A stretch of DNA of 64,000 nt, taken from the NCBI GenBank assembly GCA_964465685.1, contig CAYXKK010000004.1, positions 24,697 through 88,696 on the forward strand, written 5' to 3'. The position numbers and the translations under genes are program-made. Positions within the stretch are counted from its first letter, which is position 1. Each line of letters starts with the position of its first letter. This document shows, piece after piece, positions 1-64,000 of this stretch. The notes beneath the pieces are model-generated. The model was not told the origin of the DNA, did no database searches, and was given only the letters and a program-made list of their open reading frames with translations. Source of the stretch: an uncultured Melioribacter sp. Its GTDB lineage: Bacteria > Bacteroidota > Ignavibacteria > Kapaibacteriales > Kapaibacteriaceae.

Positions 1-408
1 ATGCAACACTGGTCCGAATGCCGATGTCTCGTTCGACGAGCCCATCGCGAATTCGTCCATGTTTGTCTTACCGATGCAGATCGCACCCGCGTCGATCAAC
101 CGCTCGATGACGGTTGCATTGAACAGCGGTTGGAACCCCTCCAGCATGCGCGATGCGCACGTTGTTGGGAGCCCCTTGACATGAATGTTGTCTTTCACAC
201 CGATGATCATGCCTTCGAGCGGACGTTGCAGTCCGGAGGCATAGCGCTCATCAGCCTCGAGAGCATGACGGCGCGCGCCATCTGTGTCGACTGCGAGGAA
301 CGCATTGAGGTCAGACTGTGCAGCAATACGCGAAAGGACTCCGTCAACGGAATCGGTAACGGATGAAGTGCCTGATGCAAATGCGGTGCGTGTGTTGGTA
401 AACGTCAT
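1..408 (-). CDS. gatA: Glu-tRNA(Gln) amidotransferase subunit A, N-terminal ~136 aa (gene continues past the window start). Own minus-strand translation reads MTFTNTRTAFASGTSSVTDS...GVKDNIHVKGLPTTCASRMLEGFQPLFNATVIERLIDAGAICIGKTNMDEFAMGSSNETSAFGPV
   Basis: Amidase-signature N-terminus (KDNI..G..TT..S..L..F.P.F.ATV...L...GA...GKTNMDEFAMGSS). The ATG at 406-408 overlaps the upstream tat stop as ATGA. The ORF track missed it because it runs off the window edge. Confidence 0.8.
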   Translation of the reverse strand, partial: MTFTNTRTAFASGTSSVTDSVDGVLSRIAAQSDLNAFLAVDTDGARRHALEADERYASGLQRPLEGMIIGVKDNIHVKGLPTTCASRMLEGFQPLFNATVIERLIDAGAICIGKTNMDEFAMGSSNETSAFGPVLH

Positions 409-731
409 GTCGGTTGTGATGCGTCCTGTGAGAGTTGGTCGTCGTCGGCCTGCTCCGTGGATGTGTCTACCACGCGTGATGGTGGCTGTGCAGCAACAAT
501 CTCAGAGGCTGGGGTGTAGCTTGGTGCAGGGGGCGTAGCATGCTCCGTCTGCTCCACCGAAATTTCGGCAGAGATGTCGCGTATCTGTTGCTTGAGATCT
601 TCTTGTGCGCGGCGGAACTGGCGAATACCTTTGCCCACCTGTTGCGCTACTTCGGGGATCTTCTTCGGACCGAACAACAAAATCACGACGAGCACGATGA
701 GCAGAAGCTCGCCACCACCGACGTCAAACAT
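405..731 (-). CDS. tatB: Twin-arginine translocase subunit (TatA/TatB-like, ~108 aa); start taken at the internal MFDVGGGELLLIVLVVILLFGPKKIPEV
   Basis: Typical Tat N-terminal TM helix plus amphipathic helix (GxxELLLI..LLFGPKKIP), followed by an acidic/Pro-rich tail. Sits immediately downstream of a second tatA-like gene. Confidence 0.75.
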   Translation of the reverse strand: MFDVGGGELLLIVLVVILLFGPKKIPEVAQQVGKGIRQFRRAQEDLKQQIRDISAEISVEQTEHATPPAPSYTPASEIVAAQPPSRVVDTSTEQADDDQLSQDASQPT

Positions 732-732
732 C

Positions 733-921
733 TTAGTTCGCGCCGTCGCCGTTTGTTGGGCGCTTGTCGGATGAATCGTCACCCTTTCCAGACGCTGCGT
801 CCTTGAACTCACGTACACCGGAACCGAGTCCGCGCATGAGATCAGGAATCTTCTTCGCACCGAAGAGCAGAACGATCACAAGAGCAATGATGATGATCTC
901 GGTTGTTCCAAGATTAGGCAT
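733..921 (-). CDS. tatA: Twin-arginine translocase subunit TatA/E (62 aa)
   Basis: [40 protein letters not shown] is the canonical TatA motif. Confidence 0.85.
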
Positions 922-939
922 GTCGACCTCCGTGTACGA

Positions 940-1635
940 TCAACGTGAAGAAAGTTCGAGTGCAAGGCTTGCAAACACACTTGCGCCATCGGTTGAGCCA
1001 AGCAACGGATCGCAAGCGCGTTCCGGGTGCGGCATTAAGCCCATGACGTTGCCACGTGTGTTGGTGATCCCTGCGATATTGTTGATGCTCCCGTTCGGGT
1101 TCGCATCTGCCGACAATGTACCGTCGGCTGTTGCGTAGCGGTAGAGCACCTGATTGTTTGCTTCGATTTCATCGATCACGTCGGCCGGCGCTGTAAAGCG
1201 TCCTTCGCCGTGCGCAATCGGAATACGCAAAACGCTACCTGTAGAGAGCGCGCGTGTAAATGGCGTGTTGGTGCGTTCCACGCGAAGGTATACATCCTTG
1301 CATACGAAGGACAGACCTTCATTACGGATTAATGCGCCCGGCAATAGACCCGACTCGCACAGAATTTGGAATCCGTTGCAAATGCCGAAGACAATGCCAC
1401 CATCGTTGGCAAAGGCGATCACTGACTGCATGATGGGCGAGAAGCGGGCGATGGCGCCAGTGCGCAGATAATCGCCGTACGAAAACCCACCGGGCAGAAT
1501 CACCGCGTCGAGTCCGCTCGGCAGTGATGTGTCCTTGTGCCACAAGCGCACAGCGGTGTTGCCGGTGAATGTTACCCCAAACTCCGCATCAGCATTGCAA
1601 TTCGAACCGGGAAAGGTTACAACACCGATCTTCAT
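940..1635 (-). CDS. purQ: Phosphoribosylformylglycinamidine synthase subunit PurQ (glutamine amidotransferase)
   Basis: MKIGVVTFPGSNCNADAEF...GICNGFQIL...HGEGRF...MPHPER are class-I GATase and PurQ hallmarks. Start chosen at MKIGVV, which overlaps the purS stop as ATGA. Confidence 0.9.
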   Translation of the reverse strand: MKIGVVTFPGSNCNADAEFGVTFTGNTAVRLWHKDTSLPSGLDAVILPGGFSYGDYLRTGAIARFSPIMQSVIAFANDGGIVFGICNGFQILCESGLLPGALIRNEGLSFVCKDVYLRVERTNTPFTRALSTGSVLRIPIAHGEGRFTAPADVIDEIEANNQVLYRYATADGTLSADANPNGSINNIAGITNTRGNVMGLMPHPERACDPLLGSTDGASVFASLALELSSR

Positions 1636-1904
1636 GCCGATGCTCCTGCGGCCTTCTCGGCGATGTCGATGTGTACGTCTTCCATCACAGGATTCGCAAG
1701 TAGCTTCGCACATGCTTCTTGCACAGTTGCGTGCGCTGACTCAAGATCTGGCGCTTGTACATCGAGTTCGATGTGCTTGCCGATCCGAACGTTCGTCATG
1801 CCTTGCATGTGAAGCGAGTGAAGCGCGTTTTCGACTGCCTTGCCTTGCACGTCAAGGATTGCGCGACGGAGTGATACGATGATCGATGCGGTGTAGGTCT
1901 TCAT
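1632..1904 (-). CDS. purS: Phosphoribosylformylglycinamidine synthase subunit PurS
   Basis: About 90 aa starting MKTYTASIIVSLRRAILDVQGKAVENAL, the PurS fold signature. Translationally coupled to purQ. Confidence 0.85.
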   Translation of the reverse strand: MKTYTASIIVSLRRAILDVQGKAVENALHSLHMQGMTNVRIGKHIELDVQAPDLESAHATVQEACAKLLANPVMEDVHIDIAEKAAGASA

Positions 1905-1908
1905 GCGG

Positions 1909-2670
1909 TTACATGGTAAAAGGATCTGGATCATCTTCCTCGATCGAGTCGTCACGTTCTGATCGGTCGCGCAGGAACACAACGAGGTGTCGAAGCGCGC
2001 CGCCAATCACGTACAGCATCATAAACGGGAAGAGCGCCTTGCCGCCGGTGACTACCGAAGCGACGAGAGCAACGAAAAATACGGAAAAGACGACGGGCCG
2101 CTGGCGAAGACTCTTCAGCGATGGACGCGGGATGTTGTCGTACTTGATTGTGCTTACCATTGCGAGTGCCGTCAGAACCGTTACTGCAACAGTCGCAGCA
2201 GGCTTCCACTCCGCAGGGAGCACATCCGATGGTAACCACAGAGCCAGGTAGGAGACGATCACAAACGCGCCGGCAGGGATCGGCATTCCGCGGAAGTACA
2301 GCTTGTCTTCCATGCTGGTGAGTTGCACGTTGAACCGCGCCAGACGCAGCACGCCGGCGAGAGCGGGGAGTGACGCCAGGAGAAGTCCCCACTGGTGCCA
2401 GTCGTGGAACATAGCCTGATACAGCATCGCTGATGGCGCAACGCCAAACGAAACGGCATCGCAGAGGGAGTCGAGCTCAACGCCGAACTCGGACGTACTG
2501 CGGGTAATGCGTGCGACCACGCCATCGAGCATATCGAACACTCCCGCGGTCACGATCAGCAGTGCGGCACGGTCGAGGTGTCCCTCAAAGCATGCCACGA
2601 TCGCAGCAAACCCACAAAACAGGTTCGCCAGCGTAAAGAGGTTCGGAATGACCGATCGTGTGACGCGCAT
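1909..2670 (-). CDS. pssA: CDP-diacylglycerol--serine O-phosphatidyltransferase
   Basis: CDP-alcohol phosphatidyltransferase motif DxxDGxxAR...G...D..cD (FDMLDGVVARITRSTSEFGVELDSLCD) in a multi-TM protein, immediately upstream of psd. Confidence 0.85.
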   Translation of the reverse strand: MRVTRSVIPNLFTLANLFCGFAAIVACFEGHLDRAALLIVTAGVFDMLDGVVARITRSTSEFGVELDSLCDAVSFGVAPSAMLYQAMFHDWHQWGLLLASLPALAGVLRLARFNVQLTSMEDKLYFRGMPIPAGAFVIVSYLALWLPSDVLPAEWKPAATVAVTVLTALAMVSTIKYDNIPRPSLKSLRQRPVVFSVFFVALVASVVTGGKALFPFMMLYVIGGALRHLVVFLRDRSERDDSIEEDDPDPFTM

Positions 2671-2679
2671 GGAGGCCCC

Positions 2680-3342
2680 TTACCCCTTCAACCGGGCAAG
2701 GATGGTGTGTGAGCTGCGAACGACATCGCCGGGGCGCACACAAACTTCGGCGGTGGCAGGCACGGTAACGTCCATGCGGGAGCCAAATTTCATCATGCCG
2801 AACCGCTCGCCAACACGTGCGGTATCGCCCGTCTTGGTGTCGTACACGATACGCCGGGCCAGAAAGCCCGTGATTTGCTGATACGAGATCCGTCCAGCCG
2901 GGGTGTCGAGCACAAAGATCGAGCGCTCGTTTTCGGTGCTCGACTTCGGGTTAAACGCCATCAGGTACTTCCCAGGGATGTACCGTGCCTCGACAATAGT
3001 GCCGCTGGCCGGGTAGCGGTTAACGTGCAGGTTGACCGGCGACAGGAAAATGCTGATCTGGACCGCTGGCCCACCCAGTTCCGGACTGTGCGCTACGGGG
3101 TCTACATTCACCACCTTGCCGTCGGAAGGGGCCATGATGAGGGCCGGATTCGTCGCTGCTTCTGTGAGAAGGGGGCGCTCAGCGTCGCGGAAGAACCACA
3201 ATGTGAAGGCAATCACCAGCATCCCAAGCGCAACGCTCAGTCCTTGCAACGCAACGTGCATCGGAGTGAGTGCGAGCAACAGGAGGCATGCGCCGATGCC
3301 CAACATCAAAAAAGCGTTATCGCGACCGTAAGGAGTGATCAT
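2680..3342 (-). CDS. psd: Phosphatidylserine decarboxylase proenzyme
   Basis: Short-form Psd with FGSRMDV / GS(T) cleavage region (MMKFGSRMDVTVP) and an N-terminal TM segment. Confidence 0.9.
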   Translation of the reverse strand: MITPYGRDNAFLMLGIGACLLLLALTPMHVALQGLSVALGMLVIAFTLWFFRDAERPLLTEAATNPALIMAPSDGKVVNVDPVAHSPELGGPAVQISIFLSPVNLHVNRYPASGTIVEARYIPGKYLMAFNPKSSTENERSIFVLDTPAGRISYQQITGFLARRIVYDTKTGDTARVGERFGMMKFGSRMDVTVPATAEVCVRPGDVVRSSHTILARLKG

Positions 3343-3457
3343 GGATACAGAAGAAACAGCACGTTGAACGGTTGGTAGGCGATTCGATGGTTCGTAGATT
3401 CGCTAGTTCAAAAGTAGTGAATCCGCGCCTCCTGACCCTTTATTTGGCAATCCTCGC

Positions 3458-4579
3458 ATGAAGTTTACTGTTGCGCTTCCTGACCTCCAGAAGGCATTGC
3501 AAAAAGTGCTGCCGGCAATTCCGGCGAAGAGCACTATTCCTGTACTCGAACATATTCACGCCGCGTTGGACGGCAGTGAGCTGACGTTCACAGCGACCGA
3601 CCAGGAGATTACGATCTCGCTGCGTATTCCGGTTGCGGGAGAGATCGATGGAGCGCTGCTGATTCCAGCACGTCAGTTCCATGATCTTGTGAAAGAGCTT
3701 GGTAATGCAGGCACGATTGAAGTGCATGCTGACGAGGATTCGCAGCTGGTAACGGTGCGCACGCCTACAGGTTCGTTCGAGATGAAGGCTCTTGATGCAG
3801 CGGAGTTCCCAACGATCCCGCCGTTTCCGGACGCACAGATGGCATCGCTCCGCAAGGAAGACATGTCGCGCATGGCAAACAAAACAGTCTTTGCTGTGTC
3901 GACGGAAGAGTATCGTCCAAGCATGACTGGTGTGTTCTTCCAATTCAACGGCGACAACGTCACGGCGGTTGCTACAGATGGCTTTCGTCTCAGTCGTGTA
4001 ATTGTGAAGGCGGCTGACGGCGCAACGTTCCCATCGGGCCTTGAAGCAATTGTTCCGTCGCGCGCAGTAGATCTGCTGCGTCGTATCGATAGCGATGTCG
4101 AGATGGCTGTCTCGCGTACACACGCGCGCTTCTCCATCGGCTCGATGACGATAACGACGCGCATTATTGACGAGAAGTATCCTCCGTATCAGAACGTGAT
4201 TCCATCAGACAACGACAAGTCGCTTGTTGTGAATCAGCGTGAAGTCCTCAGTGCAATCAAGCGTGTGTCGCTGTTTGCAAACTCGAATACACGTCATGTG
4301 CGGTTCTCGATGGAATCGACCGTGTTGGCGGTGCATTCCGAGGATGAGGATTCGGGCGGTAAGGGTACAGAAACAATCCCTTGCGAATTCTCCGGCAAAA
4401 GCTTCGAGGTTGGGTTCAACTACCGTTTCCTCGAAGAAGCAATCAAGAATATTTCTGCCGATGATGATCCAGACCTCAACGTTCGGATGACGTTCTCGAC
4501 GCCTATTCGTGCGGTCTTGATCACGCCGGGCGCAGGCAACGACTCGCTGCTGATGCTTGTCATGCCTGTGAAGATCTAA
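3458..4579 (+). CDS. dnaN: DNA polymerase III beta sliding clamp
   Basis: 373 aa starting MKFTVALPDLQKALQKVLPAIPAKSTIPVLEHIH..., with three-domain clamp architecture. Sits upstream of recF. Confidence 0.95.
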   Translation: MKFTVALPDLQKALQKVLPAIPAKSTIPVLEHIHAALDGSELTFTATDQEITISLRIPVAGEIDGALLIPARQFHDLVKELGNAGTIEVHADEDSQLVTVRTPTGSFEMKALDAAEFPTIPPFPDAQMASLRKEDMSRMANKTVFAVSTEEYRPSMTGVFFQFNGDNVTAVATDGFRLSRVIVKAADGATFPSGLEAIVPSRAVDLLRRIDSDVEMAVSRTHARFSIGSMTITTRIIDEKYPPYQNVIPSDNDKSLVVNQREVLSAIKRVSLFANSNTRHVRFSMESTVLAVHSEDEDSGGKGTETIPCEFSGKSFEVGFNYRFLEEAIKNISADDDPDLNVRMTFSTPIRAVLITPGAGNDSLLMLVMPVKI

Positions 4580-4590
4580 CGGTATCACTG

Positions 4591-5796
4591 ATGGTTCTCC
4601 GCTCTGTCTCACTCACTGACGTGCGAAATCACGAGCACAGCGATGTGGTGTGCGCGCGCGACGTGAATGTACTGAGCGGACGAAATGGATCGGGAAAAAC
4701 GTCAGTGCTTGAAGCAATTAGCATGTGTTCGCTCGCAAAGAGCTTTGTACCGGTGACGGATCACGCATTGATTCGTCGCGGCGCGGAGCGTTGTGTGGCG
4801 CATGTCGACGCGATGCGCGACATGGACGTGCCGTACCGCGTGTCGGTGGCGGTGCAGCCGGGCGTACGCAAGCGCATCACTACGGCGCATGGATCGAACT
4901 TGACGCCACGTGATATCATTGGAGAGATTCCTGTGGTCGCGCTTTCGCCTGATCACAAGAGCATTACGCTTGGTGGTCCGGCAGAACGTCGCGCGTTTAT
5001 CGACGGTGTGATGGCGCAATCAAGCAAGCGGTACACCGAGTTGCTCTACGAACACCGTCGTCTGTTGAAGCAGCGCAATGCTGTGCTTCAATCGGGTGCT
5101 GGTGCGGCAATGCAGGCGAGCTTGGATGTATGGACCGAACAGTTTGTGATGGTGAGTGCAGAGATCGTGGAACGTCGCAGACAGTGGATCGCTGATGTCG
5201 CACCACGCGTGCGTGAAGCATATCAGGCTGTGTCAGGCGTAGACGAGATGATCGACATCGCCTACGAGCCTGATGTTTGTATGCAGGGGGCGTTGTCGCC
5301 TGATGCGGAATTCACGACAGCGAATATTGCAGAAGCATATCGTGCGCTTGCATCGCAACTGCGCATGCGTGAAATGTCCCGCGAGAGCACAATGTTTGGT
5401 CCGCAGAAAGACGAGATAGCATTTCATATCAATGGTGGTCTCGTTCGCGAGACAGCGTCACAAGGACAGCACAAATCGCTCTTAGTAGCATTGAAGCTCG
5501 CTGAGTGCGATGTGTTGCACGAGCATTGCTCTGAGCGTCCGGTTGTGTTGCTCGACGATGTGTTCAGCGAGCTTGATCGTGATCGTTGTGCGCGTGTCCT
5601 TGAGCGCATTGTTGCGATGGGGATGCAGTGTTTTGTGACGACGACTGATGGCGATGAAGTCGTGTCGATGATGGATCGACTGATGAATGTGCGCGGCGGA
5701 CGCGTGGATGTGCAGCTGATGCGTGTTGCTGATGGTCGGGTAGTGATTGACAGTGCCGCATCGTCTCGTCACGTACCTTCTGCGGAGGCTGCGTAA
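4591..5796 (+). CDS. recF: DNA replication and repair protein RecF
   Basis: N-terminal Walker A (LSGRNGSGKTSVLEAI) and C-terminal signature/Walker B (LLDDVFSELD). Confidence 0.95.
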   Translation: MVLRSVSLTDVRNHEHSDVVCARDVNVLSGRNGSGKTSVLEAISMCSLAKSFVPVTDHALIRRGAERCVAHVDAMRDMDVPYRVSVAVQPGVRKRITTAHGSNLTPRDIIGEIPVVALSPDHKSITLGGPAERRAFIDGVMAQSSKRYTELLYEHRRLLKQRNAVLQSGAGAAMQASLDVWTEQFVMVSAEIVERRRQWIADVAPRVREAYQAVSGVDEMIDIAYEPDVCMQGALSPDAEFTTANIAEAYRALASQLRMREMSRESTMFGPQKDEIAFHINGGLVRETASQGQHKSLLVALKLAECDVLHEHCSERPVVLLDDVFSELDRDRCARVLERIVAMGMQCFVTTTDGDEVVSMMDRLMNVRGGRVDVQLMRVADGRVVIDSAASSRHVPSAEAA

Positions 5797-5798
5797 CC

Positions 5799-8113
<2,315 letters not shown>

Positions 8114-8139
8114 GTTCCAATTCCGCTAACAACAACAAA

Positions 8140-8165
8140 CCCCAGGCGTCTGCACTCGCCTGGGG
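8140..8165 (+). terminator. Stem-loop downstream of gyrB (CCCCAGGCG-tctgcact-CGCCTGGGG)
   Basis: 9-bp perfect inverted repeat beginning 27 nt after the gyrB stop. No U-tract, so intrinsic-terminator status is uncertain. Confidence 0.45.
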
Positions 8166-8210
8166 TCGGATTGTAGGGGCAAGCCGAAGCTTAACCCCAT
8201 CATTATACCT

Positions 8211-8777
8211 GTGAATGCAGAAGAAGGCGAGATAGTTCCCGACACCCCAAGCGAGGGAGACCGTACAGTGGAGTTCGCAATTCGGCTGGCGTCCAGCGAC
8301 GATGTCGTGAAGATTCATGACGCGGCACGCGGCACCTGGGAGCCGACGTACCGGCATATCATCTCGCAGGAGCAGATCGCGATCATGTTCGAGGACCTGC
8401 TCAGTATCCCGGCAATCACACGTCAGATTGAGCAGAACGAGGGTACCTATGTCCTTGCCCTTGATGGCGACACCGTCGTCGGCTTTGCCTATGTCAACTG
8501 CTCGCCGGACGACCCGCAGCGATACAAGCTGCACAGACTCTATGTGCGACCCTCAACGCAGCGCGGCGGTGTGGGAAGGGCGCTGCTGGAATGGGTCGAA
8601 CGTTACGTGTTCGATCTTGGCGCAGACGAGCTCCTCCTCAACGTCAACCGGTACAACTCTGCGGTCGACTTCTACCAGAAGCTCGGGTATGAAATCATTG
8701 ATACCGTTGATCTTCCGTATCGTGAGTACTGGCTCAACGACTACGTGATGCGCAAACAAAAAAGGCGAGACTCGTAA
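8211..8777 (+). CDS. GNAT family N-acetyltransferase
   Basis: Acetyl-CoA binding motif RLYVRPSTQRGGVGRALLEWVE (Q/RxxGxG/A) and GNAT fold length. GTG start as called by the ORF track. Confidence 0.75.
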   Translation: MNAEEGEIVPDTPSEGDRTVEFAIRLASSDDVVKIHDAARGTWEPTYRHIISQEQIAIMFEDLLSIPAITRQIEQNEGTYVLALDGDTVVGFAYVNCSPDDPQRYKLHRLYVRPSTQRGGVGRALLEWVERYVFDLGADELLLNVNRYNSAVDFYQKLGYEIIDTVDLPYREYWLNDYVMRKQKRRDS

Positions 8778-8788
8778 GTCTCGCCTTC
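8763..8788. terminator. Bidirectional hairpin between convergent GNAT and ahcY genes (AGGCGAGAC-tcgtaa-GTCTCGCCT, flanked by A-run and T-rich tail)
   Basis: Perfect 9-bp stem, preceded by AAAAA and followed by TTCATTG. Sits between two convergent stop codons. Confidence 0.55.
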
Positions 8789-8807
8789 ATTGATATCGCT
8801 TGTTGGC

Positions 8808-10262
8808 TTAATAGCGGTAGTAGTCCGGCTTGTATGGCCCCTTGACTTCGACGCCAATGTACTTGGCTTGCTTGTCGTTGAGCACTTCGAGTTCCACGCC
8901 GATCTTCTTGAGGTGGAGGCGTGCAACCTTTTCGTCGAGCTTCTTAGGAAGCATGTAGACTTCGTTCTTGTAGGCCTTGTGGTTACTCCACAGCTCGAGC
9001 TGTGCGAGTACTTGGTTGGTGAATGAGTTCGACATCACAAATGATGGGTGACCCATTGCGCAGCCGAGGTTCACGAGACGGCCTTCAGCGAGAACGATCA
9101 CGTCCTTCTTGCCGATCGTATAGAGGTCGACCTGTGGCTTGATTTCGACCTTCGACTTGCCGTAGTTCTTATTGAGCCACGCCATATCGATTTCGTTGTC
9201 GAAGTGGCCGATGTTGCAGACAATGGCCTTGTCCTTCATCGCGCGGAAGTGCTTCTCCGAGATGATGTCGCAGTTGCCCGTTGCTGTTACAACGATGTCG
9301 GCTTCCTTGACTGCATCGATCATCTTCTTGACTTCAAATCCGTCCATTGCAGCTTGGAGTGCGCAGATCGGATCAATCTCCGTTACGATCACACGTACGC
9401 CAGCCCCTTGCAACGATGCAGCCGAGCCCTTGCCTACGTCGCCGTAGCCAGCAACAACAGCAACCTTACCAGCAAGCATCACGTCGGTTGCGCGACGGAT
9501 CGCGTCGACGAGTGATTCCTTACAGCCGTACTTGTTGTCGAACTTGCTCTTCGTGACCGAGTCGTTCACGTTGATGGCTGGCATTGGGAGTGTGCCATTC
9601 TTGACGCGCTCGTACAGACGGTGCACGCCTGTTGTTGTCTCTTCCGACAGACCGCGAATTGCTTCGACGAGTTCTGGGTACTTGTCGAGCACCATGTTCG
9701 TGAGGTCGCCACCGTCGTCAAGGATCATGTTGAGTGGCTTGCGATCCTTGCCAAAGAACAGGGTCTGCTCGATGCACCAATCGAATTCCTCTTCGTTCAT
9801 TCCCTTCCACGCAAACACCTGAATGCCCGCCTTTGCGATTGCAGCAGCTGCGTGGTCTTGCGTAGAGAAGATGTTGCAGCTCGACCATGTGACTTCTGCG
9901 CCGAGGTCGACGAGTGTCTCGATCAGCACTGCTGTCTGAATCGTCATGTGAAGGCAGCCTGCGATGCGAGCCCCCTTCAAAGGCTTCTTGCCCTTGTACT
10001 CTTGACGGAGCGACATCAGACCCGGCATCTCGACTTCAGCGAGACGGATCTCCTTGCGACCCCACTCGGCGAGGTCCATGTTCGCTACTGCGTACTGACC
10101 AGCCTTGTGTGCGATCTGACCCTTGGCAACGCGGCCTGGTGTCTTTAGTGCCTTCGACGCTGCTGAGCTCTTGCTCACACCGTTCTTGTGCACGCCATTC
10201 TTATGCACGCCGTTGGTCGACGCGATGGATGTGTTCTTCTTCTTGACGGTCGTTGTAGCCAT
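8808..10262 (-). CDS. ahcY: Adenosylhomocysteinase with an N-terminal Lys/Asn-rich extension containing HKNGV tandem repeats
   Basis: NAD-binding [10 protein letters not shown], catalytic regions, and the C-terminal KPDYYRY tail typical of bacterial SAH hydrolase. Start taken at MATTTVKKK, because the upstream part of the long ORF would overlap metK. Confidence 0.92.
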
Positions 10263-10290
10263 ACGAGGTGTATTGGGAGTGAGAAAGTGA

Positions 10291-11433
10291 TCAGGCAAAG
10301 TTCTTTGTAAACACGTCACGGAGGTCAAGATGTTCCCATGGGAACTCATGACGTCCAAAATGACCATAGGCAGCCGTCGGACGGTAGATCGGACGGCGGA
10401 GATTGAGGCGCTTGATGATGCCAGCTGGCGTAAGGTCGATTTCCTTCCAGATGAAGGATTCGAGCTCCCGCTCGTTGACAGCCGATGTGCCATGCATGTT
10501 CACGTTAATCGATACTGGCTGGGCCACGCCGATGGCGTATGCCAGCTGGATCGTGCACTCGCGTGCAATGCCTGCGGCAACAATGTTCTTGGCGAGGTGG
10601 CGTGCTGCATAGGCAGCCGACCGGTCGACCTTCGTTGGATCCTTGCCCGAGAACGCACCGCCACCGTGTGGTGCGCGACCTCCGTAGGTATCAACGATGA
10701 TTTTACGACCTGTCAGGCCTGTGTCGCCGTGCGGTCCGCCGATTTCAAACACGCCCGTTGGGTTTACGTGATACTTGGTTTCGGCTGTGATGAGGTGCTC
10801 AGGAATGACTGCCTTGACCACATTCTCGATCACGTCTTCCGTGATGCGTGCCTGTGCATTGTTCATTGGGTCGTGCTGAGTCGACACCACGATGGTATCT
10901 ACGCTCACAACTTCGCCGTTGTCTCCATACACCACTGAAACTTGCGCCTTGGCATCCGGACGGAGGTACGGCATCAGGGCCGATTCGTTCTTCCGAATGT
11001 CGGCCAAGCGCTTAACAAGCTTATGCGAGAGGTGAATAGCCGTTGGCATGTACTCGTCGTTTTCGTTCGACGCATAGCCGAACATCATGCCTTGGTCGCC
11101 AGCACCACCTGTGTCAACGCCGGCAGCGATATCAGGTGATTGGCTGTTGATCACGTTCAGCACGGCGCATGAGTCTGCTTCGAAGCGGTACTCGCCGCGA
11201 TCGTAGCCGATCTCGCGAATAACCTTGCGCACGAGCTTTGGTAGATCGATGTAATGTGATGTCGTGATCTCGCCACCTACAACGATCATACCTGTTGTTG
11301 CAAAGCATTCGCATGCTACGCGTCCAGTTGGATCGTTGGCAAGAACTTCATCGAGGACGGCATCAGATACCTGATCGCAAACCTTGTCGGGATGTCCTTC
11401 GGATACCGACTCTGAGGTGAAGATGTACTGCAT
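10291..11433 (-). CDS. metK: S-adenosylmethionine synthetase
   Basis: [28 protein letters not shown] and [10 protein letters not shown] motifs. Confidence 0.96.
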
Positions 11434-11470
11434 GAAACCGGAGAAATGTGATGGAGCGAGAATTGTTCTG

Positions 11471-12460
11471 TTACTGGGAAAGGCGGACGATTGATGCGTC
11501 GCCGATATTGATCGATGAGAAGCGACCCGTCACCTCGGCGTTTTCGCCGATGATCGACTGATCGAGTGCAATGTCCGATACCGTTGCTGCATCACTGATG
11601 ATGCTGTCGCGCACAATAGCATTGCGTACAACAGCGCCCTTCGAGATCGACGCGTAGGGTCCGATTACAGAGTGCTCAACGATTGCTGTTGGATCTACAT
11701 GAACAGGGGGCACAAACACACAGCCTTGTGGCGCTGTCGGCATTGCGTTGCGCTTGGTAAGCAGGAATCGATTTGTCTGCAAGAGTGTTTCTGGCTTGCC
11801 GCAATCGTACCATCCGTCAACTGAGAACGTTGTGAACTTCTCGCCGCGATCAACCATAAGCTGTAGCGCATCGGTGAGTTGATACTCGCCCTTCGTGCGC
11901 AGATCATTCGTGATGAGTGTTTCAAGAGCGTTGCGCAACTCGACTGGACGGCTGATGTAGTAGAGCCCGACGATTGCCATGTTCGATACTGGTGTTTCCG
12001 GCTTTTCGACGAGGCGGCTTACAAAGCCCCCTTCTTCAATCACCACACCGAAGCGACGTGGATCGTCGACGTACTTCACACCAAGCGACGAAAACTGTCG
12101 TGACGAAAGCACCGACAGATCAACGTCGAACACCGTATCGCCGAGAATGATCAGTACCGGTGCTTCACCCAGTGATTCACGCGCACACCAGATCGCATGG
12201 CCAAGACCAAGCATCTCGTCTTGCTCAACAAATGTCACATCGAGTGTGTAGTTCGATGTCACATAATCTTCAACGAGTTCGCCCTTGTATCCCGTAATGA
12301 TGGTTGCACTCGTTACGCCTTGTGCAACGAGTGTATCGAGGATATGACCCAAGATTGGCTTGCCCGCAACGTTCACCAACACCTTTGGCAACGTGTGTGT
12401 GAAGGGGCGAAGTCGGGTGCCGATACCGGCTACGGGGATGATGGCGTGCATGGTCGGCAA
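11471..12460 (-). CDS. Sugar-phosphate nucleotidyltransferase (glucose-1-phosphate thymidylyl/uridylyl-transferase family) with a C-terminal left-handed beta-helix domain
   Basis: N-terminal [22 protein letters not shown] (GxGxRL nucleotidyltransferase loop). Hexapeptide repeats in the C-terminal third. Confidence 0.75.
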
Positions 12461-12481
12461 AGATACGGGGCGCAGGCCGAT

Positions 12482-14701
12482 CTAGTTGAGCTTGATCACC
12501 TGTCCGCGACGAACAATTGACGATCGGCGAAGCTCTGGATTCTTGGCCTTGAGGGCGTCGATCGTTGTTCCATGGCGTTCAGCGATCTCCGTAAGGGTAT
12601 CGCCTGACTTTACGCGGTAGGTAGATGGTCGGTTTGCCCGCTCAGCTTCCTCTGCGAGCGCTGCCAATTGGCGCTTCGATAGACCGGTTTCGATTGTAAT
12701 GGTAGCACCCAGCTGTAGAGCGGCTTTCGGCTTCATGCGGTTGAGCGTTCGGATTCGGTCGACAGACGTCTCGTAGCGTGATGCGAGCAACTGCAGGGTT
12801 TCACCCTTGCGAACGCGGTGCTCGACTGTGCGGGTAACGGAGAGCTGCTCAACCTTTGGCTCGCGAGCTGCAGGCGTGGCATTGATTGCCACAACGAGCG
12901 TATCGCCGATGCGGATGTTATCTGTGCCTGACGTGAGCCCGTTCCATGTGCGGAGATCACTGATGCTAACCAAATAGCGACGTGCAATTGCTGTAAGGTT
13001 CTCTCCTGAGCGTACAACGTGATGCGTACGCGTCGCAGCCGACGATGGTGTCGAGCTTGCCGGGGCTGCTGTTGGAGTGGTTGCTGCAGTTGTTGCGACC
13101 GGCTTCGAGGATTGTGTGGTTGCCGGACGTGTCTCTGCTTCTGTTGATGCCTCGGCTGCTTGGCGCGTTGCTGATGTCGACGGAACACGCAACAATGAGC
13201 CGCGGCGGAGTTTCGCCTTGTATCCGCTGAGACTATTTACTTCTGCGAGCTCTGCGCCAGACACACCATAGCGTCGTGCGATCGAGACCAGCGTCTCGCC
13301 GCGACCAACCTTGTGGGTGATGAACGGACGCTTGTCTTCTTCTGTGAGTGCAGCGTAGCGTTTGCGGAACTCTTCGCCAGCCCCCTTGCGAACCTTAAGA
13401 TTGTAGGCGCCAGATGGTGGTGTCGCCTTACGGACAAGTTCTGGATTGAATTCGCGGAGCGAATCAACGGTCATGCCTGCGCATTGTGCAAGTGCAGAGA
13501 ACTGCACTGCTTCGGTGACCGTGACGGTCTCATATTCGTGCGGCGCATGGAGCTTGATCGAGTCGTCACCAAAGCCGTACTGTTCGCGGTTTGCCGCAAT
13601 GAGCGAGGTTGCGATGAAGCGCGGAACATACTGTTGAGTTTCACGAGGAAGAAACGGGCGCACCTGCCAGAAGTCTGGCTTGTCGAGACCCGACTTACGA
13701 ATCGCTCGCCGCACACCACCTCCGCCGCAGTTATATGCAGCAAGCGCGAGATGCCAGTCGCCGAGGTCGCTGTATAGGTCCTTCAAGAAGCGCATCGCAG
13801 CACGCGTAGCTTTCTCAGGGTCGCGGCGCTCATCCACCCAGTACGTGACATCGAGATCGTACTCTTCGCCAGTAGGTTGCATGAACTGCCACATACCCAT
13901 TGCACCAACACGGGAGAGGGCGTTTGGCGAGAGCCCGGATTCAACGATCGCAAGGTGCGCGATTTCCGGCGGCATGTTCTCTTCTGCAGCAATGCGCTTG
14001 ATCATATCGAACCAGCGTCCCGAGCGCTCAAGCGAAACACGCATGAACTTACGTCCGACTGGCCGGCTTGCGAAGAACTCGATGTTCTTCTGTACAAACT
14101 CGTTGTACGTCAGCGGGATCGTTGTTGTTGGGAGCGTCTTCGGCGGTTCCGGTGCGGGAACAGCAATGGTCTCGACGACTGGCTTAGCCGACTCGATCTC
14201 TTCGAACAAGCGCTCGCGCAGGATGAACACCGACGAGTTTTCATTGAGGTTGTCGATGTTCTGGATATACGATTCGTAGTCCTCGATCACCGCCTGTACG
14301 AGGTCTGTGAAGTCGAGGTTTTCTTCGATGCGAGGGTACGACGCAAGATCGTTCAGTTCAGCAATTGCTGCTTCGAACTGTTCAGCGGCAAGCGCTGTGT
14401 CCTTCTGCTCAACGAGTGTCAAGGCGCGGAGGTAGCGCTTCCGTGCACGTTCGAGGTTGTTGGTGACTTCGGGATCCCACTCGCCAGCGACGGATGCGTC
14501 TTCATCAAGGTCGCTGAACTCGTCTGGGAATACCGGACGCTTGCGGGCAGAATCAGGGACAGGCGGACGTCTGGATTTGACAGCCGGACCCGTGTTTGGG
14601 GTCTCTGAGCTGCGGAAGGCCGAGGTTTCGAATAGGATGCACACCAACAGGGCGGCCAGTAGCCACAATCCTCGTGAGTTGGTGCCGATCCTCTGGCTCA
14701 T
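12482..14701 (-). CDS. mltD: Membrane-bound lytic murein transglycosylase D-like protein (SLT domain plus multiple LysM repeats)
   Basis: SLT catalytic motif AIVESGLSPNALSRVGAMGMWQFMQPTG. At least three LysM-like repeats (HKVGRGETLVSIARRYGVS, HVVRSGENLTAIARRYLVS, YRVKSGDTLTEIAERHGTT) are separated by T/A/P-rich linkers. Confidence 0.85.
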   Translation of the reverse strand: MSQRIGTNSRGLWLLAALLVCILFETSAFRSSETPNTGPAVKSRRPPVPDSARKRPVFPDEFSDLDEDASVAGEWDPEVTNNLERARKRYLRALTLVEQKDTALAAEQFEAAIAELNDLASYPRIEENLDFTDLVQAVIEDYESYIQNIDNLNENSSVFILRERLFEEIESAKPVVETIAVPAPEPPKTLPTTTIPLTYNEFVQKNIEFFASRPVGRKFMRVSLERSGRWFDMIKRIAAEENMPPEIAHLAIVESGLSPNALSRVGAMGMWQFMQPTGEEYDLDVTYWVDERRDPEKATRAAMRFLKDLYSDLGDWHLALAAYNCGGGGVRRAIRKSGLDKPDFWQVRPFLPRETQQYVPRFIATSLIAANREQYGFGDDSIKLHAPHEYETVTVTEAVQFSALAQCAGMTVDSLREFNPELVRKATPPSGAYNLKVRKGAGEEFRKRYAALTEEDKRPFITHKVGRGETLVSIARRYGVSGAELAEVNSLSGYKAKLRRGSLLRVPSTSATRQAAEASTEAETRPATTQSSKPVATTAATTPTAAPASSTPSSAATRTHHVVRSGENLTAIARRYLVSISDLRTWNGLTSGTDNIRIGDTLVVAINATPAAREPKVEQLSVTRTVEHRVRKGETLQLLASRYETSVDRIRTLNRMKPKAALQLGATITIETGLSKRQLAALAEEAERANRPSTYRVKSGDTLTEIAERHGTTIDALKAKNPELRRSSIVRRGQVIKLN

Positions 14702-14842
14702 CCGTTTCCTTCAGCTGGGGAGAAATGCGCCGTAGCGCGGAAACCACAAATATACGCCGACGGGGCATAGGACGGCAAACCCGCGAGTCGATTGTCGATG
14801 AACGGAAGTTCATGATTTGTCGAGCCTTAGCTCGGTTATTCG

Positions 14843-15580
14843 CTATCGTAAACCTTGCTGTTTCCACGCCTGGATGGTTGCAAGCGTACAGTCGTCCAGT
14901 TTGCCACCGCTTGGTGGCATTGCGGCAAATCCCGCGAGATGAGCCATCGAACCGTAGAGTCTACCAGACGTGGCCATCGTGGCCACAACGGTACGGTCGG
15001 TAAGGTTGATGCCAGCGCTCGGATTCGTGCCACCGTGGCAGCCGGTGCAGGAGCGCTGCATGATGGGCTGGACGTGTGTGGTGTAGGTCACATTTGTCGT
15101 GTCGCAACCCGCACTGTCCTTCGAGCAGTCGCGATTGCGAGCCCCCTCGCGAATCCAGCGGGCAACCAAGACGATCTGTTCCGCCGTGAGCGATCGAGGC
15201 GGTGGAGGCATGATTTCGTCGCGGTCGGTTTCGATGAGCGAGCGGTAGAGTTTCGACTCGGCAGGATTGCCAGGTCGCACGATGCGCTCTTGCCCTTGCA
15301 TGATGGACGTATACGATGTCAGGTCGACGTCTTCTTCAGGGTCGATGGCATCATGGCATTCTGCCATCGTGCAGTTCGAGATGAGTATCGGTAGAATGTC
15401 GCGTGTAAAACACACGGAAGTGTCGCCACCACCACCTGTGGTGTCTGTCGAGCCGCCAGTTGTATCCGTGGTGTAGTCGTCGTCATCTCCACCGCGTGGA
15501 TGAAAGGGTCCATTCACATAGTCTGCGCAGGCAGCTATGCTCATGGTAACCATAGCGAGGAGTACAAAACGACGTAGCAT
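14843..15580 (-). CDS. Lipoprotein with two PSCyt-like cytochrome-c-type modules (one CTGCH haem motif and one C-x4-CH variant)
   Basis: Lipobox LLAMVTMSIAAC. One module is ...QRSCTGCHGG.... A second module, NCTMAECHD, is followed by the MPPPP...AEQIVLVARWIREGA pattern seen in planctomycete-type cytochrome C domains. Confidence 0.5.
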   Translation of the reverse strand: MLRRFVLLAMVTMSIAACADYVNGPFHPRGGDDDDYTTDTTGGSTDTTGGGGDTSVCFTRDILPILISNCTMAECHDAIDPEEDVDLTSYTSIMQGQERIVRPGNPAESKLYRSLIETDRDEIMPPPPRSLTAEQIVLVARWIREGARNRDCSKDSAGCDTTNVTYTTHVQPIMQRSCTGCHGGTNPSAGINLTDRTVVATMATSGRLYGSMAHLAGFAAMPPSGGKLDDCTLATIQAWKQQGLR

Positions 15581-15630
15581 GCTACAAGATACCCTCGCAG
15601 CATGCTACGGTTACACCCACCACCGAAAGC

Positions 15631-16770
15631 TTAGTATCGTAGGATTGCCGCCACGCCAGTGGCTGTAGGCATGGCTTGTGCCGGAAGTACCTGCACGGTA
15701 CCCTTCATGCGCAGCACCATCACCGCCAGATCGTCGAGTACGTCATCGATGTCCGGTTGGCTCAGGTCGTCGAATACGATTTCTCCTGTGACGGGATCGA
15801 TCTTGCCCGGTACTTCGCGTTGGTCTTCAACGAGTAGCGTGTCAATGCGACCCTCTACCGCAGCATGCGCTACCTGCACGATATCTTCGAGTCCGTACCC
15901 ACGCGCGGTGGCATTGCGGTACATTTCGATCAGATTTAGACTGCGCTGCGTGGCAAGTGGCTCGATGATCGACCATGCGCGCTTGGTCATTTCACGTCGT
16001 TCGAGTGCACTTGGATGTGTTGCGATCGCATCAGTGAGGATCTTTTGATTGCGCGTAATGCGACGAAACTCACCGATCAACTCTGTTACGCCGCATAGGA
16101 TCATCGGCAGACCATCCGTGCGTGAGGCACGCTCAAGAACGGTACGATCAACTACACGGAAAAACTTCTCCGTGTCGAGCTCAATCTCATCGGACGTAGT
16201 TGTGTGGCCAACATGACGCTCCGTGCCGCCTGAGTTAGACCGTGTAAACTGGCGCTCTGTGAGCGAATGACCGAGTGCGCGCTCAAGCGTCATCGGTGCG
16301 TCTGGTCCAAGATCAATCTCCTCGATATCGTCATGATCACCCACGTAGAGATGAGCCACATCACGAGTAAGCGCAAGCACGTGATAGCGATCGCTGGTTT
16401 GTAGAAGCTTGAGAAGGGGCTTTACATGAAACGTATCAGCAACGACTGCGAGGTCGCCGACCGGACGATCAACGTGAAAGCGTAGGAACACGTCTGGTGA
16501 TCGAAACACGACGATGCCTTCGGTTCGTGCATTCCAAAACTCTTCGTTGCGCTCGAGATGTTCAAATGGAGCGACGAGTTCAGCAACCATAGCAGGTGAG
16601 TACGCAGTGCTGAGCGAATCGCGAATCTCGCGCACCAGACTTCGATAGCGTGTCGGATCGTCGCGACGTTCCGGTTGCGTACGATGTGTGTTCAGATAGA
16701 GGCTTGCACATGGTGCCTGCTGGTGGTGCAACACTTGTTGGATAACAACATTGAGATCCGTCTTCATCAC
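15631..16770 (-). CDS. eRF1/Pelota-like three-domain protein (candidate bacterial archaeo-eukaryotic release-factor-like, baeRF, family member)
   Basis: 379 aa ending ...MKGTVQVLPAQAMPTATGVAAILRY. This resembles the conserved C-terminal G-x-G/A-A-I-L-R-Y/F element of eRF1/Dom34 domain 3. No other recognisable enzymatic motif. Confidence 0.5.
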   Translation of the reverse strand: MMKTDLNVVIQQVLHHQQAPCASLYLNTHRTQPERRDDPTRYRSLVREIRDSLSTAYSPAMVAELVAPFEHLERNEEFWNARTEGIVVFRSPDVFLRFHVDRPVGDLAVVADTFHVKPLLKLLQTSDRYHVLALTRDVAHLYVGDHDDIEEIDLGPDAPMTLERALGHSLTERQFTRSNSGGTERHVGHTTTSDEIELDTEKFFRVVDRTVLERASRTDGLPMILCGVTELIGEFRRITRNQKILTDAIATHPSALERREMTKRAWSIIEPLATQRSLNLIEMYRNATARGYGLEDIVQVAHAAVEGRIDTLLVEDQREVPGKIDPVTGEIVFDDLSQPDIDDVLDDLAVMVLRMKGTVQVLPAQAMPTATGVAAILRY

Positions 16771-16862
16771 TCTCTCCCTATGGTGAATGTATCGAACGAC
16801 TACTGTTTCAATAATCGAGAGTTCTATCGAAGCGAACTATGACAAACGTCAGGTTTCAACCG

Positions 16863-18086
16863 CTATCGCGACTGAGCACTGAAAATGTTGCCGCTGCGAA
16901 CTGCAATGATGACGCGGCGACGGGATAACGATTGCACGGCATATGTACCGTCGGGCAACGTACTCATTGTTGTACGCAAACAACCTTGAGCGATACATGC
17001 GCCTGTAAGGCTGTATACATCAGCTTGCTCGTCGAGCAGGGGCGATGTTGTGATGTCGGCTTCGACGACGGATGTTGGTTCAGAGATCTGGCGTGCACAA
17101 AAGACCGCAGCAGCACGATCGACCGCGGATTCGTTGTGTATTGCGTGTTCGCCACCCTCATGGATCCACGTCTCGTGCCACGTTGATGGATAGTCGCGTC
17201 GAATGAGTTCTGCCTGTAACGCACAGCTGCCAAAGGTACGCGGGTAGTTTGCTGAAACATCAAACGGTAGACCCCAGTAGCACCTGTTGATACCACACGG
17301 CACAACAGGGTCGTTGCGTTGATGGTAGCTGTACGTGGGAACGAACGCCTTGCCATTGAGAAGGCGAAGATCGAATAACCCGCCGAAGATGTTGATCACA
17401 GCGCGCAGACGAGGAAGCGGCGTTGCTGGGTATGCATGCCCGTCTAGCGAACCAAGGCTCGGACGTGGGAATCGGTCGAATGCGCGCTGCACATCACCAA
17501 TCGCACCAAGCACCGGTGGAAGTTGATCGGAATCATCGAGCAGAGCACAATGCAATGCGAGGATCGCACCTGCACTTCCGCCTCCGATCACAGCGCGTGA
17601 TGTGTCGATGCGATACTGCTGCGCTTGCGTCACGAGAAACTTGAGTCCGGTGCGCACGTCTTGAATGCCACGAAAACACGCGCGGATAACCTCCGCTGTG
17701 TCGTACGCGAAGGGCGGATCAACTGGCCACGGACTGTAAAAGCCAAGTCGGTAGGAGATCGTCACGGCAACATAGCCACGCGCTGCCCAGCGCTCACAGA
17801 CCGCGCGCATATCGGCACGCGAACCTTGTGCGAACCCACCGCCGTGAATCCACATAATCATCGGACGTGACGAAGCGCCATCACCAACAGGCTCCGCGAT
17901 GTCCATGCGCAGTGTATCGACGCCTCCACGAAAATTCCTCGCCTCTGCATAGCGCACGTTCGACGTCCAGCGCGTTGCATAGCGCTGTGCGACGAAGGGT
18001 TGCGCCATGGCCATGCTCGCGGCGCATAACCCAATGATCACGAGGAGAGTGTGAAGCATGTTGTAAACTAGCAGAGTTTCCATCAC
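16863..18086 (-). CDS. Secreted alpha/beta-hydrolase (carboxylesterase/lipase) with a T9SS C-terminal sorting domain
   Basis: Signal peptide, oxyanion-hole HGGGF, nucleophile elbow GGSAG, and a C-terminal DVYSLTGACIAQG...LPDGTYAVQSL...RVIIAVR pattern typical of Por secretion tails. Confidence 0.75.
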   Translation of the reverse strand: MMETLLVYNMLHTLLVIIGLCAASMAMAQPFVAQRYATRWTSNVRYAEARNFRGGVDTLRMDIAEPVGDGASSRPMIMWIHGGGFAQGSRADMRAVCERWAARGYVAVTISYRLGFYSPWPVDPPFAYDTAEVIRACFRGIQDVRTGLKFLVTQAQQYRIDTSRAVIGGGSAGAILALHCALLDDSDQLPPVLGAIGDVQRAFDRFPRPSLGSLDGHAYPATPLPRLRAVINIFGGLFDLRLLNGKAFVPTYSYHQRNDPVVPCGINRCYWGLPFDVSANYPRTFGSCALQAELIRRDYPSTWHETWIHEGGEHAIHNESAVDRAAAVFCARQISEPTSVVEADITTSPLLDEQADVYSLTGACIAQGCLRTTMSTLPDGTYAVQSLSRRRVIIAVRSGNIFSAQSR

Positions 18087-18100
18087 ATCCTACAACTGCC

Positions 18101-18553
18101 ATGATCGTCGATACCCTCGCTTCGCCTATAGCCTTTGCACATCTGCCGTGGTTTGTGCGTGTGCGCGAATTCCTCGCAACGCATGATCTTGATGCCGCAG
18201 AGCCGGGTCGATACGACGTAGATGGCGACCAGTGCTTTGTGATCGTCGCTGACGATGTTCATCGCAACGAGGTTGCATCTCTTGAGGCGCACCGTCAGTA
18301 CATCGATGTGCAGATCGCATTGCACGGATCATTCGACATCATGTGGTCGCCCCTTTCATCATGTGCGCTCGTGTCGAAGCCATACGATGAAGATGCCGAC
18401 ATCGAATTCTACCACGACGTGCCACGTACACGTGTGCATGTTGCCGAAGGCACGGCTGTGGTGTTGTTTCCAGACGATGCGCATGCACCTCAGCCCCCTG
18501 CAGATGCCGTACGAAAGTGTATTTTCAAGGTCCACATTTCGTACATGCAATGA
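18101..18553 (+). CDS. YhcH/YjgK/YiaL (DUF386) family beta-sandwich protein
   Basis: 150 aa in which the DGDQCFVIVADDV...HRQYIDVQIALHGSFDIMW pattern matches the EbgC/TabA-like family. Confidence 0.7.
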   Translation: MIVDTLASPIAFAHLPWFVRVREFLATHDLDAAEPGRYDVDGDQCFVIVADDVHRNEVASLEAHRQYIDVQIALHGSFDIMWSPLSSCALVSKPYDEDADIEFYHDVPRTRVHVAEGTAVVLFPDDAHAPQPPADAVRKCIFKVHISYMQ

Positions 18554-18828
18554 CCAACGACCCAGAGCTCGAGTATTCTCCGCTGACGCAAACGATCTCC
18601 GAACACGATCGTTCGATCGACGTCTACATCTATCGCGAGAAGGGGGGCTCGGATTGGTACCTCGAAGTCGTGGATGATCACGACCACTCATCGGTCTGGG
18701 AAGACTCGTTCCCGTCGGACAAGCAAGCGCTGAACCTTGTGAAGAAGATCATCGCCCAAGAAGGCTTTGCAATCTTCCTCGGTCCGGGTCCGGACGATGA
18801 TGTAGAGATGCCACACAACGAAAGCTAA
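18550..18828 (+). CDS. Small acidic hypothetical protein (92 aa), translationally coupled to the YhcH-family gene by ATGA
   Basis: The ATG at 18550 overlaps the TGA stop of the upstream gene. Very acidic (D/E-rich). No recognisable domain. Confidence 0.45.
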   Translation: MTNDPELEYSPLTQTISEHDRSIDVYIYREKGGSDWYLEVVDDHDHSSVWEDSFPSDKQALNLVKKIIAQEGFAIFLGPGPDDDVEMPHNES

Positions 18829-18834
18829 CTTGTG

Positions 18835-19983
18835 TTACTTGTCGGTGTTGGTGTGACGTATCTGCGTGCGGTGAACATCTAGACCTATTGCAAAGCCGGT
18901 GACACCTTCGTCAGATTGAACTAGACGGATCTTATTGACGGCATTGCCGAAGTCGACCCTGGACCACGTTTTGCCGCCGTCGGTAGTGGTCATTCCGTGG
19001 GGCATAGCGCCAACCCATCCCACGTTCTCATCCAGAAATGCGATTCCGAACTCGCGAAACCTGTGGTCATCCACCATCTTGAGCTCCGTCCACGTCGTTC
19101 CACCATTAGTGGTCTTTGCTACGAATCGTGCAGATGCTGAACGGTCAGGATTGTATGACTGAATCGTGCAGTACCCGACATCGCGCGAGGGGAAGCTAAG
19201 TTTCCACGTGAGTTCAAAGGGACGTGTCGACTGGTAGACCTCGCGCCATGTCGCGCCACCATCGTCGGTCGCGATGATCTGCGCATGTGATTGGGAGACG
19301 TCAGTGTGTGTCGCAGAGGCAATGAATCCGTGGCGGTCATCGAGGAACTTGACATCAAACGCCATTGCAGAAATGTCCGGCACCTTACCTTGTTTCCATG
19401 TTTTCCCGAGGTCGTCCGACCATATGTAGGCTACCGGACCGCCAACGCGGCCAACGCCAATGATGCGCGGACGATAGTCCAGATTCCCTGCGTTGATGAA
19501 CGGAACTTGAACAATGTCGAATGCGCATAAGCCCACGACAGGTTCACCTTCGATAGCAGTGACGGCAGACCACGTTGTTCCTCCATCCTCGGTGCGATAG
19601 AGTGGAATAGTGTCTGTAACTCCTGGGAAGTACCCTGGGCCGATGTTGCCCATCACGCCGTGCTTCTCATCGGTGAACGCGAGGCACCGAACGTATGTGC
19701 CTTTCTTTTCAAACACACTTTTCCAAGTAGTGCCCCCATTGGTCGTGCGAAAGATCTTCCCACTCCCATTACCATAGAACCCAACATTCGCGTTCACGAA
19801 GAAGATGTCGTCTTGCTTGCCGGGGTACTGCTCCGTTTCGAGCTTCGTCCACTTGGGCAAGTTCGCAGATGTCTCGGTTGTTCGAACTTGGGCTGATAGC
19901 ACAACCGCGTACATGAGTGTCCATATCAACAACATTGTAGTAGCCAGTGGCACATGAAAGCGTCGTTGTTGTGCAGTTATCAT
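18835..19983 (-). CDS. Secreted BNR/Asp-box repeat beta-propeller protein (Ycf48/sortilin-like)
   Basis: Signal peptide plus at least five S/T-x-D/N-G-G-x-T-W Asp-boxes (TTNGGTTW, EDGGTTW, DDGGATW, TNGGTTW, TDGGKTW). Confidence 0.7.
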   Translation of the reverse strand: MITAQQRRFHVPLATTMLLIWTLMYAVVLSAQVRTTETSANLPKWTKLETEQYPGKQDDIFFVNANVGFYGNGSGKIFRTTNGGTTWKSVFEKKGTYVRCLAFTDEKHGVMGNIGPGYFPGVTDTIPLYRTEDGGTTWSAVTAIEGEPVVGLCAFDIVQVPFINAGNLDYRPRIIGVGRVGGPVAYIWSDDLGKTWKQGKVPDISAMAFDVKFLDDRHGFIASATHTDVSQSHAQIIATDDGGATWREVYQSTRPFELTWKLSFPSRDVGYCTIQSYNPDRSASARFVAKTTNGGTTWTELKMVDDHRFREFGIAFLDENVGWVGAMPHGMTTTDGGKTWSRVDFGNAVNKIRLVQSDEGVTGFAIGLDVHRTQIRHTNTDK

Positions 19984-20085
19984 AGGTTGTAGCCGTTATG
20001 ATGTGGTACGTGGTGCGGCGAGTTCGTCAATTGGCCGGGCTACTACGGCGTTTGGACAAGAATGTTTCGTCAAGCGGTACAGCAG

Positions 20086-21027
20086 TTACACGTACGATGC
20101 TGCCGTGCGCACGTCATCGTTGAGTGCGTAGGTGAATCCTGGTTGAATGCTGTACGCTCCGTGTGAACCATCGCGGTGCAGCGCGAGAATGCCCACTTGG
20201 AGTTCGCGCCATGCAGGGTTCTTTGCAACAACGCGTTTGATTGCCACTTCACATGCTTGTTGTGGCGAGTCGCCCATCCGCATGCGTTCAACAGCGAGAT
20301 GTGATGCCAATGTGCGGAGCACCGCTTCGCCCAGACCCGTGCATGTAGCGCCCCCTACATCACCATCAACAAACAGTCCAGCGCCGATGATCGGTGAGTC
20401 GCCCACACGTCCATGCATCTTAAAGGCGAGTCCACTCGTGGTGCATGCACCAGCGAGTGCTGCGTTGCTATCCATTGCCAGCAAGCCGATCGTATCGTGA
20501 TTCTCGATGTTGATCACGGGCCTGTATTTCTTCTCGGCAAGCCACTTCGTCCACGCCCTCCAGGACTCAGTGGTCAGCTTGTTGTCGTGTTGTTTGATGC
20601 CTTGTTCGCGAGCGAACTGCTCAGCCCCTTTTCCAACGAGCATCACGTGTGGCGTCTGCTCCATCACCATACGCGCAACTGAAATCGGGTGCTTGATGCC
20701 CTGCACAAAACACACCGAGCCCGCGCGCCCATCGCCATGCATGATGCACGCATCAAGCGTTACGATCCCATCGCGATCGGGGAGTCCACCCAGCCCCACA
20801 CTTCCATTCGAGTCATCCGCCTCGATCACCATCACACCACGCTCCACTGCATCGAGCACGCTTCCACCCTCGCGCAGCACACGAAGCGATTCCACGTTCG
20901 CGCGCACACCAAAGTTCCATGTCGAAATCACCACCGGCTTCGATGGTGCAAACATCTCGCCCTGCAAACGATGTGCAGCAAGTGCTGATGCTCCAATGGT
21001 TGCGGCAAGAAATCGGCGACGATGCAT
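20086..21027 (-). CDS. Ntn-hydrolase of the plant-type asparaginase/glycosylasparaginase family, with a Tat signal
   Basis: Tat signal MHRRRFLAATIGASALAA. An autoproteolytic GT threonine in ...HDTIGLLA... and the glycine-rich GAGLFVDGDVGGATCTGLGE region are typical of isoaspartyl peptidase/N4-GlcNAc-asparaginase. Confidence 0.85.
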   Translation of the reverse strand: MHRRRFLAATIGASALAAHRLQGEMFAPSKPVVISTWNFGVRANVESLRVLREGGSVLDAVERGVMVIEADDSNGSVGLGGLPDRDGIVTLDACIMHGDGRAGSVCFVQGIKHPISVARMVMEQTPHVMLVGKGAEQFAREQGIKQHDNKLTTESWRAWTKWLAEKKYRPVINIENHDTIGLLAMDSNAALAGACTTSGLAFKMHGRVGDSPIIGAGLFVDGDVGGATCTGLGEAVLRTLASHLAVERMRMGDSPQQACEVAIKRVVAKNPAWRELQVGILALHRDGSHGAYSIQPGFTYALNDDVRTAASYV

Positions 21028-21067
21028 AAGGGGGCTCCGTAGAGGGTGAGACGGGAGGGTCGGTGAG

Positions 21068-21135
21068 ACGGTGAACATACAAAAAGCCCCCTACCAGCGA
21101 ATGGGAGAGGGCTTGATGTGATTGTTGTGGGTCGA
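21068..21135. repeat. Copy A of a ~68-bp direct repeat (GACGGTGAACAT-R-CAAAAAGCCCCCTACCAGCGAA-TGG-K-AGAGGGCTTGATGTGATYGTTGTGGGTCGA). It carries a degenerate hairpin that reads as a terminator on the minus strand.
   Basis: About 93% identical to 22151..22220. On the minus strand the sequence reads GCCCTCTCCCATTCGCTGGTAGGGGGCTTTTTG, a stem followed by a U-tract downstream of the DUF2335 gene. Confidence 0.7.
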
Positions 21136-21185
21136 GATAGGCGGGCGATATGTGCGTGCGAGCATCCTCTGGAATGACAGTCCAG

Positions 21186-21611
21186 TTATTCCGCGTCCTT
21201 ACTTCCAGTATCGCGCGAACCAAGAAAGGCAAGTACTACTTGGCCGAGACCGCCAGTCGCAAATGCAACAGCTGCAGCGCTGTGACCGTTGTACCCCAAC
21301 ACAAATCCAAGTACCAGGCAGACGAGTGCGATGGTGGCCGCGATCCATTGGCCGCGACTGAATGCATCGCGGTGCGTTTCGAATAGTTTGCGATCTAGTG
21401 CGTGCCTGTGCTGTTGCTCGAGTTCCATCGAGGTTACGATTCGCTCGGCAAGACCAGGAAACACTTCGTCGTATTGGTGCAAGACTGATGGTGGTGGTAA
21501 TGGACCAGTCCACTGTTGTGTGTGCATCACAACTTGCTTTGCCTGCATTACGACGTTGGCGTTCGGATCAGGTTCCTCTGCCGAATGAAGGTGTTCCGAC
21601 ACACTAGCCAC
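21186..21611 (-). CDS. DUF2335-family predicted membrane protein
   Basis: ...LPPPSVLHQYDEVFPGLAERIVTSMELEQQHRHALDRK... matches the conserved DUF2335 core (PPPEVL..Y..I.PG.AERI...E.EQ.HRH), followed by two TM helices. Local GC is lower (~50%). Confidence 0.65.
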   Translation of the reverse strand: MASVSEHLHSAEEPDPNANVVMQAKQVVMHTQQWTGPLPPPSVLHQYDEVFPGLAERIVTSMELEQQHRHALDRKLFETHRDAFSRGQWIAATIALVCLVLGFVLGYNGHSAAAVAFATGGLGQVVLAFLGSRDTGSKDAE

Positions 21612-21615
21612 TACG

Positions 21616-21993
21616 TTACTTCACAGTCAACTGTTCGACATGCTGATCTATTACCCTCCGCATGTCCGAGCCGACCATCTCTACATCCTGCCTCATTCGA
21701 TCTACGTCAGAATTGCGTGAATGATCATCGAGCCATTCTACGAATAATCGGTTGGGGTGAAGGCGGAACGCAGACCCCATTCCTCTGAAAAAGAACAATC
21801 GGCGGCGGTTACGATGAGAACTCATTGTGGTAGCCCGTATCTGCTGGCTAGTGTACGTAGTGGCGACACCAAATATCGCCAATTCCGTATCAGGCTCAAC
21901 TCTACACAGAGGTTCGTTGTTTACACCATCGTCAGTCGGGTTGCTGCGCTGTTCACAAATCCGATTCTCGAGATTGCTCACGATGTTCTCCAC
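21616..21993 (-). CDS. Hypothetical protein (125 aa), co-oriented with and 4 nt upstream of the DUF2335 gene
   Basis: An ORF only. Lower GC than the surroundings. No recognisable motif. Confidence 0.35.
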   Translation of the reverse strand: MENIVSNLENRICEQRSNPTDDGVNNEPLCRVEPDTELAIFGVATTYTSQQIRATTMSSHRNRRRLFFFRGMGSAFRLHPNRLFVEWLDDHSRNSDVDRMRQDVEMVGSDMRRVIDQHVEQLTVK

Positions 21994-22085
21994 GTACGAA
22001 ACACAATCACGTGCGCCATTACGAGACGCGCTGGTTGATTCAGCACACGTACGGGGACGTAACGTGACACACGCCGTTCATGACG

Positions 22086-22137
22086 TGTGGGTCGACGGTG
22101 TGGAACGAGGAAACGTAGGGTCGACCCTACGTGGTCG
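22086..22137. repeat. GTGGGTCGAC / TAGGGTCGACCCTACGTGGTCG palindromic repeat units (same family as 62305..62412)
   Basis: The 14-bp perfect palindrome TAGGGTCGACCCTA, followed by GTGGTCG, also occurs in three copies near 62.3 kb. Confidence 0.6.
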
Positions 22138-22150
22138 TCCCGTGGGTCTG

Positions 22151-22220
22151 ACGGTGAACATGCAAAAAGCCCCCTACCAGCGAAATGGTAGAGGGCTTGA
22201 TGTGATCGTTGTGGGTCGAC
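22151..22220. repeat. Copy B of the ~68-bp direct repeat, containing the better-formed hairpin
   Basis: Direct repeat of 21068..21135, followed by GCGAGACA-type short tandem motifs. Confidence 0.7.
22165..22197 (-). terminator. Rho-independent terminator of the aconitase gene (minus strand: GCCCTCTACCA-tttcgc-TGGTAGGGGGC-TTTTTG)
   Basis: Imperfect GC-rich stem (~9 of 10 pairs) plus a T5 tract, about 110 nt downstream of the acn stop. Confidence 0.6.
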
Positions 22221-22303
22221 GTGGGTGGGCGAGACACAGGCGACATAGGTGGGCGAGACAGGGGGCGAGACAGGGTCTCGCCCCTACGTGCCTGCGAATG
22301 CTA

Positions 22304-24544
22304 TCAACGTCCTGCGATGAGGTTCAGCGCACTGCCGGCCTTGAACCAGCCGAGTTGTTGCTCGTTCATGGTGTGCTTGAGTTCGATCGTTTCGCTGTTA
22401 CCGTCGTCGTGCTTTACTGTGAGCGTGACGTTTGAGCCGGGAGCGAGCGTAGTGATGTCGATCGACATGCGATCGCCTTCACGGATCTTGTCGTAGTCTG
22501 CTGGGTTCACAAATGTGAGCGGCAGCATGCCTTGCTTCTTGAGGTTGGTTTCGTGAATGCGCGCGAAGCTCTTCACGATGATAGCCTTACCGCCGAGGAA
22601 GCGTGGCTCCATGGCTGCGTGCTCACGTGATGAGCCTTCGCCATAGTTCTCGTCGCCAACAACAACCCATGCAATGCCGCGTGCTTTGTAGTCGCGTGCC
22701 GTGGCTGGTACTTCAGCGTACTCGCCGGTGAACACGTTCTTGACGCTGTTGGCAGTGTCGTTGATGTAGTTGATGGCGCCGATGAACATGTTGTTCGAGA
22801 TGTTGTCGAGGTGACCACGGAAGCGCAACCATGGTCCGGCCATGGAGATGTGGTCGGTTGTGCACTTGCCCTTCGCCTTGAGCAGCAGTGGCATGTCGAT
22901 GTACTCGGATGCGACTGGTGCCTTGAAGGCTTCGAGTGCTTGCAGACGGTTGCTTGCTTGATCGATCACCACCGATACCGTGCTGCCATCAGCAGCTGGT
23001 GCGATGAAGCCGGCTGGATCTGGAACAAAGCCTTGTGCCGGAAGCTCGTCACCAACAGGTGGCTGCAGCATGACGCCGTCGATTGGCTCCTTCATGAAGT
23101 TCGTTGTGAGCTTACCAGCAAGCACAAACGCTGCAACTGTTTCTGGCGATGCAACAAAGGCGTGCGTTTCCTTGATGCCGTCGTTGCGACCTGTGAAGTT
23201 GCGGTTGAACGAGGTGATGATCGAGTTACGATCGCCTTGCTGCACGTCGTGACGCTTCCATTGTCCGATACACGGACCGCATGCATTGGCAAGCACCGTA
23301 CCGCCGATGTTCTCGAGCTTGGCAAGAATGCCGTCGCGCTCGATCGTTGCACGCACCTGCTCGGAGCCCGGCGTAATCGTGAACTCGGCCTTCGCCTTGA
23401 GTCCGTTCTTCGTTGCAAAGTCTGCAATGGCTGCAACACGACTCATGTCTTCGTACGATGAGTTGGTGCATGATCCGATGAGACCAACGCGCAGATCTTC
23501 CGGCCAGTTGTTGTCCTTGACTGCCTTGACGAATTCGGAGAGCTCCATTGCACGGTCTGGTGTGAACGGACCGTTGATGTGCGGCTCGAGTGTGTCGAGA
23601 TTGATTTCGATTACTTGGTCGTAGTACGCCGATGGATTTGCGAACACTTCGTCGTCTGCACGCAGGTGTTCTGCAACTGTGTTCGCAAGTGCTGCGACGT
23701 CAGCACGATCGCTCGACAGCAGGTAGCGCTCCATCGACGCATCGTATGGGAACACCGATGTTGTTGCGCCGATTTCCGCACCCATGTTGCAGATCGTACC
23801 CTTACCTGTTGCTGAGAACGATGCAGTGCCGTCGCCGAAGTACTCAACGATTGCGCCTGTTCCACCCTTTACTGTGAGGATGCCGGCGAGCTTCAGGATC
23901 ACGTCCTTCGGGCTCGTCCAGCCGTTCATCTTGCCCGTGAGCTTCACACCGATCAGCTTTGGCATCTGAAGTTCCCATGGCATGCCAGCCATAACGTCCA
24001 CTGCATCAGCACCACCAACGCCAATGGCGATCATACCCATACCACCAGCATTTGGTGTGTGTGAGTCTGTGCCGATCATCATGCCGCCTGGGAAGGCGTA
24101 GTTCTCAAGCACAACTTGGTGAATGATACCTGCGCCTGGCTTCCAGAAGCCAATGCCGTACTTCTGCGAAACGCTCGAAAGGAAGTCGAAGACTTCCTTG
24201 TTTTCCTTGAGCGATGTTTCCAAGTCGTTCGTTGCGCCATGCTCAGCACGGATCAGGTGATCGCAGTGCACTGTCGACGGAACGGCAACCGTTGGAATGC
24301 CGGCCGACATGAACTGCAGCAACGCCATTTGTGCCGTTGCATCCTGCATCGCGACGCGGTCAGGATTGAAGTCCACATACGCGCCACCACGTGTGTAGGC
24401 CGCTGTTGGCAGCTCCACCATGTGTGCATAGAGGATCTTCTCTGCAAGGGTGAGTGGACGTCCGACGAGTGCTCGCGCAGCCGCGACTTTTGATGGAAGG
24501 TGTTCGTACACCTTCTTGATCATGGAGATATCTTGAGTTGCCAT
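22304..24544 (-). CDS. acn: Aconitate hydratase (746 aa)
   Basis: Fe-S ligands and the substrate-binding motifs of the aconitase family ([30 protein letters not shown], a C-terminal swivel domain with a SR-containing region). Confidence 0.93.
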
Positions 24545-24594
24545 GGTTGAGTGTAGAATGTGTTGAGTAATGTTCGTGATTCGATGTTAGGGTG

Positions 24595-24972
24595 TCACTT
24601 GATGTAGCGTACGTTCGGCAGACCCTCGAAGTCGCGATCCTGCGTGAGGAGCGTTGCGGAGTGCGCCAGAGTACTGGCGTACACGATAGCGTCGGCCATG
24701 GCAAGCTTGCGTTCGTTGCGGATCTGCGCGGCGGCAACTGCTCTGCTCGCAGAGAGATTGTCGACCACTTGCTCACGCATGTTTGCAACTGCAACTTTAA
24801 CCATGTCTTCGCCGATACGCCGCTCGACTGCAAGACTGACTTCGTAGATGCAAATGCTTGGGACGACAACAGCCTTCTTACGAAGTTGATCGATGACGAG
24901 CTTGCGTATGGCTGTATTGCCAAGGTAGAATTCAACCCAAATGCTGGAGTCCATTACGATATGTGAGTCCAT
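24595..24972 (-). CDS. vapC: PIN-domain ribonuclease toxin VapC
   Basis: 125 aa; MDSSIWVEF... D-x-n-E...D-x-n-D acidic tetrad pattern (VMDSSI, YEVSLA, MADAIVYA, TQDRDF). The start ATG overlaps the antitoxin stop (TAATG). Confidence 0.8.
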   Translation of the reverse strand: MDSHIVMDSSIWVEFYLGNTAIRKLVIDQLRKKAVVVPSICIYEVSLAVERRIGEDMVKVAVANMREQVVDNLSASRAVAAAQIRNERKLAMADAIVYASTLAHSATLLTQDRDFEGLPNVRYIK

Positions 24973-25184
24973 TAATCGTAATCCTCCTTTTCACGCTCGA
25001 TCCGCAGGTCCTGCCCCTTGAACATGCCAAATGCCTCATCTGGATCAAGCACCGGCACGAGAACGTAGGCTCCTCGCCACTCCATGAACATCACGCGCTG
25101 ACCAGGCTTGATCTTCATTGACTCGCGAACCTCTTGAGGAATCACGATCTGGTATTTGGGCGAAACAGTTACTGTGGTGCTCAT
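24972..25184 (-). CDS. vapB: AbrB/SpoVT/MazE-type antitoxin VapB
   Basis: 70 aa; KYQIVIPQEVRESMKIKPGQRV is a swapped-hairpin beta-barrel DNA-binding motif. Sits upstream of, and overlaps, vapC. Confidence 0.75.
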   Translation of the reverse strand: MSTTVTVSPKYQIVIPQEVRESMKIKPGQRVMFMEWRGAYVLVPVLDPDEAFGMFKGQDLRIEREKEDYD

Positions 25185-25293
25185 GGTCTGACCCCATGCG
25201 TGGGTATACGGATCCCTATCGAACGGCTGTCGTAGTACGATAGTGTAATCGATACAAATATCGTCTTACGGTTGAAATCGTGCAATACTAGGG

Positions 25294-27078
25294 TTATGCG
25301 ATGCGCTCGCTCAGCTCCAGCCAACGTGTCATGGCGGTGTCGAGGTTCCGCGCGGCTTCGGCATGTTCCCCGGCCCAACGGTGGTGATCCTCGTATGAGC
25401 CCTCACCAGAGCCCATTTTGGCTTCGATGTCGGCCGCGAGTGCCTCAAGTCGAGGGATCTCGCGCTCAAGCTGCTCAAACTCCCGCTGCTCGTTGAAATT
25501 GAGCTTCTTCTTTGCAGGGGGCGGCGCAGCCGGGGTGCGCTGCTGCGCGTCGCCACGGTCGTCGCTGGACTTCTTCGAGCGGGCTTCGAGCTTCTCGAGG
25601 TACGTGGTGTAATTGCCGGGGTATTCCTTGATCACGCCACCAGCTTCAAAGGCCCAGATCGTGTCGACGGTTTTGTCGAGGAATGCGCGATCGTGCGATA
25701 CGATGAGCAGCACGCCCTTGAAGTACGAAAGGTAGTCTTCAAGTGCCGACAACGTGACGAGGTCGAAGTCGTTCGTGGGCTCGTCAAGGAAGAGCACGTT
25801 TGGGTTCGACATCAACACGCGGAGCAGACCGAGGCGACGTCGCTCGCCCCCTGACAGCGTGTGCACGTATGCGTGTTGCTGCTTGGAGGAAAACCCGAAG
25901 CGATCGCACAGCTCTTTCGCACTGATGTACCGCTCACGTCCCACGCCCGCATCGATGTACTCTGCGATATTGCGCACGTTGGCAACTACCGTCGCGTCGT
26001 CGTCGAGATCCTTGATCTCCTGCTGGAAGAAGCCGATCGTAACGGTGTCGCCGATGCCGACGTGACCGCTGGTTGGACGGATGGTGCCGTTGAGGATGTT
26101 TAGGAGCGTGGTTTTACCCGACCCATTCGCGCCAATAATGCCGATGCGATTGGAGGGGGCTGCCCGATACGTGAAGTTGGTGATCAACGATCCATGCGTG
26201 ATGTCGACAGCGTCGATGATCTTTCCGCCAAGGAATCGTCCGCCCACTTCAATGTCGATGTCGCGAAACTCCGTCGATGAAGTCTTCTGCTCGCGCTGCA
26301 TCTTTTCGATCCAGTCGATGCGACTCTGTTGTTTGGTGCGACGGGCCTTTGCGCCTTTCTGCAGCCATGCGAGTTCTGTGCGGAGTTTGTTCCGCTGGTG
26401 ATCTGCTGTTGCATCAGCAACAGCGATCATGGATTCTTTGCGCTCGAGGTACGACTCGTACGAGCCGTCGTAGGAGAAGAGGCGGTGCTGATCGAGCTCG
26501 ATGATGCGTGTGCACACAGCGTCGAGAAAGTACCGATCGTGGGTCACCAGCAAGAGTCCGCGTGATGTTGCCTGTAAGTCGTCCTGCAGCCATTGCACGC
26601 TTACGGCATCGAGGTGGTTGGTAGGCTCGTCGAGAATCAGCAAATCTGGTTGTGCCATCAACGCACGAGCAATCGCGACGCGCTTTCGCTGTCCGCCCGA
26701 CATAATGTGGACGTCGCGCAATGGATCGTGAATGCCCAGCTTGCCAAGTGTGCGCTTTGCGCGCGTCTCTAGCTCCCAGTCTTCGAGGAAGCCGTGCGCT
26801 TGATCGTAGGCCGACGTAACAGCATGGAGTGCAGTATCAGAACGATCGAACGTTGGCAACTGCGGTAGGTACTCGACGCGTGCATCGCGATTGAATGCGA
26901 CCTCGCCAGCGTCCGGTGTATCGAGTCCGGCTATGATGCGCAGCAGAGATGTTTTACCCGCGCCGTTGCGACCAATCACGCCAACACGCTCACCCGATTG
27001 CATGCCAAACGAGATGCCTTCAAAGAGGACCTTCTCGTAGTACGATTTGCTGAGATCAGTTGCCGAAAAAAGGGTCAT
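25294..27078 (-). CDS. ABC-F family ATPase (two tandem ABC domains, no TMD)
   Basis: Two Walker A motifs (GRNGAGKTSLL, GANGSGKTTLL) and two LSGGQ/LSGGE signatures, with an inter-domain linker and a C-terminal charged coiled coil. Confidence 0.9.
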   Translation of the reverse strand: MTLFSATDLSKSYYEKVLFEGISFGMQSGERVGVIGRNGAGKTSLLRIIAGLDTPDAGEVAFNRDARVEYLPQLPTFDRSDTALHAVTSAYDQAHGFLEDWELETRAKRTLGKLGIHDPLRDVHIMSGGQRKRVAIARALMAQPDLLILDEPTNHLDAVSVQWLQDDLQATSRGLLLVTHDRYFLDAVCTRIIELDQHRLFSYDGSYESYLERKESMIAVADATADHQRNKLRTELAWLQKGAKARRTKQQSRIDWIEKMQREQKTSSTEFRDIDIEVGGRFLGGKIIDAVDITHGSLITNFTYRAAPSNRIGIIGANGSGKTTLLNILNGTIRPTSGHVGIGDTVTIGFFQQEIKDLDDDATVVANVRNIAEYIDAGVGRERYISAKELCDRFGFSSKQQHAYVHTLSGGERRRLGLLRVLMSNPNVLFLDEPTNDFDLVTLSALEDYLSYFKGVLLIVSHDRAFLDKTVDTIWAFEAGGVIKEYPGNYTTYLEKLEARSKKSSDDRGDAQQRTPAAPPPAKKKLNFNEQREFEQLEREIPRLEALAADIEAKMGSGEGSYEDHHRWAGEHAEAARNLDTAMTRWLELSERIA

Positions 27079-28085
27079 GCATGCTCTTCTGGCTCACCAT
27101 CCTCGGTCATCGACAGTACTTGCACGTTGACCGCTGCAAGGGAACCATCGTAGCGACGCTTTTCGAGGAGCGAGTCTGGAATACGGACAACCTTCTTTAC
27201 CAACCCGATCGCTTCGAAGAACCGAATGCTGAGTCCGGTAAGATCGAACTGCCACCACTTCATGCCGTGGAATGCCGAAGCAGGGAAGGCATGGTGGTTG
27301 TTGTGCCAGCCTTCGCCGAGTGCGAGAATGCCAACGACAAAGTTGTTGCGACTCTTATCCGTTGTCGTGAACATCCGTCCGCCGATGTAGTGGCATACCG
27401 AGTTCACGCTCCACGTGATGTGCGACGACAAGAAGATCCGAACCAGTCCGCCCCAGATGAAGCCCATGAACGCTGCATGCCCCGTACCCTCGATCGCAAA
27501 CGCGATGATTGCTGGGAGTACAAGACTGCCCAGACCCCAGAAGAGGAAGGTGTCGGAGAACCACTTGATCATTGGATCCTTCAAGTAGCGCTGACCCCAC
27601 TTGCCGCGGATTTCGGCCATGTCGTCGCTACCCATTTCGAGCAGCCATTCGAAGTGTGCGTAGAGGAATCCACTGATCGTTGGTGAGTGTGGATCGCCTT
27701 CTTGATCGCTATGTGCGTGGTGCTTTGTGTGGGTCGATGCCCAGTTCACAACAGGTCCTTGGAATGCCATTGATCCCAGTGCCAGCACCACTGCCTTGAG
27801 CGCTGGGTGCGGCTCGTAGGCTTTGTGGACAACCAAGCGGTGGTAGCCCATCGTGATGCCATACTCTGTGAGGATAACGCCGACAACGCACATCACAACG
27901 TTCAACGTGGTGATGTCGCCGTTGATGGCAGCCCATACAGCGTAGATCACGCCAAGTGTTGGAAGAATCAGAAGTCCAAGAACGGGAAGCTTGTTCACGA
28001 AATGTCTTATTCGATTGTGGAGATACGCCACAAAGTTACAGATAAAGATGTCTGCAATTGATCCAAAACGAAACGAGCCGCACAT
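27075..28085 (-). CDS. Membrane fatty-acid desaturase (stearoyl-CoA delta-9 desaturase family)
   Basis: Three histidine boxes: HRLVVHKAY, HHAHSD, HNNHHAF. Confidence 0.85.
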   Translation of the reverse strand: MCGSFRFGSIADIFICNFVAYLHNRIRHFVNKLPVLGLLILPTLGVIYAVWAAINGDITTLNVVMCVVGVILTEYGITMGYHRLVVHKAYEPHPALKAVVLALGSMAFQGPVVNWASTHTKHHAHSDQEGDPHSPTISGFLYAHFEWLLEMGSDDMAEIRGKWGQRYLKDPMIKWFSDTFLFWGLGSLVLPAIIAFAIEGTGHAAFMGFIWGGLVRIFLSSHITWSVNSVCHYIGGRMFTTTDKSRNNFVVGILALGEGWHNNHHAFPASAFHGMKWWQFDLTGLSIRFFEAIGLVKKVVRIPDSLLEKRRYDGSLAAVNVQVLSMTEDGEPEEHA

Positions 28086-28121
28086 GTGTGCGGCTCGTTG
28101 TTACGTGCTATGATGGAGAGC

Positions 28122-28829
28122 TTACTTCGTGATATCGAGCAGCTCCACTTCGAAGATCAGTGTTTCGTTTGGTCCGATTGTTCCACCGGCACCGTTCGGA
28201 CCGTACGCGAGATCCGATGGGATGTAGAACGTGTACTTCGAACCAACCGACATCAGCTGTACGCCTTCTGTCCAACCAGCAATCACACCACCAAGTGGGA
28301 ACTCAATCGGCTCACCGCGCTTGACAGAGCTGTCGAACACTGTGCCATCGATGAGTGTACCTGTGTAGTGCACCTTTACCGTGTTTTCCTTGGTTGGCTT
28401 CTTGCCCTTGCCTTCAGTAACAACCTTGTACTGCAGACCAGATGGCGTTGTCATCACGCCTGGCTTCTTCTTGTTTTCTGCAAGGAATGCCTCGCCCTTT
28501 GCCTTCGCTGCTTCGCCCTTCTTTGCGTTTTCAGCCTGCATGCGAGCCATCTGCTCTTGTTGGAGCTTCATCATGGCTGCTTGCAATGCTTCGTCGCTGA
28601 GAAGGGGCTTGCCAGCCATCATATCGCGCAGACCTGCGACGAGCATGTTGACGTCGAGCTCGAGACCTTGATCGACGAGGGACTTACCGATTTGCTGACC
28701 AACGGCATAGCTCGCTGTGTCTTGTGCTGTTGTTGGTTTCACGCTGTTAACCTGTTGTTGTGCTGTAGCCGTTGATGTCAGCGCGACGCTGACGATCACG
28801 CTAGCTGCGAGAATGAGAAGTGTGCGCAT
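28122..28829 (-). CDS. fkpA: Periplasmic FKBP-type peptidyl-prolyl cis-trans isomerase (FkpA/Mip-like, with N-terminal dimerisation helix)
   Basis: Signal peptide. FKBP C-terminal domain VHYTGTLIDGTVFDSS...GVIAGWTEG...LAYG. Confidence 0.85.
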   Translation of the reverse strand: MRTLLILAASVIVSVALTSTATAQQQVNSVKPTTAQDTASYAVGQQIGKSLVDQGLELDVNMLVAGLRDMMAGKPLLSDEALQAAMMKLQQEQMARMQAENAKKGEAAKAKGEAFLAENKKKPGVMTTPSGLQYKVVTEGKGKKPTKENTVKVHYTGTLIDGTVFDSSVKRGEPIEFPLGGVIAGWTEGVQLMSVGSKYTFYIPSDLAYGPNGAGGTIGPNETLIFEVELLDITK

Positions 28830-28871
28830 ACGTTAGTGCTACCTAAGTGAACAATGAATGTGTCGTGTTGC

Positions 28872-29585
28872 TTACTTCACGCCGAGAAGTTCGATTTCGA
28901 ACACAAGGACGCTTCCTGGTGGGATCTTGTCGCTGCCCTGCGGACCGTAGGCGAGCTCGTTTGGAAGGTATGCCTTGAACTTCGAACCTTCAGCCATCAG
29001 CTGCAGTACTTCCGAGAATCCAGGAATCACGCCACCAACAGGGAATTCGGCTGGCTGTCCGCGCTCCAGTGAGCTGTCAAACACCTTGCCGTCGATGAGC
29101 ATGCCAGTATAGTGAACAACGGCCTTTTGTGAGGCTGTTGGACGCTTGCCTGTACCTTGCTTGATGACTTCGTACTGCAGACCTGAAGCAGTTGTGATCA
29201 CGCCTGCCTTGGTCTTGTTCTTTGCAAGAAACTCATTACCAATCTTGCGGACTGAATCAGCGACCTTGGCCATGTTAGCCTGTTCCTTTTGCTGATTCTC
29301 CTGCATCTTCTGCATGGCCTTTTCTTGTACCGACATCAGCACCTTCGCCACGACAGAGTCTGCGAAGAGTGGCTTTTCGCCAATGGCGTCTTGGATGCCT
29401 GCGATGAATGCACGCGAATCGATGTCGATGCCTTGCTCGCGGAATGACTTGCCGATTTGCAAGCCGATCGCATAGCTCGTTGAATCGCTGTTTGTTGTTG
29501 CCTCGACACCGTTGATGTCAGGAATTTGGTTGGAGCAACCGATAAGGATGCCAGCCGCAACCACGGTGGTCAGGATGACCTTCAT
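28872..29585 (-). CDS. Lipoprotein FKBP-type peptidyl-prolyl isomerase (paralogue of the upstream gene)
   Basis: Lipobox LIGCSNQ. FKBP domain VHYTGMLIDGKVFDSS...GVIPGFSEV...LAYG. Confidence 0.85.
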   Translation of the reverse strand: MKVILTTVVAAGILIGCSNQIPDINGVEATTNSDSTSYAIGLQIGKSFREQGIDIDSRAFIAGIQDAIGEKPLFADSVVAKVLMSVQEKAMQKMQENQQKEQANMAKVADSVRKIGNEFLAKNKTKAGVITTASGLQYEVIKQGTGKRPTASQKAVVHYTGMLIDGKVFDSSLERGQPAEFPVGGVIPGFSEVLQLMAEGSKFKAYLPNELAYGPQGSDKIPPGSVLVFEIELLGVK

Positions 29586-29627
29586 TGTGAATCCTTGGAT
29601 TTGAAACGGACGGCAAAGATACGGTGA

Positions 29628-29954
29628 TTATGTTTCCGTCGGCGGGATCCAGAGGTGTTGGCGCATATCAATGGCCTCGCCGATGAACTGGACACCCTCG
29701 GCCTCAAGACGTTCCCGCATCACGTAGGGGGTCTCGAAATGCATTTTCCCCGAGAGTTCTCCGAGGCGGTTGACAACCCTGTGACACGGGATGTCGATGC
29801 GATCGCTGTGAGCCACGGCATTCAGTGCCCACCCCACGAGTCGCGCCCCGCCGCGCGAGCCGATGGCTGCTGCGATGTGGCCATACGTGGTCACCTTCCC
29901 ATGCGGGACGGCACGCACGATGTCGTAAATGCGCTCGTAGATGTCGGAGGCCAT
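29628..29954 (-). CDS. ogt: Methylated-DNA--protein-cysteine methyltransferase, DNA-binding/catalytic domain only (~108 aa)
   Basis: Active-site IPCHRVV and upstream helix-turn-helix. Start chosen at MASDIYERI (the longer ORF start would overlap the divergent FAD gene). Confidence 0.7.
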   Translation of the reverse strand: MASDIYERIYDIVRAVPHGKVTTYGHIAAAIGSRGGARLVGWALNAVAHSDRIDIPCHRVVNRLGELSGKMHFETPYVMRERLEAEGVQFIGEAIDMRQHLWIPPTET

Positions 29955-29993
29955 GCCGCAAGATAGCGCGCGAACCTCCGTAGCTTCGCAGTT

Positions 29994-31577
29994 ATGCACC
30001 GTCGTATAGAGCTCGCCCTTCGTCCGTCCCAAGCTGCTGATCCGGCCACCGTTCGACGGATGGTGGCGTCGGAAGTGGGCTGTGCAGAAGACGTACTTAC
30101 CTCGGTGCGACCAGTTCGTCGGTCGATTGACGCTCGTTCACGGTTCCCGGTGGTGCGTCTCATCGTTGACGCATTTGTGGGCGAAGACGAGCCCATCGTA
30201 CCGCGCGAGGTTGATCGCTGCAAACAGGCTGACCCACGCAAGCGCGTGGTAATCGTAGGAGCAGGTCCGGCAGGGTATTTCGCGGCACTTGAGTTGCTCA
30301 CACATGGTATCACACCGATCGTCCTCGATCGCGGAAAGGACGTGCGTGCACGTCGACGCGACTTACGCGCGATTCAGCAGGATGGTGTCGTCAACCCGCA
30401 CTCGAACTATTGCTTCGGTGAAGGGGGCGCAGGTACCTACAGCGATGGGAAGCTCTACACGCGTTCGCATAAGCGAGGAAGCATCGCCAGCGTGCTGCAG
30501 TTACTCGTCGATCACGGTGCTACACCAGACATCCTTGTTGACACGCATCCGCACATCGGGTCGAACAAACTCTGGGCCGTGGTCCAAGCCATTCGTGAGA
30601 CGATCCTACGTCTCGGTGGCGAGGTCCACTTTGATACGCATGTCACAGGGTTTGCCATGCGTACCGCACCGGAGCGCCGCGTTGCGGGTGTGATCTGCGC
30701 CAACGGCTCGGAGATCCTCGGCGACGCCGTGATCCTTGCAACAGGACACAGCGCTCGTGATGTGATTGACATGTGTGTGGAGCACGACGTTGCGATTGAA
30801 GCCAAACCGTTTGCACTCGGGGTGCGCATCGAGCACTCCCAAGCACTCGTCGATGAAATCCAGTATCATCAATCACCGCGCGATCCGCATCTGCCGGCAT
30901 CGTCCTACAAGCTGGTGTGCCAGTCGAACGGACGTGGTGTGTTTTCATTCTGCATGTGTCCGGGCGGACTGATCGTGCCTGCAGCAACATCACCAGGCGA
31001 AATCGTTGTGAATGGCATGTCGATGTCGCGACGCGATTCCCCGTTTGCCAATTCAGGAACGGTGGTTGCTGTTGAGGAAGACGACTGGCAGGAATTCTCA
31101 CGTCATGGGGCACGCGCCGCGCTCGAGTATCAAGCATCCGTAGAGCGTGCAGCATTTGCCGCAACAGGCGATGGTTCGCAGCGAGCACCGGCACAGCGGT
31201 TGGTCGACTATCTCGATGGAACTGTGTCGGCGTCAATACCACGTACGTCGTATATCCCCGGGCATGCGAGTGTAGATCTTCGTGCGATTCTTCCTGCGCC
31301 AGTTGATGCACGTCTGCGTTCTGCGATTCGCGAGTTCGGACGCATGATGCCGGGTTACCTCACAAATGAAGCCGTTATGGTTGGTGTTGAATCACGCACG
31401 TCGTCACCTGTGCGTATTCCACGCGACGCGTCAACGCGCGAACACACGCAGGTGCGCGGACTCTTCCCGTGCGGTGAAGGGGCGGGATATGCCGGTGGTA
31501 TTGTGAGTGCAGCACTCGACGGACAGAACGTTGCCACGTCGATTGTGCAGCAGGTGTTTACGCAAGTGCTGCGATAA
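29994..31577 (+). CDS. FAD-dependent oxidoreductase of the COG2509 'uncharacterised FAD-dependent dehydrogenase' family
   Basis: N-terminal extension followed by the dinucleotide-binding VVIVGAGPAGYFAALEL, a GGAGTYSDGKL region and a C-terminal CGEGAGYAGGI motif. Confidence 0.75.
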   Translation: MHRRIELALRPSQAADPATVRRMVASEVGCAEDVLTSVRPVRRSIDARSRFPVVRLIVDAFVGEDEPIVPREVDRCKQADPRKRVVIVGAGPAGYFAALELLTHGITPIVLDRGKDVRARRRDLRAIQQDGVVNPHSNYCFGEGGAGTYSDGKLYTRSHKRGSIASVLQLLVDHGATPDILVDTHPHIGSNKLWAVVQAIRETILRLGGEVHFDTHVTGFAMRTAPERRVAGVICANGSEILGDAVILATGHSARDVIDMCVEHDVAIEAKPFALGVRIEHSQALVDEIQYHQSPRDPHLPASSYKLVCQSNGRGVFSFCMCPGGLIVPAATSPGEIVVNGMSMSRRDSPFANSGTVVAVEEDDWQEFSRHGARAALEYQASVERAAFAATGDGSQRAPAQRLVDYLDGTVSASIPRTSYIPGHASVDLRAILPAPVDARLRSAIREFGRMMPGYLTNEAVMVGVESRTSSPVRIPRDASTREHTQVRGLFPCGEGAGYAGGIVSAALDGQNVATSIVQQVFTQVLR

Positions 31578-33081
31578 TGCGCTCTGCGGCGAGACGTCCA
31601 GTCTCCGCAGCCCCATTCATGTAGCCTTTGTGCTGCAGGCTGCAATGCTCGCCAGCGAAGTGTAGGTTGCCCACTGGTGCACCTTCGACGCCATAGAACT
31701 CTGTCCACTGACCCGGTCCGTAGGCCGAATAGGATGCCTTGATGTATGGCTGCGATGGCCAATGAATGCGCTCGACGCGTGTTGGTTGAATGCCGACACT
31801 GAATGGCCACACAGTGTTGATGTGCTGCATCATCATCGCGCCGGCTTCTTTGTTCGACATACCACTGATGATGCGACTCATACTGCCGCCATAGAACATC
31901 GTCAGGCCAGCCCCCTTCACATCCTGCATATGAGAGTTCTCCCACACAAGTTGCAGCGGAAGGTCTGTGAGAATTGTGCCACTTCGTTCGTTCTTTAGCC
32001 AGAACGCATCGTTGAAACCCACAAGCAGCTTGCCATTGGTGCCATAGCGTAGTTCGTTGATCACGCGACGCTTGAGCTCGGGGAGTTCAATATTGATCGT
32101 GACATTGCGCAGCATCGTAAACGGTAACGCGAGCACAACGTAGTCTGCTGCAACATGTACGGGATCGATTCCGCGCTGGAAGGCCAGCACGAATCGCTCT
32201 CCATCGTGCGATACATCGGTGAGCACGTGGTTAGTATGTGTCGTGGTTTGTACCGACGCTGCGAGTGCGTTGGTAATGCGTTGTACACCGCCGCGAACTA
32301 CGAAGCGTTCGTCGCTCGCACCGAATGGCTTAAACTCTCCATCCGATGTGTCGGTGCTCACCATTGTGATCAGATTGAGTGCGCTTTGCTCGCCAAGTTC
32401 GAGTCCGTTCTCGGTGACGAAGGCAATCTCGAGGAGCGAGCGTAGCCACCCCTCAATGCCGAGACCGGCAAAGTAGGATTCGAGCGAAAGCAGATCGAGT
32501 GAGCGTGCTGGACTTGTTCGCAGGTCTGCGAGAGATGGTGGTAGCTTCTCCGCGTCGGCTGCGATCTGCGCGAGGAACGGTTCGACGGCTTCGACGATGT
32601 CATCCATCGTGTAGGCACGGCCGTGGAGGTAGAACGTGTCGTTGTCGTGATACCGCATTGAGTCAGTATCGATGAGGTCAACTCCCAACTCATTTGCGAG
32701 CGTGAGCATGTCGCCATGGCCGCTATCGATGAACTCGCCGCCGAGCTCTGTCCATGCACCGTCAATCAGAAGATTGTTGGCAGTTAAACACCGTCCACCC
32801 GTACGCTTGGATGCTTCGAAGACTGCAACGTCCACGTTCGCCCTCTTCAACAACCATGCAGCGTGGAGTCCGGCCAAGCCTGCACCGACAACGGCAACGC
32901 GCACTGTGCGATCAATGCGAATAGACGGTGCCTTTGTGCAGCTCTGGATGATGGATGGCGTAGCAGCCGCTGCAGCCGCCAGTGCGGATGTCTGCAGGAA
33001 TGACCGTCGTGATGGACTGTGCTGTGCGTGTGCTTGCGCAATCGCACGGCGAACAAGGTTCATGAGAGGTGTTCGGGCCAT
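31558..33081 (-). CDS. Tat-secreted flavin-containing amine oxidase family protein
   Basis: Tat signal SRRSFLQTSALAAAAAA. FAD-binding VAVVGAGLAGLHAAWLL..VFEAS.RTGGR and C-terminal FAGEH. Confidence 0.75.
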   Translation of the reverse strand: MARTPLMNLVRRAIAQAHAQHSPSRRSFLQTSALAAAAAATPSIIQSCTKAPSIRIDRTVRVAVVGAGLAGLHAAWLLKRANVDVAVFEASKRTGGRCLTANNLLIDGAWTELGGEFIDSGHGDMLTLANELGVDLIDTDSMRYHDNDTFYLHGRAYTMDDIVEAVEPFLAQIAADAEKLPPSLADLRTSPARSLDLLSLESYFAGLGIEGWLRSLLEIAFVTENGLELGEQSALNLITMVSTDTSDGEFKPFGASDERFVVRGGVQRITNALAASVQTTTHTNHVLTDVSHDGERFVLAFQRGIDPVHVAADYVVLALPFTMLRNVTINIELPELKRRVINELRYGTNGKLLVGFNDAFWLKNERSGTILTDLPLQLVWENSHMQDVKGAGLTMFYGGSMSRIISGMSNKEAGAMMMQHINTVWPFSVGIQPTRVERIHWPSQPYIKASYSAYGPGQWTEFYGVEGAPVGNLHFAGEHCSLQHKGYMNGAAETGRLAAERIIAALA

Positions 33082-33120
33082 GTCGCAAAGATACTGGGCA
33101 AGGGGCCTGCATCAACTGCG

Positions 33121-34512
33121 TTACTTGCGCAGAATACGAAACACGGTACGACGGTTCTTTGCTTGGTTCTCGGGTGAGTCGTTCGGGACAACCGGCATGC
33201 TGAATCCGTAGCCCTTCGTACGCAGACGCGTGGCGTCGATGCCACGCGCAACAAGGGCCGACTTAACAGCTTCAGCGCGAGCGTTGGACAGACGTAGGTT
33301 GAACTCCTCACCACCGATGTTGTCCGTGTGACCCTGGACTTCAAGAACGACACGCTCGAAGCGCTCCATCGCGTCGGCTAGCTCATCGAGAATGTAGTAC
33401 GACGAAGTGTCGATAATGCTCTGATTGTAAGCAAACAGGATTGGCCTCGAGAATTCATCACGAATGTCTGGCGGTATCAGCGGCGACTTGTCGTACTGCC
33501 CGCGTGCGATCAGCGTGTCGCGTCCTGGGAGTTGCACCGTAAGGTCGACAACGTGGAGGCCTTCATAGCGTGGTGGTGTGTAGGTAACGAGGTAGTAGTT
33601 ACGGAGGCTGCGATAGATATCCATAAAGATCGCCAGCAGGTCCTTCTTCGTGTACGCTCGATAGTACTTCCCACCAGTGTAGAGCGACAGGTCTTGCAGC
33701 GGCTCGTCCTGAGCGTAGCCAAAGCCGACGCAGTAAATCGAGATGTTGTGCTTCGTTGCGTACTCAAAGATATCACCCACCTTTGCCGTCGATAGATTCT
33801 CGTCTCCATCAGCAAACACAACACAGACCTTTGGCTGGTCAAGGGGCACGCGTTCAAGAGTTTTCAGTGTCTTCAGTATTCCATCGTACGTCGCAGTAAA
33901 CAACCCTTGCGACATCTTTCGGTAGTCGCGAAACGCGCGCATCATCTCCGCAGTGTCCGATGTAAGTGGGAACACCGTGCGAATGTCTTTGTGGTAGGCG
34001 GTTAGTGAGATGTTGTCGAACGATCGCTTGAGTCCGATAAAGATTTCTGTGCCGTAGTCGATCGTTTCTTTCACGCCCTTCATCGAACCCGAACAGTCGA
34101 TTGCCAGAGCAATGTTCGCTGGTATCGAGTCGGCTTCGCCATACTCCCGAACGCGGAACTCCGAAATGGGTGCGTGCTTCTGTTTGCGGCGAGACCCAAG
34201 ATGCTCGACAAGAGTAGGGAAGTAGTTCGGTGCAGTATCGGCCTTGTACGGATACGCCATGTGCGTTACTACGTAGCCAGTTGTATCGAGCACGCGGACG
34301 AACAATCGAATCGAATCCGGATAGGCGTAATGTTCGAGCTTCCAGACATCAGTCCGCACATTGCGAACATCGACAGAGTCGATGTGGCGTGTGCCAACAA
34401 ACCTGAGCTCAACGGTCTTCTCACCATCGCTCCGCAGATCGAAGTTTTGCTTGAGCTTGCGGGGTCCGCCACAGGATGCACAGACCACTGCAAGGATGAT
34501 CCACAGGAGGAC
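33121..34512 (-). CDS. Lipoprotein with a von Willebrand factor A domain and a C-terminal OmpA-like peptidoglycan-binding domain
   Basis: MIDAS motif LAIDCSGSM. The C-terminal GHTDNIGGEEFNLRLSNARAEAV...NRRTVF is the OmpA_C signature. Start chosen at MNVLLWIILAVVCASCG. Confidence 0.75.
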   Translation of the reverse strand, partial: VLLWIILAVVCASCGGPRKLKQNFDLRSDGEKTVELRFVGTRHIDSVDVRNVRTDVWKLEHYAYPDSIRLFVRVLDTTGYVVTHMAYPYKADTAPNYFPTLVEHLGSRRKQKHAPISEFRVREYGEADSIPANIALAIDCSGSMKGVKETIDYGTEIFIGLKRSFDNISLTAYHKDIRTVFPLTSDTAEMMRAFRDYRKMSQGLFTATYDGILKTLKTLERVPLDQPKVCVVFADGDENLSTAKVGDIFEYATKHNISIYCVGFGYAQDEPLQDLSLYTGGKYYRAYTKKDLLAIFMDIYRSLRNYYLVTYTPPRYEGLHVVDLTVQLPGRDTLIARGQYDKSPLIPPDIRDEFSRPILFAYNQSIIDTSSYYILDELADAMERFERVVLEVQGHTDNIGGEEFNLRLSNARAEAVKSALVARGIDATRLRTKGYGFSMPVVPNDSPENQAKNRRTVFRILRK

Positions 34513-34528
34513 GTTCATGAGTGGGAGC

Positions 34529-35476
34529 TTACTTGCGATGACCAAGCCCGACGTTCACATTCACGCCATCGCGTCCGAAGTCCTTCAGAACCTTGCGGAG
34601 CGAGATAAGCGTCGAGTCGAGCTTGCCGAACAACGTTTCGTCGTACATCAACGCATTCAGGAGGCTTTTATTTGTACGAAGGTCGTGTACCATCCCGCTC
34701 ACGCGCGTGGTGAGCGTGTCTACGTTCGCCAGAGCTCCGTCAGCCTTGGACAGTGTGCCCTCGAGGCTCTTTACAACTGTTTCCGTGCGCGCAATAATGC
34801 GTGACACGGCAGGTTCGTTCCGATGTACGCTCTCGCGTAGCTCTGATGTGAGCGCCTTGAGATCCTGAACCGTTGCAGTCAGCGCACCGCGGTTGTCCTG
34901 CATGAACATGCGTAGATCGGTCAGCGCAAGTGCGCCGTCGCTTGTCATCGTCTTGATGTTTGCTACCACAGAGCCATCACGCAGCAAATCGCTTGCGGCC
35001 ATGCTGATTGTGTCCAGACGCTTGATGAGCCCTGTAATGTCGCCACTCGCGTCGCCCAATACGCCAACCAGTGTTCCGATGTCAGCTGCGACACGGCCGG
35101 GGATCTCGGCTGTGGGGTTGTACGGCGATGCCGCACTGCCTGGTGTTATCTCGAGCTTCTTGCCGCCAGTGATTTCCAGAATGGACACCATGGCTTGTGC
35201 GTCAGACTTGAGGTCGGAGATATCGTCGAGCGTTGCTGTGACCAGTACGCTGCCGTCATCGTTGCGCACTTGCGTGACCGTTCCACGGCGCACGCCAAGC
35301 ACAACGACAGGGCTTCCCGCATCGATGCCGCCGGATGACGGCAAACGGACTGCGACAGACTTCTGTGTTGGACTAAAACTTATACCCTTGCCAAGCATGA
35401 TGCCGATCACTAGGAGTGCGATCGAAATCACGCTAACGATGCCTACTCGAATTTCCGTGCTACGCGAAACGTCCAA
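34529..35476 (-). CDS. MlaD/MCE-domain protein
   Basis: N-terminal TM helix plus MCE beta-barrel region (VAVRLPSSGGIDAGSPVVVLGVRRGTV), followed by an extended helical tail. Confidence 0.8.
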   Translation of the reverse strand: MDVSRSTEIRVGIVSVISIALLVIGIMLGKGISFSPTQKSVAVRLPSSGGIDAGSPVVVLGVRRGTVTQVRNDDGSVLVTATLDDISDLKSDAQAMVSILEITGGKKLEITPGSAASPYNPTAEIPGRVAADIGTLVGVLGDASGDITGLIKRLDTISMAASDLLRDGSVVANIKTMTSDGALALTDLRMFMQDNRGALTATVQDLKALTSELRESVHRNEPAVSRIIARTETVVKSLEGTLSKADGALANVDTLTTRVSGMVHDLRTNKSLLNALMYDETLFGKLDSTLISLRKVLKDFGRDGVNVNVGLGHRK

Positions 35477-35498
35477 AAGTCAAGTCTCCGATTGAACA

Positions 35499-35906
35499 TC
35501 AGAACGGTATATCGTCTGATGGTTGTGATGAGTGCTGCTCGTGCTCGTTGCCATTACCTGGCATGTCGGCACGCTTTGCGTCCAGCAACAACAAATTGTC
35601 CGCAACGATTTCCGTCACGTAGCGCTTGTTCCCATCGCGGTCATCAAATGAGCGCGATTGGATCTTGCCCTCGACGTACACTCGCGTTCCGCGGCGAATG
35701 AGTTTTTCAACCACATCAGCCAAACCGCGCCATGCGACAACGGTGTGCCAATCGGTGTGTTCTTGCACAGCGCCGTCTTTGTCCTTCCACGTCTCAGACG
35801 TGGCAAGACGGAAATGCGCGACCTTGACACCGCTCGGCGTGAAGTTGACATCGGGATCTTTCCCGACATTGCCGATGAGCATCGCTTTGTTGAGTGTACG
35901 CGACAT
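35499..35906 (-). CDS. ssb: Single-stranded DNA-binding protein
   Basis: OB-fold with TDWH...W motifs and the acidic C-terminal tip DDIPF. Confidence 0.92.
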   Translation of the reverse strand: MSRTLNKAMLIGNVGKDPDVNFTPSGVKVAHFRLATSETWKDKDGAVQEHTDWHTVVAWRGLADVVEKLIRRGTRVYVEGKIQSRSFDDRDGNKRYVTEIVADNLLLLDAKRADMPGNGNEHEQHSSQPSDDIPF

Positions 35907-36032
35907 ACGTCACCTATGGAATTGTTCCAACGAATCGTTCCGGTCTACGCGTCGTTGCTGGCTCGAATATACCACGCCACATCGCGCCTACCGCAACATG
36001 TCGAGGTGTCGATCCAGTAAAACGTGACTCGG

Positions 36033-36788
36033 CTATTGAATGACTGGCAGAAGTTGAGGTCGACTTGGTGCAGCATCGCCATCAAACCCGGCGATGTTGA
36101 ACATGATGCCATAGACGCCGTCGGTGACGTCATTTGGCACATAGATGAACTCCGTGATGGTGCAGGTCTCGCGTGGTGCTGCGGGCCACTGCCAAAAGGT
36201 CCAATGCGCTGGGAGCTGTCCGGCACTCTCCTCACGATCAACCGACGGAAGGTCGATGAGAAGATGCCGCACGCCACGACCAACGATCAACTGCATGGCT
36301 TCGGGCTGTACGTATGGTGGGTTCGTTCCCGACCATTGACGGAATTGTTTGGTGTCGTCGTTTGGTGATGTGCGGAGCACAAGCGTTGTGCACCCAGCGT
36401 GGTCCCACGCTTGCTCAAGTGCTGTGCGCGTGATAACGCGATCGCCATCGATATCCTCAAGCGCAACAGTAATAAGCTGCGCGGCGTCGACGAGATCCGT
36501 CATGCACTGTGGTAGACGATAGCGTTGTCCGGCCACATGTCCAATGCACTCGGTGTGTGTGCCGTTCCCGTGCGGTGCAAACGTGATGACGTCGCATCGT
36601 ACAGGGCCCCCTTCTTCGATACTGCCAACAAACGAACCTGCGCGGAACGGCGTAAACGTTGCATAGGGCAGGAAGAATCCGTTTGGCTGTTCGTTCGGTG
36701 ACACGCACAGCGTGATGTCGATCGGATGCGCGACATCAACAGTAATGTGTGTTTCGCCAAGGGGCAGGGTAAGCGTGAAACCGGACAT
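36033..36788 (-). CDS. Putative cyclase family protein (kynurenine formamidase-like fold)
   Basis: HxGTHxD-type metal motif (HGNGTHTECIGH) and overall ~250-aa length typical of the cyclase family. Confidence 0.65.
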   Translation of the reverse strand: MSGFTLTLPLGETHITVDVAHPIDITLCVSPNEQPNGFFLPYATFTPFRAGSFVGSIEEGGPVRCDVITFAPHGNGTHTECIGHVAGQRYRLPQCMTDLVDAAQLITVALEDIDGDRVITRTALEQAWDHAGCTTLVLRTSPNDDTKQFRQWSGTNPPYVQPEAMQLIVGRGVRHLLIDLPSVDREESAGQLPAHWTFWQWPAAPRETCTITEFIYVPNDVTDGVYGIMFNIAGFDGDAAPSRPQLLPVIQ

Positions 36789-36809
36789 GCGCGAAGTTAC
36801 AACGCGGAG

Positions 36810-38006
<1,197 letters not shown>

Positions 38007-38008
38007 GG

Positions 38009-38989
38009 TTACTTCTTCGTGATCCACTCGGCCCATCCACCTGTGTAGATGAAGATCGGACCGTAGGCAAATCGTTTGAGAACATCGGCGACATGATGCG
38101 AGAGTTCACACTCGCCACCATCGCAGTAAATGAGAATCACACGATCCTTGGGTACCGCTTGCAGCATGTCGGGGATACGTGCTTCCGCCTCGCCACCATA
38201 GAAGTTGACGGCATTTGGAATATGACCTTCCGCATACTTCTCTGCACCGCGTGCATCGATCAGGTAATAGGGTCCAGCGTTGAGGAAGGTCTTGAATTGC
38301 GTGTAGGTGATTTCGCGCACCACCCCAGGTGCTGGCACAAACGTTGGCTGCTCTTGCTTTGGCTGTTGCTCTGCTACTGCCGCAGTTGGCGCTTGCTGCT
38401 GAGGCTGCGCAGCCGTTGGTTGTTGCGGCTGAGCGATTGGTTGCTGCTGTGGTGCGGCTGTTGGCGTGATGTACTTGGTGATCTCGGAAGAGTCGAGTGT
38501 GATGCGCTCGTATTCTTTCTTGAGCCACGGGATCGACTTGCTATTCATGGCGTTGAAGGTGATAGCAAGTCCGAGAGCGCACAGCACGATAAGTCCTGCA
38601 TCGCGGAGCATCCCACCCTTAGGCGCAGCATGCGAGCGCTCGGTGCCGCTGTTCATACGTCCGAGTGGTTCGCCGGCAAGCAGATGGAAGTGGATGTGTG
38701 GCACAGTTTGGCCTGCATCACCGTTGGTGTTGGTCACAACGCGGTAGCCCGATTCGTGCACACCAAATGTGCGTGCAAGATTGCGAGCGACGAGGAAGAC
38801 CTTACCGACGAGATCGGCATCAGCGTCATTTAGGGTATCGACGCTCGCAATGACACGCTTGGGGATGATCAGGATGTGTAGTTGTGCACTCGGCGCGATG
38901 TCGCGAATGGCAATAATCTCGTCGTCTTCATACTCGATCGTCGCGGGTATCTCACGCTGAATGATTCGCTCGAAGATTGTCTGTGCCAT
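38009..38989 (-). CDS. Fusion protein: HIT (histidine triad) hydrolase, a TM helix, a Gln/Pro-rich linker, and a rhodanese domain
   Basis: N-terminal HIT motif HIHFHLL. Hydrophobic segment LIVLCALGLAITF. Low-complexity PQQQPIAQPQQPTAAQPQQQ. C-terminal rhodanese with active-site Cys in ILIYCDGGECE. Confidence 0.75.
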   Translation of the reverse strand: MAQTIFERIIQREIPATIEYEDDEIIAIRDIAPSAQLHILIIPKRVIASVDTLNDADADLVGKVFLVARNLARTFGVHESGYRVVTNTNGDAGQTVPHIHFHLLAGEPLGRMNSGTERSHAAPKGGMLRDAGLIVLCALGLAITFNAMNSKSIPWLKKEYERITLDSSEITKYITPTAAPQQQPIAQPQQPTAAQPQQQAPTAAVAEQQPKQEQPTFVPAPGVVREITYTQFKTFLNAGPYYLIDARGAEKYAEGHIPNAVNFYGGEAEARIPDMLQAVPKDRVILIYCDGGECELSHHVADVLKRFAYGPIFIYTGGWAEWITKK

Positions 38990-39000
38990 ACGTTGTGCTT

Positions 39001-39393
39001 TCAGGCGATTCCGTAATACGATTTGAGTGTTTGGTAGGCCGACGTGATTTCGCGCGCCCTCGCAGTAGCTCGTGCATGTGTTTCCGCATCGGCTCGGGCA
39101 AAACGATCAGGGTGCCAAGCGGCGATTGACGTACGAAATGCCTTCTTGATGTGCTCGTGGGTGGATCCGACAGGAACATTGAGCGCGGTATGTGCTGCGA
39201 TGATGTGCTGCGGAACGTTCGGCGGAGGGGTCGGGGGAGGCGTCCGAGGGGGGGTGTCGTGAGACAACTCCTCGATGATACGCCGCAGCTCGTCATCGTC
39301 TCCAGCAAGGATGTCGTCGATCGACGGACTTCCTGAGCGCTGCGACGAAAGCTCGCTTGCGACGATGTTCTTGATGCGACTGAAAATGCCCAT
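39001..39393 (-). CDS. Small protein with a C-terminal J domain (DnaJ-like, ~130 aa)
   Basis: C-terminal HEHIKKAFRTSIAAWHPDRF...ITSAYQTLK contains the HPD motif. Start chosen at MGIFSRIKNIV, 9 nt after the upstream stop. Confidence 0.6.
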   Translation of the reverse strand: MGIFSRIKNIVASELSSQRSGSPSIDDILAGDDDELRRIIEELSHDTPPRTPPPTPPPNVPQHIIAAHTALNVPVGSTHEHIKKAFRTSIAAWHPDRFARADAETHARATARAREITSAYQTLKSYYGIA

Positions 39394-39401
39394 GTGGCAA
39401 A

Positions 39402-41810
39402 TTACAACCGCGCGCCGATGGAGAAGTAGAAGAGGACCGGTCCCCAGGCAACTGCATCGGGGTTGCTGATGAAGAAGAATGAGCGTCCAACCGAAAACTG
39501 TGCTGGTCCAACTGGTGTGTCGAGTCCGACACGCAATCCGAGTCCGTGATTCATATCCGCAATGCGGATCTTTTCGGGACGTTCCCAGACCGCACCAAGG
39601 TCGTAGCGAAGCGCAACGTAGGTATCGAAGAAAATCCGGAAGGGCATCTTCCATCGCGCCTCAAGATTCGCTACTGCAATTTGGCGTCCACGCTCCTGAT
39701 CTTCACGCCACCCGAAGAAGATGTCTTCACCCCCAAGACTAAACAATTCCGGGGATGGCAGTGTAAGGTCGGCGGCTCCGATAAGGCCGCTCGGCGTGAT
39801 GACAACATCACCCACCTGTACAGATGTACTCGCCGATGCTGTGAACTTGGTGAACGACAGACTGTTCGAGAGGCTAAGAATGGACGACTCGAATGTCAGG
39901 TCGATCTGACGTCCTCGCGTTGGATAGGTGAGCGCATCACGGTCATCCCATCGTGCAACACCGCGAAGTGTAGCAAGGGGCTGGTATTCCGGCGCAGTAC
40001 TTGAGTTCAGATCACGATAGCGCTGCTGCTCGTATCGGAATTCGCCCAAGATCACGCCGTTCCGCTCGAGCTGACGTCCAGCTGAGGCACGCAGACCATA
40101 GCGTTCTTCGGCAAACTCACCTACACGCAGCGGAATCGGAGAATTCGCCGGACGCCCAACAGTATTCCGATAGATCCACACATTGCGGAAGCTTGCATAG
40201 CCCCGTATAGAAGCGGTCCAGAGAGTGCCGCGGAAGCGTGGGAGTTCGAGCGATGCAGCTGCAACTCCAATGCGCTCGCTAATCGCGCCGCGCGCAACAA
40301 CACGAACGCCAGTGGTGAAAAGATTTTCGTGCACGAGATCAAGGCTGCCCTGGGTGTAGCGCTCGTTGTCGACGCGAGCACCGATGCGCAGAAGTTGATT
40401 GCCGCCGTCACGACCTGCGATATCGATGCGTGTTCCGATGGTATCTCGTGCAACAAGAATCGAAGCGTCGGCGATAATGTCTGACGCATACATGTTCTCG
40501 AGTGTGCGTTGCAGCGCCTCCGACGTGTGTGTGTCGCCTGCGCGTACGGCTACTTCACGCAACACGTCGGTTTTACGCAAGCGGTCACTATTCGATACCG
40601 TGATGCGATTGACCCGACCATCGTCAATGGTCATGCGCAAGGTCTTCGTTGTAACGTCAAAGTCAATGTCACGCACAGATGCAAACGTGTATCCTTCATC
40701 ATGAAGTGCCGACGTGATGCGTGGCAGGTGGTATCGTGCCGTTGCTGGTGTCCAGTCACGACCGACAAGATCATCAAGGCATTCCCGCACGCGCGGAAGC
40801 GTGTCGAGTCCGTTTGCATTGCGCTGGTGAATGGCAACGATCATGCGTGGAAGGTCGTCCTGCTGCTCTATGGCGTGAGTAATACGGACAACGCCCTTCA
40901 ATGATGGTAGCATGCGTTCGGCAGCCTGTTCGCCGAGCGCAATTAGTTGATCGATGTTCGCAAAGTCGAATGTACCTACACCATTTAGTGTCGGTGTTAC
41001 AACAACCGATGCTTTGGCAAGCAGCACAGAATCGCGCTGTTTCATCGACGCCGTCAATGCCTGGTCGGCGATCGCCCATGGTGTGGTGAGCTCTGCTGTC
41101 GGCACAAAGTCGCTCGTTGTATTCACGACAATGATCGCAGTAGGTGCAAATACTTGCGCTGCTTCGATCGGGATGTTGGCTACGAGTCCACCATCAACAA
41201 GAATCGTATCTCCGTTCCACGCTACTGGCGCGTAGCGCAGCGGAAACGTTGCACTCGCACGCATTGCCGTTGCAAGATTGCCTTCACTCAGCGAAACTGG
41301 GCGTCCGGTAGCAAGGTTGGTCGCTACAGCGCGGTAACGCACGTGTAGATCATCAAACGACGTTGCGGTGTTGTACGGACTTTCCCAGAGGATGCGTTGT
41401 AGTGCGGATGTGAAACGCGCGCTCCCACCGAGAGCTGTGGGCGGGATGAATGAAAAGTTTCGGAATCGCAGCGTGAGCAGACTCCGATCATTCTCCTGCT
41501 TCTGTCCGTAAAAAAGAAACTCGCGTCGTGTGTCGGCACCAATTGATGTTACATCGTTCCAGTCAATGGACCGCATGATGCTCGCAATCGAATCAGGCGA
41601 ATAGCCCGCAGCGTACAATCCACCAACAATCGCACCGAACGACGAACCAACGACGACATCGGGGACGATGCCGTTGCGCTCTAACACGCGCAATACCCCG
41701 ATCTGTGCAAGACCCCGCGCACCACCACCTGTGAGCACAAGTGCTATCCGCTGCTGCGCTGCCAGCGGCAGTGCACAGAGGAGGGCGGCGATAGTTAGCA
41801 GAATGCGCAC
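39402..41810 (-). CDS. Patatin-like phospholipase fused to a C-terminal Omp85/bacterial-surface-antigen beta-barrel (PlpD-like, type Vd secretion architecture)
   Basis: Signal peptide. Patatin GGGARG oxyanion region and GSSFG lipase serine, a DGG-type catalytic Asp region, then a ~350-aa Omp85-type barrel ending in an aromatic-rich C-terminus. Confidence 0.8.
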   Translation of the reverse strand: MRILLTIAALLCALPLAAQQRIALVLTGGGARGLAQIGVLRVLERNGIVPDVVVGSSFGAIVGGLYAAGYSPDSIASIMRSIDWNDVTSIGADTRREFLFYGQKQENDRSLLTLRFRNFSFIPPTALGGSARFTSALQRILWESPYNTATSFDDLHVRYRAVATNLATGRPVSLSEGNLATAMRASATFPLRYAPVAWNGDTILVDGGLVANIPIEAAQVFAPTAIIVVNTTSDFVPTAELTTPWAIADQALTASMKQRDSVLLAKASVVVTPTLNGVGTFDFANIDQLIALGEQAAERMLPSLKGVVRITHAIEQQDDLPRMIVAIHQRNANGLDTLPRVRECLDDLVGRDWTPATARYHLPRITSALHDEGYTFASVRDIDFDVTTKTLRMTIDDGRVNRITVSNSDRLRKTDVLREVAVRAGDTHTSEALQRTLENMYASDIIADASILVARDTIGTRIDIAGRDGGNQLLRIGARVDNERYTQGSLDLVHENLFTTGVRVVARGAISERIGVAAASLELPRFRGTLWTASIRGYASFRNVWIYRNTVGRPANSPIPLRVGEFAEERYGLRASAGRQLERNGVILGEFRYEQQRYRDLNSSTAPEYQPLATLRGVARWDDRDALTYPTRGRQIDLTFESSILSLSNSLSFTKFTASASTSVQVGDVVITPSGLIGAADLTLPSPELFSLGGEDIFFGWREDQERGRQIAVANLEARWKMPFRIFFDTYVALRYDLGAVWERPEKIRIADMNHGLGLRVGLDTPVGPAQFSVGRSFFFISNPDAVAWGPVLFYFSIGARL

Positions 41811-41815
41811 GTGTC

Positions 41816-42691
41816 TTATCCGCGTTTTTCGTGATAGGCATCTGCCATTGCGCGCCAGAGTGCTTCGAAGCGATCTTCCTGTGCGTTGCGATCCTCGACG
41901 GCTTGCACTGCGATTGGCTTCGTGCCTTCGTGAGTAAAGATGTCATCACATCGACCGTTGTCGACCGCTGTGACGATGATCTGCGCACACTCATCAGCCG
42001 TCATCATGCGTGATAGGGGAGCGAGTTCTATGCTGAGCTCCTGCGCGATACGACGGCTCTTCGGGATCGCAGCGCCATAGAGTGCGCCGATCGATCCACC
42101 TTCTGTGACGTCGGCCCATTCGGTGAGGATGCCTGCTGGACATACGCAGGTTGCATTGATTCCGCTGCCGACGAGTTCCGTGCGAAGAGCAGCGATGAAG
42201 CCCACTACGGCGTGCTTCGCAGCCACATATGCTGCATTAAACGGATGACCGTACCGTCCGGCCACACTCGAGATTGCCACGATATGTCCGCGTCCACGCG
42301 CACGCATCGACGGAAGTGCTGCACGTGTACACCAGAACACAGCGTCCATGTTGAGCGCGAAGATGTCCCGCCACTGCGATGTCGGCGTGTCCTCGACCGA
42401 TGCCATGTTGCCACGTCCTGCATTGGCAAGAAGCACGTCGATGCCGCCGAATGTGGCGATGGTTTCATCGATCACGCGCTGACATTCCTCTTCGCGTGCG
42501 ACATCGGCAACGATGACATGCGGAGTGCCTCCAGCTGCGCGCACCCGCTCTGCTACCTCGTCGAGACGATCGGCTCGGCGTGCTGCAAGAACAACCGTTG
42601 CCCCACGTTGGGCATACTGCACAGCGCACGCTGCGCCAAGACCCGACGAAGCGCCGGTGATACAAATGACTGATGAGGCATCGATGACCAT
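41816..42691 (-). CDS. Short-chain dehydrogenase/reductase (SDR)
   Basis: TGASSGLGAA cofactor motif and a YxxxK catalytic region (YVAAKHAV). Confidence 0.85.
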   Translation of the reverse strand: MVIDASSVICITGASSGLGAACAVQYAQRGATVVLAARRADRLDEVAERVRAAGGTPHVIVADVAREEECQRVIDETIATFGGIDVLLANAGRGNMASVEDTPTSQWRDIFALNMDAVFWCTRAALPSMRARGRGHIVAISSVAGRYGHPFNAAYVAAKHAVVGFIAALRTELVGSGINATCVCPAGILTEWADVTEGGSIGALYGAAIPKSRRIAQELSIELAPLSRMMTADECAQIIVTAVDNGRCDDIFTHEGTKPIAVQAVEDRNAQEDRFEALWRAMADAYHEKRG

Positions 42692-42729
42692 ACGGGATGC
42701 TTTCAGAGTGGTGAGCGGAATGAACTATG

Positions 42730-43005
42730 TCAGAGGATCCGGAAGGTGGTATACCGTCGTGGATCGTTGAGGTCATTGCACGTTACCGAGGTAACGGTCG
42801 CATGCTGTGGTCCGAGTCGCAGCAACGTCTCGAACTCTGTCAAACTCTCAACGTCCCCCTGAGCAATGCACTCTACCGTTCCATCCTCGAGATTTGTTGC
42901 AAATCCTCGCAGATTCAGTTTGTGCGCATGATGTAATGCGAACCGACGGAACCCGACACCCTGCACGGTGCCATCAATGAGAAACTGAACTGTTGGCATG
43001 ATCAC
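42730..43005 (-). CDS. acyP: Acylphosphatase
   Basis: VQGVGFRRF and GFATNLEDGTVE signatures in a ~90-aa protein. Confidence 0.85.
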   Translation of the reverse strand: MIMPTVQFLIDGTVQGVGFRRFALHHAHKLNLRGFATNLEDGTVECIAQGDVESLTEFETLLRLGPQHATVTSVTCNDLNDPRRYTTFRIL

Positions 43006-43766
43006 AACTCCTTATGAACAAGGGTCGTGGTCGCTTGTGCAGTTGGTGTTATTAGAATGTCTTGAATTGATACGCGTTGAGGGCGGCTGGCAGCAAACAG
43101 CGCGCATTCGGCAATGTCGTGTCCGGTAAGGGGATCGTAGCCCTTGTATACGGTTGCCGCACGCTGCGTGTCGCCGTGGAAGCGGACGTCGCTGAATTCG
43201 GTTTCAACCAGTCCTGGATCGATGTTGCAGACGCGGACGCCGGTGCCGTTGACGTCGATCTGGAGTGAATCGGAGAGCATCTTCACAGCAGCCTTTGTGG
43301 CCGAGTAGACATTGCCGCCGCGATACGCTTGGCGTCCGGCAATAGATGCGATGTTGATCACCGTGCCACGTCCACGCGCAACCATGTTCGGCAGGAACTG
43401 GCGTGTGACGTAGAGTAGACCCTTGATGTTGGTGTCGATCATCTCGTCCCAGTCGCTATGAAGTCCTTCATGCAGTGGGTCGAGCCCGCGGGAGAGTCCA
43501 GCGTTGTTGATCAGCACGTCGGGTGCCTGTTCTTCGGTACGGAGTGCAGCCACGGCTGCGGCCACGGCATCCTTGTCGCGCACGTCGACAACCTGTGTGG
43601 TTACCGTAATGCCATGACGCGCGCGCATGTCCTGGGCAACCTCCGTAAGGCGGTCGGCACGGCGTGCCCAGAGGACAAGATGCGCGCCAGCTTGGGCAAA
43701 TACGTCGGCACATGCCAGACCAATTCCAGAGGATGCGCCGGTTATTACTGCGATTGAGTTCTTCAT
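43002..43766 (-). CDS. SDR family NADP-dependent oxidoreductase (YdfG-like)
   Basis: TGASSGIG, NNAG, YSATKAA motifs. A 4-nt overlap with acyP. Confidence 0.85.
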   Translation of the reverse strand: MKNSIAVITGASSGIGLACADVFAQAGAHLVLWARRADRLTEVAQDMRARHGITVTTQVVDVRDKDAVAAAVAALRTEEQAPDVLINNAGLSRGLDPLHEGLHSDWDEMIDTNIKGLLYVTRQFLPNMVARGRGTVINIASIAGRQAYRGGNVYSATKAAVKMLSDSLQIDVNGTGVRVCNIDPGLVETEFSDVRFHGDTQRAATVYKGYDPLTGHDIAECALFAASRPQRVSIQDILITPTAQATTTLVHKEL

Positions 43767-43783
43767 TGCGGTAAATTTACCAA

Positions 43784-45121
43784 ATGCATACCATGCCTCC
43801 TCTCTCGACAGAACCCCTGAAGTTCTCGCTACCTGCGATTCATCACGATCAACTCAGCAACGGCACGCCAGTGCACTGCATCTTCGATCCTTCCGAGGAT
43901 CTTGTGACGGTGACTGTTGCGCTTTCAACTGGCTCGATCCACGACGTGACCCCGGGCGAGACGTCGATGACTGCGCAGATGCTCAACCGTGGCACCACGC
44001 GCCTTGATGCCGCACAGTTCGCTGAGGAAGTAGAACGCCGCGGATGCAATCTCCGAACCGTGGGCGATACCGATGCGTGCAGTTTGCAAGCGTCGGGTCT
44101 GAGCGAATGGTTCAATGATCTTGTCGATCTCACCGCTGAAGCCCTCACACAGCCGCGCTTTGATGCTGGTGAGCTAGATACGCTGCGTAGTCGCATGATT
44201 GCCGACATGATGATCGACCTCGTCGACGTCGAGTGGCTGGCTGCCCGAGCATGTGCCATGCGTGCGTACGACGGACACCCATATGCGCGACCACGTCATG
44301 GCACACCAGCGACGCTTCGCACGCTCACACGCGATCACCTCGTGGCCGTCCACGAACGCATGATGCACGCACCACGTCACATCATCGTGGCCGGACCGAT
44401 TCCGCCGGATGTAGCATTGGCAAAACTCGATAGCGTCCTTGGAGCACTTGCACACCACACAGACTATCATCGCATTGCACGTTCAACCATGCGTCCGCGA
44501 AGTGGTGTGATTGCAATTAAGCCCGATGCTGTGCAGACGGCATTCCGTATCGCGTTGCCTTCGACTACGTTCGCATCCGAAGACTATGCCGCGGTGCAGC
44601 TCTGCACAGGCGTCCTTGGCGGCTACACGCTGGCGCGCCTGTTCACGATCCTTCGCGAGGAAAAGGGCTACACCTATGGCGCCTATGCCTTTGGCGATGT
44701 GCGTCCGCATGGAAGCACGATCGGCGTCGTAACAAGTGTCGGCAACGAATTCACGCACGACACGATGCATGTGATTGCAGCAGAGATCGAGCGTATGGGT
44801 GCACAGCGCATTGATGACGACGAATTCTCGAATGCGCAGCAGCATTTGCTCGGATCCTTTGCGCGCTCCAATGAAACGCCGCAACAAACAGCTGGCTTGG
44901 TGTGGAGCATGATTCATCACCAAGTTCCAATGTCCTTTTACAACACCTATGTAGAACGTCTGCAAGGTCTTACACCAGACGATGTGCGCGAAGCACAGCG
45001 CACCTACTTCACACGTGATGCGTGGGTCGTTGGACTTGCCGGACGTGAGGATGTGATTCGACCAGCGATCGACGGCATGGTCGACACCGTTGAGGTGTGG
45101 ACGCCAGAAGGCTACGCATGA
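43784..45121 (+). CDS. M16 (pitrilysin/insulinase) family peptidase-like protein, probably a non-catalytic subunit type (no HxxEH seen)
   Basis: Two-domain M16 fold length with conserved R/Y-x7-... elements (ARLFTILREEKGYTYGAYA). The N-terminus lacks an obvious HxxEH. Confidence 0.7.
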   Translation: MHTMPPLSTEPLKFSLPAIHHDQLSNGTPVHCIFDPSEDLVTVTVALSTGSIHDVTPGETSMTAQMLNRGTTRLDAAQFAEEVERRGCNLRTVGDTDACSLQASGLSEWFNDLVDLTAEALTQPRFDAGELDTLRSRMIADMMIDLVDVEWLAARACAMRAYDGHPYARPRHGTPATLRTLTRDHLVAVHERMMHAPRHIIVAGPIPPDVALAKLDSVLGALAHHTDYHRIARSTMRPRSGVIAIKPDAVQTAFRIALPSTTFASEDYAAVQLCTGVLGGYTLARLFTILREEKGYTYGAYAFGDVRPHGSTIGVVTSVGNEFTHDTMHVIAAEIERMGAQRIDDDEFSNAQQHLLGSFARSNETPQQTAGLVWSMIHHQVPMSFYNTYVERLQGLTPDDVREAQRTYFTRDAWVVGLAGREDVIRPAIDGMVDTVEVWTPEGYA

Positions 45122-46467
45122 GCATACAGATCGGCATCGCGCTTGTAATCCTCGTCGGAGCTATTGAGCTCATCCGTCGAGGCATCGATGTGCGATTCGT
45201 GCTGATCGTTGCAGGCGTGCTCATTGCATCACTTGCCGGAACGCCCGGTGTTGTACTTGATGCATTCCAAAAATCTCTCGGCAAGGCCGATGTCATTGGT
45301 CCGATCTGTACGGCAATGGGGTTCGCCTATGTACTCAAGGCCACGGGCTGTGATGCCGACATGGTGCGGCTGTTGGCACGTCCACTGCATGCGATGCGAC
45401 GCTATCGCTGGGTACTGGTGCCCGGAGGATGCATCATTGGGTATGTCGCCAACATGGCGATTACGAGTCAGACCGCTGCAGCTGCCGCCGTCGGACCCAT
45501 CTTGATACCGTTGTTGCTTGCAGCGGGCTTCTCGCCCCTTGCCGCAGCGGGCACCGTAGTGGTTGGTACAAGCGCAGGTGGTGATCTCTTCAATCCCGGT
45601 GAGTCAGAAATCATCAACCTCATGGCCGGACTCAACCAGGGGGCTGGCAGTGCACTCACGCCGGGTGATGTTGTTGCTGCAATTGCTACGCCCAACGTGA
45701 TGTCGCTACTCATTGCAACCGCAGTGATTACCGTGATGGTGATGACGCGTGCGTCATTGCGCGCACCAGTGAAGGATGGCGACGTGCCTGCGCTCGAGCC
45801 ACTAACGCGTGGGAGCATCTTGCGTGGTTTGCTACCACCGATTCCTGTGGTCACATTGCTTGCCGTGCAGCCGCAGCTTGGATTGCTTCCGTCGTGGATT
45901 ACCTCGCACCATATTCACGTTTCGTCGGTGATGCTTGCGTGCTCATTGCTTGTGGTGGTCATAACGATTGCGTCGCGCGATACAGTAGGAAGTCATATCA
46001 GTTCGCTCACGCGAACATTCTTCGACGGCATGGGGTATGCATTTGCGACAGTGATTTCGCTGATCGTTGCGGCAGACTGTGTGATCGAGGGATTGACAGC
46101 GATCGGACTTGTTGATGCGCTCGCGACGGTACTCGTATCGAATCCGCTCATTGCAACCATTGGGAGTCCGATCGGCACCGCGTCGCTCGCAGTTGTGAGC
46201 GGTTCTGGTACTGCCCCCACATTGATGTTCGCCAAGGGTGTCCTGCCAAGTCTAGCGGCATCGATGCCGATCGACTACGCATTGCGCATGGCCGCGGTTG
46301 TTGGTATTGCTTCAGGTGTTGGCCGCAGTATGTCGCCCGTTGCAGCCGTAACCGTCTTCACGGCTGCTCTCTCAAATGTCGACCCAGTACGCCTTGCGCT
46401 GGTCACCATGTGGCCTATGCTTGCGTCGCTGCTCGCACTCGTTGCCTACGGCCTTTTTGCTGGCTGA
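45118..46467 (+). CDS. Polytopic membrane transporter, DcuC/YfcC-like anaerobic C4-dicarboxylate carrier family
   Basis: About 12 predicted TM helices with Gly-rich re-entrant-like segments. Start chosen at MSIQIG, which overlaps the M16 stop as ATGA. Confidence 0.6.
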   Translation: MSIQIGIALVILVGAIELIRRGIDVRFVLIVAGVLIASLAGTPGVVLDAFQKSLGKADVIGPICTAMGFAYVLKATGCDADMVRLLARPLHAMRRYRWVLVPGGCIIGYVANMAITSQTAAAAAVGPILIPLLLAAGFSPLAAAGTVVVGTSAGGDLFNPGESEIINLMAGLNQGAGSALTPGDVVAAIATPNVMSLLIATAVITVMVMTRASLRAPVKDGDVPALEPLTRGSILRGLLPPIPVVTLLAVQPQLGLLPSWITSHHIHVSSVMLACSLLVVVITIASRDTVGSHISSLTRTFFDGMGYAFATVISLIVAADCVIEGLTAIGLVDALATVLVSNPLIATIGSPIGTASLAVVSGSGTAPTLMFAKGVLPSLAASMPIDYALRMAAVVGIASGVGRSMSPVAAVTVFTAALSNVDPVRLALVTMWPMLASLLALVAYGLFAG

Positions 46468-47872
46468 TCGTGGGAGCCGCAACTGCAGCCGTGGCGTATG
46501 CCACAAGTATTGGCCACGGAACTAGCTCTTCAATGCGCTCGGCGTGATCGAGCTCCGACGTGCGCGCCCGCTGCACCGATCGCTTCGCATGTGCAGAGCG
46601 TATGACATCGATGAATTCCTTCACGCCCTTCGGGCGTGCCGACGGCGGCATGCGCTGAAGCTGCGATGCCAAGTTCTGTGTAGCCTCAACAACATCTGGG
46701 TTGTGTTGCTGCAGCATTCGTAGGATGTCAATCACACGATGATGGAAGAAACGCGACGGCGTGATGCGATCCATGCGTCGGCGCCGCTCATACGTTGACC
46801 AAAGTGGCTCGGAGTTCGTAAGCACGGCGAGATAGCCGGCAGTAAGAAGCAATCGACGCCGTATCGATGGAAATGTTCTGCGGTAGTTTGGGTTGCTAAA
46901 TCCTTTCATCAGGAGTGTTGCTGCTTGAGCGTGCGCATGATCTCGGATAAACATCCCGCAGAGTCTGTCAATCAGGTTAAACCACTCAGATGATCCGCGT
47001 GTTTCCGATTCCAGGAGGTCTTGCGCTGTCCTGATAGCCGCTGTGTACTTGGAGGTGCGAAGCTCCACGGTAAAGCGAAGGAGAAAATTCTCTCGCATTG
47101 TTGACATGTTCCACTGATGTAGTCGCTTGTACGCACGCTCCTGTGCGCGAACCCAGCGCAATCCATGATCGTACTTGCCGGTGAATTGACAATAAAGTGA
47201 TGCAAGGAGGCCGATTTCGATCACTGCGGAGTCTGGATACGAAGATGCGCGTTGAGCGAGTATCTCAGCGGCAGTGTTTATTGCTGATGCATAGACATCT
47301 TGCTGTGTGCGGATTGGTCTATGTATCGCGAGAGCTCGAAGTGTGCATGTGATTACGTTGATGTTTCGAATCAACTCCGCTTCGCTGAGCAAGCTGTGGA
47401 TGAGACTCGCGAAGTACTGCGTTTCCCGTACATCCCCTGCGAGTGATGCCATCTCCATTCCTTTGTATGCCGCATGAGCCCGCAGTGAAATCTGTGATGG
47501 ATAGGTTGCATTGCGAATGATGTAGCGAATGTGACGCTTTGAGATCTCGCGACCATCGGTCCGCAACAGCATTTCAGCAGCAAACAATCTTCTGCAAATC
47601 TCGGCTGCATGACGAAGCCGTGGTGCAGCGGATCTCGATGTGCTCTGAGACATCAGCATCTCGCGCTCAAGATTGTCGCTGCATCGTGCGGCAGCCTTTC
47701 GCGCAGCAGCAGCAGTCATGCCAGTAAACAGTGTCGAAGCATCGAGTGATGCAAGCTCGTTCGACTTCACGCTCGCGCCCGCGTACTTGCGCAGCCATGA
47801 CCGCATCGACGAAGTGCCACACACCTCTGCACCTGTGCTAACGAGCTGCTGTAGATGCTGAAACTCTCTCAT
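46415..47872 (-). CDS. Orphan Arg-rich alpha-helical protein (~485 aa) in a lower-GC segment
   Basis: A long ORF with ~52% GC against a ~60% background. Repetitive helical character. No recognisable catalytic or DNA-binding motif. Its 3-prime end overlaps the convergent transporter gene by ~50 nt. Confidence 0.45.
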   Translation of the reverse strand: MREFQHLQQLVSTGAEVCGTSSMRSWLRKYAGASVKSNELASLDASTLFTGMTAAAARKAAARCSDNLEREMLMSQSTSRSAAPRLRHAAEICRRLFAAEMLLRTDGREISKRHIRYIIRNATYPSQISLRAHAAYKGMEMASLAGDVRETQYFASLIHSLLSEAELIRNINVITCTLRALAIHRPIRTQQDVYASAINTAAEILAQRASSYPDSAVIEIGLLASLYCQFTGKYDHGLRWVRAQERAYKRLHQWNMSTMRENFLLRFTVELRTSKYTAAIRTAQDLLESETRGSSEWFNLIDRLCGMFIRDHAHAQAATLLMKGFSNPNYRRTFPSIRRRLLLTAGYLAVLTNSEPLWSTYERRRRMDRITPSRFFHHRVIDILRMLQQHNPDVVEATQNLASQLQRMPPSARPKGVKEFIDVIRSAHAKRSVQRARTSELDHAERIEELVPWPILVAYATAAVAAPTISQQKGRRQRVRAATQA

Positions 47873-48272
47873 TGTGATCTCTGCTGGTAAAAAACGATGT
47901 CGAAAAACTAACCTAATCAAATTGTTGAACGACGGCAACTCCGAGACCTTGCATCACGCCGACGCACATGCGTCGGGATTGCAAACAATCTCATCAGGGG
48001 GGTGAAGATGGAGTTCGCCCTCAGTAATGCGGTCATTTAATTGGCAATGACTTTTGGTCTACCCAACGGCGCACCATATACACGTTCATGAATGCTATCA
48101 CTATACGCGTTAGGGATAGATGCTTGCATCACGGGTATGACGCCCTTCAGCAGATGTAAGCACACGGTGTATATCCGTTGTGGTGGCCCGCGATCCCATT
48201 ATGGTGGTCGCGGGCGACTCTAGCGAGAATCTCCGTGCGTCTGGTGTGTCTTGGGCTCGTATTTTCGCGGTC

Positions 48273-49433
48273 ATGCATTTGATCTACGCTGACTACGCCG
48301 CAACGACCCCAGTCGACCCACGAGTGGTCGAGGCGATTACACCGACATTGACCGAGGTGTACTACAACGCATCAAGCGCTCACCTTGGTGGGATGATGGC
48401 GAATGCGCTCGTAGCTAAAGCTCGTAAGCGATGTGCAGCGCCGATTGGTGCGCAACCCGACGAGATCGTGTTTACGTCGGGTGCAACGGAGTCGATCAAC
48501 CTCGCAATTCAAGGTCTGGCTACAATCAAGCAGCTGCAGCGTCCGGATGCACGCCGCCGCATTATCTCTGTGCGCTCTGAGCACTCAGCTGTGCGCGACG
48601 CGGTAACGCGTTGTACGGATCTGGGGTACGATGTGCAGTGGGTGTCGGTAGATCATCAGGGACGCGTAGATCTCGAGCACCTGGCGCGACTCTGCACACC
48701 TGATACGTTGTTGGTGTCGGTGATGATGGTCAACAACGAAACTGGCGTGGTGCAAGACATCGCAGCGATCAGTGCGATCGCACATGCAGCGGGAGCGGTT
48801 ATGATGTCGGATGCAACGCAGGCCTATGGTAAGATGCCGGTAAATGTCGACGAACTCGGAATCGACTTAATGCCATGGAGTGGACACAAGATCTACGGTC
48901 CGAAGGGCATTGGTGCGCTCTATGTGCGTGGGCATGGCGATCATGCTGTAACGCTCGAGCCAATGGTGGTAGGGGGCGGACAGGAGCGCGGTGTGCGCAG
49001 TGGAACGATGAATGTGACAGGTATCGTCGGACTCGGCGCTGCGTCGGAGATTTCATGTGCCGACCTGGAGTCCGATGCTCCGCGCATTCGCGCATTGCGT
49101 GAGCGCTTCGAAGTTGCGTTGCGCACGCTCGATGGTGTGGAGATCTGTGGCGATGGCGCTCCGCGCGGTTACAACATCACGAACGTTGTCTTCCACACAG
49201 TGCGTGTTGGCGATGTGCTTGCTGGCTTGCCGGACGTATGCTGCAGTCGCGGTAGCGCATGCCACGGCGCATCAACATCGCCTTCGGCTGCACTCCTTGC
49301 AATGGGCTTCAGCGAGGTGGCCGCAGGCAACGCCGCTCGCTTTTCCTTCGGTCGATTTACAACAGAAGCAGACGTTGATCGCCTGATAGCTGGAATCACG
49401 CAGACCTATGCAGGTCTGCAATCACACACCTAA
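48273..49433 (+). CDS. Cysteine desulfurase (class V aminotransferase; IscS/NifS family)
   Basis: MHLIYADYAATTPVDP N-terminus, PLP-lysine region SGHKIYGPKGIGALYV, and an active-site Cys loop SRGSACHG. Confidence 0.88.
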   Translation: MHLIYADYAATTPVDPRVVEAITPTLTEVYYNASSAHLGGMMANALVAKARKRCAAPIGAQPDEIVFTSGATESINLAIQGLATIKQLQRPDARRRIISVRSEHSAVRDAVTRCTDLGYDVQWVSVDHQGRVDLEHLARLCTPDTLLVSVMMVNNETGVVQDIAAISAIAHAAGAVMMSDATQAYGKMPVNVDELGIDLMPWSGHKIYGPKGIGALYVRGHGDHAVTLEPMVVGGGQERGVRSGTMNVTGIVGLGAASEISCADLESDAPRIRALRERFEVALRTLDGVEICGDGAPRGYNITNVVFHTVRVGDVLAGLPDVCCSRGSACHGASTSPSAALLAMGFSEVAAGNAARFSFGRFTTEADVDRLIAGITQTYAGLQSHT

Positions 49434-49448
49434 GAACCTACCGTTGTC

Positions 49449-50420
<972 letters not shown>

Positions 50421-50424
50421 GAAG

Positions 50425-51810
50425 TTATCGCGCGACGAGAAAAACGGAGTTCGCCACCTGCGCATCTCCGGAACAGCGCGCGACGTAGGTGCCGGGCGGC
50501 AGCGAAGAAACATCGATAGGCACCGAATCCAGGGTTGTGCCTACCGTGATGACGGAGCGACCAAGAATATCTACGATCTCAATGGTCACCGCTATGGCAG
50601 AGAGTCCGTGGCGGATGGTCACGTTACTCGCAGCTGGCTGGGGATGGATTTCGAGATCGTGTGGTAGTTGGCAGTCTGCTACAGAAGTGATTGAGCACGG
50701 ATCGCTCATCCGTATCGGTGAGAGCACGGCATCGCGTTTGGAAATCCCAAGCATCAAATTGTCCAGATTTTGGCCCCACGTCCACCACTGCCCCGTAGAG
50801 TCGACGGCAAAACACGACATTCGTGAGGAGAAAATTTCACGTATCGGCGGCAGACTCGCTACTCGCTGCGGCGTGAACGATGCGAGGAACGATGGTAACC
50901 CAAGCTGACCATATGAGTTGCTGCCCCAGGTCCACACTGAACCATCGGCCCGCAGTGCAATGCTATGATACCTTCCGCCTTTGGCATCAACCACATCTGT
51001 AAGATCCAATCGATATGGTGTTGAACGGTTCGCTCGAGTTCCGTCACCGACCTGACCGCCTTCATTCGTTCCCCAGGTGTACAACGTCCCTGATGAATCG
51101 ATGGCGTAGCAGGGTCCAAGGTCGCCGTGTGATTCACTCGAACGCACCATGCGTATGCGCGATAATCCCTCGATTTGTCCGATTGGAACACGAAGCGAAT
51201 CAGGATTCCTCGCCGATGCACCACCACTGTTGTTACCCCATGACCAGACCGTCCCATCCACCAGCAGTGCGAGAGCACTGCCACCACTGCCGGAAATGGA
51301 GTGAACCTTCTTGGGGAGAAGTAGCTTCTTGGGACGGTACACTGGCGTCGTCTGGTCGCTGCCAAAGAGTATCGATAGGAAGGAAGAATTGTAACAGGTC
51401 GCATACACTTCACCGTCGTAGGTCAGATACATTGCAAACTGCGACGGCTCTCCAGCAACCATCTTCACCGGTTTATCGAAAGGTATCCGACGGAATACGA
51501 AACTGTTGCGACTTATATCTTCGAGTGTATCGCCGACGAGTCGCTCGGCAAGCGGTGAACCATAGACGGCGCCGCTTTGTGTCAGAGCGAAAATTGCACT
51601 ACTGAAGTACAGCGAAGTGATGCGCTCGTTAGACGGAACACTGTCGATGTTGAGATACGATGGACCCCATGGATGAATCTTCGTGCTGTCGCATGATACC
51701 CATCCCTCGAAGCGGCCAATCGCTGGTCTGATCTGTGAATGGGCTACCTGGCAGAGCATCAACATGGCCGCCACGAACAGGCCAAACGAGTAGGTCGGGT
51801 TCGTTCTCAT
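50425..51810 (-). CDS. Secreted RCC1-repeat beta-propeller protein with a T9SS C-terminal sorting domain
   Basis: Signal peptide. RCC1 signatures (WGSNSYGQLG, WGTNEGGQVGDG, WSWGNNSGG). C-terminal ...LPPGTYVARCSGDAQVANSVFLVAR Por-tail. Confidence 0.75.
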   Translation of the reverse strand: MRTNPTYSFGLFVAAMLMLCQVAHSQIRPAIGRFEGWVSCDSTKIHPWGPSYLNIDSVPSNERITSLYFSSAIFALTQSGAVYGSPLAERLVGDTLEDISRNSFVFRRIPFDKPVKMVAGEPSQFAMYLTYDGEVYATCYNSSFLSILFGSDQTTPVYRPKKLLLPKKVHSISGSGGSALALLVDGTVWSWGNNSGGASARNPDSLRVPIGQIEGLSRIRMVRSSESHGDLGPCYAIDSSGTLYTWGTNEGGQVGDGTRANRSTPYRLDLTDVVDAKGGRYHSIALRADGSVWTWGSNSYGQLGLPSFLASFTPQRVASLPPIREIFSSRMSCFAVDSTGQWWTWGQNLDNLMLGISKRDAVLSPIRMSDPCSITSVADCQLPHDLEIHPQPAASNVTIRHGLSAIAVTIEIVDILGRSVITVGTTLDSVPIDVSSLPPGTYVARCSGDAQVANSVFLVAR

Positions 51811-54251
51811 TCGTTTGTCTCCATTCTCGAGCAGTCAGGTACCGTCACCTTCTTCGTGCAGATGACCGTCCCGTTAGGATCCCGCAGGTTGATGGTAAAT
51901 GTCTCGCCTTTGCGATACGTTCGACATAGAGGCGCAGACTCAAAAATGCCCGATCCAAGGTTCATAGACTTTACCGGGATGCCGCCCGGACCGATTACTT
52001 CGGCAGCAACAGTTCTATTCCTCGACGTGCAATTACGCAGTTGAATTCGTACAAACCTACAGCAATCGTCGGGCAACGATACTCCTCGTCCAATCGGCGG
52101 TTTCTCGAGAGTTACGATGACGTCATCACAGGTAACATTGCCTCGACATGTTTGTGCAAGTTCGGCGTTTACGTCTACCGATACAGAACATGCAACTCCA
52201 CCGACTGTAATGTTGGCAGAGGCAACGAGCGACTTTGGATTAAAGGCGAAACACGTTGGGATGCATAGTCGGCCGATCACGTGCTTATTGTTTCCGTTAG
52301 CTGAGCCAGCACGTGGCACGAGCGTTACTGACGAGTTGCCTTTTACCAATAGCCAATCGCTACTTACGGTTGACAACGTGATGTTCTCATCTGTGAGAAT
52401 CCTTATCCCGGTGAGATTGAACGGGCAACTGGTGGTTGCGGCTACGCTCACGTCGAAACAACACGTACCAAGGGCGTCTTCAAACAGCAACTCCAGTTTC
52501 GGAGACCGCGTACTGCAATCGCAATCACATCTAAGCTTGACATTCTTCCAGCACAGAATGCTACCATCAAGGCCTCGGAAGACAATTGTCGTAGAGTCAG
52601 TCAGCGCTGAAACATTTGTTTTTTCGATGCAGAATGAATAGAGGAATCCGGAATGCTTGGGGTCGACTGGCATTTCGGGCTTGTAGGTCTCGGTGATTCT
52701 ATCCTTGTCGAGGAATGTCAGACTTGAGTAGATGTCTATTGAGCCAATGGTGCAGCCTGATTTGAGCTTCGATGCATCCACATACACGTTGAAGCAGCAC
52801 TTGTCCGACCTCTCAGTGTTCGGTTCAACACGCACGCTTTTCGCAAAATCATCGCAGTTGCACTTGTCTGTGCAGCCACGGTAGGAAATGCGCTTCTCGC
52901 AGAATGCCTTACCATCCTTTCCCTTTGCAATGACGACTAGCTCTCTGGATTCCTTCTGATCGAGAGCTGGCAGGCATATAGTGCCTAGGTCATACCACTG
53001 ATAATCGCCAACAACCGGCTGTTTGGTAGGATTGCTCGTGCTGGCATCTTTTGACTCCCATCTGAATGCCCGATCACCGATCTGCGATCCCTCGAATGCG
53101 TGAATATCCATGCCATAGATTGTGCAGGCAAGCGATCGCGCGTCGATAACGTCGCCCCCACCGTTAATGAGTCTCACTCGAAAGCAGCATTTCGCGGGAT
53201 CCTGCGATAAAGCTGGGATGAGCTCGACTTGGAAGCTGCCGTTGCACACGCATTCAACTACTTCCGTAAGGCGTACATCGTCGATGTAATAGTAGGCAAA
53301 CTGTCGTGAGGTGGGATTGCTGAAGTAGTTCTGGCAAACAGGCGGAAGAGGCTGATTAACGTCCACACTGGGCCGTTCCTCGAAGTTTCCGATCGTCAGA
53401 TATCTCTCTCCACCGTTAGCGATGAAATCATGCTGCACGAGGGTCCATCCGTTTTTTCGGTCGATCTTTCCTGCACTAGCTAGCTTCAGTCCGGGGTCCC
53501 CTATTGTGTAGGGAATCCCGACACGCGCATTCGGTCCATCGTTGTCATCAATGTCGTAACAGGCGTCCCGGTATGAGTTTTGCGGGATTGTAAGGTATGG
53601 ATTCGGGGAAACTCTCGCTTCCAGACCGATAGCGTGGGTGCTCACCTCCGACAGCGATGCGTAATAGCTAAGAGTGTACTTCCCGTCCTTCTTTAGCGGA
53701 ACTAGCAGTTCCACTTCGAGGTATTCACGCCAGAGCTCATTTGCAGGATCAGCTACCCGATCAAACGGTACGATGTTGGATCCGGCATCAATTCCATTCA
53801 ACCGGTAATACAATCCAGCGTACCGCGTGTTTGCAGCATCCGCTAGCGTACGTGTTGGTTCATAACCGAACCAGTTCTCAGGGATGCCTACATACGACCC
53901 ACCTCCTACGCCAGGAATGCACGGCTCCTGTTCGGTTGTAAACAGATCTGCGCTGGAACATGAAATCGGATCGTAAAATGTTCCGGCGGGGATGTATGGT
54001 ACCCGATCTTGATCATACGGGATGATAAACGGAGGGGCTGTGCTGTTTTCCAGCATGTACCGATGAAACTGCCTCCACCATCGGCTCGCAAAGAGATATC
54101 TGGTGCCCCAGACAGGCCACGTTGGATTTCTCTGATGATCAATCGTGATTTGTTCGAAGGACCCATTGGGAACGTAATCTCGCACACCCGTTATTGGTTG
54201 AGCCAAGGACACATGGCAATCTGAGAGCAAAACTCCCAGAATCAGCAGCAC
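51807..54251 (-). CDS. Large secreted Cys-rich protein (814 aa) with about four internal repeats marked by CCF-x-V motifs; unknown function
   Basis: Hydrophobic N-terminus. 40+ cysteines. Recurring K-CCFRVRL / KCCFNVYV / GTCCFDVSV / DCCRFVRI elements about 100 aa apart. GTG start. ~50% GC. A 4-nt overlap with the downstream RCC1 gene. Confidence 0.55.
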   Translation of the reverse strand: MLLILGVLLSDCHVSLAQPITGVRDYVPNGSFEQITIDHQRNPTWPVWGTRYLFASRWWRQFHRYMLENSTAPPFIIPYDQDRVPYIPAGTFYDPISCSSADLFTTEQEPCIPGVGGGSYVGIPENWFGYEPTRTLADAANTRYAGLYYRLNGIDAGSNIVPFDRVADPANELWREYLEVELLVPLKKDGKYTLSYYASLSEVSTHAIGLEARVSPNPYLTIPQNSYRDACYDIDDNDGPNARVGIPYTIGDPGLKLASAGKIDRKNGWTLVQHDFIANGGERYLTIGNFEERPSVDVNQPLPPVCQNYFSNPTSRQFAYYYIDDVRLTEVVECVCNGSFQVELIPALSQDPAKCCFRVRLINGGGDVIDARSLACTIYGMDIHAFEGSQIGDRAFRWESKDASTSNPTKQPVVGDYQWYDLGTICLPALDQKESRELVVIAKGKDGKAFCEKRISYRGCTDKCNCDDFAKSVRVEPNTERSDKCCFNVYVDASKLKSGCTIGSIDIYSSLTFLDKDRITETYKPEMPVDPKHSGFLYSFCIEKTNVSALTDSTTIVFRGLDGSILCWKNVKLRCDCDCSTRSPKLELLFEDALGTCCFDVSVAATTSCPFNLTGIRILTDENITLSTVSSDWLLVKGNSSVTLVPRAGSANGNNKHVIGRLCIPTCFAFNPKSLVASANITVGGVACSVSVDVNAELAQTCRGNVTCDDVIVTLEKPPIGRGVSLPDDCCRFVRIQLRNCTSRNRTVAAEVIGPGGIPVKSMNLGSGIFESAPLCRTYRKGETFTINLRDPNGTVICTKKVTVPDCSRMETNE

Positions 54252-54283
54252 GACACTTAGCGATCTAAGCTGCGGGAAGTTGC

Positions 54284-54295
54284 GGGGGGGGGGGG
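54284..54295. repeat. Homopolymeric G12 tract (C12 on the coding strand), 33 nt upstream of the start of the Cys-rich protein gene
   Basis: Read directly: tgc-gggggggggggg-catat. Confidence 0.95.
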
Positions 54296-54468
54296 CATAT
54301 ACGACTCCGGAATTCTATGAACTACTTTTACTACATCTTGTTCGTAGAACATACATCCACGCAATCAAAGCTGCAAGGACAATCTGCGGTATGACAGTAG
54401 TTGTCATACACGCGATTCGTGAAGTGTCTGTACTGTGTGATTATGCGATTACAGAAAATGATGCACAT

Positions 54469-54594
54469 GGGTCGCTTCACTCCAAGCATCGACGACGTCA
54501 ACGCTGTTGCGCTCAGCGTGCTTCGCCACCGCCTCGTCACGAACTTCAGTGCCGAAGCCGAAGGCGTGAGCGTCGATACAATTATCCGCGAGCT
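54469..54594 (+). pseudogene. Right copy of the 126-bp direct repeat: an orphan fragment duplicating the last ~42 codons of moxR
   Basis: Encodes GRFTPSIDDVNAVALSVLRHRLVTNFSAEAEGVSVDTIIREL with no upstream moxR body. One mismatch to the copy in the intact gene. Confidence 0.85.
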
Positions 54595-54651
54595 CACAGG
54601 GCAGAAGTGATGCGCCCCTGCTGTGGCGCCAAATAGCCGTACCTTTGTGGC

Positions 54652-55962
54652 ATGGGTCTCGTAGCAATCGTTGGCCGACCGAACGTCGGCAAGTCCACGC
54701 TGTTTAATCGCATCATCGAAGAACGCCATGCCATTGTGGAAGGTGTTCCGGGTGTTACGCGTGATCGTCTGTACGCCAAGGGCGAGTGGGCAGGCATTGT
54801 ATTCCAGCTCGTCGATACGGGTGGTATCGTGCCTGATAGCGATGATGTGTTCGAAAGCGCGATTCGAGAGCAGGCGATGCTTGCGATCGATGAAGCGGAT
54901 GTGATCCTCTTCGTTGTGGATGGCCGTGACGGTCTGACGCCGATTGATAGCGAGATTGGTGGCATGCTTCGCAGCTCCAAGAAGCCGGTTGTGTTGGTTG
55001 TCAACAAGTGCGACAACGCATCGGGTGATCTCAATGCGTCGGAATTCTATGCACTGGGTCTTGGCGATCCGTTTGCGATCTCTGCATTGAATGGTCGCAG
55101 CACGGGCGACTTCCTGGATCTTGTTGTGTCGCACCTGCGTGACGACGAACAGATGGAAGACTCGCGACTGAAGATTGCGATCGTTGGTCGTCCGAACGTG
55201 GGTAAGAGCTCGCTGACAAATGCATTGCTTGGCAAGGACCGCATGGTGGTAACGCCGATTGCGGGCACGACACGCGATGCGATCGACAGCGTGCTGACGT
55301 ATTACGGAGAAGAGATCGTCCTTATCGATACAGCAGGTCTACGTCGCCGGAGTCAAATCAAGGAGAGCATTGAGCTCTTCAGCACGATGCGCACATCGCG
55401 CGCGATTGATCGATGCGATGTAGCGGTGGTGGTGGTCGATGCAGTGCAAGGCCTCGAAGCGCAAGACAAGCGCGTGATCTCCGAAGTTGTTGCAGCCCGC
55501 AAGGGTATCATTATCGCGCTCAATAAGTGGGATCTGATCGAGAAAGACACGAAGACGGCCGACGCGTTCATCCAGAAGATCTATGATGAGCTGCCGACAC
55601 TCGACTACGTGCCGATCCTCACGATTTCCGCGATCACGAAGCAGCGCATCACGAAGCTCATCGAAATGTCGAAGAAGATTCAAGAACGTCGTTGTGTGCG
55701 CATCCCAACGCACGAGCTCAATGAGGAGCTGATTGCGATGCTCGAGCGTACGCCCCCTCCAAGTGTGAAGGCGCGCGACTTGCGCATCAACTACGTAACG
55801 CAGGTAAAGACTGAACCACCATTGTTTGCGTTCTTCTTGAACTTCCCTGAGCTGCTCCCGGAAGCCTACAAGCGCTTCATTGAACGTCAGCTGCGTAAGC
55901 TGCACGACTTCGAGGGCGTGCCGATCAGCTTTGTATTCCGGAAGAAGAACAACCGCGATTAA
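54652..55962 (+). CDS. der: Ribosome-biogenesis GTPase Der (EngA), two tandem GTPase domains plus KH-like domain
   Basis: GRPNVGKST (G1) occurs twice, with DTGG/DTAG (G3) and NKCD/NKWD (G4). Confidence 0.95.
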   Translation: MGLVAIVGRPNVGKSTLFNRIIEERHAIVEGVPGVTRDRLYAKGEWAGIVFQLVDTGGIVPDSDDVFESAIREQAMLAIDEADVILFVVDGRDGLTPIDSEIGGMLRSSKKPVVLVVNKCDNASGDLNASEFYALGLGDPFAISALNGRSTGDFLDLVVSHLRDDEQMEDSRLKIAIVGRPNVGKSSLTNALLGKDRMVVTPIAGTTRDAIDSVLTYYGEEIVLIDTAGLRRRSQIKESIELFSTMRTSRAIDRCDVAVVVVDAVQGLEAQDKRVISEVVAARKGIIIALNKWDLIEKDTKTADAFIQKIYDELPTLDYVPILTISAITKQRITKLIEMSKKIQERRCVRIPTHELNEELIAMLERTPPPSVKARDLRINYVTQVKTEPPLFAFFLNFPELLPEAYKRFIERQLRKLHDFEGVPISFVFRKKNNRD

Positions 55963-55976
55963 TCCGTCGTGGGCTG

Positions 55977-56726
55977 TTATGCGAACAGCTCAATGCCAAG
56001 CACAACACATCCGATCGCCAAGACAACCCATCCGAAGGCTGCACGTAGCGCGGTGTTGTCGATGCGTCGAGATAAGAGCGTGCCTGCGATGATGCCGGCT
56101 GTGGTGAGCGCAGTAAAGGTCAGCACATAGGGCCAGTCGTACTGCATCCCATCGGCCATGTCGACCATGACGCCGGTGAAGGAGTTCACGCAGATCAGCA
56201 CCAGCGACGACGCAACGGCGCGCTTCATGTCGAGTCCGGCCCACAGCGCAAGTGCGGGTGTGATCAGAAACCCTCCGCCCACTCCAAGCAGTCCACCAAT
56301 TGCACCGATCACAATGCCGAAGGCACTGAGTCGCAGTGGATGTACTTCGTGAGTGTCTGACGACGTCGTCTTGCGCCCGCGCATCATCGCAAGTGCCGCA
56401 ACCAGCAGAATGATGCCGAAGAAGATCATCTGCACGCGTTGCGGAACATACTGATCCAGATATCCGCGTACAGCAATGAGCGAGAGGATTGTCGACGGAC
56501 CGAACCACACGATCGTACGCCATGCAACCAGACGCTGGCGCCATTGCATGCCGACAGCGATTGCCGATGATACAGCGACGATGAACAATGCGTAGCCATC
56601 GGCGAGCTCAGGTGCAACGCCGCCAATGTAGACGAAGGCTGGCACGGCAACAATTGCGCCGCCTGCGCCCAAGAGTCCGAGCGATACACCGATTGCTGCC
56701 GCAATAACAAGCATCAGTGGCGTCAC
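55977..56726 (-). CDS. TauE/SafE family sulfite/anion exporter-like membrane protein
   Basis: About 8 TM helices, with duplicated Gly-rich GxxxG segments typical of TauE (AGGAIVAVP..., LLGVGGGFLITPAL). Confidence 0.8.
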   Translation of the reverse strand: MTPLMLVIAAAIGVSLGLLGAGGAIVAVPAFVYIGGVAPELADGYALFIVAVSSAIAVGMQWRQRLVAWRTIVWFGPSTILSLIAVRGYLDQYVPQRVQMIFFGIILLVAALAMMRGRKTTSSDTHEVHPLRLSAFGIVIGAIGGLLGVGGGFLITPALALWAGLDMKRAVASSLVLICVNSFTGVMVDMADGMQYDWPYVLTFTALTTAGIIAGTLLSRRIDNTALRAAFGWVVLAIGCVVLGIELFA

Positions 56727-57040
56727 GCTGTCACCGCCGTTGCGCGATCGAGTTCGTGCGCGATTGCTGCATAGGGCTGCACACCGGCCTGACGCCAGAT
56801 GGGTTGTCCGTGTTGGAAGATCATGAGCGTTGGGATGCTCTGTATCCCGAACCGTGCCGCGAGTTGCGGCTTGTTGTCGACGTTGACCTTGATGACGAGT
56901 GCACGCCCCTTGAAATCACGAGCGATCTGTTCGATCGTCGGTGCAACAGCATGACACGGTCCGCACCACTCCGCCCAGAAGTCAACAAGGATGGGCTGCG
57001 ACGTTGAAGCAAGCAGCTCATCGAAGGTGCCCGTTACCAT
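56723..57040 (-). CDS. trxA: Thioredoxin
   Basis: WCGPC active site in FWAEWCGPCHAVAP. Start at MVTGTFDELL. Confidence 0.9.
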   Translation of the reverse strand: MVTGTFDELLASTSQPILVDFWAEWCGPCHAVAPTIEQIARDFKGRALVIKVNVDNKPQLAARFGIQSIPTLMIFQHGQPIWRQAGVQPYAAIAHELDRATAVTA

Positions 57041-57327
57041 TGCAGCATGCCTCCCTCGAGGTTGACGGGATTGGTAAAGCCTTGCATGCCGAGGAACAAG
57101 CATGCTTGACCGCTGCGGTTGCCTGAGCGACAGTACACGATGAGTTCGCGATCGCGATACTGTTCGATCTCGTCGAGTCGCTCAGGAAGCTCACCGAGTG
57201 GAATCAGGATTGCATGTGGAATGTGCACTTCGGCGTGCTCTTCCGGTTGGCGCACATCGAGAAGTACGAGGTCGTCGCCTGCCGCGATACGTTGCTTGAG
57301 ATCGGTCGATGAGATTGTTGCGAACAT
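57034..57327 (-). CDS. Single-domain rhodanese sulfurtransferase
   Basis: 97 aa, with active-site Cys loop VYCRSGNRS. Confidence 0.85.
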   Translation of the reverse strand: MFATISSTDLKQRIAAGDDLVLLDVRQPEEHAEVHIPHAILIPLGELPERLDEIEQYRDRELIVYCRSGNRSGQACLFLGMQGFTNPVNLEGGMLQW

Positions 57328-58739
57328 TATGCTGATTTCTCCGTGGAAACAGGTGCGCCAGATGCTTGCCAGCCGGCATAGCCCTGAGGGAAATTGACTA
57401 CGTTGGTAAAGCCTTCGCGTTGAAGAATGCTAATCGCGATGCTTGAGCGATCGCCACCTTGACAAGAGATCACGACCGGTGTGTCGCGTGGGATTTCATT
57501 CGTGTGACCCTGCAGGTAGCCCGCATGGAGATGCATTGCTCCAGGAATATGTCCTGCGTCGTACTCACTTGTTGCACGTACATCAACAACACGCAATGAG
57601 CCATCGGCATGGTGTGCTATGAGATCATCGAGATGGATCTGTGGAACTTCCGCGAGTTCATTGCCCGCTTCTTGCCAGTCGGTGACGTTCGGGTAGTACC
57701 CAGCAACACCATCCAGACCGATACGAATGAGCTTGCGCATCACATCGTCGAGATTATCTTCATCGGCAATGAGTGCGAATGGCTCGTCGTAGTTCAACAC
57801 CCAGCCCGCCCATGTTGAGAAGGCCTTGTTGTTCTGGATGTTGATCGTTCCTGGGATGTGTCCGCCCGCAAACGACACTTTCGAACGTGTGTCGATAACG
57901 TGTCGATTCGATGTGAGTACATCGCGGAGTTCGCCAAGTGTGAGGCGCTTCGGCGATGGCACGCTGTCGAGCAGTGGACGTTCCACCTTGTTGAGCTTCT
58001 TCATCATCGCGAAGTAGCGAGGGGGCTCGGGTTGTCCAGAGAGGAGCTCGGCAACGAATGCATCCTCTGATGTGTGGCGCAGTGCCCAGTTGACAAGCTT
58101 CTCGTAGCCGACGGTTGATGACGGAATTGCGCCCAGCGCTTTGCCGCACGCCGAACCAGCGCCGTGTGCTGGGTGAACCTGAATGTGATCAGGCAGGGCC
58201 TTGAAGCGTGCGAGTGATTTCCACATTTGGCGCGCGCCAACTTCCATGGTGCCAACGAGACCTGCTGCCTTTTCAAGCAAGTCCGGACGACCGACATCGC
58301 CAACAAAGACGAAGTCGCCGGTGAAGATCATGATTGGAATATCTGCAGCAGCCGGCGTATCGGTGACAAGGAATGAGATGTGCTCGGGAGTGTGACCCGG
58401 CGTGTGCATCGCTTCGATCTTGATGTTGCCCACCATGAAGGTGTCGCCATCCTTGAGTCCGACGTGATCGAATTCGTATTGCCATTCATCGCCCCCTTCG
58501 TCTGATAAAAACATCATGGCACCCGTCACATCGGCGAGCTCGCGCGTACCGCTCAGGAAGTCGGCATGGATGTGCGTTTCTGCAAGGTGTGTGATGCGCA
58601 GACGTTCTTGACGTGCGATCTCGATGTAGGTGTCGATGTCGCGCTTTGCATCGATGACTACGCATTCGCCGGTCTTCTGACAGCCGACCATGTAGGATGC
58701 GTGGGCAAGGCCTGGTTCGTAGATCTGTTTGAAAAACAT
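57327..58739 (-). CDS. Persulfide dioxygenase (ETHE1-like MBL fold) fused to two rhodanese domains (CstB-like)
   Basis: MBL metal motif THIHADF / HTPGH..., then two rhodanese modules, the last carrying the catalytic CQGGDRS. Confidence 0.85.
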   Translation of the reverse strand: MFFKQIYEPGLAHASYMVGCQKTGECVVIDAKRDIDTYIEIARQERLRITHLAETHIHADFLSGTRELADVTGAMMFLSDEGGDEWQYEFDHVGLKDGDTFMVGNIKIEAMHTPGHTPEHISFLVTDTPAAADIPIMIFTGDFVFVGDVGRPDLLEKAAGLVGTMEVGARQMWKSLARFKALPDHIQVHPAHGAGSACGKALGAIPSSTVGYEKLVNWALRHTSEDAFVAELLSGQPEPPRYFAMMKKLNKVERPLLDSVPSPKRLTLGELRDVLTSNRHVIDTRSKVSFAGGHIPGTINIQNNKAFSTWAGWVLNYDEPFALIADEDNLDDVMRKLIRIGLDGVAGYYPNVTDWQEAGNELAEVPQIHLDDLIAHHADGSLRVVDVRATSEYDAGHIPGAMHLHAGYLQGHTNEIPRDTPVVISCQGGDRSSIAISILQREGFTNVVNFPQGYAGWQASGAPVSTEKSA

Positions 58740-58825
58740 ATGACGTCCTTTCAGTTCAATGTCGTAACGAAGTATGCGAACCTACGGCATCGCATACGAG
58801 CGTGTTGGTGACTTTTTCACAATGC

Positions 58826-58841
58826 TGTCACGTGCGTGACA
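58826..58841. promoter_or_regulatory. Perfect palindrome TGTCA-CGTGCG-TGACA (a Crp/Fnr-family-type TGTCA-N6-TGACA box), ~95 nt upstream of the persulfide dioxygenase start. It overlaps the crp stop codon.
   Basis: Read directly from the sequence. Half-site spacing is identical to the Crp/Fnr family consensus architecture. Confidence 0.4.
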
Positions 58842-59499
58842 GAAGTCCCTTGCGATCTTTGATTGTGATCGATCCCCGGTGGATTTCTACCCAGCCCCTT
58901 GCCGCAAAGTCTCGCAGAATACGCGTCACGACCTCGCGTGCGGTGCCCGCTTCTTCAGCGAGCTTCTCGTGCGTAGCATTCACAGTTGACGTGTGGTGTC
59001 GCGCTGCATGATCGATGAGGATGCCGGCAAGACGTTCGTCCATGCGACGGAAGACGATTTCCTCGATAAGAATCATCACGTCCGTCAGACGCGTTGCAAA
59101 CATGCTGAAGACGTAGTCGCGTGCTTCGTTCGACGTGTTCATGAGCTCGCGAAAATCATCCGTCGAGATCGTTAGCACGGTAGCGTCTTCTTCGACTACG
59201 GCACTGGCTTGGTGAATGGGATTCGACAGTGCGCACGACATCGAGAGGATGCATGTATCGCCACGGCCGATGCGGTAGAGTGTGATCGACTTTCCGGTGT
59301 CGTGCTCTTTGAACACACGAATCGATCCCGAAACGACGAAGCCGATGCGACCGCACCCTTCGTTCTCACGAAACACATACGTACCAACGGGCAGGTCCAT
59401 GCGATGGACTCGCTCAGGGGGCAGAAAGGTGAAGACACCAGGTATGGTAAGGTCGTTCTGTTCCATTGTCGAAACTACATGAAATTTCACGGTTGGCAT
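58828..59499 (-). CDS. Crp/Fnr family transcriptional regulator
   Basis: N-terminal cNMP-binding-like beta-roll. C-terminal HTH ...EKLAEEAGTAREVVTRILRDF.... No N-terminal Cys cluster of FNR proper. Confidence 0.8.
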   Translation of the reverse strand: MPTVKFHVVSTMEQNDLTIPGVFTFLPPERVHRMDLPVGTYVFRENEGCGRIGFVVSGSIRVFKEHDTGKSITLYRIGRGDTCILSMSCALSNPIHQASAVVEEDATVLTISTDDFRELMNTSNEARDYVFSMFATRLTDVMILIEEIVFRRMDERLAGILIDHAARHHTSTVNATHEKLAEEAGTAREVVTRILRDFAARGWVEIHRGSITIKDRKGLLSRT

Positions 59500-59602
59500 A
59501 CTCGACCTTCCTCTTTGCGAATGCCTGATTTCGTGTCTCTGTGTGATAGGTGATGTTGTGCGCAACGTGATTGCAGCAGTACCACATAGAGGGAGGGCGG
59601 TG

Positions 59603-60103
59603 ATGGATGTAAATCGTGGCGAACTATATCGCTTTTTGTCGCGACGGTATGCAGCGGCAACGCCTGATGATGTTGACGAGGCAATTCAGCACGCGGTGAC
59701 GGTGACGTATGAGATGAGTATAATGCGAGAAGCCCCGAATAACACACAGGCCTATGTGACAACTGTGGCGGCACGCGCACTTGCACGTACGGTAACGCGA
59801 ACCAAGTCGATGGTGCATCCGGATCGTGACGAAGAGTACGGTTGGATGCCGTTTGAACGCACGACGTCACCGCTTGTTGTTATGCCGGCACACGAAGACG
59901 TTGTGGACGCATCAACCGTACTTGCGCGGTTACCTGAGCAAGACGCAGCGTTGTTGCGGAGACATTACCTGGAGGGCATGCCGTTTGAAGAAATCGCACG
60001 TGAATTGGATCTCAAGCCGGAGTGTATTCGCAAGCGACACGAGCGAGCGCTGAAACGTGCGCGCTCACTCTTCGTTAGCCAGCGTCCCGCTGAAGAGCCT
60101 TGA
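59603..60103 (+). CDS. Sigma-70 family (ECF-like) RNA polymerase sigma factor
   Basis: Region-4 HTH LLRRHYLEGMPFEEIARELDLKPECIRKRHERALKRAR. RBS GAGGGAGG 8 nt upstream of the ATG at 59603. Region 2 is divergent. Confidence 0.6.
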   Translation: MDVNRGELYRFLSRRYAAATPDDVDEAIQHAVTVTYEMSIMREAPNNTQAYVTTVAARALARTVTRTKSMVHPDRDEEYGWMPFERTTSPLVVMPAHEDVVDASTVLARLPEQDAALLRRHYLEGMPFEEIARELDLKPECIRKRHERALKRARSLFVSQRPAEEP

Positions 60104-60488
60104 TCTTCGCGAGGTCGTGCGATAGATCGACGATGTTGCGGATGACGCCTTGCGTCATACCGAAGTAGACTTCATCGAATCGACGCAGCGTATCGTCGTC
60201 GGCATTGTTGACAAGCGTTGCAAGATGCTCGCGCAGAGCATTCATCTGGAGTGCGAACTCTTCCTCGAGCTGACGGTACCCTTCATCACCAGGTTGCACG
60301 CGGCGAAGCGTTGAATACACCTTCCACGTTGCTGTGCCGGTACGTGAGATGTGATTAAACAAGTCTGCATCGCCGAGCGTTGCACCAAGCTCAAGTATCG
60401 TTGCGATGTCGTTGCGCTTACGCAAGCCCCCTTCGATGGATGCTTCGAGAAACTCGATCACGGCAAGGGTATCGTCGGAGAGCTGCAT
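60075..60488 (-). CDS. Hypothetical alpha-helical protein (137 aa)
   Basis: An ORF 5 nt downstream of the preceding minus-strand gene. No recognisable motif. Confidence 0.4.
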   Translation of the reverse strand: MQLSDDTLAVIEFLEASIEGGLRKRNDIATILELGATLGDADLFNHISRTGTATWKVYSTLRRVQPGDEGYRQLEEEFALQMNALREHLATLVNNADDDTLRRFDEVYFGMTQGVIRNIVDLSHDLAKIKALQRDAG

Positions 60489-60493
60489 TGGTG

Positions 60494-61087
60494 CTAGTAC
60501 TGGACTGTGGCAAGGATCGATCGGAAGGTTGCTTCTTGTGTTGCGTTATCGGGCACATCTTTACCACTAACGGTGAGCGGCACGAGTGCGATCTCGTAAT
60601 GATTGCCGAGTGTTGATGTGCATACTGCTGCGCGTGTGCGGAGTCCACCGGCAGTCATCGAAAAATCATACAACCCAAAGCGACGTGGTCCAAGCTCTGC
60701 TGTGCGATACGTGCCAATGAGCTTCACCGCGCCGGCTGATTTACGCACGTGTTTCTGGTACGCAACGCGTGCTAGACCCAACATGCCTTCGTCCTCTGTC
60801 ATCTCACGTGTTGATTCACCGTGTGGGATGCTACTGATGACCATCGACATGGTGTAGTCTGGGTTGACGGCGATGGAGACGATGTCTGCCGATGCTTCGC
60901 CCTTTGCATCGAGGAACACCCATCCGCGAGGAAGCAGTGCGATGAGATCGCCCGCACGTGTGCGGACGAGTTCGTCGCTCATGTCGATCTGCGGCTGCGG
61001 ACTCAACGCAACGTGCTGCACGTCTTCGGTCTGCTGTGGTGCTTTTACGAACAGACACGATGGAACGGCAACGACAAGCAGTGTCAT
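60494..61087 (-). CDS. Hypothetical lipoprotein (~197 aa)
   Basis: Start chosen at MTLLVVAVPSC (lipobox-like). The longer ORF start would overlap the upstream gene. Confidence 0.45.
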   Translation of the reverse strand: MTLLVVAVPSCLFVKAPQQTEDVQHVALSPQPQIDMSDELVRTRAGDLIALLPRGWVFLDAKGEASADIVSIAVNPDYTMSMVISSIPHGESTREMTEDEGMLGLARVAYQKHVRKSAGAVKLIGTYRTAELGPRRFGLYDFSMTAGGLRTRAAVCTSTLGNHYEIALVPLTVSGKDVPDNATQEATFRSILATVQY

Positions 61088-61116
61088 TGCAACGAGGTGG
61101 ATCCAGCGCAGACGGA

Positions 61117-61722
61117 TCACTTCCACGATTGCTCTCCAACCGTAACCGCTACGGGAAGGTTGTTTTCGCGTGGAACACGCGGACATGAGAACGCGTCGTT
61201 GTATGCGCAGAACGGATTGTACGCGCGATTGAAATCGATCACATACACCGAGTCGCCGGTCTTCTCGATATCGAGATACCGTCCACCACGATACGTCGAC
61301 TCGCCAGTCGTGCGGTCTGTAAACGGCACGAAGTACGAATCTGTCGGTCCGCCAAGGAATTGAAACGCTGTAAGCGTGCACTCGATGGTTCCATACGTAA
61401 ACACGAAGCGTCCAGCACGCAGTGCCGGACGAAGCTCCGATGTGGTTGTCGTCATTGTCAGCGTATCGGCTGTTGCATTCGGAACAAACACTGCATCGAC
61501 CACGCCTTCCTCCGAGGGGACGAAGTACTTCAGCCCCTTGAACGTATCGCGCATGTGCTCAGGGATCGGACTCTCGGCAGTGGTGCGAAACGCTTCGTCC
61601 TTTTCACGTCGCATGTCGAGTAATTCCTGCTCGTCGAATGTCGACGAATCCATGCCGGTGTCTTCTTCACAACCTGCGAGGAGCACGCAGCAAACCAGCA
61701 CAGCGAGTACGCGTGTGATCAT
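61117..61722 (-). CDS. DUF1684-family lipoprotein
   Basis: ...YRGGRYLDIEKTGDSVYVIDFNRAYNPFCAYNDAFSCPRVPRENNLPVAVTVGE matches the DUF1684 C-terminal core. Lipobox LLAGC. ATGA overlap with the dcd stop. Confidence 0.7.
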   Translation of the reverse strand: MITRVLAVLVCCVLLAGCEEDTGMDSSTFDEQELLDMRREKDEAFRTTAESPIPEHMRDTFKGLKYFVPSEEGVVDAVFVPNATADTLTMTTTTSELRPALRAGRFVFTYGTIECTLTAFQFLGGPTDSYFVPFTDRTTGESTYRGGRYLDIEKTGDSVYVIDFNRAYNPFCAYNDAFSCPRVPRENNLPVAVTVGEQSWK

Positions 61723-62273
61723 GGCTTCTGCTCGTCTGCCGGGAAGTTCTTCCACATCATTGATTCAACGGGTGCGTTGACGCGCGCGTTGTACTTAGCT
61801 GAGCTCTTCGCGTTATACGGATTAATCACAGTGCCTTCGACGGCGAAGTAAATCAACTGTCCGATAGGCATACCCGCATACACACGCACTGGCTGCTTTA
61901 CGCTGATTTCGAGCGTCCAGAAATTGCAGAAGCCGATATCACCCTTACCCGCAGTGGCGTGAATGTCAATGCCCAAGCGACCTACGCTCGACTTGCCCTC
62001 GAGAAACGGCACGTGTGCGTGCGTTTCGGTGTACTCTTCGGTTACGCCCAGATAGAACTTCTCTGGCACCAACACGATGCCCTCATCCGGGATCGGATAC
62101 AGCTCGATCTTGTTGTGACGCTTTGCGTCGAGCTCGCGATCAACGTACTCGGCCAACATCCGGCCCAGGTGCACATCGTACGAGTTGGAACCAAGACATG
62201 AGCGGTCATACGGCTCGATCTTGATCGTGCCACGCTCCATGTGGGCAAGGATTTCTGCGTCTGTGAGAATCAT
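61719..62273 (-). CDS. dcd: dCTP deaminase
   Basis: dUTPase-like fold with VDLRLG-like HLGRML..., GKSS(V)GRLG and EISV motifs. Confidence 0.93.
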   Translation of the reverse strand: MILTDAEILAHMERGTIKIEPYDRSCLGSNSYDVHLGRMLAEYVDRELDAKRHNKIELYPIPDEGIVLVPEKFYLGVTEEYTETHAHVPFLEGKSSVGRLGIDIHATAGKGDIGFCNFWTLEISVKQPVRVYAGMPIGQLIYFAVEGTVINPYNAKSSAKYNARVNAPVESMMWKNFPADEQKP

Positions 62274-62304
62274 GGACGAAGTTACGAAGAGAGCGGCGAA
62301 TCAG

Positions 62305-62412
62305 ACGGTAGGGTCGACCCTGTGTGGTCGACCCTACCGTAAAACCGTTTCAATTGTGTTGCGTCGACCCTATGTGGTCGACCCAAAACCCGACGACCAC
62401 ATAGGGTCGCCG
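62305..62412. repeat. Cluster of GGGTCGACCCT-containing palindromic repeats (REP-like), with three direct units and one inverted unit able to form a 16-bp perfect hairpin
   Basis: GGTAGGGTCGACC-ctgtgt-GGTCGACCCTACC. CGACCCTATGTGGTCG-acccaaaacccga-CGACCACATAGGGTCG. The same unit is present at 22115..22137. Confidence 0.7.
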
Positions 62413-62416
62413 CTAC

Positions 62417-63151
62417 CTAGTATCTCCCGTTCCTCACGCCCCATACATGCAGCCTGTGCTGGATGCTGGTCCAGAGGACGCCGAACCCGTAGATGGTGCT
62501 GCGGCGGAAGTTGATCGACGAGGCATCGTCGAAGTACTTTGTCGGACAGGTGACTTCGGCGATTTCGAAGTCCTTCATGATGATCTGCGAGAGCATCTGA
62601 TTGTCGAAGACGAAGTCGTCGGAGTTCTTCTCGATGTCGATGGCTTCCAGCACAGTGCGGGAGAAGGCGCGGTAGCCTGTGTGATACTCCGACAGTTTCT
62701 GTCCGACCAAGAGGTTCTGGATGAAGGTGAGTCCGCGATTGGCGATGTACTTATAGAGCGGCATGCCACCACGACGAGCCCCTTTACCAAGAATGCGGCT
62801 ACCGAGGACAACGTGGTACACATCGTTGGCGATCAAGTACGCCATCGACGGAATGAGCTTCGGTGTGTACTGGTAATCTGGGTGAAGCATGATCACGATA
62901 TCGGCACCGAGGTCGAGTGCTGCGCGGTAGCATGTCTTCTGGTTGCCACCATAGCCGCGATTGCGATCGTGACGGATCACGTGCTTGATTCCGAGCTCAC
63001 GTCCGACGGCAGATGTGTCGTCGCGCGAATGATCGTCGACGAGAACAACATCATCGACGATGTCGAAAGGGATCTCGCGATAGGTCATTTCAAGGGTCTT
63101 TGCAGCATTGTACGCTGGAAGCACCACGACGATGGTTTTGCCGTTGATCAT
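62417..63151 (-). CDS. Family 2 glycosyltransferase (polyprenol-phosphate mannose/glucose synthase-like)
   Basis: VVVLPAYNAAKTL and VLVDDHSRDDT (DxD-type) motifs, plus the catalytic region of GT2 Dpm1-like enzymes. Confidence 0.85.
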   Translation of the reverse strand: MINGKTIVVVLPAYNAAKTLEMTYREIPFDIVDDVVLVDDHSRDDTSAVGRELGIKHVIRHDRNRGYGGNQKTCYRAALDLGADIVIMLHPDYQYTPKLIPSMAYLIANDVYHVVLGSRILGKGARRGGMPLYKYIANRGLTFIQNLLVGQKLSEYHTGYRAFSRTVLEAIDIEKNSDDFVFDNQMLSQIIMKDFEIAEVTCPTKYFDDASSINFRRSTIYGFGVLWTSIQHRLHVWGVRNGRY

Positions 63152-63858
63152 TCGATCTCGAAGATAACGTTCACAGAGGCTGAAAAGTCGAGTGTGCCAC
63201 CGCTAAGAGGTGTGCTATCTGCATCTTCAGCCACCGAAACGCGGGATCCGCGCACTGTGAAAGCGCTTCCAGAATCAAAGCCACTACTCCTGCTGCCGAT
63301 CGAGATCGGACGCAGAACCTTTGCGCCAAGCGCACCCGCAAGAGCGTCGGCGCGTGTGCGTGCATTACGTGCAGCCTGGATCTGCAATGAGTCGCGAAGC
63401 TTTTCGCTATCTGATCGCAGGAACGTGAGCTGATCCAGCTTGTTGCCACCACTTGCTACTGCCTCATTGATCACCGTTTCGACATTGTCGAGCTTGGTGA
63501 GCGTGATCGTGACAACATTCTGCATCTGGTACTTCACCAGGTTGCGCTTGCCCGTTATGTACTCGTAAACCGGGGAGATCTGTAGCTGCGTTGTTGCGAT
63601 TTCCTTCTTCGCGATGCCGATGCGTTGAAGCGCATCGAAGATCGCGCGTACGCGACGATCGTTGTCGGCCTTGATCTTTGTGATGTCCATGCCTTCAGTC
63701 ACCACGCCGATGCGAATCTCTGCCTTGTCGGGTTGCACAGACATCTGCGCTTCACCGGTAACGGTGATGGTGCGACGTTGATCAGTGTGTGGTGTCTGTG
63801 CCTGCACGAAAGATGCGGAACAGAGGATAAGCAGAGCTGCAATGACGTGGTGCATCAT
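63148..63858 (-). CDS. SIMPL/DUF541 (26-kDa periplasmic immunogenic protein-like) secreted protein
   Basis: Signal peptide MMHHVIAALLILCSASFVQA. The core starting TITVTGEAQMSVQPDKAEIRIGV... is typical of SIMPL. Start chosen so that it overlaps the upstream stop as ATGA. Confidence 0.75.
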   Translation of the reverse strand: MMHHVIAALLILCSASFVQAQTPHTDQRRTITVTGEAQMSVQPDKAEIRIGVVTEGMDITKIKADNDRRVRAIFDALQRIGIAKKEIATTQLQISPVYEYITGKRNLVKYQMQNVVTITLTKLDNVETVINEAVASGGNKLDQLTFLRSDSEKLRDSLQIQAARNARTRADALAGALGAKVLRPISIGSRSSGFDSGSAFTVRGSRVSVAEDADSTPLSGGTLDFSASVNVIFEIE

Positions 63859-64000
63859 GCGATGATCTCCGAGAGTGATGTCCATTCTTCCATCAATGCG
63901 TCAAGCAGACGCTTGGCGGTCTCGTAGTTCGTGACCGTCTTGTGCTGCTTGACCGGATCCTTGTACAGTTCCGGGTCGGCCAAGATAGGCTCTAAGCCGG
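63855..64000 (-). CDS. C-terminal ~48 aa of a gene extending beyond the window end; coiled-coil tail ...PILADPELYKDPVKQHKTVTNYETAKRLLDALMEEWTSLSEIIA
   Basis: Own translation of the minus strand. Resembles the C-terminal helical extension of ABC-F/Uup-type ATPases, but too short to assign. Confidence 0.35.
   Translation of the reverse strand, partial: GLEPILADPELYKDPVKQHKTVTNYETAKRLLDALMEEWTSLSEIIA

Follow-up and report, generated by a model that had tools for sequence, protein, structure and literature searches.

Balon, described in 2024 from Psychrobacter urativorans, plugs the ribosomal A site and keeps ribosomes dormant under stress (PMC10901736). Balon and its homologues share the absence of the NIKS motif, with an extended loop of the N-domain in contact with the decoding centre, as well as the absence of GGQ and an insertion in the EF-Tu-binding C-domain; further features of Balon are a lasso loop around A2602 and a bL27 trap (Helena-Bueno et al, 2024). 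For the non-catalytic baeRF families, a variable loop at the GGQ position has been described, and rRNA-binding arginines have been noted in baeRF proteins (Burroughs and Aravind). An association with HPF/RaiA has been reported both for Balon (PMC10901736) and for baeRF families (Burroughs and Aravind); for Balon, stress-response genes are the typical though not obligatory neighbours, RaiA/HPF being the most frequent. According to a preprint, every genome that carries Balon also encodes RaiA. A Balon homologue from Synechocystis has been located in the A site of hibernating, LrtA-bound 70S ribosomes that do not translate; EF-Tu and translating-ribosome complexes were not seen (bioRxiv 10.64898/2026.07.03.736309). 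The Psychrobacter protein, two mycobacterial proteins (Msmeg1130 and Rv2629) and this one Synechocystis homologue are the experimental anchors of the Balon-type family.

The window (the whole stretch of DNA that was analysed, 64 kb long) carries, as a single copy, a gene for an uncharacterised addition to these experimentally anchored Balon-type hibernation factors. The original prediction had placed a protein of 379 aa at 15631..16770, and this ORF is present on the minus strand, opening with GTG and ending in ...TGVAAILRY, including the C-terminal GVAAILRY element that had been singled out. Its true start lies one codon further in. When the 5' flanks of six genomes were aligned, the GTG at 16770 was not kept (relatives have GTC or AGG there), whereas the ATG at 16767 was invariant, and nearly all of the 120 homologues listed are 378–384 aa long, with the closest ones at 378 aa. 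As the conserved ATG and the homologue lengths fit, we take the CDS, on this comparison of sequences, to be 15631..16767, encoding 378 aa plus stop. All features located below are on the minus strand. The assignment of this CDS as Balon-type (baeRF family 3) draws on the ORF, the conservation of its start and the matches to PF18845, NF052287 and 8RD8_B described next.

The Pfam search that had been proposed as a check returned baeRF_family3 (PF18845; E=2.6e-35, 122.7 bits against a gathering threshold of 31.5 bits), with all model positions (1–168 of 168) aligned to residues 128–308 of the 379-aa ORF. Matches to baeRF families 6, 7, 8 and 11 were weaker. The baeRF_family6 match was strong too (102 bits), which puts the middle domain between two Pfam models. 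Among NCBIfam models, NF052287 (‘AOC03_06830 family ribosome hibernation factor’, where AOC03_06830 is Balon of P. urativorans (PMC10901736)) matched end to end (residues 11–379 vs 2–361 of 361, E=1.7e-47). NF052287 is an equivalog model with a cut-off of 330 bits, and the window protein stays below this cut-off at 162.7 bits. The NCBIfam models for the MSMEG_1130 and Rv2629 hibernation factors gave weak collinear matches (E=4e-5 and 1.6e-3, respectively).

Among PDB sequences, the only convincing match was ribosome-bound Balon, chain B of 8RD8/8RDV/8RDW, with 8RD8_B as the top hit (phmmer, residues 16–379 vs 11–369, collinear); the window protein and Balon are 20% identical. In all three entries this chain is deposited as ‘methyl-accepting chemotaxis protein’. 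Membership of the Balon family has been defined by detectable HMMER homology to P. urativorans Balon and a length of at least 300 aa (PMC10901736), and the window protein has both, with a phmmer E of 1.5e-12, an E of 2.1e-31 when a 40-sequence family profile was compared with Balon, and a length of 378 aa. As a positive control, Balon residues 11–369 were rebuilt from the phmmer alignment. The rebuilt sequence also matched PF18845 best (E=4.7e-30) and scored 499.2 bits on NF052287, which indicates that the window protein belongs to the same Pfam family as Balon but is no equivalog of it.

The same holds for its nearest relatives. Six other, diverse relatives scored 157–197 bits on NF052287, and since they and the window protein all fall below 330 bits, they represent a sister sub-clade rather than the Balon equivalog. 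Sub-clade members share at least 39% identity with the window protein, and every one of them shares 20–26% with Balon. With a shared consensus of PCxSLYxPTHRxxPE...VADSFHVKPL...MPTxTGVAAIxRY, they form, judging by these comparisons, a coherent sister sub-clade of Balon inside baeRF family 3. Sources that name members of this sub-clade at all call them ‘hypothetical protein’.

The family had been described beforehand as rare and poorly characterised, and neither description survived. The family profile retrieved 10,595 clusters at 50% identity with E<=1e-3 (4,302 with E<=1e-30), and a pattern scan of species-representative genomes yielded at least 582 confirmed matching stretches. The phyla among the matches listed include Bacteroidota, Cyanobacteria, Acidobacteriota, Planctomycetota, Verrucomicrobiota, Actinomycetota, Proteobacteria and others. 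Of the named genomes among the matches listed, an uncultured Ignavibacteria MAG comes closest (88% identity), and other close matches are labelled Kapabacteria, Chlorobi or Bacteroidota, which suggests that the window stems from this group. As for characterisation, baeRF family 3 includes Balon itself, a structurally and genetically characterised hibernation factor (PMC10901736).

We built an AlphaFold2 (AF2) model from the 40-sequence alignment (mean pLDDT 88.1, pTM 0.71), in which low confidence is limited to a loop at residues ~166–190 (pLDDT 59–64). The predicted structure is a three-domain aeRF1-like fold resembling ribosome-bound Balon. When it was compared with the PDB using Foldseek, Balon on the ribosome ranked first (8RDW_B, E=2e-23, TM 0.72/0.74), followed by M. 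smegmatis Msmeg1130 (TM 0.73/0.76) and then M. tuberculosis Rv2629 (TM 0.65/0.67); the top matches 8RDW_B, 8RD8_B, 8RDV_B and 8V9J_z had TM values of 0.69–0.76. Matches to aRF1, eRF1 and Pelota/Dom34 were significant (E=1e-13 to 1e-5) with whole-chain TM values of only 0.2–0.5, and the C-domain was matched by 5eo3, 3ir9 and 5dmr. Superposition on Pelota and eRF1, which had been suggested as a test, thus gave significant matches, yet the Balon-type factors were well ahead. Together with the Pfam result, these matches bear out the eRF1/Pelota-like, three-domain, baeRF-type identity put forward in the original prediction, and they clearly set the protein apart from its named counter-case, an unrelated fold with no eRF1-domain match.

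The N-terminal domain (residues ~1–125, 16393..16767), delimited using the AF2 secondary structure, the Balon alignment and a motif scan, is the counterpart of the decoding-centre-binding domain of Balon and aeRF1. NIKS is absent from the protein and from 40/40 family members scanned. The loop T27-H28-R29-T30-Q31-P32 (16672..16689) aligns with T-H-R-E-H-P of Balon (the ‘HP motif’ region), and we infer that the ‘HP motif’ is Balon H27-P28. Across the sub-clade, the T, H, R and P of this T-H-R-x-x-P loop are nearly invariant. In front of the proline, the window protein has Gln, where other members have His, Arg, Phe, Tyr, Ser or Met, with a literal H-P at the aligned position in 5/40 sub-clade members (Q-P in the window protein, H-P in Balon).

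The middle domain, an RNase-H-like release-factor core (residues ~126–290, 15898..16392), was delimited from the Pfam baeRF match region and the AF2 model. It contains the loop at the GGQ position (residues ~166–190, ...RSNSGGTERHVGH..., 16198..16272), placed by the alignment, the low pLDDT and the literature. This loop reads SNSGGTERHVGH (S-G-G-T-E-R-H), so that the Gly-Gly pair is kept without the Gln. No GGQ occurs in the protein, and no Gln is conserved in the aligned column among the 40 members; a GGQ is present in only 2/40, without column conservation, and both the length and the sequence of the loop vary across the family. Assignment as the class-I release factor aeRF1 was rejected, with GGQ and NIKS both absent. 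We consider the flexible loop to be the counterpart of the Balon lasso loop. The helix after it carries two nearly invariant arginines, Arg204 and Arg208, in agreement with the rRNA-binding arginines that Burroughs and Aravind described.

The C-terminal domain, which is like domain 3 of Pelota/eRF1 (residues ~291–378, 15634..15897; AF2, Foldseek C-domain matches and Balon alignment), contains a beta-hairpin insertion at V319–L335 (VPGKIDPVTGEIVFDDL, 15763..15813), supported by the Balon alignment, the AF2 model and the family alignment. It aligns with Balon AAKVDEDAQTLTMADAA, the insertion that contacts EF-Tu(GDP), and is found in 39/40 members. At this position the AF2 model has a strand at residues 320–323 and, on the DSSP line, a short strand at residues 329–330. 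The protein ends in the motif MPTATGVAAILRY (15634..15672), which corresponds to the sub-clade consensus MPTxTGVAAIxRY; the C-terminus of Balon reads ...QPIALVTRY. Of the features of Balon homologues, the window protein thus shows the loss of GGQ and NIKS and the C-domain hairpin, and its aligned N-domain loop, with T-H-R-x-x-P kept, is a candidate for the one that binds the decoding centre.

The gene is preceded by a 92-bp spacer (16771..16862) with a GC content of 41–43%, compared with 55% for the window. About 85–90 nt before the ATG are conserved across six genomes, starting at an invariant CTGACGTTTGTCATA (16838..16852) that contains the palindrome TGAC-N4-GTCA; further upstream the sequence similarity ends, because the upstream genes differ between genomes. 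The second part of the block reads TTGA..CAGTAG...TCGATACAYTCACCA, and an RBS, GGGAGA (16773..16778), precedes the ATG at 16767. From the six-genome alignment, this block (16768..16852) may hold the promoter and 5' UTR, consistent with a dedicated cis-regulatory region of the baeRF3 gene. A scan of the spacer for the sigma-70 consensus gave no match. Judged by eye, Bacteroidota-type -33/-7 motifs in the spacer were unconvincing, as was a TTGA..TACAYT promoter pair, in which the two elements are only 13–14 nt apart. The gene had been credited with its own AT-rich promoter; a putative promoter is made plausible by the conservation, and the AT-richness is only moderate, with no sigma-70 match. 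As CTGACGTTTGTCATA, TGAC-N4-GTCA and GTAGCATGCTAC have no meaningful further copies elsewhere in the window, no regulon is visible within the 64 kb.

Downstream, the 50-bp gap to the gene for a haem (cytochrome c) lipoprotein was confirmed, with the lipoprotein ATG at 15580. Between the baeRF3 stop codon and this gene lies a 37-nt hairpin (15573..15609), recognised from a terminator-like match, from folding and from its presence in six genomes, and it contains the downstream gene's RBS (GAGGG) and ATG. The 86 nt around it fold at -35 kcal/mol (z=-3.75). Across the six genomes, 16 pairs are kept, with two one-sided pair-preserving changes and no compensatory change, and the U-rich tail is not conserved. 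On these sequence features, the hairpin may terminate transcription, control translation of the downstream gene, or do both. Scanning the entire window against Rfam at gathering thresholds gave no match, so neither the 5' block nor the hairpin is a known RNA family.

We surveyed the neighbourhoods of 80 sub-clade loci, identifying HPF/RaiA with a clean HMM (PF02482). An HPF/RaiA ORF was found in 31/80 loci, almost always directly downstream and on the same strand; this linkage connects the sub-clade with hibernation by a line of evidence separate from the homology to Balon. Further neighbours that recurred were MscS-type channels, BrkB/YihY-type membrane proteins and PRC-barrel proteins. At the window locus, the gene order is DUF386 (divergent), esterase, baeRF3 gene, cytochrome c lipoprotein, SLT/LysM transglycosylase and NTP-transferase. 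The locus is syntenic in at least six genomes, on a housekeeping-type stretch of chromosome, with the esterase limited to the window, its 97% relative and some more distant genomes. The clean HMM found no HPF anywhere in the 64-kb window, and neither HPF nor another stress gene is adjacent to the window gene; the HPF link is also absent at the loci of Ignavibacteria/Kapabacteria relatives. Neighbourhood conservation, which had been named as a check, therefore supports the link to hibernation for the sub-clade and does not do so for this locus.

Given the homology, the fold and the presence and absence of motifs established above, the protein probably acts in ribosome hibernation, as an A-site factor of the Balon family that derives from aeRF1 and has no catalytic activity. 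That it binds ribosomes, involves EF-Tu and plays this part in the cell would follow by analogy with what experiments have shown for Balon, Msmeg1130, Rv2629 and the homologue from Synechocystis. As in other family members, the protein would accumulate under stress, in stationary phase or on energy depletion. It would then occupy the A site of 70S ribosomes, where the N-domain loop T27-H28-R29..P32 would touch the decoding centre at a distance from the mRNA channel, a contact that we propose would make binding codon-independent. [quoted passage not shown] The C-domain with its beta-hairpin insert would be turned towards the factor-binding site, where it may hold EF-Tu(GDP); this step may not be general, as the work on the Synechocystis homologue did not show EF-Tu. 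By the same analogy, the ribosome would stay inactive and protected until growth resumes. Residual uncertainty stems from the divergence of the sister sub-clade and from the usual stress-gene context that is missing at the locus.

Other roles were weighed against this one. The protein might be a non-catalytic rescue factor similar to Pelota/Dom34, recognising stalled ribosomes (e.g., on truncated mRNA) and promoting their dissociation rather than their storage. [quoted passage not shown] We nevertheless regard it as improbable, since structural similarity to the Balon-type factors is far higher (TM 0.65–0.76 vs 0.2–0.4) and the HPF linkage in the sub-clade points to storage, not splitting. Moreover, Balon has no Pelota loop A and sits ~10 A from the mRNA channel (PMC10901736). 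Still less credible is catalysis at stop codons or on stalled complexes, with the protein working as an alternative class-I release factor or as a peptidyl-tRNA hydrolase. Its descent from aeRF1 and the Gly-Gly pair that the middle-domain loop keeps at its tip (S-G-G-T) are what such an enzyme would show, and a few baeRF families do retain a conserved Gln (Burroughs and Aravind). Here, however, no Gln follows the Gly-Gly, the loop is variable, the rare GGQ of other members is not conserved by column and NIKS is lacking; besides, the nascent chain is retained on Balon-bound ribosomes (PMC10901736). To our knowledge, bacteria have no Hbs1/ABCE1-type partners with which a Pelota-like factor could work, which also counts against a rescue role.

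The earlier suggestion of a role in conflict systems fared no better: we see very little chance that the protein is a component of phage defence or inter-bacterial conflict that shuts down translation on attack. Some release-factor-like rescue pathways have been linked to conflicts (Burroughs and Aravind), and a few plasmids, five of them from Moraxella, do carry distant relatives. Against this, neither the protein nor the genes on its two sides matched a PADLOC-DB 2.0 model at E<=1, and even distant relatives were found in only 12/72,556 plasmids and 3 unannotated ‘phage’ records. There was no recurrent defence-like neighbour across the 80 loci, and the neighbours at the syntenic chromosomal locus are of housekeeping type. 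A different, and doubtful, variant of the hibernation role is that the sub-clade, with its 20–26% identity to Balon, its scores below the equivalog cut-off, its variable residue at the His of the HP motif and its spread over many phyla, is a functionally distinct branch of A-site factors with other rRNA contacts, and that in Ignavibacteria/Kapabacteria the HPF linkage was lost and the gene became tied through the hairpin to the cytochrome c lipoprotein, a periplasmic protein with CX4CH/CXXCH motifs. If true, this would hint at a coupling of ribosome dormancy to the respiratory or redox state.

For a Balon-type hibernation factor, the locus adds an Ignavibacteria/Kapabacteria-type representative to the family. 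It raises no new question, as the family, the fold and the mode of action have been described since 2019–2024. It does suggest that automatic pipelines may overlook a probable hibernation factor across many phyla, because the sub-clade lies below the cut-off of NCBI's Balon equivalog model.

Comparison with the known systems places the protein as follows. With aRF1/eRF1 and Pelota/Dom34 it shares the three-domain architecture, significant Foldseek matches and a C-terminal strand of the ...GVAAILRY type. It differs in having neither GGQ nor NIKS, in a whole-chain TM of only 0.2–0.5 and in a beta-hairpin that replaces their C-domain insert; homology is not significant in sequence by the family profile, the aRF1 C-domain 3IR9 being a marginal match only (E=0.55). 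Msmeg1130 and Rv2629 (PDB 8V9J/8V9L/8V9K) resemble it in their three-domain fold (TM 0.65–0.76) and in the weak collinear NCBIfam matches, but are far more distant, with no phmmer or profile match against the PDB at E<=1, and carry larger C-domain insertions (Helena-Bueno et al, 2024). Cyanobacterial sub-clade members are 42–44% identical to it among the matches listed. From Balon (AOC03_06830; PDB 8RD8/8RDV/8RDW) it is set apart by the 20% identity, by the NF052287 score (162.7 vs 499 bits), by Gln in place of the His of His-Pro, by a different sequence of the loop at the GGQ position and by a locus without an adjacent RaiA/HPF gene. Yet Balon is its best structural match and belongs to the same Pfam family, baeRF_family3; the two align collinearly over their full length and have in common the loss of GGQ and NIKS, the T-H-R..P loop, the beta-hairpin insert of the C-domain and the ...RY C-terminus.

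The space between the stop codon of the baeRF3 gene and the cytochrome c gene downstream of it holds an invariant 37-nt hairpin (15573..15609, minus strand), in the predicted fold of which the ribosome-binding site (GAGGG) and ATG of the cytochrome c gene are sequestered. As each arm is a near-palindrome in its own right (GYAGCATGCTRC), the two arms could equally be a putative pair of DNA sites for protein binding. A scan of the whole window returned no Rfam match for this hairpin. On the other side of the baeRF3 gene, alignment of six genomes placed an invariant 15-mer, CTGACGTTTGTCATA (16838..16852, minus strand), at the 5' edge of the upstream conserved block. It contains the palindrome TGAC-N4-GTCA and does not occur a second time within the window; it may be a regulator site.

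The cytochrome c gene itself (14843..15580, minus strand; Pfam PSCyt1 and Cytochrome_CBB3) encodes a lipoprotein with the signal peptide MLRRFVLLAMVTMSIAAC and a pair of haem-c motifs: CTMAECH (residues 70–76), of the unusual CX4CH form, followed by CTGCH (residues 178–182), a canonical CXXCH. Both are kept in nine Ignavibacteria/Kapabacteria-type relatives.

Between the baeRF3 gene and the divergent DUF386 gene lies an alpha/beta-hydrolase esterase gene (16863..18086, minus strand; BD-FAE/Abhydrolase_3). Among the loci of relatives that carry a homologous baeRF3 gene, it was found in L087 (97%) and in L002, L004, L006 and L007, as it is in the window, and is missing from L001, L081, L083 and L085, where synteny is otherwise kept; this is a whole-gene indel. 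Since the GTG start of the esterase ORF is only 14 nt from the DUF386 gene, translation probably begins instead at the Met within MLHTLLVIIGLCAASMAMA. The DUF386 gene (18101..18553) is overlapped at its end by an ORF of 103 aa (18517..18828, plus strand), the product of which had no Pfam match. This ORF is kept as an 87–101-aa gene after DUF386 in L001 and L081–L087, and a member from L002 also clusters with the small protein. Elsewhere in the window, the mechanical ORFs for S-adenosylhomocysteine hydrolase (8808..10493) and SAM synthetase (10291..11433), both on the minus strand, have about 200 nt in common. In the former, the Pfam match to AdoHcyase starts only at residue 133, so translation of this gene probably begins a good way downstream of the ATG given for the ORF.

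Across the 80 fetched baeRF3 loci, an HPF/RaiA-type hibernation factor gene (PF02482) was present in 31 (within L010–L075, from many phyla). These short genes, of about 105 aa, almost always come next after the baeRF3 gene on the same strand (for example, 7085..7432 of L070), and L030 has two copies. Other repeated neighbours were MscS channels, BrkB/YihY-like proteins, PRC-barrel proteins and P-type ATPases. Distant baeRF3 relatives (22–24% identity) were found on five Moraxella plasmids (for example, NZ_CP024181.1) and in three short 'phage' records that carry no annotation (OR846628.1, OR848657.1 and PQ520345.1); these records come from Enterococcus and Listeria and may be host fragments. 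For Balon, the ribosome hibernation factor of Psychrobacter urativorans, the PDB sequence file labels chain B (8RD8/8RDV/8RDW) as 'Methyl-accepting chemotaxis protein'. This legacy annotation is misleading and could conceal the match from a name-based search.

Follow-up and report, generated by a model that had tools for sequence, protein, structure and literature searches.

How did a pair of small genes come to lie between two conserved chromosomal genes with direct repeats at both of its ends, and is such a unit passed between bacteria? The question is raised by a locus in the window (the whole 64,000-nt stretch of DNA that was analysed), where ORF125 and the gene for a DUF2335 membrane protein separate the aconitase gene acn from an Asparaginase_2 family gene (Table 1). 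acn, whose protein is not on record by exact look-up, is syntenic across 80 related loci. The 3' end and terminator of this gene anchor the islet on its left, while the asparaginase gene forms its right-hand core neighbour.

Terminator repeats and the genes between them

A sequence-only reading of the window had proposed ~68-bp direct repeats around the gene pair. These are real and extend to ~90 nt, over which copies A and B are ~90% identical (blocks of 43 nt at 91% and 49 nt at 88%, with one indel between) at a spacing of 1083/1084 nt. The core, 46-47 nt in copy B, is common to all relatives, and each of two core sub-patterns occurs exactly twice in the 64-kb window as against none expected (100 shuffles). 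On the minus (coding) strand, each copy reads as a 13-bp GC-rich stem followed by CUUUUUG (U5), with folding energies of -29.4 kcal/mol for copy B (z -4.3) and -24.6 kcal/mol for copy A (z -2.9); on the plus strand, the U-tract of copy B reads as an A-run. Copy B sits 72 nt 3' of the acn stop and copy A 37 nt 3' of the DUF2335 stop, so that hairpins, U-tracts and placement all agree with what the sequence-only reading had claimed. Judged by stem-loop, U-tract and position, both hairpins are predicted intrinsic (Rho-independent) terminators. A simple terminator scan listed neither of them, and no known RNA family was found in 20000-23000 at E <= 1. Copy A, the proximal copy that had been called slightly degenerate, has one C/U stem mismatch, which is private to the window sequence and missing from L133, an independent assembly with the same architecture at ~99% identity. 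Because L133 reproduces the structure, the architecture is not an assembly artefact. The spacer on the acn side is specific to the window's lineage and holds a perfect 10-bp-stem hairpin (22262-22284), whereas L001, L011 and L013 have a different spacer there, with a GCCGGGA...TCCCGGC hairpin.

Table 1. Features of the acn 3' region in window coordinates
Feature	Position	Strand	Details
acn (aconitate hydratase, 746 aa)	22304..24544	-	Pfam Aconitase E 7.8e-145, Aconitase_C E 4.9e-45
acn-side spacer, lineage-specific	22233..22303	-	GGGCGAGAC 4x (3 direct, 1 inverted)
Repeat copy B (predicted acn terminator)	22142..22232	-	core 22155-22201, hairpin 22167-22198, U-tract 22164-22168
Cassette 5' non-coding region, presumed promoter/operator	21994..22141	-	perfect 20-bp palindrome ACGTAGGGTCGACCCTACGT at 22113-22132; GTCGACCC motifs
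ORF125, partner gene of DUF2335	21616..21993	-	intact at every locus with the cassette
DUF2335 membrane protein, 141 aa, two C-terminal transmembrane helices	21186..21611	-	start 4 nt past ORF125 stop
Repeat copy A (predicted cassette terminator)	21059..21148	-	core 21072-21117, hairpin 21084-21114, U-tract 21081-21085
Asparaginase_2 family gene	20086..21027	-	Pfam PF01112 E 1.5e-66; conserved start MHRRRF at 21027

The membrane protein does belong to DUF2335, as had been suggested, since it matches PF10097 at E 1.3e-13 (51 bits versus a gathering cut-off of 25) and phrog_3996 at E 3e-31. In ORF125, conservation is confined to a core of ~65 aa within 21616-21825 (from Met57; 69-aa product), and the poorly conserved N-terminal 56 codons may possibly be untranslated. 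Among 1.84 billion representatives only 8 homologues were found, most of them 69-90 aa long and aligning to residues ~57-125, and dN/dS is 0.36 for the core versus 1.19 for the N-terminal part. As the ORFs are intact in every cassette-bearing locus and dN/dS stays below 0.4 for the ORF125 core and DUF2335 (0.04-0.22), we take the pair to be real genes. The ORF125-core family is absent from Pfam, and a structure model of low confidence (pLDDT 57) has mostly helices and a disordered N-terminus. The cassette 5' region, in which type-2 alleles carry a 20-nt tandem repeat in 2-5 copies, is presumed from its sequence to act as promoter/operator; a sigma-70 scan found no promoter there.

Both genes have relatives in phages, and the occurrence of DUF2335 on phages and plasmids that the sequence-only reading had mentioned is confirmed. 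When an ORF125-core HMM was run on 2,799 ORFs from 33 phage/viral loci, all of the 16 best matches (8 at E < 1e-3) sat immediately upstream of DUF2335 on the same strand. In phages, such pairs lie beside an integrase or after lysis genes. ORF125 matches phrog_26284 (E 6e-5), the family that Pseudomonas phage MD8 gp32 matches as well (E 2e-5), and by hhalign its core pairs with gp32 at a probability of 91% (E 1e-6) and with gp43 of Xylella phage Xfas53 at 62%. No match emerged from tblastn of ORF125 against phage genomes, the homology being visible only with profiles. On this profile evidence, ORF125 is a conserved partner of DUF2335 in phages and bacteria alike.

As for composition, the contrast of ~50% GC in the cassette with a ~60% background was overstated: the cassette has 53.0% and the window on average 55.4%, which places the cassette at the 11th percentile of 1-kb windows, and ORF125 alone has 49.7%. 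What stands is a modest signal at third codon positions, where GC is 0.51 and 0.55 in the two genes versus 0.61 +/- 0.054 over 61 ORFs. With GC only at the 11th percentile, strong compositional foreignness was rejected.

Empty sites, occupied sites and transfer between species

If the pair had been inserted, the acn downstream region of a close relative was expected to hold a single repeat copy and no cassette, and this is what L011 shows: acn is followed by one terminator and then directly by the asparaginase gene, the flank of that empty site being TGTATGTTCACCGTCTCAC, the 3' flank of copy A in the window. L011 and the cassette-bearing L001 are equally close to the window in acn (95.6% nt identity each) and collinear with one another (96-97% identity) save for a single 5,412-bp block of L001 inserted at TGTATGTTCA^CCGTCTCAC. 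Relatives with an empty site have one copy of a ~46-nt segment (ATCAAGCCCTCTACCATTCGCTGGTAGGGGGCTTTTTGTATGTTCA) made up of the terminator and ~10 nt more, whereas occupied genomes have two, as direct repeats on either side of the pair. Consistently, core counts are 1 in L011 and L070, where a homologue of copy B holds the same place, and 2 in every cassette-bearing locus, with none elsewhere in ~1.3 Mb of related loci or in the rest of the window.

Both genes and both repeats occur at this position in at least 10 further assemblies, which makes the cassette an old polymorphism shared within the clade rather than a recent private insertion. Such conserved synteny, if coupled with backbone-like composition, had been named as evidence against an insertion; of the two, the synteny turned up in these assemblies. 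A clean empty site fits gain or precise loss by repeat recombination equally well, and single nodes are not polarised. In those assemblies the repeats are only 36-50 nt long: the ancestral duplication is ~46 nt, and a repeat length of roughly 68-90 nt is specific to the window's lineage. Here, copy B has a 5' extension matching the sequence with which the cassette ends, upstream of copy A, in all relatives. Further afield, 66 of 67 other acn loci (68-90% aa identity) lack the pair, and no direct repeats surround it in L096, L097 and L102. L096, from a more distant lineage and with a DUF2335 only 63% identical, nevertheless has the pair downstream of acn without duplicated terminators. Since distant lineages thus have the pair 3' of acn, its association with this gene may be older than the terminator duplication.

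That the pair travels is evident from L013, a different species whose nt identity to the window is 72.7% in ABC-F and 83.5% in acn yet 98.6% in the cassette. Its cassette lies inside an import tract that starts within acn: in a sliding comparison of L001 with L013, identity climbs from ~70% to 90% and then to 97-100% within the last ~600 nt of acn, holds to copy A and then collapses. L005 shows the opposite direction, with an acn tail 97% identical to the window and a cassette at only 83-89%. Hence, the pair moves between lineages and species, and at least one transfer arrived on a tract beginning inside acn. Together, the empty site in L011 and a near-identical cassette on a 73-83% backbone support the idea, put forward by the sequence-only reading, that a cassette was inserted or captured at the acn 3' end. 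Among equally close relatives, some lack the cassette and others have additional defence genes beside it, so that we see in it a real, horizontally exchanged islet of familiar kind.

Entry, spread and competing explanations

We think it probable that the ~1.05-kb cassette is a self-contained accessory transcription unit with a phage-moron-type pair, whose entry at the acn terminator was of Campbell type and whose later spread relied on homologous recombination. The unit would consist of a presumed promoter/operator, a small helical ORF125-core protein, the two-TM DUF2335 protein and a terminator. Its origin may be envisaged as a single crossover in which a circular molecule, bearing the pair and its own copy of the acn terminator, recombined with the chromosomal copy, brought about by RecA acting on ~46 nt of homology or by a recombinase supplied in trans. 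Such a crossover would duplicate the whole homologous segment, so that both acn and the new operon would end in a functional terminator. From then on, the pair would spread and be lost by homologous recombination anchored on acn and the terminator copies, and in the window's lineage secondary conversion or recombination between the copies may have lengthened the repeat to ~90 nt. No recombinase or other mobility gene was found in the cassette or in the adjacent islands examined. The defence island that lies 3' of copy A in other genomes is absent in the window, a state that may be either ancestral or a secondary loss.

Alternatively, the hairpin may be a dedicated site-specific recombination site at which a tyrosine recombinase encoded elsewhere (Xer-like or a phage integrase) inserts, excises and stacks cargo. 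With 13-bp inverted arms and a 5-6-nt spacer it would be of lox/dif/FRT type, and the locus would resemble a CIME, an IMEX or a cassette array. Such an arm-plus-spacer geometry can indeed be read from the sequence, direct repeats flank the unit with a clean empty site, and the left ends of cassette and island as well as the native flank all join at one point just past the terminator. Against this, neither the cassette nor any neighbouring island examined encodes a recombinase, the islands lack a third copy at their distal end, the element was not found at other loci, and the left crossover of the cross-species transfer falls inside acn and not at the hairpin. In addition, the loops of the two copies differ within one genome (TCCGC versus TTCAC in L001, 6 versus 5 nt in the window), a mismatch that would block strand exchange. 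A recombination site proper thus appears unlikely to us. We rate as still less probable that the pair is an old, vertically inherited neighbour of acn, with the terminator duplicated locally, empty sites left by precise deletions and nothing mobile at all. In its favour, direct repeats are known to delete precisely what lies between them, divergent lineages (the distant L096 among them) have the pair 3' of acn, and both repeats are kept across cassette alleles that differ by 11-20%. However, the disparity between cassette and backbone identity in the window/L013 comparison is incompatible with vertical descent and largely refutes it; the mosaic tract within acn, the many acn loci without the pair, a 76%-identical pair in a different slot (L102) and the low GC3 of the cassette genes speak against it as well.

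Very improbable, from the loci and collections scanned, is a third scenario in which the genes by chance have a dispersed intergenic repeat of REP or MITE type on both sides. It may draw on an intergenic region rich in small palindromic units (GGGCGAGAC hairpins, GCCGGGA hairpins) and on a RAYT/IS200-like gene in the same interval of L019, but the 64 kb contain just two copies and ~1.3 Mb of related loci no others, and copy number tracks cassette presence exactly. An exact 21-mer scan of GTDB genomes gave 0 matches, because the representative genomes differ by one loop base, and a degenerate-pattern scan of JGI metagenomes returned only L001's own contig with its two copies. Of these explanations, we hence favour Campbell-type entry followed by homologous exchange.

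Defence context and comparison with known systems

In relatives, the second repeat copy is usually followed by defence genes, and the same junction point holds variable defence cargo. The pair's neighbours there include a type IIG restriction-modification enzyme (E 0), bSEFIR (4e-48) and a SoFic-like gene (4.5e-40), as well as PIN toxin-antitoxin genes; in L102, the pair stands in place of a PIN_3 toxin gene within an island that is otherwise 94-97% identical. This resembles defence islands or hot spots between core genes, except that the window retains the pair alone and that neither protein, unlike neighbours in relatives, matches a PADLOC model (E <= 1). NCBIfam and PDB searches likewise gave nothing for either protein, PDB profile searches returning only designed coiled coils and repeat proteins. 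Membrane-level phage protection, for instance superinfection exclusion or abortive infection, would be the most likely role of the pair, as suggested by its gene neighbourhood and phage location. That the ORF125-core protein and DUF2335 form an undescribed two-gene anti-phage or superinfection-exclusion system, at once phage moron and swappable defence-hot-spot cassette, is possible though doubtful; read in this way, the pair can take the same slot as a PIN toxin gene. Less likely than such a system is a second role of the acn terminator hairpin as a site of recombination at which cassettes are stacked. In the papers examined, 'DUF2335' denotes a phospholipase toxin domain, apparently a different family.

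The locus offers a small and clean case of accessory genes that enter and leave a chromosome without mobility genes of their own, with a terminator duplication by which the insert can enter while expression of both the downstream gene and acn, an essential TCA-cycle gene, stays undisturbed. It also identifies the 3' end of acn as a hot spot for defence genes in an uncultured lineage of which only metagenome-assembled genomes are known, and makes the uncharacterised DUF2335 family with its conserved, unannotated partner a concrete two-gene candidate for functional testing.

Among phages, the closest parallels are the pairs gp32-gp31 of MD8 and gp43-gp42 of Xfas53, where a small ORF precedes DUF2335 as in the window. 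Streptococcus Javan and Lactococcus proPhi6 prophages have small-ORF/DUF2335 pairs in this order after the lysin, and their small ORFs did not score as ORF125 homologues. Phage and window DUF2335 proteins share the family architecture, yet they are only 29-39% identical and the partner is recognisable only by profile. ORF125 differs from its phage partners by the extra N-terminal 56 codons and, unlike phage morons, the window pair is chromosomal with no phage genes around it.

Integron cassettes are likewise ~1-kb units without mobility genes that end in an imperfect palindrome with the same palindrome ahead. In contrast to attC, the window has a plain 13-bp terminator hairpin with neither R''/L''-L'/R' boxes nor a GTTRRRY core, and the unit seems to be equipped with a promoter region of its own; no IntI was found, and there are only two sites. 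An attC reading was rejected since the only 3'-side GTT is GTTCACC, the R''(RYYYAAC)...R'(GTTRRRY) boxes are absent, and the window's extended flanking pairing is not conserved in relatives. An IS, transposon or MITE was also dismissed, given no inverted repeats at the cassette ends, no transposase, a duplication of 46-90 nt and two copies only.

Integrase-mediated islands and prophages with attL/attR, as well as CIMEs, their recombinase-less derivatives, share with our locus direct repeats that represent the target's 3' element, a single-copy empty site and further cargo stacked beside the second copy. Our locus differs in having no integrase or excisionase in or beside the element: the window cassette has two genes only, and Pfam searches of L001-L004, L096-L102 and one further locus found no integrase or recombinase. 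Also unlike att sites, the loop or 'overlap' is not identical between copies, and no repeat marks the far end of the stacked island.

Minimal mobile elements of Neisseria and replacement-type flexible genomic islets are exchanged by homologous recombination between conserved flanking genes. Our locus has their hallmarks, namely a small cargo devoid of mobility genes and flanked by conserved core genes (acn, asparaginase), a site that is empty, filled by the pair or filled by the pair plus other cargo depending on the strain, and transfer that leaves a mosaic identity tract in the flanking gene. Apart from its host, an uncultured Kapaibacterium-like lineage rather than Neisseria, what sets it apart from them is that a 46-90-nt copy of the terminator of the upstream gene stands at either end of the insert, a duplication which points to an initial single-crossover (Campbell-type) event and not to a simple double-crossover replacement.

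Layout of the acn region and its repeats

All relevant genes of the acn region lie on the minus strand (see table), and a cassette of about 1 kb, consisting of a 125-codon ORF (ORF125) and a DUF2335 gene, separates two copies of a repeat: copy B, the acn terminator, and copy A, downstream of the DUF2335 gene. The whole structure was recovered at ~99% identity in an independent assembly (L133), which rules out an assembly artefact; the Kapaibacterium-like lineage of the window is represented by metagenome-assembled genomes only.

Features of the acn region, of a second slot for the pair and of the neighbouring island
Feature	Position	Strand	Remark
ABC-F ATPase gene	27078-25294	minus	
MazE/PIN toxin-antitoxin pair	25184-24595	minus	between ABC-F gene and acn
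acn	24544-22304	minus	
Repeat copy B	22142-22232		between acn and ORF125
ORF125	21993-21616	minus	125 codons
DUF2335 gene	21611-21186	minus	starts 4 nt past ORF125 stop
Repeat copy A	21059-21148		between DUF2335 and Asparaginase_2 genes
Asparaginase_2 gene	21027-20086	minus	
69-aa partner + DUF2335 (76% identical)	L102 1893-2735 vs L002 9062-9719		replaces PIN_3 toxin gene
Type IIG restriction-modification enzyme	past copy A in relatives		island cargo; PADLOC E 0
bSEFIR	past copy A in relatives		island cargo; 4e-48
PIN toxin-antitoxin pair	past copy A in relatives		island cargo

The sequence-only reading had described near-identical repeats, each with a GC-rich hairpin and U-tract on the minus strand, and these were indeed found, at ~90 nt each and 88-91% identity with one indel between them. 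On folding, the coding strand of both copies forms a GC-rich stem of 13 bp, after which comes CUUUUUG (-29.4 kcal/mol for copy B; -24.6 kcal/mol for copy A, which has one stem mismatch). This mismatch is private to the window, since the copy A stem of L133 lacks it. Searching the 64 kb of the window for core sub-patterns of the repeat gave exactly two occurrences of each, where none would be expected; a simple terminator scan listed neither hairpin, and no Rfam family matched in the cassette region. The strong GC contrast also claimed for the cassette was exaggerated: we measured 53.0% (the window as a whole has 55.4%), which puts the cassette at the 11th percentile among 1-kb windows, with third-position GC of 0.51 and 0.55 below a background of 0.61 +/- 0.054.

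Smaller repeats accompany these elements. Four copies of GGGCGAGAC (three direct, one inverted) lie in the acn-proximal spacer at 22227-22283, where the inverted copy creates a perfect hairpin with a 10-bp stem; the whole window holds five copies against 0.64 expected. L012, a near relative, has two GGGCGAGACGCCGTCTCGCCCC hairpins at the corresponding position, and this may be a family of small palindromic repeats. Copy B is closely followed, ahead of ORF125, by a perfect 20-bp palindrome, ACGTAGGGTCGACCCTACGT (22113-22132), which is expanded in relatives; in type-2 alleles this region contains 2-5 tandem copies of a 20-nt unit, CGTCCCCCGCGCCACACCGT. This palindrome/tandem-repeat region is a candidate operator.

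Occupied and empty sites in relatives

Cassettes downstream of acn, with both ORFs intact and both repeats, were found in L001/L003 (acn 95.6% identical to the window at the nucleotide level), in L013, which is identical to L002 over their overlap, and in L004-L010. L011 is as near to the window as L001 (acn 95.6%, ABC-F 91.9%) and here acn, a single terminator and the asparaginase gene follow each other with nothing else, the outcome foreseen in the sequence-only reading. Between L001 and L011, collinearity (96-97% identity) is interrupted only by a block of 5,412 bp in L001, inserted at TGTATGTTCA^CCGTCTCAC. L070 likewise has a single repeat copy, and L012 a variant hairpin with an unchanged 3' arm. 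Among 67 further acn loci (68-90% amino acid identity) the pair is present in one, L013. Insertion at the acn 3' region, as first proposed, is thus supported by the comparison; a recent and private event is not, the cassette being a clade-wide recombining polymorphism.

That the repeat is a dispersed REP-like element seems unlikely: its core is present once in empty and twice in occupied sites, did not occur elsewhere in ~1.3 Mb of fetched loci, gave no match in an exact-21-mer scan of genome_contigs and, in a degenerate-pattern scan of metagenome_contigs, returned solely the two copies on L001's own contig.

Accessory modules lie on both sides of acn, for the upstream MazE/PIN pair also varies in presence between genomes, being missing from the nearest relatives (L001, L011, L070, L012, L013) and found in the more distant L022, L023 and L028 (MazE 93-94%, PIN 83-87% amino acid identity), in which acn is only 84-87% identical. 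Further downstream, the BNR-repeat gene (18835-19983) that follows the asparaginase gene is missing in L001; in L070 (10320-10700) the asparaginase gene itself is gone, and directly next to the acn terminator lies a region resembling, by eye, the window's 103-aa ORF at 18517-18828. The more distant L019 has a three-copy tandem repeat directly after acn and, between acn and the asparaginase gene, a 130-aa ORF (13144-13536) with the HUH-type motif DHIHIVLS, by eye an IS200/RAYT-like Y1 transposase, as well as apparent SDR-type and nitronate-monooxygenase-type ORFs, likewise judged by eye. The entire interval downstream of acn is rearrangement-prone.

ORF125 as a partner of DUF2335

Purifying selection acts on DUF2335 (dN/dS 0.04-0.22) and on the C-terminal core of ~65 residues in ORF125 (0.36), but is not seen in the first 56 codons of ORF125 (1.19, from small counts). 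As most homologues measure 69-90 aa, the real product may begin at Met57 (21825). A search of 1.84 billion representative proteins gave only 8 relatives of ORF125, which matches nothing in Pfam, NCBIfam or PADLOC and whose structure model is too weak for use. ORF125 does match phrog_26284, as does gp32 of Pseudomonas phage MD8, a small ORF that overlaps the phage's DUF2335 gene beside the integrase (hhalign ORF125 vs gp32: probability 91%, E 1e-6). When an HMM of the ORF125 core was run on 2,799 ORFs from 33 DUF2335-encoding phage or viral loci, all best matches (16/16) were the ORF directly upstream of DUF2335 on the same strand. Judged by this conserved arrangement, the formerly unknown ORF is a conserved partner of DUF2335.

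DUF2335 relatives occur in 31 phage and 13 plasmid records, and in annotated phages the pair occupies moron positions: by the integrase, at the end of the prophage beyond the lysis genes, or within tail modules. From this location and the defence-gene neighbourhood, the likeliest single function, proposed here with considerable doubt, would be protection against phage. Our literature search found nothing dealing with PF10097 itself; two papers on type VI secretion give the name 'DUF2335' to a phospholipase toxin domain, apparently in mistake for another DUF number.

Horizontal exchange and origin of the cassette

Purely vertical inheritance is excluded, since window and L013 share 98.6% nucleotide identity in the cassette against 72.7% in ABC-F and 83.5% in acn. 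Aligned to each other, L001 and L013 rise from ~70% identity in mid-acn to ~90% and finally 97-100% across the terminal ~600 nt of acn, a level which continues to copy A and drops sharply past it. This profile is, on alignment evidence, the signature of an imported tract with its left crossover within acn. The opposite discordance is seen in L005, whose acn tail matches the window at 97% but whose cassette allele reaches just 83-89%. Past copy A, L013 showed neither homology to the window or L001 nor a right-hand crossover; homology-facilitated illegitimate recombination with acn as its sole anchor would be consistent with this. By comparison with L014 (10242-10478), the imported L013 block (10242-17640) spans ~7.4 kb between acn and an HTH_17/PIN_3 pair; the native downstream neighbour of acn in this lineage differs from the asparaginase gene.

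The pair also occupies another slot. In L102 an HTH_17 gene precedes it, and the rest of the island shares 94-97% identity with L002, so that the slot can hold either the pair or the PIN_3 toxin. In more distant lineages the order is acn, Fic gene, pair, or else the pair with a type IIG restriction-modification gene after it, and no terminators are duplicated.

In relatives the direct repeat measures 36-50 nt (hairpin, T-tract and at most ~10 more nt); the ~90-nt form is confined to the window and L133. On the 5' side, the surplus of window copy B matches the 3' end of the cassette as it stands ahead of copy A in all relatives, and the surplus on the 3' side of copy A is the native flank of the empty site. 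We infer from these matches that, in the window lineage, the two copies underwent secondary conversion or recombination with each other. Every other cassette locus whose contig reaches beyond copy A continues with ~60 nt of conserved island left end and then variable cargo, and L096 has a SoFic-like gene (4.5e-40) between acn and the pair. The window has no island past copy A; if this absence is secondary, copy A could have recombined with the terminator of an empty-site allele.

The origin is most economically explained if a circular molecule carrying the pair and a terminator copy entered the chromosome through a Campbell-type single crossover at the acn terminator. Such an event would duplicate the full homologous segment, leave acn terminated and supply the new operon with its own terminator; spread and loss would afterwards proceed through homologous recombination. 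It is possible that a site-specific recombinase acting in trans made the first crossover, as the hairpin has lox/dif-like geometry and is a recurrent junction. However, the loops differ between the two copies of a single genome, no recombinase gene lies nearby, the islands lack a distal repeat, and the observed transfer tract begins within acn.

We regard the feature as a small islet exchanged by homologous recombination at a hot spot. Its added value is modest, namely a newly recognised partner family for DUF2335, and as an islet it belongs to a known kind of feature.

Follow-up and report, generated by a model that had tools for sequence, protein, structure and literature searches.

A candidate phase-variable surface module pairing a Cys-rich secreted protein with an RCC1 propeller in an uncultivated Bacteroidota lineage

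We propose, with moderate confidence, that the long Cys-rich open reading frame (ORF) of the 64-kb window (the whole stretch of DNA that was analysed) encodes the Sec-exported subunit of a phase-variable, two-protein surface adhesin or lectin module. The other subunit would be an RCC1-type β-propeller carrying a C-terminal sorting domain (CTD) of the T9SS. The features of the locus are collected in Table 1.

Table 1. Features of the Cys-rich/RCC1 locus; residue numbers are counted from the listed GTG
Feature	Position (nt)	Strand	Description
Partner gene	50425..51810	-	Secreted RCC1-type β-propeller, 461 aa; T9SS type-A CTD at residues ~388-455, nt ~50446-50649
Stop/start overlap	51807..51810	-	Sequence ATGA, coupling both genes translationally
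Cys-rich ORF	51807..54251	-	814 aa; GTG start as mechanically listed
Repeat R4 and tail	51810..52154	-	Residues 700-814; Cys 702, 708, 730, 731, 741, 776, 798, 807; short C-terminal tail SRMETNE
Repeat R3	52155..52535	-	Residues 573-699; Cys 577, 579, 597, 598, 609, 663, 667, 688
Repeat R2	52536..52868	-	Residues 462-572; Cys 464, 466, 485, 486, 500, 541, 567 and boundary Cys 575
Repeat R1	52869..53261	-	Residues 331-461; Cys 334, 336, 355, 356, 376, 426, 451, 460
N-terminal domain	53262..54200	-	Predicted β-jelly-roll, CBM4/cleaved-adhesin-like; residues 18-330; 4 invariant Cys
Signal peptide	54201..54251	-	Hydrophobic core and cleavage region of the Sec signal peptide, MLLILGVLLSDCHVSLA followed by Q
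Tract-to-GTG stretch	54252..54283	-	Open in the ORF frame; positively charged signal-peptide n-region RNFPQLRSLSV
Poly-C tract	54284..54295	-	C12 on the coding strand, G12 on the + strand; candidate slipped-strand phase-variation switch
Proximal ATG	54296..54298	-	Directly 5' of the poly-C, TATATG-C12-GCAAC; probable native start

Results

A Cys-rich ORF coupled to an RCC1 gene

We confirmed the Cys-rich ORF proposed in the sequence-only reading, with its 814 residues and GTG start, on the minus strand. Its cysteines number 37, not the more than 40 that had been claimed: one lies in the signal peptide, four in the N-terminal region and 32 within residues 331-814, where Cys makes up 6.6% of the residues (median of the window's long ORFs, 1.1%). 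In an alignment of 14 homologs sharing only 30-58% identity, 34 of the 36 Cys residues outside the signal peptide were invariant. The quoted motifs (CVCNG, KCCFRVRL, KCCFNVYV, GTCCFDVSV, DCCRFVRI and CDCDC) were all found. The period of roughly 100 residues ascribed to them was too short, as the CC motifs at residues 355, 485, 597 and 730 are spaced by 130, 112 and 133 residues. The statement that the protein has no family assignment agreed with our searches: the ORF gave zero matches in Pfam, and NCBIfam returned only a chance match below threshold (16.1 bits vs a cut-off of 513 bits).

The downstream gene was readily classified. In Pfam it matched RCC1 (1.1e-29), WD40_RLD (2.2e-41) and Por_Secre_tail (31.5 bits, cut-off 27). 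Its RCC1 repeats were confirmed by PF00415 (103 bits in three stretches) and PF13540 (74 bits), and TIGR04183 scored 34.4 bits (cut-off 23). The suggested co-operonic arrangement with a T9SS RCC1 propeller was borne out, the ORF sharing the 4-nt ATGA with this RCC1 and Por_Secre_tail gene. An identical 4-nt overlap is present in four orthologous loci (L001, L005, L010 and L011), while the two genes are adjacent in L003 and overlap by 14 nt in L007. Wherever the flank of an orthologous locus could be read, the next gene downstream is the RCC1-CTD gene; the outer neighbours vary. When five divergent partner genes were tested, all matched the type-A CTD model at the C terminus, one of them above the curated cut-off.

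An N-terminal jelly-roll head

The N-terminal ~300 residues had been likened to a carbohydrate-binding or jelly-roll module. The AlphaFold2 (AF2) model of this domain (pTM 0.78, core pLDDT 85-97) and Foldseek predict, over ~310 aa, the CBM-like β-jelly-roll (galactose-binding-domain-like) fold of CBM_4_9; a family-specific insertion at residues ~33-127 was modelled poorly. The best matches in the PDB were the gingipain cleaved-adhesin domains K1 and K3, CBM4, CBM16 and CBM22. The top match was 4itc (K1; E 1.4e-4, target TM 0.40), and 3m1h (K3) and 3km5 (K2) also matched. CBM4 (3p6b, 1gui), CBM16 and CBM22 were found with a probability of ~1.0, E values of 1e-4 to 4e-3 and target TM of ~0.4, and the cleaved-adhesin scores did not exceed those of the CBMs.

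On the sequence level, the window protein gave no match to CBM_4_9 (PF02018) or, in Pfam, to the cleaved-adhesin family. Matches of relatives to CBM_4_9 were weak or below threshold (P0012, 18.6 bits; P0037, 19.6 bits; cut-off 25.9), and seven of 117 N-domain homologs matched it with a best E of 2.1e-5. Distant homologs numbered 634 (E ≤ 0.001), and among the 150 listed nearly all align only to residues ~115-340. The 117 N-domain homologs also gave matches to Por_Secre_tail (53), CHU_C (25) and OmpA (20). Of the 117, 78 have a CTD of type A or B, meaning that they are mostly T9SS cargo. The N-domain may serve as a ligand-binding, adhesin- or lectin-like head.

A stalk of eight-Cys repeats

Four tandem Cys-rich domains had been proposed for the remainder of the protein. 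We compared the four units with one another by profile-profile alignment, using profiles built from 14 homologs. Mutual homology was detected for R1/R3 (P 2.5e-12), R2/R4 (5.8e-10), R1/R2 (9.8e-9), R2/R3 (4.8e-6) and R1/R4 (2.5e-5), R3/R4 being the sole non-significant pair (P 0.17). In the control, the N-domain against the repeats gave P values of 0.29-0.42. A repeat HMM of 117 positions found four copies in each full-length member of the family. One relative, P0152, has at least 12 Cys repeats together with Por_Secre_tail.

The AF2 model of residues 331-809 is all β, with pLDDT of ~60-88 per 10-residue block, mostly 75-86. Foldseek, which the sequence-only reading had named as a check, predicts tandem β-sandwiches resembling generic Ig, MG, FN3 and cadherin-type arrays. 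The repeats had no match in Pfam, NCBIfam or PDB sequences. We conclude that this eight-Cys β-sandwich repeat of ~110-130 aa is an undescribed domain type. As the Cys residues are invariant and even in number (8 per unit), each stalk domain probably contains four disulfides. Of the earlier description as disulfide-stabilised tandem domains, the four homologous domains are thus established, and the disulfides are suggested by the Cys pattern.

Probable loss of the sorting domain

Searches of Pfam and NCBIfam found no CTD in the Cys-rich protein, in line with the earlier remark that it lacks a T9SS tail. R4 with its tail gave no Pfam match at E ≤ 10. Among distant relatives, P0037 and P0100 combine the N-domain, Cys repeats and Por_Secre_tail. 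Three orthologs (P0011, P0012 and P0026) retain a CTD-like tail (hhalign P = 3.8e-6, vs ≥ 0.12 in 21 controls), which Pfam and TIGR04183 both miss in P0011 and P0012. In a further locus, L014, the CTD-like tail has decayed through a stop codon and a frameshift. As far as the sequences indicate, the Cys-rich protein is descended from a CTD-bearing T9SS cargo and has lost its own CTD.

With its CTD lost, the Cys-rich protein might reside in the periplasm, where it would bind envelope glycans or act as a chaperone or holder of the RCC1 cargo before T9SS export. We regard this as rather unlikely. In its favour, the protein has no CTD, disulfide-rich domains fit the periplasm, and our literature search found no precedent for T9SS piggyback. 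The OmpA-like, peptidoglycan-binding fusions in 20 of the 117 N-domain homologs also indicate that the head domain can work in the periplasm. Against this location, the CTD-like tail kept in three orthologs and the bona fide CTDs of distant relatives with the same architecture argue that the ancestral location was extracellular. Moreover, phase variation, for which evidence is given below, is typical of surface-exposed rather than periplasmic proteins.

We give little credence to independent export of the Cys-rich protein, by a cryptic T9SS signal in R4 or the short C-terminal tail or by another route, with RCC1 as a functional partner only. R4 is a predicted β-sandwich of CTD-like size that ends in a G-x-F/Y...G-x-x-x-C-x-K hairpin motif, and the close clade has kept the tail E-T-N-E/Q that follows the last Cys. 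However, in addition to the absence of a CTD in Pfam and NCBIfam, the comparison of R4 with a type-A CTD profile was non-significant (P = 0.056), and R1-R3 behaved alike.

A poly-C tract at the start codon

The N terminus carries, by inspection, a Sec signal peptide with a hydrophobic core and the residues S-L-A before a cleavage site followed by Q. Hydrophobic N termini occur across the family alignment, and most members end the signal peptide with A before Q, consistent with the Bacteroidetes Q-rule (PMC5837995). Counted from the listed GTG, the signal peptide lacks a charged n-region; this would be added if the native ATG were in frame. K/R-rich peptides equivalent to RNFPQLRSLSV are kept in the orthologs.

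Between the proximal ATG and this peptide lies the poly-C tract, on which the sequence-only reading made no remark. No other G/C run in the window exceeds 7; a C10 pattern matched once, at the tract, and none of 100 shuffles contained C10. With C12, the frame of the proximal ATG is off by one base. C13 or C10 would make its reading MPPPPRNFPQLRSLSVVLLILG..., and orthologous starts that are in frame read MAMLPPPRNARLL (L004/L005) and MPPPSNLPWLK (L019). The listed GTG is therefore probably not the native start, and the poly-C just upstream probably governs the frame of the real ATG. Some expression could also arise from the in-frame GTG 3' of the tract.

In six loci from as many assemblies and samples, the tract lengths, as derived from assemblies and not from reads, were C7, C8, C8, C9, C8 and C7. 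These loci are otherwise 0-6 substitutions apart, with zero other indels over ~4 kb. In silico, the proximal ATG is in frame with C9 and a distal ATG with C7, while the C8 allele has no in-frame ATG, its gene call being shortened to 749 aa with the signal peptide gone. In one allele, two of the three frames are productive owing to two alternative ATGs. Gene-caller lengths for this gene are 749, 814, 829 or 838 aa, depending on tract length alone. The tracts of distant orthologs are C10, C10+TT+C7 and C17; altogether, orthologs of 46-96% identity share the position of the tract, and its length among them ranges from 7 to 17. From these sequences we infer that the protein of the module may be switched ON and OFF through tract length.

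There is a slim chance that the tract is not a switch at all. Its variation would then be noise from assembly or sequencing, or neutral change in the 5' UTR, and expression would be constitutive, beginning at the GTG at 54251 or at some other downstream start. Errors are common in long G/C homopolymers, one assembly is broken at the tract, and an in-frame GTG is indeed available. However, C7-C9 are short enough for reliable sequencing, and it is these lengths that vary among the six assemblies otherwise free of indels. Conservation of the tract position across divergent orthologs also speaks against this reading, as does the peptide after the tract, which is conserved in frame and provides the charged n-region missing from the GTG-start signal peptide.

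Discussion

In the two-protein surface module that we propose, the Cys-rich ORF would open a conserved two-gene unit, coupled in translation, of Kapabacteria-type Bacteroidota. Its product would be exported by Sec and, in mature form, consist of a CBM4/cleaved-adhesin-like head on a four-domain stalk. By analogy with other type-A cargo, the RCC1 propeller would be exported by the T9SS and then attached to the cell surface. The CTD-less Cys-rich subunit would reach or stay at the surface through this partner. Slipped-strand mispairing would alter the length of the poly-C and bring the start codon in or out of frame. As C12 puts the adjacent ATG out of frame, the first gene of the module would be OFF or weakened in the window.

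A stronger version, which we put forward tentatively and consider doubtful, would make the pair a naturally occurring example of T9SS piggyback export or tethering, with the RCC1 partner's CTD as its only CTD. The whole module would be phase-variable through the poly-C, perhaps as an escape from phage or grazers for which it serves as a receptor. The T9SS moves folded proteins (PMC9251779); our literature search found no documented T9SS co-export. Adjacent partners are known from T9SS type-B CTD proteins encoded beside PorP-like anchors (PMC9143113) and from Tat 'hitchhiker' co-export as in PaoABC (PMC4273604). As in those systems, an adjacent, co-expressed partner is needed to explain localisation, the export signal is found on one subunit alone, and folded proteins can pass through the secretion system. 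Unlike the PorP pairs, this one has as partner a soluble RCC1 propeller that bears a type-A CTD, in place of a PorP β-barrel, and T9SS co-export is a conjecture.

The protein resembles the type-A cargo adhesins of P. gingivalis (the cleaved-adhesin domains of Kgp/RgpA and HagA) in the Sec signal peptide and the Gln at +1, in a predicted jelly-roll head that among solved structures is best matched by K1/K3 of Kgp, in Ig-like spacer domains, in its Bacteroidota host and in having close relatives with Por_Secre_tail. It differs in lacking its own CTD and any Pfam match to Cleaved_Adhesin or CBM, in the undescribed eight-Cys stalk domain and in the constant pairing with an RCC1-CTD gene. The N-domain is also homologous to that of small Bacteroidota proteins (~320 aa) in which it is joined to Por_Secre_tail, CHU_C or OmpA, and shares with this superfamily the motifs VPNxSFE, YAG, REYxxVxL, GGExYxTIGNF and YYYIDDV. 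Unlike these proteins, the window protein has a ~95-aa insertion, four additional Cys-rich repeats and no C-terminal sorting or anchoring domain.

The sequence-only reading had suggested a surface/adhesin or toxin-like module. The surface/adhesin part is plausible; a secreted toxin or enzyme, with the N-domain a jelly-roll glycoside hydrolase or lyase instead of a binding module, is highly improbable, since low-ranking structural matches do include GH16 laminarinases and phage tailspike domains but the top ones are non-catalytic binding modules, no enzyme, toxin or defence family was matched, and the rest of the protein is an Ig-like stalk.

There are established cases elsewhere of exported proteins switched by slipped-strand changes in a homopolymer, such as the poly-C of Gardnerella nanH3, adjoining the region coding for the NanH3 signal peptide (bioRxiv 10.1101/2020.09.16.300947), and that of Neisseria opc (PMC3960869). 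As in these contingency loci, the gene codes for an exported or surface protein and has at its 5' end a C run, here of 7-17 nt, whose length differs between sequences that are otherwise identical and determines the frame. Unlike them, the tract described here belongs to an uncultivated environmental Bacteroidota host and lies in the first codons, giving a poly-Pro n-region, and its proposed switching is read from tract lengths in assemblies and not from a culture.

A small group of secreted proteins from Bacteroidota contains the eight-Cys repeat, which is so far unannotated. Phase variation in Bacteroidota is better known through invertible promoters; the tract provides evidence, at the metagenome level, of homopolymer phase variation in an uncultivated environmental lineage of this phylum. 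Finally, the conserved pairing of a CTD-less with a CTD-bearing protein, together with its trail of CTD loss, makes this locus a candidate for T9SS co-export or partner-dependent anchoring.

A cysteine-rich protein of four related repeats

The open reading frame (ORF) reported in the sequence-only reading was found, and its coordinates and those of its surroundings are collected in the table. Concerning its composition, 37 cysteines were counted instead of the more than 40 first claimed. The signal peptide contains a single one, residues 19-330 another four, and the repeat region (residues 331-814) the other 32. The Cys content of this last region was 6.6%, against a median of 1.1% among the long ORFs of the window. 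Four CC motifs were indeed present, at residues 355, 485, 597 and 730, but their spacing is 130, 112 and 133 residues rather than roughly 100. When 14 members of the family (30-58% identity, with one at 96%) were aligned, 34 of the 36 cysteines of the mature protein proved invariant. Pfam gave zero matches for the ORF, and its sole NCBIfam match was sub-threshold and by chance. The gene is slightly atypical in composition, with a GC content of 0.509 at 52001-54000 compared with 0.535-0.58 in the rest of the window.

Features of the window in and around the Cys-rich gene
Feature	Positions	Strand	Description
G7 run	39248-39254		mid-ORF in 39001..39654 (-)
RCC1 propeller with type-A C-terminal sorting domain (CTD)	50425..51810	-	PF18962 31.5 bits, TIGR04183 34.4 bits
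Cys-rich ORF	51807..54251	-	814 aa, GTG start
Poly-C tract	54284-54295	-	coding strand TATATG-C12-GCAAC (G12 on + strand), directly 5' of the listed GTG
267-aa ORF	54331-55134	-	5.4% Cys
der/EngA GTPase gene	54652..55962	+	
Run of genes assigned by eye	55977-59565	-	

The 267-aa ORF, which lies antisense to der/EngA, is almost certainly spurious, a shadow of that gene rather than a second Cys-rich gene. The run of genes at 55977-59565 (TauE/SafE-like membrane protein, thioredoxin-like, rhodanese, MBL-fold plus rhodanese, and Crp/Fnr-type regulator), which by eye from the ORF translations we take to be sulfur/redox-like, is unrelated to the Cys-rich gene.

The family alignment was split into four units (R1-R4; residues 331-461, 462-572, 573-699 and 700-814) and their profiles were compared. 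The four tandem repeats that had been proposed emerged from this internal alignment, five of the six pairs being related (R1/R3, P = 2.5e-12; R2/R4, P = 5.8e-10; R1/R2, P = 9.8e-9; R2/R3, P = 4.8e-6; R1/R4, P = 2.5e-5). R3/R4 gave P = 0.17, and the N-terminal domain against the repeats, as a control, P = 0.29-0.42. Homology among all four units therefore follows by transitivity, and a 117-position HMM made from all units found four copies in each full-length family member. The cysteines of every unit follow the framework C-x-C ... CC ... C ... C ... C ... C and number eight; their even number and their invariance suggest four disulfides per unit, which would make sixteen in the repeats, with two more expected in the head. 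AlphaFold2 modelled residues 331-809 as all-β sandwiches (pLDDT about 60-88 per 10-residue block). A full-length Foldseek search against the PDB retrieved solely generic multi-Ig arrays (MG, FN3 and Ig; for example C3 and leptin receptor), and the repeat profile had no match among PDB sequences at E <= 10. A search of a 5.8-billion-protein set with the repeat-alignment profile returned zero matches and missed the family itself, and was thus uninformative. The repeat is an undescribed Cys-rich type. In a distant relative, P0152 (1449 aa), at least 12 tandem copies of a compact (~100-aa) form of this repeat occupy nearly the whole length, ahead of a Por_Secre_tail (42.6 bits). The repeat thus exists as a free-standing module among T9SS cargo and is not peculiar to the Cys-rich family.

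The N-terminal domain and its relatives

With the N-domain-bearing protein as query, phmmer gave 13 matches below 1e-30 among 1.84 billion representative proteins, and these are the family; with the limit at 1e-3 the number rose to 634, and of the 150 that were listed almost all cover only residues ~115-340. Among 117 N-domain homologs, 53 carried Por_Secre_tail, 25 CHU_C, which is a type-B T9SS signal, and 20 OmpA, and seven matched CBM_4_9. The AF2 model of residues 19-335 reached a pTM of 0.78, with pLDDT values of 85-97 in its core and a family-specific insertion (~33-127) that was poorly modelled. Its best matches among solved structures were gingipain cleaved-adhesin K1/K3, CBM4, CBM16, CBM22 and a hyaluronan-binding module (E 1e-4 to 4e-3). 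Model and matches bear out, at the level of fold, the CBM-like jelly roll suggested earlier, and the domain is predicted to be a jelly-roll head. Full-length homologs were few, and the named ones came from MAGs of Candidatus Kapabacteria, a class of Bacteroidota per NCBI. Distant relatives share the plan and add a bona fide T9SS tail; in P0037 and P0100 the N-domain, Cys repeats and Por_Secre_tail occur together, and P0045, like P0152, is also among the CTD-bearing distant relatives.

An obligate RCC1 partner

The start of the RCC1 gene overlaps the Cys-rich stop codon as ATGA, and together with the CTD matches of the partner this agrees with the 4-nt overlap with a T9SS RCC1 propeller noticed before. 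An RCC1 gene lies 3' of the Cys-rich gene in all orthologous loci with a readable flank (L001, L003, L004/5, L006-8, L009/10, L011, L012/13, L014-16 and L017-22), and the pairing is obligate in this sense. In most of these the genes overlap by 4 nt; they are adjacent in L003 and overlap by 14 nt in L006-8, and a spacer separates them in L014-16 and, according to the gene calls, in L004 and L009. Genes flanking the pair vary between species, and the conserved unit is therefore the Cys-rich and RCC1 pair. Its neighbours in the window are the der GTPase gene, which is divergent, and a convergent gene for a MoxR-type ATPase, as labelled by Pfam on syntenic genes. An integrase (rve) gene fragment is found just upstream of the ortholog in L009/L010, and past mobility of the gene is conceivable.

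All five divergent partners tested matched the type-A CTD model C-terminally. In four the match spans essentially all of the model, and that of L011 alone scored above the curated cut-off. In L006, where precomputed Pfam data presented the RCC1 gene as tailless, a swap of the CTD between partners was considered and rejected, as a CTD with full-length model coverage is present at the end of the complete ORF (Pfam, 20.4 bits; TIGR04183, 16.1 bits).

Apparent loss of the sorting domain

Seven residues follow the last Cys of the window protein. That it has no T9SS tail, as had been stated, was seen here too: Pfam found nothing in R4 at E <= 10, and R4 against the CTD profile gave P = 0.056. R4 was thus no closer to that profile than R1-R3 (0.18-0.43), and a role for R4 as a cryptic CTD was not supported. 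Orthologs P0011, P0012 and P0026 have an extra tail of ~100 aa, undetected by Pfam and TIGR04183, whose C-terminal half matched the type-A CTD profile with P = 3.8e-6; one reversed and 20 column-shuffled controls all gave P >= 0.12. P0013 is closely related to P0012, and at its locus, L014, a 296-nt spacer before the RCC1 gene (L014:3480-3775; also in L015 and L016) encodes a broken but still recognisable form of the CTD-like tail of P0011/P0012, with a TAG where P0012 reads through, then a frameshift and then a second stop. Judged by these lesions, the spacer is apparently a sorting domain in the course of decay. Taking into account the CTD-like tails and this decay, the Cys-rich family appears to descend from CTD-bearing cargo and to have lost its CTD, that of the partner being kept.

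A hypervariable poly-C tract at the gene start

Apart from the C12 tract, no G/C run of the window exceeds 7, the counts being 36 runs of length 5, two of 6, one of 7 and one of 12; a C10 pattern arose in 0 of 100 shuffles. The only other run of at least 7, the G7 in the table, was rejected as a comparable switch because it is not at a gene start. The ATG before C12 is out of frame by one base, and the window copy is in a frame that disables its native ATG. C13 or C10 would yield MPPPPRNFPQLRSLSVVLLILGVLLSDCHVSLA followed by Q, a signal peptide with a charged n-region that is absent from the GTG-start version. Orthologs retain a tract at this position: the C10 of L004/L005 is in frame and reads MAMLPPPRNARLL, the C10-TT-C7 of L002 is in frame with an upstream ATG, and the C17 of L011 is out of frame. 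The most distant ones lack a tract there.

One allele was available from six assemblies of six samples (L001 and L017-L021), in which the tract measured 7, 8, 8, 9, 8 and 7, respectively. The samples are those of SRR27012977, SRR35566563, SRR12487002, SRR31724247, ERZ4214608 and the MAG GCA_964432155.1. Outside the tract the six differ by 0-6 substitutions and no indel across 176 nt on its upstream side and 3800 nt on its downstream side. The tract controls the start frame: at C9 the proximal ATG is in frame (gene call, 829 aa), at C7 the distal ATG is in frame (838 aa), and at C8 neither is, the call shrinking to 749 aa without a signal peptide. The distal ATG, AATGTTGTTC, lies ~30 nt upstream of the tract (L001/L021), and as it is in frame at C7, a product with a signal peptide is obtained in two frames out of three. 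The window allele has AAAGTAGTTC at that position, and the second start is absent. For the C12 allele no second tract length was found, since the contigs from the same strain as the window, L012, L013 and L023, stop at the gene or within it. L012, a Logan assembly of SRR14454018 with the window's exact RCC1 protein, begins within the poly-C with C11 at its end (L012:1-11) and could not be extended through the tract by the assembler, which fits either length heterogeneity or poor coverage.

Across these assemblies, the C7-C9 pattern is that of slipped-strand phase variation, and the tract resembles those for which the process has been described in Gardnerella nanH3 (poly-C; bioRxiv 10.1101/2020.09.16.300947) and Neisseria opc (PMC3960869).

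A proposed role for the pair

The N-terminus is Sec-type with Gln at +1, which fits the Q-rule of Bacteroidetes (PMC5837995, PMC10653852). We propose that both products join in a complex at the cell surface. The T9SS would export and anchor the RCC1 protein, as described for type-A cargo (PMC8545088, PMC11285876), and the Cys-rich protein would be a ligand-binding subunit that needs the RCC1 protein to be exported or retained; as folded proteins are handled by the T9SS (PMC9251779), such dependence is plausible. Changes in the tract would turn the module ON and OFF, and given the ATGA coupling they probably affect expression of the partner too.

The main alternative is that the Cys-rich protein acts in the periplasm. 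Its lack of a CTD and the OmpA fusions among head-domain homologs favour this, as does a literature search in which no precedent for piggyback or co-export by the T9SS was found; we consider it rather unlikely, though well ahead of the others. Export by a cryptic signal of its own is improbable, R4 giving no support as a CTD, and we give equally little weight to the tract being mere noise. An enzymatic or toxin function is most improbable; no enzyme, toxin or defence family was matched, the toxin-like module of the sequence-only reading gained no support, and neither did a role as a defence system, with no match in PADLOC.

The earlier interpretation is thus partly supported, its observation standing with small numerical corrections. 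The Cys-rich protein is an adhesin-type protein of T9SS lineage built on an undescribed Cys-rich repeat. Beyond what had been noticed, it appears, as one member of a conserved pair, to have lost the sorting domain that it once had, and its gene would be subject to homopolymer phase variation.

Follow-up and report, generated by a model that had tools for sequence, protein, structure and literature searches.

A two-gene cassette between moxR and der

The 64,000-nt stretch of DNA analysed here (hereafter the window) harbours a cassette insert of 4,061 bp (50408-54468) that separates der/engA from a gene for a moxR-like AAA ATPase. Copies of a 126-nt stretch from the 3' end of moxR lie on both sides of it, as direct repeats that differ by a single mismatch (99% identical). 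Its main features, together with the flanking repeats, are the following.

50282-50407, plus strand: left 126-nt repeat, the 3' end of the moxR-like gene, fused to a four-codon tail supplied by the insert (…ELLKS, then stop)
50425-51810, minus strand: second cassette gene, encoding an RCC1-repeat beta-propeller protein with a T9SS C-terminal sorting domain (domain search)
51807-54251, minus strand: body of the Cys-rich secreted protein gene, an 814-aa open reading frame from GTG (as listed among the ORFs)
54389-54409, no strand assigned: perfect palindrome GTATGACA-N5-TGTCATAC, about 95 nt upstream of the homopolymeric tract described below
54469-54594, plus strand: right 126-nt repeat, leading into the original tail of moxR (…ELTGQK, stop codon at 54610), with der/engA next, at 54652

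The MoxR C-terminus now reads ...IIRELLKS before its stop, vs ...IIRELTGQK in relatives with an empty site and in the leftover copy (50408-50420 vs 54595-54610). Among the homologous DNA retrieved from NCBI, ENA, JGI and Logan assemblies, two loci 92-93% identical to the window (L001, L002) represented this empty site, with moxR directly followed by der, and the MAG CAYSMF01 (L008) displayed the same occupied moxR-cassette-der layout as the window, including both repeat copies. The layout of L008 and the empty sites of L001 and L002 rule out a chimeric insertion. A different arrangement was observed in L027, where der, an extra gene for a 601-aa T9SS protein, the cassette and moxR succeed one another with no duplication. 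The existence of empty, occupied and differently filled sites indicates that the moxR-der junction is a variable hotspot. The GC content of the cassette is 49-54%, vs 55-59% in the flanks. No integrase or transposase was found in the insertion, and the insert may, among other possibilities, have arisen through Campbell-type recombination of a circular molecule that contained the 126 nt.

The 814-aa protein matched no Pfam or NCBIfam family, and 34 cysteine columns are invariant across its homologues. It is predicted to form a string of beta-sandwich domains (AlphaFold model with a pLDDT of 70.7), and Foldseek comparison with the PDB returned only generic tandem beta-sandwich matches at TM 0.1-0.2, including complement MG domains, the Sap S-layer protein and the SiiE adhesin. 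The ATG of the second gene overlaps the stop codon of the first (ATGA), so that the two genes are probably translationally coupled. The pair is kept as a cassette in L003, L004, L005, L007, L027 and L032. Kapaibacterium is placed in Bacteroidota.

The C12 tract and the reading frame that crosses it

Upstream of the Cys-rich gene lies a run of twelve G on the plus strand, i.e. C12 on the coding (minus) strand, at positions 54284-54295 of the window. The presence of this 12-nt poly-G/C tract had been correctly recognised in the original prediction, as had its distance to the GTG at 54251, to within 1 nt (32 nt instead of 33). Its placement at the inner edge of the insertion holds only loosely, the tract lying inside the insert and 173 nt away from the right boundary. 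An insertion scar or junction was ruled out, given this distance and the occurrence of the tract in unrelated contexts in L004, L006 and L007. The features surrounding the tract are listed below.

54201-54283, minus strand: rest of the signal-peptide coding sequence, (R)NFPQLRSLSVVLLILGVLLSDCHVSLA, in the gene's frame, with a predicted signal peptidase I site between A and Q
54257-54298, minus strand: short OFF-state reading frame MPPPPATSRSLDR (translations at tract lengths 8-16)
54284-54295, minus strand: C12 hypermutable tract, proposed Pro codons 2-5 (sequence, uniqueness, chance expectation, homologous cassettes)
54296-54298, minus strand: proposed native start ATG, abutting the 5' end of the tract, in frame at C10/C13/C16 and out of frame at C12
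54305-54308, minus strand: GGAG, possible Shine-Dalgarno element, 6 nt upstream of the ATG

No other homopolymer among the 64,000 bases of the window exceeds 7 nt, the runner-up being a G7 at 39248, and no other G/C run reaches 8. The number of G/C runs of at least 12 expected in the window was ~0.02 from base composition and ~3e-4 from a first-order Markov model, which places the tract far beyond chance. Over ~206 kb of related loci, the runs of at least 8 were the homologous tracts and one run in L020, with no others. With its twelve cytosines, the tract also exceeds the ~7-8 residues from which G/C homopolymers are regarded as slippable repeats.

Read on the minus strand, the region is ordered ...GGAGTCGTAT-ATG-C12-GCAACTTCCCGCAGCTTAGATCGCTAAGTGTC-GTG-CTGCTG..., and the last C of the tract is the first base of an Arg codon (CGC) in the gene's frame. 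Translated from the ATG at 54298-54296 with C12, it yields MPPPPATSRSLDR, 13 codons ended by a TAA at 54259-54257, only 5 nt ahead of the GTG at 54251. With C13 or C10, the same ATG gives MPPPPRNFPQLRSLSVVLLILGVLLSDCHVSLA followed by Q, so that the 814-codon Cys-rich ORF acquires a proper signal peptide. All three lengths C10, C13 and C16 produce MPPP(P)RNFPQLRSLSVVLLILGVLLSDCHVSLAQ..., open to the end of the gene, and the resulting product, MPPP(P)RNFPQLRSLSVVLLILGVLLSDCHVSLAQPITG..., spans 829-831 aa; every other length tested between C8 and C16 runs into a stop within 9-14 codons. The window allele has the OFF frame, from which the gain of one C or the loss of two would restore ON, and its C12 could be a miscalled C13.

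The properties of the leader are consistent with initiation upstream of the tract. The repaired leader, starting from the ATG, displays two Arg in its n-region, VVLLILGVLL as best hydrophobic window and an SLA-Q junction, and its hydrophobic core is stronger than that of the leader started from GTG, MLLILGVLLSDCHVSLAQ, which has no n-region and no K or R. More distant homologues, which are devoid of the tract, carry ordinary leaders with K/R near the N-terminus (e.g. MKFLLLTTAALLSLLVDIKAQ and MRTIFNVVTLLVIGIVPLSAQ). The AQ junction is common to all homologues and presumably fits the substrates of signal peptidase I in Bacteroidota. The GTG at 54251, on which the original prediction had anchored the gene while missing the ATG that abuts the tract, is thus probably not the native start, its leader having no charged n-region.

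We infer from these features that the ATG at 54298-54296 is the start actually used, which would place the repeat downstream of the start codon. The GGAG element preceding it was also detected in orthologous alleles (L003, L008, L025 and L027); few genes of this genome have a Shine-Dalgarno-like motif (8 of 46, vs a background of 8%), so that it argues weakly for this ATG. An upstream ATG at 54352 shares the frame of the ATG at 54298 and could serve as an alternative start, the tract being coding either way. More generally, a homopolymer seemingly located upstream of an ORF can represent codon 2 onward of a gene that is out of frame.

Length variation among alleles and paralogues

We compared orthologous cassettes sharing 96-100% nucleotide identity, in which the following tract lengths and frames were observed.

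Allele A (ATG-Cn-AGTAAC), L003: C7, OFF
Allele A, L008/L029, L030 and L031: C8, OFF
Allele A, L025 and L026: C9, ON; protein P0023 starts MPPPSNLPWLK
Allele B (ATG-Cn-GCAAC, the window type), L027/L028: C7, ON, ...MPPRNFPQLRSL...; protein P0025 reads ...SYMPPRNFPQLRSLSVV
Allele B, window: C12, OFF
Allele C, L032: ATG-C9-TCT-C9-GCAAC, OFF

The cassettes of L003, L008, L025 and L026 are 99.85-100% identical over 3.2-4.1 kb, and the tract is their sole indel in the multiple alignment. For instance, L026 and L008 show 0 mismatches in 3176 nt, yet carry C9 and C8, respectively. Across seven aligned cassettes, only one other indel was found besides the tract, a single base in the upstream non-coding part. 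Near-identical alleles are therefore polymorphic in tract length (C7/C8/C9 for allele A, C7/C12 for allele B). Some of the samples may share a study, so that independent observations are fewer than contigs. This between-sample comparison bears out the part of the original prediction that proposed a slipped-strand switch of the secreted-protein operon, whereas the promoter-spacing mechanism attached to it was not supported.

Both states occur naturally with intact ORF bodies: the alleles of L025/L026 (C9), L027/L028 (C7), L004 (C10) and L006 are ON, and those of the window (C12), L003 (C7), L008 (C8), L007 (C17) and L032 are OFF. In L025/L026 and in L027/L028, the tract-adjacent ATG heads the protein in frame, the called proteins P0023 and P0025 starting at this ATG or reading through it. 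The proportion of ON states, ~4 of 9 distinct alleles, does not differ from the 1/3 expected if the frame were irrelevant.

Allele A has peculiarities of its own. A second ATG lies 29 nt upstream of the tract-adjacent one and in another frame (L003 174-206; L008 5967-5999), and is missing from the window allele. In allele A, this second ATG is in frame at C7 and the adjacent ATG at C9, neither being in frame at C8. Judging from these frames, the two starts could generate three expression states. Downstream of the tract, allele A also carries a TTG in the gene's frame, where the window allele has TTC, and this codon might sustain a low, tract-independent expression.

A poly-C run was also found at the same place in paralogues at 46-57% amino-acid identity, and in one at 36%.

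L004/L005/L012: ATGGCTATGCTA-C10-GCAAT, in frame, reading MAMLPPPRNARLLQRLRLLLLLL
L006/L009: ATGGTAGTTGTTA-C10-TT-C7-GCAAA, in frame
L007/L010: TTGACTGTGT-C17-GGCAAAAC, out of frame
L011: contig starting with C19 (at least C19), then GCAAT
L014 (36% identity): C8

In 6 of 7 cases, 110-113 nt separate the end of the tract from the conserved VPNGSFE motif, and every paralogue for which the 5' flank is available has a start codon 0-24 nt ahead of the tract. In four paralogues, the frame of the gene stays open across the tract, as (P)n-R-(Q)-N-F/A. In-frame variants read ATG-(Pro)n-R-N-F/A and then enter the hydrophobic core of the signal peptide, as illustrated by L004 (ATGGCTATGCTA-C10), which reads MAMLPPPRNARLLQRLR.... 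In L007, no in-frame start was found between the tract and the hydrophobic core, and the called protein begins with MLHDVALAQQ, inside the leader; a signal peptide is then possible only by initiating upstream of the tract. The more distant homologues without a tract share 31-37% identity. In addition, CCC is the least used Pro codon of the window's genes (15%), and pure CCC runs nevertheless occur in every paralogue. This exclusive use of the rarest Pro codon indicates that the homopolymer itself is conserved, rather than a poly-Pro peptide.

The tract recurs at an identical place in the gene in over 10 independent assemblies, which rules out an assembly artefact or a poly-G artefact of two-colour chemistry. 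Two alleles have interrupted tracts, C10-TT-C7 (L006 9864-9882) and C9-TCT-C9 (L032 10-30), which may be stabilised or split forms of longer runs. Several contigs start at a long tract, no more than a few dozen bases from one, or inside the gene (L011 1-19, L032 1-30, L010/L007 1-82, and L013). This suggests that short-read assemblies are interrupted at long tracts, owing to heterogeneity or low coverage; the tract would explain the contig breaks at this spot.

A proposed reading-frame switch, its alternatives and known systems

The start codons upstream of the tract, the open frame, the in-frame Pro-R-N-F/A variants, the lack of a -35/-10 pair and the range of lengths together argue for a reading-frame switch in codons 2-5. 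We consider it likely that C12 is a coding-region phase-variation (contingency) tract, acting as a translational slipped-strand on/off switch and not as a promoter element. Translation of the Cys-rich secreted protein would start at the ATG at 54298-54296, and the tract would encode codons 2-5, a poly-Pro stretch in the n-region of its Sec signal peptide. During replication, C residues would be gained or lost through slipped-strand mispairing. At lengths of 10, 13 or 16, the ATG would be in frame with the 814-codon body and the protein would be made, exported and cut at SLA-Q, whereas at other lengths, including the assembled C12, translation would end early (after 13 codons for C12). Given the ATGA overlap, the switch would probably also lower expression of the downstream RCC1/T9SS gene through a polar effect. 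Switching would be frequent and reversible within a population, and would alter the cell surface. With a slippable repeat located downstream of a putative start codon, lengths that differ among near-identical alleles, and natural ON and OFF states with intact ORF bodies, the locus has the sequence-level attributes of translational phase variation mediated by simple sequence repeats, and would as such qualify as a contingency locus.

A transcriptional switch, in which the gene would start at the GTG at 54251 and the tract, located in the promoter or 5' leader, would tune spacing or leader function, appears unlikely. It draws on the position of the tract, which precedes by 32 nt the first in-frame start of the ORF as listed, and it predicts length polymorphism equally well. 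Furthermore, promoter-type tracts may exist in this group, since a C16 run of L020 lies between TTGACT and TAAATT hexamers. In the window, however, a sigma-70-type promoter scan of both strands over 54150-54700 revealed no -35/-10-like pair, bearing in mind that Bacteroidota promoters differ from this type, and the original claim that the tract occupies a promoter position and changes promoter spacing found no support: no such elements flank it, its lengths extend from 7 to at least 19, and it is probably coding. In the class of promoter-spacer tracts, the repeat lies between -35 and -10 elements with clustered lengths, and the start codon and full signal peptide lie downstream of it. Neither arrangement was found here, the hexamers considered being of the sigma-70 type only. 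A spacer of 17 ± 1 is incompatible with this range, which is seen at one and the same position relative to the gene. Added to this are the leader from GTG without a charged n-region, the lack in L007 of a start downstream of the tract that would yield a signal peptide, the frame open through the tract with R-N-F/A kept after it in four paralogues, and the ATG that abuts the tract.

The same region (54150-54700) contained no terminator in our scan, and its leader matched no known RNA element in Rfam at E up to 1. The Bacteroidota-type -7 motif (TAnnTTTG), looked for by eye, is absent from the window and was seen only in L006 (TATGTTTG), ~70 nt upstream of the L006 tract. The palindrome at 54389-54409 is unique in the window, and among the loci compared for it its exact copies occurred only upstream of homologous cassettes; it is exact upstream of L003, L006, L008, L025 and L026, and has one mismatch in L004 and in L027. 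The palindrome may act as an operator in the promoter region of the cassette, bound by a dimeric regulator, and its position suggests that the regulatory region and promoter are located further upstream and that the tract is transcribed.

The C16 run of L020, a distant relative (2208-2223, minus strand), is located 69 nt upstream of a different and small Cys-rich secreted ORF (1477-2139, minus strand, 220 aa). It looks like a tract of the promoter-spacer type, with a spacing between its hexamers, 25 nt, that is far from optimal.

Slightly less probable still is a mutational hotspot without any switching role, i.e. a tolerated poly-Pro stretch in recently inactivated OFF copies, or sequencing and assembly noise. 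OFF alleles are indeed common (window, L003, L008, L007, L032), but they are otherwise undamaged, the 814-codon body being intact and 96% identical between alleles, and a merely tolerated stretch fits poorly with a tract that persists across paralogues at 46-57% identity through exclusive use of the rarest Pro codon. As for noise, contigs often break at or near long tracts that are hard to assemble (L011, L010, L032), and C12 is not easily told apart from C13; against this, C7, C8 and C9 each recur in more than one sample and are short enough for reliable calls in short-read assemblies. Lastly, recoding, by which slippage of RNA polymerase or a -1 slip of tRNA-Pro on the ribosome would restore the frame in part of the transcripts or ribosomes, expression then depending on slippage efficiency and not on any heritable ON/OFF state, is very improbable: a -1 shift anywhere in the C run does turn the ATG frame into the gene frame, all-C codons permit perfect re-pairing and CCC-C sites are shift-prone, but the length differences between near-identical alleles exist at the DNA level, in-frame DNA alleles occur, transcriptional slippage is best documented for A/T runs, and recoding would account for a leaky OFF state at most. 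Under the preferred reading-frame switch, the OFF state may accordingly be leaky via a -1 slip on the C run.

Among known systems, the closest analogue of the proposed switch would be the poly-G run of pilC in Neisseria gonorrhoeae and N. meningitidis, the leader repeats of opa being also close. In pilC, the poly-G belongs to the sequence that codes for the signal peptide (Jonsson et al. 1991, as cited in PMC2193922 and PMC5953494); these signal-peptide poly-G/C runs switch at 1e-2 to 1e-4 (PMC2193922; PMC5953494), and pilC is entered as a genic tract of G9-20 (PMC5953494). Both cases share a G/C homopolymer in the part of the gene coding for the signal peptide of an exported, surface-associated protein, with length changes shifting the frame between ON and OFF, pilC lengths of ~9-20 that differ between strains, and several paralogues per genome with their own tracts. 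They differ in the protein, which is here unrelated (a Cys-rich beta-sandwich protein with an RCC1/T9SS partner), in the position of the tract, which here begins at codon 2 directly after the ATG, and in the host, an uncultured member of the Kapaibacteriaceae (Bacteroidota) represented by metagenomes only, and not a host-restricted pathogen. The opa genes likewise have a translational switch in the signal sequence, where repeat changes spare the mature protein, and form a multi-copy family with independent switches; their repeats are CTCTT/CTTCT pentamers in the leader-peptide coding region, whereas the present repeat is a homopolymer, in another protein and taxon.

Slipped-strand length variation upstream of the body of a surface-protein gene is also documented for Neisseria opc (poly-C) and porA (poly-G) and for Bordetella fim (poly-C) (PMC3960869, PMC2193922). 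In these genes, the tract is located between -35 and -10 and modulates transcription, whereas the tract described here has no flanking hexamers, ranges in length between 7 and at least 19, follows a start codon and forms Pro codons. In Campylobacter jejuni and Helicobacter pylori, intragenic G/C runs of ~8-13 are found in surface-structure genes and are length-polymorphic between near-identical genomes. Those tracts are scattered over the ORFs of many unrelated genes, whereas the present ones are position-fixed in one cassette family. Our literature search returned no paper combining 'phase variation' and 'Ignavibacteria'.

Most descriptions of repeat-driven phase variation concern host-adapted pathogens. 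The comparative signature of a contingency locus reported here, which combines a position-fixed homopolymer, a polymorphism restricted to length and both ON and OFF alleles, comes from uncultured Bacteroidota (Kapaibacteriaceae) and from an unannotated protein family, and predicts population-level heterogeneity of a T9SS-linked surface structure. We tentatively extend this reading, as a possibility that falls somewhat short of probable, to a whole clade of two-gene surface cassettes of uncultured Kapaibacteriaceae, present in up to three copies per genome, inserted in variable hotspots such as the moxR-der junction, preceded in several cases by a conserved palindromic operator and sharing a conserved switch made of a start codon and a poly-C run. 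If true, these cassettes would constitute a dedicated multi-locus repertoire of phase-variable surface proteins (a 'phasome') in an organism that is not a pathogen and has no known association with a host. This repertoire may help its bearers to evade phages or predators.

The switch would also explain the truncated public annotations of these genes. Public gene calls of OFF-state alleles (P0020, P0022, P0024 (749 aa), P0002 and P0003) begin either at an internal Met (M82 of the repaired protein) or within the signal peptide, and the deposited proteins of OFF alleles are thus devoid of their leader. From M82 on, P0024 and the window's protein are identical, and one 90% protein cluster spans lengths of 749, 829, 838 and 846 aa.
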